Origin: Octopus sinensis
Taxonomy: Eukaryota
Direction of reading: 5' to 3'
Length of the DNA stretch: 22,654 nt
NCBI RefSeq assembly: GCF_006345805.1
Contig: NW_021836798.1
Coordinates: 1-22,654, forward strand
Positions within the stretch are counted from its first letter, which is position 1. The number at the start of each line of letters is the position of its first letter. Below, piece after piece: positions 1 through 22,654 of the stretch. The notes beneath the pieces are model-generated. The model did not search any database. It was not told where the DNA came from and worked only from the letters and a program-made list of their open reading frames with translations. The translations under genes were made by a program, and so were the position numbers.

Positions 1-255
1 ATGTATGTGTTTGTATGCGTATATATGTATATATACATATATGTATGTATGTATATATATGTATGTATATATGTATGTATCTATGTATGTATATGTATAT
101 ATATGTATGTATGTATGTATATGTATGTATGTATGTATGTATGTGTATGTGTGCATATATATGTATGTATGTATATATGTGTGTATATGTGTGTGTATGT
201 ATGTTTGTATATATGTATGTATGTATATGTATGTATATATACATACATATACATA
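1..255. repeat. Compound (TATG)n/(TA)n microsatellite
   Basis: Direct read; it accounts for the MYVC-type N-terminus of ORF 1..1356. Confidence 0.97.
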
Positions 256-1438
256 CTTGGAGATTGGCTGCACAACTTCCTAAAAGACAGAAAACAGGCA
301 GTTGTGAGCAATGGAGCCACCTCCAAGGAAATGCAAATTACAAGCGGTGTCCCACAGGGCACTGTCTTGGGGTCACTGATGTTCATAGTGGCCCTTTCAG
401 ACATGCCTTCAGTTGCTACGATGACCACCCTTGCTAGCTATGCAGATGACACAAAAGTCTCCCACGCAATAAAAAACCCTGAAAATATTGCGCATCTGCA
501 ACATGAGCTGGACACAATATACAGGTGGGCTGAGGACAACAACATGCAGTTTAATGCAGGTAAGTTCCAGGCCCTGCGCTACTGGCACACAATGGTAAAT
601 GACGTGAAGACTGGATACACTGGCCCAGGAAGAATTGCAATCCCTGAATCAAAATCAGTGCGTGACCTGGGCATTGACATGAGCAATGATGCATCTTTCC
701 AAGTGCATATTGCTAATCTGGTGATAAAATGCAGACGGCTAGCTGGATGGATTCTCCGAACTTTCAGAACAAGAGAGAAGGAGACACTGATGGTCCTATG
801 GAAAACATTCGTCCTCAGCCGCTTGGACTACTGCTCCCAACTTTGGTCACCACACAATATAAAACTAACAGCAGAACTCGAAGCAATTCAGAGAAGCTAC
901 ACAAAGAAAATGGTCTCAATGCAAAATATCAGCTACTGGGAAAGACTGAAGGTATTAAACCTCTTCTCCCTAGAGCGGAGGCGGGAGAGATATGCGGTGA
1001 TATACATCTGGAAAATCCTGGAGGGTCTTGTCCCAAACTTTGGCATTCAAAGTTACTCCAACCGCAGAACGGGGCGCCACTGCATGGTGCCAAAGATTCC
1101 AACATCACCATCAAAATACAGGTCCAGATACTGCAACAGCTTGGGTTTCAGAGGACCACAGCTCTTTAACATCCTCCCTAAATGCCTGAGAGACTTACAT
1201 GGTGTGGATGTAGGTTTCTTTAAAACTAAACTGGATCTCTTCTTGTTGGGAGTCCCAGATGAACCTACCTCACGACAGGAGACGCGGATGCGGGCAGCAG
1301 CATCGAACTCCCTTGTTGATCAAGTGCCACGTATCAGAGGTGGATTCACAAATTAGTGTAGCTTATTCAGCGGTGGTACCCCAGCATGGCAGCGGCCTTC
1401 GGTCTAAAACATTTTTAAGAATTTAAGGATTTAAGGAT
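256..1438 (+). mobile_element. 5'-truncated CR1/L2-group LINE: ORF2 reverse transcriptase C-terminal half, 3' UTR and short-repeat tail
   Basis: Open frame 256-1356 has SGVPQGTVLG, YADDTK, WAEDNNMQFN, VRDLG, SRLDYCSQLWSP and SYWERLKVLNLFSLERRRER, which are typical CR1-group RT motifs. The 3' UTR has a small GC hairpin and an imperfect (TTTAAGGA)3 tail at about 1414-1438. Confidence 0.93.
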
Positions 1439-1590
1439 ATATGTATGTAAGTATATATATATATGTATGTAAGTATATATATGTATATATATATGTATGT
1501 ATGTATGTATGTATATATATGCATGTATGTATATTTATATATGTATGTATGTTATGTATGTATGTATGTGTGTATGCATTTATATATATG

Positions 1591-1629
<39 letters not shown>

Positions 1630-1867
1630 GTATATATATGTATGTATGTATATATATGTATGTATATATGTATGTATGAATGTATGTATATGTATGTATG
1701 TATGTATGTATGTTTGTATGTATGTTTGTTTGTATGTATGTATGTATGTATATATGTATGTATGAATGTATGTATGTATGTATGTATGTATGTATGTATG
1801 TATGTATGTATGTATGTATGTATGTATGTATGTATATATATATGTATGTGTGCATGTATGTATGAAT
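1439..1867. repeat. (TATG)n/(TA)n microsatellite
   Basis: Direct read. Confidence 0.97.
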
Positions 1868-2450
1868 GTCGTTGTTCAATTTTATTTCAAGATTTCTTGC
1901 CAATAGAGAAAGAGCCGGTTTCTTACCTAGATTCAAGGCTCCTTCATTGAAATTTCAACATCAGGGTATTTTTTTATGTATATGTGTATGTATATGTGTA
2001 GATTTATGTTTTACTTTATGTACGTCTTCTCATGCATATAGTTGCATATTTAGACATTTATATATATATATATTTAAATGATAAACTTCTGGAAAATTTT
2101 TCAGATTTTTACAGTTCCACTGATGGTTTGGATTTGTAGTCTTCGAATTAGCTTTCTCCTTTCTGGTTTTCAGAAGCCTAATTTCTCAAAGTTGATATTT
2201 TGGTAATGTGTTATATAAACCTGAACTTGTATTCTGGATAGAATAACTACAGATTTCTCATTAGTTCGTCATATGTACTCTCATATTTACTGATCTTCAG
2301 CTCTATGTTAACTCCCACTGGGCAACTAATTTCTACAACTGTACACAGTTTCTCTTCTCTATCCCAAATCATTATATCAGGTCTGTTGTGCTTACATTTT
2401 GTTGAGGTCTTCACTGATGTATGTAAATTAATTCATAAACCTGCATATAT
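1868..2450 (-). mobile_element. 3' end of RLE-endonuclease non-LTR retrotransposon (R4/Dong-like), copy 1
   Basis: Minus strand translates KCKHNRPDIMIWDREEKLCTVVEISCPVGVNIELKISKYESTYDELMRNL*LFYPEYKFRFI*, a PD..E..K restriction-like endonuclease. AATAAA (plus tttatt about 1881) is followed by a (TACA)n tail. Confidence 0.85.
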
Positions 2451-2511
2451 ATCTTTGTCTCACTACACACACAGATTAAAATTTGTTTTTAAGTTATAAA
2501 AACAATTTTTA

Positions 2512-2660
2512 TAAATATATATATATACGTATACATATATATATATGTATGTATTCATATATATATACATATGTATACATATATATATAGATATATATAT
2601 GTATGTGTATATATATATATGTATGTGTGTATACATATATATACATATATACATACATAC

Positions 2661-2737
<77 letters not shown>

Positions 2738-2738
2738 T
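2512..2738. repeat. (TA)n/(TACA)n followed by perfect (AGAT)n microsatellite
   Basis: Direct read; AGAT run about 2662-2737. Confidence 0.95.
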
Positions 2739-2895
2739 ACGTCGGGTCCTTCCAGTTCCAAATCCACGTACAAGTTTTGGGGTTTTTTGACCAACCCGTG
2801 ACTACAGTAGAAGGCCCTTTCGCAAGGTGTCACGCTCTGGGGCCGAACCCGGATCCATGAAATTAGGAAGTAACACACAGACCCACCTACGCCTA
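2739..2895 (-). mobile_element. Degenerate copy of the tRNA-derived SINE head seen at 7224-7737
   Basis: Aligns by eye with the ~173-bp units (caaatccac..caag..tagtagaa..caaggtg.cacgc..ggg.c.gaacccgg..ccatg). Confidence 0.7.
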
Positions 2896-2907
2896 TATGT
2901 GTATATA

Positions 2908-2969
<62 letters not shown>

Positions 2970-3055
2970 CATGTACACACACATATACACACACATCCTC
3001 ATTAATGTTGTTTACCGATGAAAATGAGAAATATGTCACGATAAGCTCACAAGTA

Positions 3056-3110
3056 AACTGAATATTAAGAATATTAAGAATATTAAACTGAATATTAAGA
3101 ATATTAAGAT
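3056..3110. repeat. Short tandem repeat (AATATTAAG)n with an AACTG spacer
   Basis: aactg-aatattaag-aatattaag-aatatta-aactg-aatattaag-aatattaag. Confidence 0.8.
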
Positions 3111-3285
3111 TGCGATAAACAACCTTGAGTCTAATCAATTTTTAGTTTATCGGGGTTTATTTGTTATTAGTATATTTTCTATCTTTCTAAAAATCATTAC
3201 AGTATAAATATTTTATGCGCTTAAGCAGCCATTTATTCCGCTAAATATAATCAGTTAATTTTAAGAATCGATTAGAAGATATTCA

Positions 3286-3700
3286 GGATATTTTCGGTTT
3301 GAACGGCAGCTTTTTCTAGCGGTGTCATATGAAATTGTCACCCATAATTATGACCTTTGTATCGATCTATTGCATTTCAATTTGTGTTTTAGGGTTAGGG
3401 GTGGGGGAGGGTATCTTTTTTCTTCAGAAATGTAAATAAGCCCAATCTGTTTCTTAAACGAGGGACATATTCATACGGCACAGAATGTGTTTTTTTTTAC
3501 CTCAATAGACGTCATTGATTGGTTGGAATTGCAGAAATTGAAGAAAAACAACAACAAATATCTTACAAATTATAGAATTTTCTCAATAAAAACAAGAGAA
3601 AAAGATGTTTTGTAAATATATTCTACCAGAATACGAAGTTTAAAAGGTTTTAGTTAAGTGGAAGTTACGTTAACTACTGCTGGTCAAACGGAAAAGATCC
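3286..3700. mobile_element. Complete non-autonomous DNA transposon (MITE), 415 bp, ~24-bp TIRs, 8-bp TSD; Merlin-like termini
   Basis: Left TIR GGATATTTTCGGTTTGAACGGCAG matches the reverse-complemented right end GGATCTTTTCCGTTTGACCAGCAG. Perfect TSD GATATTCA at 3278-3285 and 3701-3708. Confidence 0.88.
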
Positions 3701-3783
3701 GATATTCACAATCAGGAAACACGATTATCAAGTTATTGAATTTTTAAATAAAATCCCAAAGTTTATACATTTTTTTCATCAGT

Positions 3784-3903
3784 GAATGTGAGTGGCTTAG
3801 GTGTCAGGATTTGCATTCACGATCCTCTGAACGTGCGATCGATTCCCAGACAGGATGGAGTGTTGTATCCTTAAGACAGGCACTGCATTTCACGTTGCCC
3901 CAG
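3784..3903 (+). mobile_element. Degenerate tRNA-derived CORE-like SINE
   Basis: A-box-like gtggcttagg, B-box-like gatcgattccc, then tgttgtatccttaagacaggcactgcatttcacgttgc resembling a CORE-type domain. Confidence 0.5.
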
Positions 3904-4206
3904 GGCTGTGAAGGGGACTGGCATATCAATGAATAGGCCCAACATTTCGTCTGCGTTTTGTAAACGGAGATTAAAAGGGGGCGAGTTAAGCATTTGCACT
4001 TTGATCCCGTAAAACCCTCACTACCAACGACTGCCCTAACAGAACCATGGGTTGGAGGGTTGTCGCCTAAATGATACAAAGGCGTCGTCCGTCAGGGAAT
4101 CACTAGGAAATGGAGGGTGCAGCGACGCAGGGTAACACAGTATGTTCTCATATTACCTATCAAGTAAATGCAAGACAGCCATTTTCATGCAGATAGGTAC
4201 ATACGT

Positions 4207-4367
4207 TTATGTATGTATGTATGTATGTATGTATGTATGTATGTATGTATGTATGTATGTATGTATGTGTGCATGTATCTATGTATGCATATATGTATGT
4301 ATGTATATATGTACGTATGTATGTATGTGTGTATATGTATGTATGTATGTATGTGTGTGTGTGTATG

Positions 4368-4401
<34 letters not shown>

Positions 4402-4621
4402 TGTATGAATATATATGTATATATGTATGTATGTATTTATGTATATATGTATGTATGTAGGTATGTGTATGTATGTATGTATGTATGTATATATATATAT
4501 ATATATGTGTGTATGTATGTATATATATGTATGTATGTATATATATATGTATGTGTGTTTGTATGTATTTATATATGTATGTGTGTATATATATGTATGT
4601 ATGTATATATATGTATGTATG

Positions 4622-4654
<33 letters not shown>

Positions 4655-5108
4655 ATGTATGTATATGTATGTATGTATTTATATATGTATGTATTTATAT
4701 ATGTATGTATGAATGTAAGTATATATCTGTATGTATGTATATATGTGTCTGTATGTATGTATGTAGATATGTATGTATGCATGTATGTATGTAGGTATAT
4801 GTATGTATATATGTATATATATATATGTACGTATGTATATATGTATGTATATATATGTGTGTATGTATGTATATATATGTATGTATGTATGTATATGTAC
4901 GTATGTATATATATCTATGTATATGTATGTATGTATACGTATGCATGTATGTATTTATATATGTATGAATGTATGTATATGTATGTATGTATGTGTGTGT
5001 ATGTATGTAGGTATGTATATAAGTATATATGTATGTATAAATGTATGTAAGTATATATGTATGTACGTATGTATTTATGTATGTATGCATGCATGTATGT
5101 ATGTATGT
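4207..5108. repeat. ~0.9-kb compound (TATG)n/(TA)n microsatellite
   Basis: Direct read. Confidence 0.97.
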
Positions 5109-5657
5109 CAGGTCAATTCGAGGGCCTTGGTAACACGTAATCCAGTACAGCCTGTGGCATTGTCGGGTAGTCGGCAACTAAACCGGCAACCCCACCAAGC
5201 TTCTTTGGTGAGGAGGGTGTTTATTGTACACCCTGCCGGATGAAAAACAAAACCCGTTAAAGGGCGGAGGAACTCTTGAGTGTCAACGGCCATCCAATAA
5301 ATGTCTTAAGGCTGTATCATGCGCGGAGACATAGAAATAATCGGACTGAATAGCCGATCGCGCGGTTAAGCCACCGGGAGTGAAGGTGTCCTAGATTTTG
5401 TCAGGGCATCCTTCTAGGAGAAGGTAACTCAGGTAACTGTGATTACTCCGACAAAAACCTGCAGCTCAGTGGTTACCGAGTAAGTTGAATGTTCTACTAT
5501 TCGGATTATGGTTGCTGTTGCTTAGTGAGTGGTATTGACTCGGTGCACAGCCTTTCCTTACTAAAAAAAAATCACCTGGCCTAGCGTTGCACGATAACAA
5601 CATTGATTAAGCTTCGTGCAATGGCCATACTCGATAACGAGGGGGCAGCCACCATTT
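5109..5657 (+). other. GC-richer, hairpin-rich non-coding island; probable 5' UTR of a non-LTR retrotransposon
   Basis: About 50% GC between two AT-rich satellites, with several stems (see findings). ctaggagaaggtaactc resembles LINE 5'-UTR motifs. It ends in GCCACCAT. Confidence 0.45.
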
Positions 5658-5778
5658 GTGTGTGTATGTATGTATGTATGTATGTATGTATGTACGTATG
5701 TATGTATGAATATATGTATGTATGTATATATATATGCATGTATGTATGAATGTATGTATATATATATGTATGTATGTA

Positions 5779-5810
<32 letters not shown>

Positions 5811-6157
5811 CATGTATGTATGTATATATATGTATGTATATGTATGTATGTATGTATGTATGGATATATATGTATGTATATATATGTATGTATGTATGTA
5901 GTTATGTATGTAGGTATGTATATATGTATGTATATATATGTATGTATGTATATATATATATGTGTATGTATGTATATATGTATATATGTATGTATCTATG
6001 TATGTATGTATATATATGTATGTATGTATATTTATATATGTTTGTATGTATGTATAGGTATATATGTATATATATGTATGTATGTATGTATATATATATA
6101 TATATGTATGTATATATATGTATTATGTATGTATGTATGTATGTATGTATATATATG

Positions 6158-6189
<32 letters not shown>

Positions 6190-6383
6190 TATATATGCAT
6201 GTGTGTATGTATTTATATATATGTATGTATGTATATATATGTATGTATGTATATATATGTATGTATGTATATATATGTATATATGTATATGTATGTATGT
6301 ATGTATGTATGTATATATGTATGTATGGTTGTATGTATATATATATATATATATGAATGTATGTATGAACGTATGTATATATG

Positions 6384-6414
<31 letters not shown>

Positions 6415-6450
6415 TTATGTATATATGTATGTGTGCATGTATGTATGAGT
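5658..6450. repeat. ~0.8-kb compound (TATG)n/(TA)n microsatellite
   Basis: Direct read. Confidence 0.97.
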
Positions 6451-7031
6451 GTCATTGTTCAGTTTTATTTCAAGATTTCTTGCCTATACTGAAAGAACCG
6501 GTTTTTAACCTAGATTCAAGGCTCCTTCATTGGAATTTCAACATCAGGGTATTTTTTTATGTATGTGTGTATGTATATGTGTAGATTTATGTTTTGCTCT
6601 ATGTACGTCTTCTCATGCATATAGTTGCATATTTAGACATTTTTATATATATATTTAAATGATAAACTTCTGGAAAGTTTTACAGATTTTTACAGTTCCA
6701 CTGATGGTTTGGATTTGTAGTCTTCGAATTAGCTTTCTCCTTTCTGGTTTTCAGAAGCCTAATTTCTCAAGATTGGTATTTTGGTAGTGTGTTATATAAA
6801 CCCGAACTTGTGTTCTGGATAGAATAACTACAGATTTCTCATTAGTTCGTCATATGTACTCTCATTTTTACTGATCTTCAGCTCTATGTTAAGTCCCGCT
6901 GGGCAACTAATTTCCACAACTGTACACAGTTTCTCTTCTCTATCCCAAATCATTATATCAGGTCTGTTGTGCTTACATTTTATTGAGGTCTTCACTGATG
7001 TATGTAAATTAATTCATAAACCTACATATAT
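6451..7031 (-). mobile_element. 3' end of RLE-endonuclease non-LTR retrotransposon (R4/Dong-like), copy 2
   Basis: Near-identical direct copy of 1868-2450, including NRPDIMIWDREEKLCTVVEISCP and the same stops. Confidence 0.85.
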
Positions 7032-7039
7032 ATTCTTTG

Positions 7040-7737
7040 GAAGCCTAGTACTTATTCTATCGGTCTCTTTTGCTGAACCGCTAAGTTACGGGGACGTAAA
7101 CACACCACCATCGGTTTCAAGCGATTTTGCAGGGACAAACACAGACACACAAAACACACACACACACACACACATACACACACATACACACACATACACA
7201 CACACACACACACATACATATATACGACGGGCTTCTTTCAGTTTCCGTCTCCCAAATCGACTCACAAGACTTTGGTCGGCCTGAGGCTATAGTAGAAAAC
7301 ACTTGCCCAAGGTGCCACGCAGTGGGACTGAACCCGGAACCATGTGGTTGGTTAGCAAGCTACTTACCACACAGCCACTCCTACACCTATAATATATACG
7401 ATAGGCTTCTTTCAGTTTCCGTCTACCAAATCCACTCACAAGATTTTGGTCGGCCCGAGGCTATAGTAGAAAACACTTGCCCAAGATGCCACGCAATGGG
7501 ACTGAACCCGAACAATGTGGTTGGTTAGTAAGCTACTTACCACACAGCCACTCCTACACCTATAATATATACGACAGGCTTCATTCAGTTTCCGTCTACC
7601 AAATCCACTCACAAGACTTTGGTCGGCCCAATGCTATAGTAGAAAACACTTGCCCAAGGTGCCATGCAGTGGGAATGAACTCGGAACCATGTGGTTGGTA
7701 AGCAAGCTACTTATCTCACAGCCACTCCTATGCCTAT
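7040..7737 (-). mobile_element. tRNA-derived CORE-like SINE with internal (CA)n tract and triplicated 5' head
   Basis: Minus strand reads ggagtggctgtgtggtaag (A box), ggttcagtccc (B box), ccttgggcaagtgt (CORE-like). Units start at plus 7224, 7398 and 7571; body/3' part is 7040-7150. Confidence 0.88.
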
Positions 7738-7739
7738 AA

Positions 7740-7901
7740 AAATTCTTTACGTACGTTGAAAATTCTTATTTTGTAATTAACAAAAGAGTACACGCAGGAG
7801 TGAGACCATTTTGCTGTGAGATATGCAGGAAATCATTCATGAAAGACAGTACTTTAGCCATTCACAGACAATTACATATCAGAGAGATGCCTTTAAATTG
7901 A
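7740..7901 (+). pseudogene. C2H2 zinc-finger gene remnant
   Basis: Translates KFFTYVENSYFVINKRVHAGVRPFCCEICRKSFMKDSTLAIHRQLHIREMPLN*: one complete CxxC-12-HxxxH finger with an HTGEKP-like linker; no start, 5' end abuts the SINE. Confidence 0.8.
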
Positions 7902-8010
7902 AACACCTTCTGATGAAGGACCCTTTTACCTTCCACTTTCCTCCTGCACTCTCTCGTTTTCTCAACAAACTAACTTGAAATTTTGATGGAAGGTTTTCAT
8001 TTAGATCACT

Positions 8011-8137
8011 TTAACCCTTTCGTTACCATATTCTGTTGAAGAACACTGTCTTTGTTTCAATTAATTTTGAAAATAAGGGATAATTTAGTAAAATAACTTT
8101 ATCCCTATTCAGCTGGTGTTTGGAGCATAAATTAACA
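8011..8137 (+). mobile_element. Possible piggyBac-like MITE end
   Basis: TTAA|CCCTTTCGTTACC terminus pattern; no partner terminus found in the window. Confidence 0.4.
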
Positions 8138-8141
8138 TATA

Positions 8142-8279
8142 TTAAACATGGATTCGTTTGTTTAAATTTCCATCAGAAATAAAGTATTTCCCACAAACTT
8201 CACAAAGACAAGGGCGTTCTCCTGCGTGAGGTCTTTTGTGAATAACAAGATTTGATTTCTGAGTAAAGGATTTCTCACA
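8142..8279 (-). pseudogene. C2H2 zinc-finger gene remnant
   Basis: Minus strand translates [45 protein letters not shown]; the second finger lacks its first His; 5' end abuts the SINE at 8281. Confidence 0.82.
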
Positions 8280-8280
8280 A

Positions 8281-8786
8281 CAGAACGTAACGGCAGACGA
8301 AATACGGCTACGCATTTTGCCCGGCGTGCAAAAGTTTCCGCCAGCTCGCCGCCTTTAGCGGACGAAATACCTATTTATTCACTACACAAAAAGGGGCTAA
8401 ACACAGAGGGGACAAACAAGAAAAGACTAATGGATTAAGTCGATTATATTGATCCCAGTGCGTAACTGGTACTTAATTTATCGACCCCGAAAGAATGAAA
8501 GGCCTAGTCGACCTCCGCAGAATTTGAACTCAGAACATAGCAGCAGAGGAAATACCTACTTCTTCACGACCCAGAGGGGGCTAAACACAGAGGGGACAAA
8601 CAAGGACAGACAAAGGGATTAAGTCGATTATATCGATCCCAGTGTGTAACTGGTACTTAATTTATCGATCCCGAAAGGATGAAAGGCAAAGTCGACCTCG
8701 GCGGAATTTGAACTCACAACGTAGCGACAGATGAAATATCGCTAAGTATTTCGCTCGGCGTGCTAACGATTCAACCAGCTCACCGA
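8281..8786 (-). mobile_element. tRNA-derived SINE (Meta/MESC-like central domain) with tandemly duplicated body, plus an extra head fragment
   Basis: Minus-strand head aggcggcgagctggc; gagttcaaattccgccgaggtcgactttgcctttcatcctttcggg.tcgataaattaagtaccag. Two ~182-bp body units at about 8356-8537 and 8538-8720; head-only piece 8281-8354. Confidence 0.85.
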
Positions 8787-9177
8787 GAGAGAGGGTGGGT
8801 TGAATGGTTGTATAGATCACAAATCTTAAAATGTTTGTAGAAGTCCTTTTAATCGTTGGTTCGGTCAGTTGCTAAATAAGATTCCTTACGGTGGAGTCCC
8901 TCCTTTAACATTAATGTTGTATGTTGTAGTTGATATAGAGAACAAAGTGTTTCAGAAATATGACAGACAAGTCTTTTTCTCAGATGAAAAATTTTTTATT
9001 TAACAACAATAAAATAAATAACTGAGTCACAGAGGAAAAATTACAACAGCAAAGAAACAACATAGAATAATCACTCTTTGAATATTACATTGGGAAAGCA
9101 AATACATAAACTTGTCTTTGTGTGCAACAGAATGTTTCAGAAAATATATTAAGCATAAGAAGAGAAAAAAGATGCAA

Positions 9178-9356
9178 ATGTGTGTGTGTGCGTGTGTGTG
9201 TGTGTGTTGTGTGTGTGTGTAGTAAGATCAAAATGAGGGTGAAAAATTGGATATTAATTTAATAACATCAGTTTCAACACGAGTGGTTTAGCTTATAAAA
9301 AACTGAGATTCGGTAATTAGTATTTCATACACACACACACACAAACACCCACACAC

Positions 9357-9388
<32 letters not shown>

Positions 9389-9397
9389 GTGTGTATG

Positions 9398-9437
<40 letters not shown>

Positions 9438-9598
9438 CGTGCGTGTGTGTATATATATATGTATGTATAGGTATATATATATATATAGATATAATATATA
9501 TATATATTATATATGTAGTATATATATTATCTATATATATATATATATAATATATATATATATATATTAATATATATGTATAGATAGATATACATATA

Positions 9599-9631
<33 letters not shown>

Positions 9632-9638
9632 ATGTGTG
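9178..9638. repeat. (GT)n, (CA)n, (TA)n, (TATG)n microsatellite cluster
   Basis: Direct read, with a short non-repetitive interruption at about 9222-9325. Confidence 0.9.
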
Positions 9639-10277
9639 ATAAATGTCTTGCATTTCCGAGTTTTAAAAACGGTGTATGCTGGTGAAAGATAAACTTTGAA
9701 ATAAGGAATTTAACAATACATCAGTTATTAAATTGTAAAAAGTGCGAGTGAGTCAGCATAGGGATCAGTTAAAAACACTACAACGGACAGGTCACTTGTT
9801 AGATTCTGACCGTGTGAGAAGGTTTTTATCGTAACCTAACGAGTGAAAAATAAATACTTGTAATAATATATTAGTGTAAGTTTAAAGGATAATTCCATCC
9901 CAGCAAATTGTTATTTTTTTTTACATGTATTACCATGTACCAAAATATTTCAATTCAGTTCCAATAAAGTAGTGTCAACAATCGTGAAGAATACGTGCAA
10001 AATATATATACATATATATATACATATATTTATTGCTTTTACTCTTTTTTCTTCTCTCTTTTTTGCTTTTAATTTTTTCATTTGTGTTTTCTGTTTAGTT
10101 CAATTTTCTAATTTAATCTTTTAAAACGGTAAACACTGTGAAGGCAATAAATTACGAAAAAAAGTGTAAGACACAAGCAAGTTTTTTCTAAACAAACTTG
10201 GAGTATTTCGTTTTTGGATTTGGTTTGCAAGATTCTTTATGTGAGTTCGTGTGTTGAAGCATATTCTGTTGTGTCTG

Positions 10278-11051
10278 GGGAGAGTCATTTTCTTTTTGTG
10301 CCTTATAACACACTCACTGGTAAAATTTCCACTTAAAATCTTAAAATCATTTCGTCTTGCAACCTTTTCAATAGTCCTGACTCTGTCCGTTATTTACGCT
10401 GCGTTCCCTTTTGCTTTTTTGTGTTCATGTGTGTGAGGCAGTGTGTGTGTGTGACTATACATGCATGCATGCATGCATGTATGTATGTATGTATGTATGT
10501 ATGTATGTATGTATGTATGTATATATGTATGTCTGTGTGTGTTTGCATGTGTATGTATATATGTTTGTGTACGCATATGTATATATGTATGTGTGTGTAT
10601 CTCTATGTATGTATCCTTCATATTTATGAGCTTGCATGTCGGTGTTTGTGTATTTCCTATGTATGTGTGTGCAAGCGTGTGTTTGTATATGTATGCACTT
10701 CTGTCTCCTTGTGTGTGCATGTCTGTGTGTGTGTGTGTTATGCAACTATGTACCATGTTTGTATGTATGGTTGTGCATCTTTATATGTGTGGATCCTTGT
10801 CTCCATATTTGTCTGTTTATACACGCATGCATGTATAGTCACGCACAACACACACACACACACACTGATTTACACACATGCGCACAAACAAACAAAAGGG
10901 AACGCAGTGTAAATAACGGACAGAGTCAAAACTATTGAAAAGGTTGCAAGACGCAACGAAAATTTTAGGAAAATTAAAAATAAGAAATAAGTGGAAATTT
11001 TACCGGTGAGTGTGTTACATAAAAAGGCACAAAAAGAAAATGACTCTCCCC
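10278..11051. mobile_element. Inner inverted repeat (~190/225-bp arms) of Penelope-like terminal-repeat fragments
   Basis: 10278-10468 is the reverse complement of about 10825-11051 (gggagagtcattttctttttgtgcc ... ggcacaaaaagaaaatgactctccc). Arms contain hammerhead motifs. Mirrored at about 12610-13398. Confidence 0.75.
10932..10968 (+). ncRNA. Minimal type I hammerhead ribozyme motif, U3:A8 core variant
   Basis: CTA-TTGAAAA-G-GTTGC-AAGAC-GCAAC-GAA-AATT-T-TAG: stem I CUA/UAG, core UUGAAAA, 5-bp stem II, GAAA, palindromic AAUU stem III. Confidence 0.6.
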
Positions 11052-11176
11052 AAACTTGGAGTAGATGTGCCAAAAACATGTAAAATAAACAGTAAATGTA
11101 GACGAAAAACAAAACAAAAAACACAAAAAGACACCCAAAACTTACACTATTGAATTCAATTTTATTTTATCAATAT

Positions 11177-11196
11177 ATATGTATATATAAGATATG

Positions 11197-11233
<37 letters not shown>

Positions 11234-11310
11234 GTATATCTATATATATATGTGTATATATATATATATGTATATCTATATATATATGTGTATATATATA
11301 CCATATATAC

Positions 11311-11346
<36 letters not shown>

Positions 11347-11465
11347 GTATACAAATATATATATACATATATATTTACATATATATATATATATATATAC
11401 ACATATATATATATACATATATATACATATATATATATACATATAAATACATATATGTATATATA
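11177..11465. repeat. (TA)n-rich microsatellite
   Basis: Direct read. Confidence 0.95.
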
Positions 11466-11751
11466 GAAAATAGTAAAAAGTGAAAAAACTACAGAAGGCT
11501 TGTTTTAAAAGGTAAAAAAATATATTTGAGTCATTATGTCAGAAGAATGTTATAAATTTTTTTTCATACAGTGACATAGTTTTTGAAGAAATTACCGGTT
11601 TCGTGTTAACTTTTCAAATTTCTCAAAACATCGTGTTATGTCTTCGTTATGAAATGCAAAGTAGAGTTCCAGTTGGGGGAGGTAATATGTGATTTCTTCT
11701 GGTATAAGGGAGATAATCGCTTTATATTCCTTTCCCTTTTATTAATAGGGT

Positions 11752-11763
11752 TATAATATATAT

Positions 11764-11836
<73 letters not shown>
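11752..11836. repeat. (TA)n microsatellite
   Basis: Direct read. Confidence 0.95.
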
Positions 11837-11839
<3 letters not shown>

Positions 11840-11971
11840 GATTATTAGATAGCAGAACCTATACATATACAATTTATAAATAGGTTAAAATCTTTATAAG
11901 AATTTATCAAGTAGTTAGCGTGAAAAACTTCATAAGGAAAAAATCCATCAATTTTTCTCTTAATTAAATTA

Positions 11972-12135
11972 ATTTATATTGAGGGCTTTTCTATACATAA
12001 ATGCCACACGCTAGGAGGGACTCTTAAAGTAAAAACTACCAAAATAAATAAAGACCATTTAATTTGGTAGTTTTGACTTTTAAGAGTCCTTCCTGGCCTG
12101 TGGCATTTATGTATAATAATGCCCTCAATATAAAT
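11972..12135. repeat. Hairpin-forming inverted repeat, ~78-bp arms, 7-nt loop
   Basis: atttatattgagggc..tatacataaatgccaca..ggactcttaaagt..aaaactaccaaa.taaat / aaagacc / reverse complement. Confidence 0.92.
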
Positions 12136-12273
12136 ATAAATACAAATATAAATATAGATATAAATATAAATATAAATAAAAAAATAAAATATATATATAT
12201 ATTCAAAATGTAACCACTCGTGAATCGTTGGCGATTTTCTTCCTCCGTCTTCCTTTCTATCGGACGTTCTTCT

Positions 12274-12312
12274 GTTTCTGAAGAAGGAAGAGCGTTGCTC
12301 GAAACGTTAAAC
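12274..12312 (+). ncRNA. Minimal Penelope-type hammerhead ribozyme motif (CUGAAGA core), probably impaired by an insertion
   Basis: GTTT-CTGAAGA-AGGAA-GAGC-GTT-GCTC-GAA-ACGT-T-AAAC; palindromic ACGU stem III; lies in a pyrimidine-rich PLE-like terminal repeat at about 12205-12420. Confidence 0.7.
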
Positions 12313-12487
12313 CATCTTCCTTTCTTCCCTGAATGTCTGCTAATACTTTACATGTACCACATCCTCGCGTCGTATCTTTTTGTATTTTTTTGTGTTTGTT
12401 CTTCTTTTTTGGGATTCACAACATATATATATATATGTATGTATGTATGTATATATGTATGCATTTATGTATAATTATCACGAAATG

Positions 12488-13646
12488 ATATTGATAAAAT
12501 AAAATTGAATTCAATAGTCTAAGTTTGGGGTGTTTTGTGTTTTTTTGTTTGTTTTTCGTCTACTTTACTGTTCATTTTACATGTTTTTGGCACATCTACT
12601 CCAAGTTTGGGGAGGGTCATTTTCTTTGTGCCTTTTATGTAACACATCACCGGTAAAATTTTCCACTTATTTCTTATTTTTAATTTCCTAAAATTTTCGT
12701 TGCGTCTTGCAACCTTTTCAATAGTTTTGACTCTGTCCGATATTTACACTGCGTTCCTTTTGTTTGTTTGTGCGCTTGTGTGTAAATCAGTGTGTGTGTG
12801 TGTGTGTGTGTGGTCTGTGTGCGTGACTATACATGCATGCGTGTATAAACAGACAAATATGGAGACAAGGATCCACACATATAAAGATGCACACCCATAC
12901 ATACAAACATGGTACATAGTTGCATAACACACACACACACAGACATGCACACACAAGGAGACAGAAGTGCATACATATACAAACACACGCTTGCACACAC
13001 ATACATAGGAAATACACAAACACCGACATGCAGCTCATAAATATGAAGGATACATACATAGAGATACACACACATACAATATACCATATGCGTACACAAA
13101 CATATATACATACACATGCAAACACACACAGACATACATAGATACATACGTACATACATACTACATATACATACATACATACATACATACATACATACAT
13201 ACATACAGCATGCATGCATGTATAGTCACACACACACACTGCCTCACACACATGAAACAAAAAAGCAAAAGGGAACGCAGCGTAAATAACGGACAGACTC
13301 AGGACTATTGAAAAGGTTGCAAGAGGAAACGATTTTAAGATTTAAGTGGAAATTTTACCAGTGAGTGTGTTATAAGGCACAAAAGAAAATGACTCTCCCA
13401 GAGACACACAGAAATGCTTCAACACACGAACTCACATAAAGAATCTTGCAAACCAAATCCAAAAACGAAATACTCCAAGTTTGTTTAGAAAAAACTTGCT
13501 TGTGTCTTAAACTTTTTTCGTAATTTATTGCCTTCACAGTGTTTACCGTTTTAAAAGATTAAATTAGAAAATTGAACTAAACAGAAAACACAAATGAAAA
13601 AATTAAAAGCAAAAAAGAGAGAAGAAAAAAGAGTAAAAGCAATAAA
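12488..13646 (-). repeat. Right arm of ~1.15-kb near-perfect inverted repeat
   Basis: Reverse complement of 10029-11176; differs mainly by small indels. Confidence 0.95.
12688..12724 (-). ncRNA. Minimal hammerhead ribozyme motif, U3:A8 variant (mirror of 10932-10968)
   Basis: Plus ctaaaattttcgttgcgtcttgcaaccttttcaatag is the exact reverse complement of the 37-nt motif. Confidence 0.6.
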
Positions 13647-13654
13647 ATTCACCA

Positions 13655-13940
13655 CTATAGGCTATTGGGGCACGCCAGTATGCTTGCCGCGTTTCCATGG
13701 GTGATGCGAGGCTGAGGCACTGGAACAGCCAAGCGCCGTCACGAGCCTCACCAGGTACCTCTGCTGGGCGAATTGCTAGTGAGTTGCCAGTGAAGACAGG
13801 AATCTCACAGTTAGAGGTCCGACTCCGCCAAACATCTGGAATTCCACCGGATGGAAAAAATGTAGATGGCCGACTGATCGTGGTATTTCAGGAATTTTGT
13901 TTCGTCAGCCGCAGAAGCTGTGGATCTCCCCTGACAGCAT
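13655..13940 (-). mobile_element. CRE-like RLE non-LTR retrotransposon, C-terminal fragment
   Basis: Minus strand: ..[45 protein letters not shown], matching the FQRLSIAIQRGNAASIL-type C-terminus; frameshifted. Confidence 0.78.
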
Positions 13941-13971
13941 ATATGTATATATATATACGTATATATGCATA

Positions 13972-14002
<31 letters not shown>

Positions 14003-14003
14003 C

Positions 14004-14059
<56 letters not shown>

Positions 14060-14082
14060 TATACAGAGAGAGAGAGGAGGGG

Positions 14083-14151
<69 letters not shown>

Positions 14152-14260
14152 TACGTATATGTATGTGTGTATATATCTATATCTATATATATATTTACAT
14201 ATATGTATATATATATATGTATATTTATATATATATATGTATATATATGTGTGTGTGTGT
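13941..14260. repeat. (TA)n, (AGAT)n, (GT)n microsatellites
   Basis: Direct read; AGAT run about 14083-14150. Confidence 0.95.
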
Positions 14261-14324
14261 TGAGGACAAAAAACAATCTACATCTTTTCAGTTTTATCAG
14301 TCATTAAAACTATATTTACTCCAA

Positions 14325-14963
14325 CACTGGTGGGAATTGGAATTGTCTGCTCCTGAAGAGGTGGAGGACAGACGGAGTGAGAGAGCTTTGGACAGCATAA
14401 TTTCGAAGGCCACCTTCGACTCCCTCTTCATCCAGTCGGACCAGATTTCAAGGTGTTGCTTTCTGTGTGCTAGCGCCAAATACTCGGATGACTGGATTGA
14501 TGCCATCCCTGTGGCTAATGTTGGTGGCCTACACAGCTTGGACGAACGTCGTGTCACCATTGCTCTCAGAATGGGAGTTGACGTATGCGCGGTTTTGGTC
14601 TGTCGTAGTGGCAGGCTCTTCGACTCCACGGGTTTCCATGATTTTTCTTGCCACCTGAATCTTGGAACCATCCGCGTTGTCCAGGTGTGATAGGAAAAGA
14701 CCTGACGGCCTCACCCTGTGCCCGTGGTCGCGAGACAGATTCCCTGTTTGGATGTCACAGTTAGCGACTCCTTTGCTTCTCTTCACATCCTGGATGCTGC
14801 GGTCAGGGCGAGACCCACAGCTTTTGCTGCCGATCAAAACAAAATCCTGAAATACCGCGATGAGTCGGCCCATTTTCCATCCGGTGGCATTCCAGACGTT
14901 TGGTGCAGTCGGACCACTAACTGCGAGTTTCCTGTCTTCAATGGCAACTCACTAGCAATTCGC
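14325..14963 (+). mobile_element. CRE-like RLE non-LTR retrotransposon fragment (zinc-knuckle and endonuclease region)
   Basis: DWIDAIP..IALRMG..VC...VCRSG...D.TG.H.FSC; EPSALSRCDRKRPDGLTLCPWSR; LDVTVSDS; K.LKY; several frameshifts. Confidence 0.85.
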
Positions 14964-15489
14964 ATTCATTTTTCACACATCTGGATTTTATTAATTATTA
15001 CCAATGTCTTAAAATTTTTTAATATTTTTATTTAATTTTAACCGTTCTTCTTTTATGTTTCAGATCAACAAAGTTTCTGCACAATTTGATCACTTCTAGA
15101 CACATGCATATCCAAAGCAACCGTACACACACACACACACACCTTCCTACATGTCACTTTTCAGATGAGGTTCCACTTCTATACTTGCACACAGACACCC
15201 ATCACTCTTCCCTTATTAACTCCCTCCTCATTGAACTGCATTTCATCCGCTTCCTAACAATTTGTCCGTTTTCCCTCTCTTTCTCTCTTTCTCTCTCATC
15301 TTTTATTCTTCTTTCTAACTCTTATAGGCTTTTCCTTTCCTTCTGATGAAGGATTCACCTCTGAAATCTTCAGTTTTTCTCTTCTATTAAAGCATTAAGT
15401 TAACAGCGTATCTGTTGAACGCTGTCCTGTCTATGATGTCCTTTTTTATTATTCAAAGCATTTACACTGTACTTCAATGTCTGTCTGTC

Positions 15490-15549
15490 CGTGTGTATGT
15501 ATGTATGTATGTATGTATGTATGTATGTATGTATGTATGTATGTATGTA

Positions 15550-15607
<58 letters not shown>
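15490..15607. repeat. (TATG)n(GT)n microsatellite in putative 3' UTR
   Basis: Direct read. Confidence 0.95.
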
Positions 15608-15638
15608 AGAATATGCAGTTTCTGGAATAATATATATT

Positions 15639-15685
15639 CTACTTCAAAATCACTGAGATGACCATGGCTTCGTAACTATATACAG
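15639..15685 (-). CDS. Last coding exon (5) of the secreted PAN/Apple-like gene
   Basis: Acceptor cattttttccag|CT; phase-1 reading (S)VYSYEAMVISVILK* ending in TAG. Confidence 0.62.
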
Positions 15686-16633
15686 CTGGAAAAAATGTTG
15701 AAAATATTGTTAGAAATTAATGAAATTAACTCTAAATTTCAGGATGATCATCACACACACACACACACCCCCACCATATATAATATATATATATTATATA
15801 TATATATATATACATACATACACATATCATACATACATATACATACATACATACATACTACATACATACATACATACATACTACATACATACATACATAC
15901 ATACATACACACATATATCCTTATAAAAAGTAAAGTTTGTTACTAAGTTGACCGCTGAAACACTAAATAAAATTGATAATATTCAGGTTTTTGTGTCATT
16001 GTATTAATTTGACCATTCCGCAAATAACTGTGCACCTGTTTTCCGAAAACGGAAAGGCAGAAGTGAGGCGAGTTGGTGATGTATCTGATCCGATTTCTAG
16101 CAATCCACGTACTGTCTTTGTATTTTTCACCGTAATGCTTTTAGACACTGAAACAATATTCAACCTATACTGAATCCATTGATAGGTTTATCAGATTTAT
16201 CAAAATTTATCTCAGACATAAAGAAATTAAAACATATTTCACAGTCACACATGTCTCGTTTCCTTTTGCGGTTCAGTGTATAGCAACAAAAACCAACCCT
16301 TCATAATCACACACCAGAGAGCAGGGAAACAGTTATCAGCACCGTTTTTTCCGTAAATTTCCGAAGAAGGATTCCTTGCTCCGAAATACTGAAATACTAG
16401 AGAAGAGTATAAACCAATGACTTGTATTATTAATATTTTGTTACAACTTGCATTGTTTTGGCTTTAAAGAAAAACTATTTAAAAGATTTATATGTATGAG
16501 ACAATGTTTCTTGAAAACCACAGCTGTGCGCGCATGCACACACACATGCGCACACACGCACACATGCATGCGCACACGCCAACACAGAGTTATACAATCA
16601 ATTACACTGAAATCAAGAGGCGATTTTACTTAC

Positions 16634-16736
16634 AACCGGTCGGCCTTTTGTAAAAAATATCGTACTTTTCTTTATTTCCACTTTTTCTTTGGCTTCTATC
16701 CTCCTGTAGTTATTCGCAATGGTAAACTCCGGGTAA
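16634..16736 (-). CDS. Coding exon 4 (1 nt short of frame)
   Basis: Acceptor tagtttcag|, donor |gtaagt. Phase-2 start gives (N)YPEFTIANNYRRIEAK; RKSGNKEKYDIFYKRPTG in the next frame joins exon 5 in phase 1. 103 nt where 104 is needed. Confidence 0.68.
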
Positions 16737-16900
16737 CTGAAACTAATATATTACAATTGATAAATTGTTTTTCTTATATTTTTGTTATTTTCTATGTTTA
16801 CATGCTTTTTTCAAATGTAATCCCACAAAAAATCAATTGTACCCTCATCGATCTTTTTGTCAAACCTTAAGGTTCATAACGAAAACATTATCATTATTAT

Positions 16901-17115
16901 AAGGCGGCGAGTTGGCAGAATCTTTAGCATGCCGGATAAAAGGCTTAGCAGTATTTTGTCCGTCTATAAATCCTAAATTCAAATTCCGCCGTGGTCGACT
17001 GTGTTTATCACTCTTTCGGGGGTCGTTGAAATGATTATCAGTTTGACACTGGTACCGATGCCATAGACCAACAAACTGTCAGACGTTCTGCCTATCGTGG
17101 AAAGGATTATTATTA
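16901..17115 (+). mobile_element. Diverged tRNA-derived SINE (same family as 8281-8786), intronic
   Basis: aaggcggcgagttggcagaatc..ttcaaattccgccgtggtcgac..ctttcgggggtcg; (ATT)n tail. Confidence 0.82.
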
Positions 17116-17258
17116 TGGGATTATAATATTATACAACAACAATGAGATATAAAGTATATCTGTGAACTTTCTTTTTATATATACACCGTGAAAGTGTTCA
17201 AAAGAACAATTATTAAATAATTAAAGATGTTAATTATGAGTAAGAAGATGATATATAC

Positions 17259-17404
17259 TTCGCATTGAAAGTCAAAGTTTGTGGATTCTGCCACCACTGC
17301 TTTGCAATGATTTTATCTTTCTGGAACCATGATGTAGAATTCGTCCCTTTTCCATTGAAAACCAATATATGATGATCAGGTATTTTTTTCAACCGAACTT
17401 CCAC
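17259..17404 (-). CDS. Coding exon 3
   Basis: Acceptor tttccatttgcag|; VEVRLKKIPDHHILVFNGKGTNSTSWFQKDKIIAKQWWQNPQTLTFNA; weak donor AA|gtatat; phase 0 in, phase 2 out. Confidence 0.75.
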
Positions 17405-18619
17405 CTGCAAATGGAAAGTAAACTCAAACAAGTGACAAATCTCAGAGAATGAGGGATGGCAGAGTTGTAGGAAGAGAAAGGAGACTAGGATGTGATATAA
17501 GGAGAGAGTAGGAGGGCGAGAATGAGGTGGAGAGAACAGTGGGGGGAGAGTGAGACTATGAGTGCAGAAGAAAAAGAGTAGAGAAGACAAGAGATAGGAG
17601 GAGGAGGAGGAGGAGGAGAGAGACAGACAGACAGAATGAAGGAAAATGAGAGGACGAAATGCTATGTCGCGTTAGAAGTGCAAAATTAAGACAGAAAGTG
17701 GCTAACTTACGAGACAGAGAATCAGACTACTAACTAATGAGTCATGATTTCGGAGTCTTTCTAAAAGTTTTGTTGCATCTATAGGAACTAGAAAACTCTG
17801 ACAAAATCAGGACAAAACAAAGTCAAAAACGGCAAGAATCGATCCCACATCAAAGACATATCGATGTTCTGTGGAGGAATCAAGAGAGATATCAGGAACA
17901 GAAGTAAAGGAGTTGTGACATCACCTCAAGAAAGGGGCTTTCGATCTGCCTCTTCCTTGGTCAAGACTCTTAGGTGGAGCGGATGCCAGAGGAACAGTAG
18001 CTTCTGACCAAATGCTGGGGTAGTGTAGCCGTGTAGGTTTGTCCAACAAGTTCTTTTGACTCTGGTAGAGTGTAGCTTTTCTGAAGTTCGTCTCGAATTA
18101 AAAGCATTTTTACTGTCCCATCTGCATATTCGTGAATTTCATCCTTCCATCGCTTCCTTTTAAAATGCAAGACAAACGTTTTTCCTCGCTGACACAGAAT
18201 CTTTCTCCGCCTTTCTCCACCTCATGTCTACTCAACCCTATATTCCTACACTTATAACCACTCACCATTCTTATTTCAATCTTAGCAGTTAAAACTCTTT
18301 GCTGTTCTACATCAAAATATTTATTCCTCATCGATCCAATTCAGGTGTTAAATCATCGCTTTCCAAACTCCTCCTTAAATCCCCTTTCTTCTAGTTATAA
18401 TGCTCATAATCCCTTTAACCTTCGCGCCTTTCTTACACCAAAGCACCGATGACGGGATTGAACCATTCAACATTCTGATCCATTTGTACCAGTCTCTTTC
18501 GTAACCTAGAAGAAGTTTCCTCGTCAACACACTGATTCAATATCGAGACACTCTCGGTTATGTTGCTGTCTAAGAAATCCGCGTTCTCTACGATCTGATG
18601 GCGTTTGTCACATTATGCT

Positions 18620-18725
18620 ATCGTTCCTGAAGGATGAAAGGCAAAGCCGACCTCGGCGCAAATTGAACTCGGAAAATAAAGATCCGGAATTATTAAATAC
18701 ACGAGCATTTGTGTTCTACGCTCTA
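18620..18725 (-). mobile_element. Degenerate SINE fragment (family of 8281-8786)
   Basis: gaaggatgaaaggcaaagccgacctcggcgcaaattgaactc matches 8674-8715. Confidence 0.75.
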
Positions 18726-18739
18726 TTTATTTGATTCTT

Positions 18740-18759
18740 TATAATAATAATAATAATAA

Positions 18760-18797
<38 letters not shown>

Positions 18798-18982
18798 TAA
18801 TAATAATAATGATAATAATAATAAGAGAATAAGAATAAGAGATAAGAAGAGAAGAAGAAGAAAAAGAAGAAAAGACGAAGAAGAAGAAGAAGAAGAAGAA
18901 GAAGAGAAGAAGAAGAAGAAGAAGAAGAAGAAGAAGAAGAGAAGAAGAAAGAGACGAAGAAGAAGAAGAAGAAGAAGAAGGA
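18740..18982. repeat. (TAA)n followed by (GAA)n trinucleotide microsatellite
   Basis: Direct read. Confidence 0.96.
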
Positions 18983-19119
18983 GAAGCCTGCAGAACAGAG
19001 AGGATCGCTGCAACAGGATGACTGCCCAGCAGGTCGCACCCTGCATGGATGACAAGCGAGCGAACGCTGCTATGCGTCAAGGACCCCTTAAAGGGAACTT
19101 GCCAACATCAGGTAAGTAA

Positions 19120-19900
19120 CATCTATTACCAAAGAACAGAAAGGATGCAGGAACCAAAGTAGGGCAGCAAAAGATCACCTATTAGATGATAAAATGATAA
19201 TTAGAAATTGCAGAGGTAGATGATTGGCAGGAGTGAATGTAGCATGGTTAGATTAGAAAAAAGCGTATGACATGGTACCACACAGTTAGACAAGTAAAAC
19301 AAGGAGCAGGTTTGAAATAGCAAAAAGAAAAGCATGGAGAAAATGCTAAATGAAAGTATGGAACATTGGAATACTGAAATGATCGGAGAAAAACAAAAAC
19401 CCGGAAAAGTGAACATCAGACGTGGAATATTTCAAGGTGATAGCTTATCTCCGTTACTATTCGAATTGGCCATGAAAAGTGAAAATTGCTTACGATTTGG
19501 TTAAAGGAAATGGTCAGATAAATCATCTCCTTTTCATGGACCATACAAAAGTTTATGCGAAAAATGAGAAACGGTTTGAAATTCTTGTAAATATTATCCG
19601 CATCTTCTCAAATAACGTTTGTATGGAATTTGGGATAGAAAAGTGCGCTATATAGAAAATAAAAAGAGGAACATTTGAAAGAAGCCAGGGAATTGAAATG
19701 CCAAATGGGCAAACAATGGGAGCAGTTGAGAAAGGACGGTGGTAAAAGTAGTTGGGAATACTGAAAGCAGACGAAATAAAAAATGAATGAAACAAACGAC
19801 CAATTGGGAGTACACAAGGAGAGTAAGAAAATCATTGCAGTCAAAGCTGAATTCCAAAACCCTTATTAAAGCAAAGATCAGTGTCCTTAATCAGATACGC
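19120..19900 (+). mobile_element. Decayed R4/Dong-like non-LTR reverse transcriptase, intronic antisense
   Basis: EQKGCR..KDHLL, AWLD*KKAYDMVPHS, VNIRRGIFQGDSLSPLLF, INHLLFMDHTKVYAKN, MEFGIEKCA, EYTRRVRKSLQSKLNS; multiple stops and frameshifts. Confidence 0.9.
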
Positions 19901-20284
19901 GGCGAAAATGATGAAAATCTAAATAAAAGGCCGGACCTTAGTCCCCAAGTATCGCTAGTGAAACAGAAAAAAAGGAGAAATAAATACGAGAGGAATAGGT
20001 TTCTATGCGTCATGTATATTTTATAGCAACACTCTTGCCACAAAATGAAAACGCTGCACAATATTCCATTGAAATTTAGAAGGAAAATTAGTCTGGATCT
20101 AGTTCTATCATGAAAACCCGCCAAAGAAACTTGCTAACAAAAAAAGATAGATTTTAAAATGAAACAAACATCAGAAACTGAAATTAACATTTAAAAGAAA
20201 ACACTAGTAATTATTGTAAAACCAGCAACAAATATGTAGATTGGTTATTAAATGAGAATCATCTTGAATTCTAAAATTCATTAC

Positions 20285-20375
20285 CTTTTCAATAGGGCAA
20301 TTGTTCCTAGTACAAATAAATAGGGCTTTCTTGAATGAGTTTGGGGTCATCTCAAATACTTTCTGCCAGTTTTAC
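20285..20375 (-). CDS. Coding exon 2 (1 nt short of frame)
   Basis: Acceptor ttttttgtatacttag|, donor AAG|gtaatg; NWQKVFEMTPNSFKKALFICTRNNCPIEK joins exon 3 in phase 0. 91 nt where 92 is needed after a phase-1 donor. Confidence 0.7.
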
Positions 20376-20869
20376 CTAAGTATACAAAAAAGATGTTAAA
20401 CCTTAAACCGGCGGGAAAGGGTTGCATGAATGTGTTGTGACAAACGGGCCATAATCGAAAAAATCTCTTTTTCATAAAGCTAATTTATATATTTTTTTTC
20501 ATAAATTAAGCACAAAAACTAAAATGCTTGTCGTCTTAAACAAATGGAGAAGTATCGTGCACTTTTTCATCACAGAGTAGTTGAAGCATTATTTTTTCTT
20601 ATTATCTAAAACATCATTTTCAACATCAACTGCTCATTTGATGATGATGAAAGAAAATCAGAAAAACACTTCATCATCGCTGTTTTAAACATCTATTTAC
20701 GACTGGAATTCCCATTGATAAGGGCCGCGTAGCTTAGGCGCATTTAATTTAGCAAACGCTCGGGCCTCAACTGATGACGGTTATCTGTGTAAACTTTTGT
20801 GACACCAATAGGATTTTAAAGAAAAAGAGGTGCATTCCAGAAGTTTCCAGGATTTTTCAGGAAAGACAT

Positions 20870-21327
20870 TTATTTATTTCAAAGAAACTGTGTGAACCGG
20901 TCCAATTCCTCGTTTCCACATCTCGCTCAAGATTGTGTTTGGTGGGAAAGCACACTTCTAAGGCATGCAAGTGATTAACTCGTTCCAGTGGTGTGTCCGA
21001 AATTATGATGTTAAAGTCCAGAAGGGCAGAATTCGGGATTGATTAGGGCGAAGAACTGAGATTTCTTAGAATTACAGTGAGCTCAAAACGTTGATACGCA
21101 ATGACAGCCTTTTGCGTTCTAAGTTTGAGTGACCGAGTGACCACGTTGCCATTGACGAAGGGAAGTTCTGAGATTCGCTTGGAATTGGTAAGATTCTTTG
21201 ACCGAAACCTCACCAAGCTGAAGAGTCTTTCATCAAAACGATATCTGATGTCCTTTCCCAGCTGATCCGAGGGAAGTTCGTAGATCATTGCAGCAAGGTA
21301 TAAGGAGAAAAGCATAGCAGCTGAATA
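20870..21327 (-). mobile_element. Decayed RTE-clade LINE RT fragment
   Basis: AAMLFSLYLAAM..IRYRFDERLFSLVRFRSK..ISELPF resembles RTE/BovB IRYRTDGKLFNLRRL..RELLFADD. Confidence 0.72.
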
Positions 21328-21331
21328 ATGA

Positions 21332-21333
21332 TA

Positions 21334-21422
<89 letters not shown>
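21332..21422. repeat. (TACA)n and (GT)n microsatellites
   Basis: Direct read. Confidence 0.95.
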
Positions 21423-21423
<1 letters not shown>

Positions 21424-21500
21424 TTTGTAAAACAATTGGGTTAATGATGAAAATATACATAAATTAGAAAAAATATGCCAGAAAATTGTGATTTACATAC

Positions 21501-21831
21501 TGTTTCCGGAAAGTAAAATATACGATAAACATGTGCAATCCTGATCTTTAATTTCTTCGTTGTAAAGCGATCGATACATATAACACGGGCCATTACAATA
21601 GCTAAAATATTCACACTCATCGCTGGAAATACACAGACTCGCACATTCCAAACGAGATGACGCGGTTTTTGTAGTTTTATTCTCATCAATTAAGCATTTT
21701 GATGTTGTGGTTTTTTTGAAGTGACCTTCTCTATTCGTTGGTTCTCCGGCAGTTACAAGAGTCACGAAAAGCAAAAGTGTCAAAGCTGGCAGCAGAAGAA
21801 GAATCGAATGGTACTGAATTGTTGTCTCCAT
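21501..21831 (-). CDS. First coding exon: signal peptide plus PAN/Apple-like Cys-rich module
   Basis: Acceptor tatttttcag|GAATG. Hydrophobic ILLLLPALTLLLFVTLVTA with a likely VTA|GE cleavage. C46..SRLECASLC67..C73EYFSYC79..C83 pattern. Donor CA|gtatgt at 21500 (unspliced ORF stops at 21493). Confidence 0.85.
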
Positions 21832-21897
21832 TCCTGAAAAATATACAAGTATACATACTTACATACTACATAAATACATTCCTGAAAAAATAACAAG

Positions 21898-21941
21898 TAT
21901 TATATATATATATATAGATATATATTATATATATTATATAA

Positions 21942-22004
<63 letters not shown>

Positions 22005-22092
22005 CATTTATACATTTATATACATATATGTATATATAGTTATATACTTATATACATATATACAGTTATATATATATACATATATATATGCA
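21898..22092. repeat. (TA)n-rich microsatellite
   Basis: Direct read. Confidence 0.95.
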
Positions 22093-22099
22093 TTTATAA

Positions 22100-22654
22100 G
22101 CATGATGATAAATGATGGCCGGCCACTCGTAACCGATGAAGACCGTTGCTGACCTTCAGGAACATTGTGCACTCTTGGACTAACTTATATTTTGCATTTG
22201 CAGCTCTGTTCGTGGCTAATGAGTCCTGCTCTTGACAAGCATACACGACTGCAAACATTGCAGACCAAACTTTCTCTATTCACTACACCAGCCATGTGCT
22301 TTCGAGCAGCACGCTTAAGTCCTTCATGCTGAATACGTGCTCTCTCAAAGGTGCCGACCCCTTCCTTAACCTGCTTCTTCCATCTTTTGACATGACAGGC
22401 ATTGCTCTCCCAGACTGTCTCCTGCATATCACAAGCCTTTAATGAGGACTTGACACAGTCATTAAATCACAGCCTTTTCCGCTCACAAGTTCCCCGTATA
22501 GCATCTGTTTAGGGATCCTGCTATCCTTCATTCTAATAAGGTGTCTAGTCCAACGAACAGGGCTTAACATCGTCGCCTCAATCCCAGGACGTCAGCTTTC
22601 CTCAAGACCTGTGTGCTTGAGGTTTTAAGGTCGAGCCAACATTCAGAATGTGTC
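22100..22654 (-). mobile_element. RTE-clade LINE 3' end (runs off the window)
   Basis: WTRHLIRMKDSRIPKQMLYGEL, DCVKSSLKAC, WE..A....W...VKEG...FE, LVCNVCSRVCLSRAGLISHEQSC (terminal zinc finger); short (CAT)n-like tail about 22101-22116. Confidence 0.9.

What the first reader, a model, noticed from the sequence alone, without database searches (positions are those of the whole stretch)
10932..12724. Hammerhead ribozyme motifs with a compensatory U3:A8 core in a repeated element
Seen: CUA-UUGAAAA-G-GUUGC-aagac-GCAAC-GAA-AAUU-U-UAG on + (10932-10968) and on - (12688-12724), with decayed copies at about 10340-10377 (-) and 13305-13340 (+). Established: hammerheads need the C3-G8 pair, U3-A8 is a known functional swap, and Penelope-like elements carry minimal hammerheads whose palindromic stem III works in a dimer. 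The layout mirrors the CUGAAGA motif at 12274. Inference: a CUGANGA pattern search would miss this family, so it may be an uncatalogued, high-copy self-cleaving RNA. Stem I is only 3 bp, so activity is uncertain.
Basis: partly seen in the sequence, partly recalled or inferred. Interest (0 to 1): 0.75.

Follow-up and report, generated by a model that had tools for sequence, protein, structure and literature searches.

The report
Penelope retrotransposon hammerhead with U3–A8 core
The 37-base motif is the hammerhead-type RNA module in the 3' end of a very abundant Penelope-like retrotransposon of an octopus-type genome, with a paired U-A swap in the catalytic core that is predicted, but not shown, to keep self-cleavage; this kind of variant is already known from flatworm Penelope elements.

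Summary
CTATTGAAAAGGTTGCAAGACGCAACGAAAATTTTAG lies at 10932-10968 (+) and 12688-12724 (-), with decayed copies at 10340-10377 (-) and 13305-13340 (+). The two perfect copies are arms of one 1.1-kb inverted duplication. The genome, however, holds 1,296 exact copies, and a relaxed minimal-hammerhead descriptor hits shuffled windows 0.01 times on average.

My first reading, a SINE carrying the motif antisense, was wrong. The repeat is the 3' end of a Penelope-like element (PLE). Its ORF has a CX4CX2C linker and a GIY-YIG endonuclease and lies upstream on the same strand in 10 of 12 ORF-selected copies. The window holds head-to-head 5'-truncated copies flanked by a 12-bp target duplication.

A sister PLE family (about 60% protein identity) carries a canonical CUGAUGA hammerhead at the same place. 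Against it, helix I, helix II and the 3-8 pair show four compensatory double changes and none that breaks a pair.

The motif has the published hallmarks of PLE minimal hammerheads. The U3-A8 swap was already reported for Schistosoma PLEs in 2014, so this is a new member of a known kind. Cleavage is untested. Rfam misses it, and also misses the canonical PLE hammerheads here.

The parts
10932..10968 (+). Intact minimal hammerhead-type motif with U3-A8 core. Parse: CUA (helix I) / UUGAAAA (positions 3-9) / G unpaired / GUUGC-AAGAC-GCAAC (helix II) / GAAA (12-15.1) / AU (15.2-16.2) / U16.1 U17 / UAG (helix I). Predicted cut after 10965.
   Evidence: In local folds with 10-60 nt of flank, the minimum-energy structure contains exactly helix I and helix II.
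12688..12724 (-). Identical motif in the other arm of the inverted duplication. The predicted cut on the - strand lies between 12691 and 12690.
10340..10377 (-). Decayed copy of the motif in PLE copy A. The 3' strand of helix II and the GAAA core are damaged.
13305..13340 (+). Decayed copy of the motif in the mirror copy A'.
10819..11050 (+). PLE family-1 copy B. It is 5'-truncated (junction about 10818) and ends at the short-form 3' end. It carries the intact motif.
10205..10818 (-). PLE family-1 copy A, in inverted orientation. Its long-form 3' end (...ACGAAAT on the - strand) lies at 10205. Its CA-rich 3'-UTR region reads as TG-rich on +. It is 5'-truncated at about 10818, so it sits head-to-head with copy B.
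10193..10204 (+). 12-bp direct repeat CAAACTTGGAGT, left copy. Target-site duplication flanking the A/B composite.
11051..11062 (+). 12-bp direct repeat CAAACTTGGAGT, right copy.
12610..13471 (.). Mirror image of the composite: copy B' (-, about 12610-12845) and copy A' (+, about 12846-13471). It is flanked by the reverse-complemented 12-mer at 12598-12609 and 13472-13483.
10029..11160 (.). Left arm of the 1.1-kb inverted duplication; the right arm is 12500-13646. The same host segment recurs on other contigs (C27 several times, C10440, C11477).
12274..12312 (+). The 'CUGAAGA motif at 12274'. It is a canonical-core minimal hammerhead of another repeat family, here spoiled by a 4-base GGAA duplication at the 5' side of helix II.
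   Evidence: Intact form: GUUU-CUGAAGA-A-GAGC-GUU-GCUC-GAAA-CG-UU-AAAC in L005, L180, L190, L191 and L196.

Best explanation
The motif is the hammerhead module of the 3' untranslated end of a Neptune/Nematis-like Penelope-like retrotransposon family, in which the core pair C3-G8 has been replaced by U3-A8. It is predicted to self-cleave after U17 when two copies pair through their AAUU stretch, as proposed for other Penelope minimal hammerheads.

Shown here:
- the sequence and its copy number;
- its place on the sense strand, about 90-160 nt from the element's 3' end;
- its homology to a canonical-core hammerhead at the same place in a sister family;
- compensatory changes in helices I and II and in the 3-8 pair.

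Inferred:
- catalysis;
- dimer formation;
- a role in processing tandem element transcripts.

The four copies in the window are dead, 5'-truncated insertion products and need not do anything where they lie.
For: **1. Link to a PLE.** Independent copies extend upstream into a 360-aa ORF on the motif's strand. It ends in CTNDNCMVC...VVYSIRC...MYIGETSRSIAEWINGH.
- In 10 of 12 loci picked by that ORF, the 3' unit lies downstream on the same strand. In the other 2 it is an inverted copy upstream.
- The sister family has intact ORFs of 907-1120 aa with YVDD.
- The C-terminal domain was modelled at pLDDT 87.5. Its best match is the I-TevI GIY-YIG catalytic domain: E 1.9e-3, probability 1.00, target TM 0.74.

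**2. Polarity.** Of 30 copies picked by an upstream segment, 14 reach the long 3' end, 12 the short one, and 1 the long one with an internal deletion. Two end elsewhere and 1 locus is cut. Of 51 independent copies picked by the 3' unit, only 15 reach that upstream segment. So the upstream side is the variably truncated 5' side.

**3. PLE insertion anatomy in the window.** There is a head-to-head 5'-truncated pair with a 12-bp duplication. The same anatomy is seen in the young family, for example L106.

**4. Published hallmarks of PLE minimal hammerheads** (PMC4209133, passages). All are present:
- one unpaired base between positions 9 and 10.1;
- G10.1-C11.1;
- palindromic 15.2-16.2;
- a short helix I;
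- dual motifs on opposite strands 100-700 bp apart.

**5. Covariation.** The sister family carries CCA-CUGAUGA-G-GUCACA-GAAG-UGUGAC-GAAA-GAAC-UC-UGG at the aligned place.
- Against it the window motif shows U-A for C-G in helix I, U-A for C-G at 3-8, and two double changes in helix II. No one-sided break occurs.
- On 12 representatives of 6 groups, 94.5% of 110 cells pair, against 68.3% in shuffles (0 of 500 as high) and 32-54% when slid. Pair 3-8 is U-A in 7 and C-G in 5, never unpaired.
- With positions 3 and 8 left free, a scan of 584 kb of loci gave U/A 89, C/G 24 and other 2.

**6. Presence in related genomes.** The U3 and A8 letters show no variant at 10% or more in contig sets of four organism labels.
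Against: - No cleavage data exist. All runs on offer were contigs whose RNA status is a guess, so ends could not be read.
- Helix I has only 3 bp.
- The trans helix III would be four A-U pairs. The predicted dimer prefers an 8-bp AAAAUUUU duplex that would bury A13, A14 and U17.
- No Rfam hammerhead model matches at E up to 10. The canonical-core PLE hammerheads of L068, L162, L005 and L071 are also absent from the 150 listed of 171 rows, so this weighs little.
- Across 122 copies the motif is not significantly better kept than its flanks: 0.052 against 0.058, p = 0.06.
- The helix pairs were partly required by the descriptor that picked the sequences. Only the 3-8 pair and the family-1/family-2 comparison are free of that circularity.
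- Published PLE minimal hammerheads cleave poorly in vitro (PMC4209133). In one PLE, hammerhead mutants did not affect insertion in vitro, and no RNA-seq reads ended at the cut site (PMC11167929).
- The youngest family here has C at position 9, which suggests the module can decay without stopping amplification.
Confidence: 0.6

Rival explanations
1. Relic hammerhead. The motif descends from a PLE hammerhead but no longer cleaves. It is carried along because the element does not need it.
For: - Naiad PLEs thrive without canonical hammerheads (PMC8557442).
- Hammerhead mutants did not affect PLE insertion in vitro (PMC11167929).
- The youngest family here (copies 99-100% identical, intact ORFs) has CUGAUGC, that is C at position 9.
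- Helices I and III of the window motif are weak.
Against: Random decay would not be expected to hit exactly positions 3 and 8 with a pair-keeping change while leaving U4, G5, A6, A9, G12-A14, A15.1-U16.1 and U17 intact. Nor would it make three further double compensatory changes in helices I and II. A second, unrelated high-copy family also has U3-A8, and so does Schistosoma (PMC4209133).
Confidence: 0.27
2. The conserved hairpin and flanks serve another role in the element's 3' UTR, for example recognition by the element's RT at the start of reverse transcription. On this reading the hammerhead look is secondary.
For: - The motif lies 90-160 nt from the 3' end, close to two discrete 3' ends: 66 long, 46 short and 10 other among 122 copies.
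- PLE RT starts at internal sites near the 3' end (PMC11167929).
Against: Nothing ties RT initiation to this hairpin. The single-stranded core letters, which a mere hairpin signal would not need, are kept between families.
Confidence: 0.08
3. Chance look-alike inside an unrelated repeat (SINE, MITE or foldback), read on the wrong strand.
For: This was my own first reading. The unit abuts (TGTA)n/(CA)n-rich DNA, as retroposon tails in this window do. There is no Rfam hit.
Against: - The TG/CA-rich stretch is conserved internal sequence of a longer element.
- The ORF lies on the motif's strand.
- Shuffles give 0.01 descriptor hits per window.
- A homologous canonical hammerhead exists in the sister family.
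Confidence: 0.03

Closest known systems
Minimal hammerheads (min-HHR) of metazoan Penelope-like elements, including the U3-A8 variant of Schistosoma mansoni Cercyon elements (Cervera and de la Pena 2014, PMC4209133)
   Same: - Type I layout with no stable helix III of its own.
- A palindromic 15.2-16.2 pair.
- One unpaired base before helix II.
- A G10.1-C11.1 pair.
- A short helix I.
- Location in the element's terminal repeat or 3' region.
- Thousands of mostly solitary copies from truncated elements.
- Pairs on opposite strands a few hundred bases apart.
- The same U3-A8 for C3-G8 covariation.
   Different: - The host is an octopus-type genome. I found no paper on octopus hammerheads: one search returned 5 papers with both terms, none on the subject.
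- Helix II has 5 bp (6 in a common C-to-U variant) rather than 7-8.
- Helix I has 3 bp.
- The 15.2-16.2 pair and its neighbours are all A/U, giving an 8-base AAAAUUUU palindrome.
Canonical type I hammerhead ribozymes (core C3U4G5A6N7G8A9 / G12A13A14 / A15.1-U16.1 / H17; Rfam hammerhead families)
   Same: Eleven of the 13 named core letters are present, in the right order and spacing around helices I and II, with a permitted U at position 17.
   Different: - C3 and G8 are U and A.
- There is no loop-loop tertiary contact.
- There is no helix III hairpin.
- Rfam models do not score it.
Animal non-LTR retrozymes (tandem hammerhead repeats giving circular RNAs; PMC7229834 seen as a search listing only; bioRxiv 10.64898/2026.07.22.740005 seen as abstract only)
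   Same: They are hammerhead-bearing, non-autonomous derivatives related to PLE terminal repeats.
   Different: The copies here are 3' ends of 5'-truncated PLEs, mostly solitary or head-to-head, not tandem arrays of a few hundred bases. Circular RNA was not tested.

Membership tests
Hammerhead ribozyme | Core letters U4 G5 A6 N7 A9, G12 A13 A14, A15.1-U16.1, and H17 in order around three helices | tested here: met
   Parse of 10932-10968. Core definition as quoted in PMC7151607.
Hammerhead ribozyme | C at position 3 and G at position 8 | tested here: not met
   They are U and A in 108 and 112 of 114 aligned copies. The pair itself is kept as Watson-Crick U-A.
Hammerhead ribozyme | A pair between positions 3 and 8 kept by covariation | tested here: met
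   With both positions left free: U/A 89, C/G 24, other 2 of 115 descriptor hits. On the representatives: U-A 7, C-G 5, unpaired 0 of 12.
Hammerhead ribozyme | Site-specific self-cleavage 3' of position 17 | not testable with these tools
   Only contig-level runs were on offer.
Hammerhead ribozyme | Match to a curated Rfam hammerhead model | tested here: not met
   0 hits at gathering score. None among 79 hits at E up to 10. Control: the canonical-core PLE hammerheads in L068, L162, L005 and L071 are also not among the 150 listed of 171 rows.
PLE minimal hammerhead (Cervera and de la Pena 2014) | Lies in the terminal repeat or 3' region of a PLE, on the sense strand | tested here: met
   10 of 12 ORF-selected loci. 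The motif lies 580-730 nt after the stop codon and 90-160 nt before the 3' end.
PLE minimal hammerhead (Cervera and de la Pena 2014) | One unpaired base between 9 and 10.1; G10.1-C11.1; palindromic 15.2-16.2 | tested here: met
   G; G-C; AU. Criteria read.
PLE minimal hammerhead (Cervera and de la Pena 2014) | Large helix II (6-8 bp) and short helix I (4-5 bp; 2 bp in D. virilis) | tested here: inconclusive
   Helix II has 5 bp, or 6 bp in the C-to-U variant at 10952. Helix I has 3 bp.
PLE minimal hammerhead (Cervera and de la Pena 2014) | Families with compensatory changes within one genome | tested here: met
   The helix pairs are partly circular because the descriptor required them.
Penelope-like element (host of the motif) | C-terminal GIY-YIG endonuclease | tested here: met
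   The model's best PDB match is the I-TevI catalytic domain. Pfam itself gave no GIY-YIG hit.
Penelope-like element (host of the motif) | Reverse transcriptase domain | tested here: inconclusive
   YVDD is present in 907-1120-aa ORFs. RVT_1 scores E 0.0022, 18.2 bits, below the cut-off of 29.6. The closest public homolog is named RT domain-containing. Seen only in the sister family; family-1 copies examined are 5'-truncated.
Penelope-like element (host of the motif) | CX2-5CxxC linker before the endonuclease (Neptune/Nematis type) | tested here: met
   CTNDNCMVC and CTDNYCTVC. Criterion read.
Penelope-like element (host of the motif) | Strong 5' truncation and an inverted 5'-truncated copy at the 5' end | tested here: met
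   Criterion read.
Penelope-like element (host of the motif) | Optional 30-40-bp 'tail', that is, two alternative 3' ends | tested here: inconclusive
   There are two discrete 3' ends (66 long, 46 short, 10 other of 122), but they lie about 56-68 nt apart.
Penelope-like element (host of the motif) | Insertion bias for (TA)n microsatellites | tested here: inconclusive
   39 of 112 copies with a canonical 3' end have (TA)4 or more within 30 nt downstream. No background rate was measured.

The most novel reading that the evidence does not exclude
Octopus Penelope elements have moved wholesale away from the textbook hammerhead core. Two unrelated high-copy families use U3-A8, and the youngest family, which looks still active, has C9 and U17. 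The genome would then be a natural mutational series showing either that the hammerhead core is more plastic in vivo than in vitro rules say, or that PLEs shed ribozyme activity stepwise while keeping the fold for another purpose.
Probability: 0.25. Interest if true: 0.6.

Novelty: new member of a known kind. Interest (0 to 1): 0.4.

Why it matters
This adds a cephalopod case, with 1,296 exact copies, to the rare natural hammerheads in which the C3-G8 core pair is swapped for U3-A8. It comes with a built-in comparison: a sister family in the same genome has the canonical core at the same place. That pairing makes a clean test of the 3-8 pair possible with natural sequences. It also shows that Rfam-based annotation misses Penelope minimal hammerheads altogether. 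For genome annotation, it explains the nested inverted repeats of this window as ordinary Penelope insertion products.

Tried and rejected
1. **SINE with a (TGTA)n tail, motif antisense**. Rejected when the TG/CA-rich stretch proved to be conserved internal sequence, the apparent A-rich tail proved internal, and an ORF appeared on the motif's strand.

2. **Rfam.** No hammerhead hit. The control shows the models also miss the canonical PLE motifs.

3. **Pfam.** No GIY-YIG hit, and RVT_1 only below the cut-off. The fold search was used instead.

4. **RNA evidence.** No RNA holder was listed. All 22 runs are contigs whose RNA status is a guess. The laid contigs show presence in four organism labels but no molecule ends (table 6: none).

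5. **Conservation across copies.** No significant excess in the motif.

6. **Earlier notes of the scan.** None exist for this genome.

7. **Literature on in-vitro U3-A8 activity.** Searches found only PMC4209133 for the natural variant. Older bench work on C3-G8 exchanges is recalled, not seen.

8. **Not examined.** The supplements of PMC4209133, which may list further species, were not opened. The PLE link of the second U3-A8 family was not tested.
Full report
**Observation.** The 37-mer CTATTGAAAAGGTTGCAAGACGCAACGAAAATTTTAG is at 10932-10968 on the + strand, and its reverse complement is at 12688-12724. The weaker copies at 10340-10377 (-) and 13305-13340 (+) are real and damaged. They keep the 5' half, but the 3' strand of helix II is altered and four bases of the GAAAA stretch are deleted. 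The two perfect copies are not independent, because they lie in the arms of one inverted duplication, 10029-11160 against 12500-13646. The motif is still far from chance:
- The exact 37-mer occurs 1,296 times in the 2.72-Gb genome, against 0 for the reversed control.
- A relaxed minimal-hammerhead descriptor finds only these two sites in the window, and a mean of 0.01 sites in 200 dinucleotide-preserving shuffles.

**A wrong turn.** An alignment of 30 copies showed one sharp end next to (ACAT)n/(CA)n-rich DNA and a ragged other end. Other retroelements in the window end in (TATG)n. I therefore first read the unit as a SINE whose sense strand is opposite to the motif. That reading failed on three counts:
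- The TG/CA-rich stretch is conserved at 80-87% over 300-350 bases in many independent copies, so it is internal sequence.
- Copies continue beyond it through a 140-base segment and an A/T-rich stretch into at least 1,115 more bases.
- That extension carries a 360-aa ORF on the motif's strand.

**Polarity.** Of 30 copies picked by the upstream 140-base segment, 14 reach the long 3' end, 12 the short one, and 1 the long one with an internal deletion. Two end elsewhere and one locus is cut by its contig. Of 51 independent copies picked by the 3' unit, only 15 reach the upstream segment. The upstream side is therefore the variably truncated 5' side, and the unit is the 3' end. In 10 of 12 loci picked by the ORF, the unit lies downstream on the ORF's strand. 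In the other two it is an inverted copy upstream.

**What the element is.** The ORF ends in CTNDNCMVC...VVYSIRC...MYIGETSRSIAEWINGH.
- The genome holds at least 8,065 first-look candidates for it. The 113 scored fall into the window's family (69-100% identity, mostly with stops) and a sister family (57-61% identity), many of whose members are uninterrupted.
- Four sister-family loci have ORFs of 907-1120 aa with a YVDD motif and the same C-terminal domain.
- Pfam gives only RVT_1 below its cut-off and no GIY-YIG hit.
- A model of the last 185 residues (pLDDT 87.5) has the I-TevI GIY-YIG catalytic domain as its only clear PDB match: E 1.9e-3, probability 1.00, target TM 0.74.
- The best public homolog, 98% identical, is annotated as a hypothetical, RT domain-containing protein of Octopus vulgaris.

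These features are the published marks of endonuclease-bearing Penelope-like elements of the Neptune/Nematis type (PMC8557442, passages): an RT, a CX2-5CxxC linker, a C-terminal GIY-YIG, heavy 5' truncation, inverted 5'-truncated copies at the 5' end, and frequent (TA)n next to the 3' end (39 of 112 copies; no background was measured).

**The window itself.**
- Copy A (10205-10818, - strand) and copy B (10819-11050, + strand) lie head-to-head.
- Both are 5'-truncated, with their 3' ends outward.
- They are flanked by the 12-bp direct repeat CAAACTTGGAGT at 10193-10204 and 11051-11062.
- The whole composite was later duplicated in inverted orientation.
- The sister family shows the same anatomy. 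In L106, for example, a motif on the - strand lies upstream of the ORF and one on the + strand lies downstream. Many head-to-head pairs appear.

**Is it a hammerhead?** The parse is CUA / U3 U4 G5 A6 A7 A8 A9 / G / GUUGC-AAGAC-GCAAC / G12 A13 A14 A15.1 / A15.2 U16.2 / U16.1 U17 / UAG. Apart from positions 3 and 8, every named core letter is present.

Cervera and de la Pena (PMC4209133, passages) list what sets PLE minimal hammerheads apart from chance:
- one base between 9 and 10.1;
- G10.1-C11.1;
- palindromic 15.2-16.2;
- a short helix I;
- consensus families full of compensatory changes;
- dual motifs on opposite strands 100-700 bp apart.

The motif has all of these. The same paper reports U3-A8 in place of C3-G8 in Schistosoma Cercyon elements, with about 1,300 hits.

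**Between-family comparison.** This is the strongest evidence here.
- The sister family has, about 120 nt from its 3' end, CCA-CUGAUGC-G-GUCACA-GGAG-UGUGAC-GAAA-GAAC-UU-UGG.
- An older relative of that family, with at least 2,303 candidates, has the canonical CCA-CUGAUGA-G-GUCACA-GAAG-UGUGAC-GAAA-GAAC-UC-UGG.
- A structure-blind global alignment of the two 3' regions puts the motifs in register.
- Against the sister motif the window motif differs by U-A for C-G in helix I, U-A for C-G at 3-8, and two double changes in helix II. No paired position is changed on one side only.
- On 12 representatives of six groups, 94.5% of 110 cells pair, against 68.3% in shuffles (0 of 500 as high) and 32-54% when slid. 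The 3-8 pair is U-A in 7 and C-G in 5.
- The helix pairs in that set were required by the descriptor that found the sequences, so they are partly circular. The 3-8 pair was not required. With both positions free, 113 of 115 hits in 584 kb of loci are U/A (89) or C/G (24).
- A second high-copy family also has U3-A8: at least 1,597 candidates, ACA-UUGACAA--GGGG-CAAAUA-CCCU-GAAA-CGCG-UC-UGU and variants.

**Points against activity.**
- Helix I has three pairs.
- The trans helix III would be four A-U pairs, and the predicted dimer prefers an 8-bp AAAAUUUU duplex that would cover A13, A14 and U17. In local monomer folds the minimum-energy structure does contain exactly helices I and II.
- Across 122 copies the motif is not significantly better kept than the rest of the unit: 0.052 against 0.058 per non-CpG site, p = 0.06. 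This is expected for dead copies.
- Rfam finds nothing. It also fails to list the canonical PLE motifs of this genome (150 of 171 rows shown).
- Published PLE minimal hammerheads cleave weakly and only as dimers or with a lengthened helix III (PMC4209133).
- In the one PLE studied in vitro, hammerhead mutants did not change insertion, and no RNA-seq reads ended at the cut site. There, C3G/G8C partly restored what the single changes abolished (PMC11167929).
- The RNA route here led nowhere, because only contigs were available. Those contigs do show the family, with U3 and A8 unchanged at the 10% level, under four organism labels.

**Verdict.** I put about 0.9 on the motif being a hammerhead-derived module of a Penelope-like element whose fold was kept by selection in the master lineage, and roughly 0.5 on it still cleaving. 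The stated confidence of 0.6 is for the combined statement. It is a new member of a known kind, not a new class. The copies in the window are fossil insertion products.

Noticed in passing
window 12274-12312 (+); L005:1139-1171: The 'CUGAAGA motif' belongs to another repeat family with at least 4,261 first-look candidates. Its dispersed copies carry an intact canonical minimal hammerhead (GUUU-CUGAAGA-A-GAGC-GUU-GCUC-GAAA-CG-UU-AAAC). The window copy and its relatives clustered on contig C27 have a 4-base GGAA duplication that leaves five unpaired bases before helix II. A related set reads CCGACGA in place of CUGAAGA.
   Followed up: partly
L103:1859-1898 (-), L104:5368 (+), L107-L136: The youngest PLE family has 3' units 99-100% identical and intact ORFs up to 1120 aa. 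It carries CUGAUGC (C at core position 9) and U17, whereas its older relative has CUGAUGA and C17. A9 is a conserved core letter, so the currently most successful family may have an impaired hammerhead.
   Followed up: partly
L003:2356-2392 (+) and 2031-2067 (-); L137-L156: A second high-copy family (at least 1,597 candidates) has minimal hammerheads with a U3-A8 core, a CGCG palindrome and C17. Copies often lie head-to-head a few hundred bases apart. Helix II varies AGGG/CCCU, GGGG/CCCU and GGGG/CCCC. Its link to a PLE ORF was not tested.
   Followed up: partly
window 1-1869 (+): The C-terminal part of a non-LTR (LINE-type) reverse transcriptase ORF (1-1356, ...YADDTKV...) is followed by a 3' UTR and a (TATG)n tail at 1440-1869. 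Long (TATG)n/(TGTA)n arrays also lie at 4208-5108, 5659-6447 and 15494-15607.
   Followed up: no
window 7218-7739 and 8357-8738: Two tandem arrays with long units: 173 bp x 3.0 copies at 91% match, and 184 bp x 2.1 copies at 86% match. The first contains a GGGACTGAACCCGG-type stretch reminiscent of tRNA-derived SINE heads (recalled resemblance, not tested).
   Followed up: no
window 11985-12125: A roughly 140-base near-perfect hairpin (TTGAGGGC...GCCCTCAA) lies in the centre of the large inverted duplication. It gives weak sub-threshold Rfam matches to mir-559 (40.1 bits against a gathering score of 95). The same hairpin recurs in L003 and L005, and looks like a small foldback or MITE-like repeat.
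   Followed up: no
genome-wide, listing: Exact copies of the 37-mer sometimes lie only 7-70 bases apart on opposite strands, for example C1:11426594-11426630 (-) with 11426637-11426673 (+). Occasionally they lie on the same strand about 0.9 kb apart (C1:107522413 and 107523341). The latter would put two motifs in one transcript.
   Followed up: no
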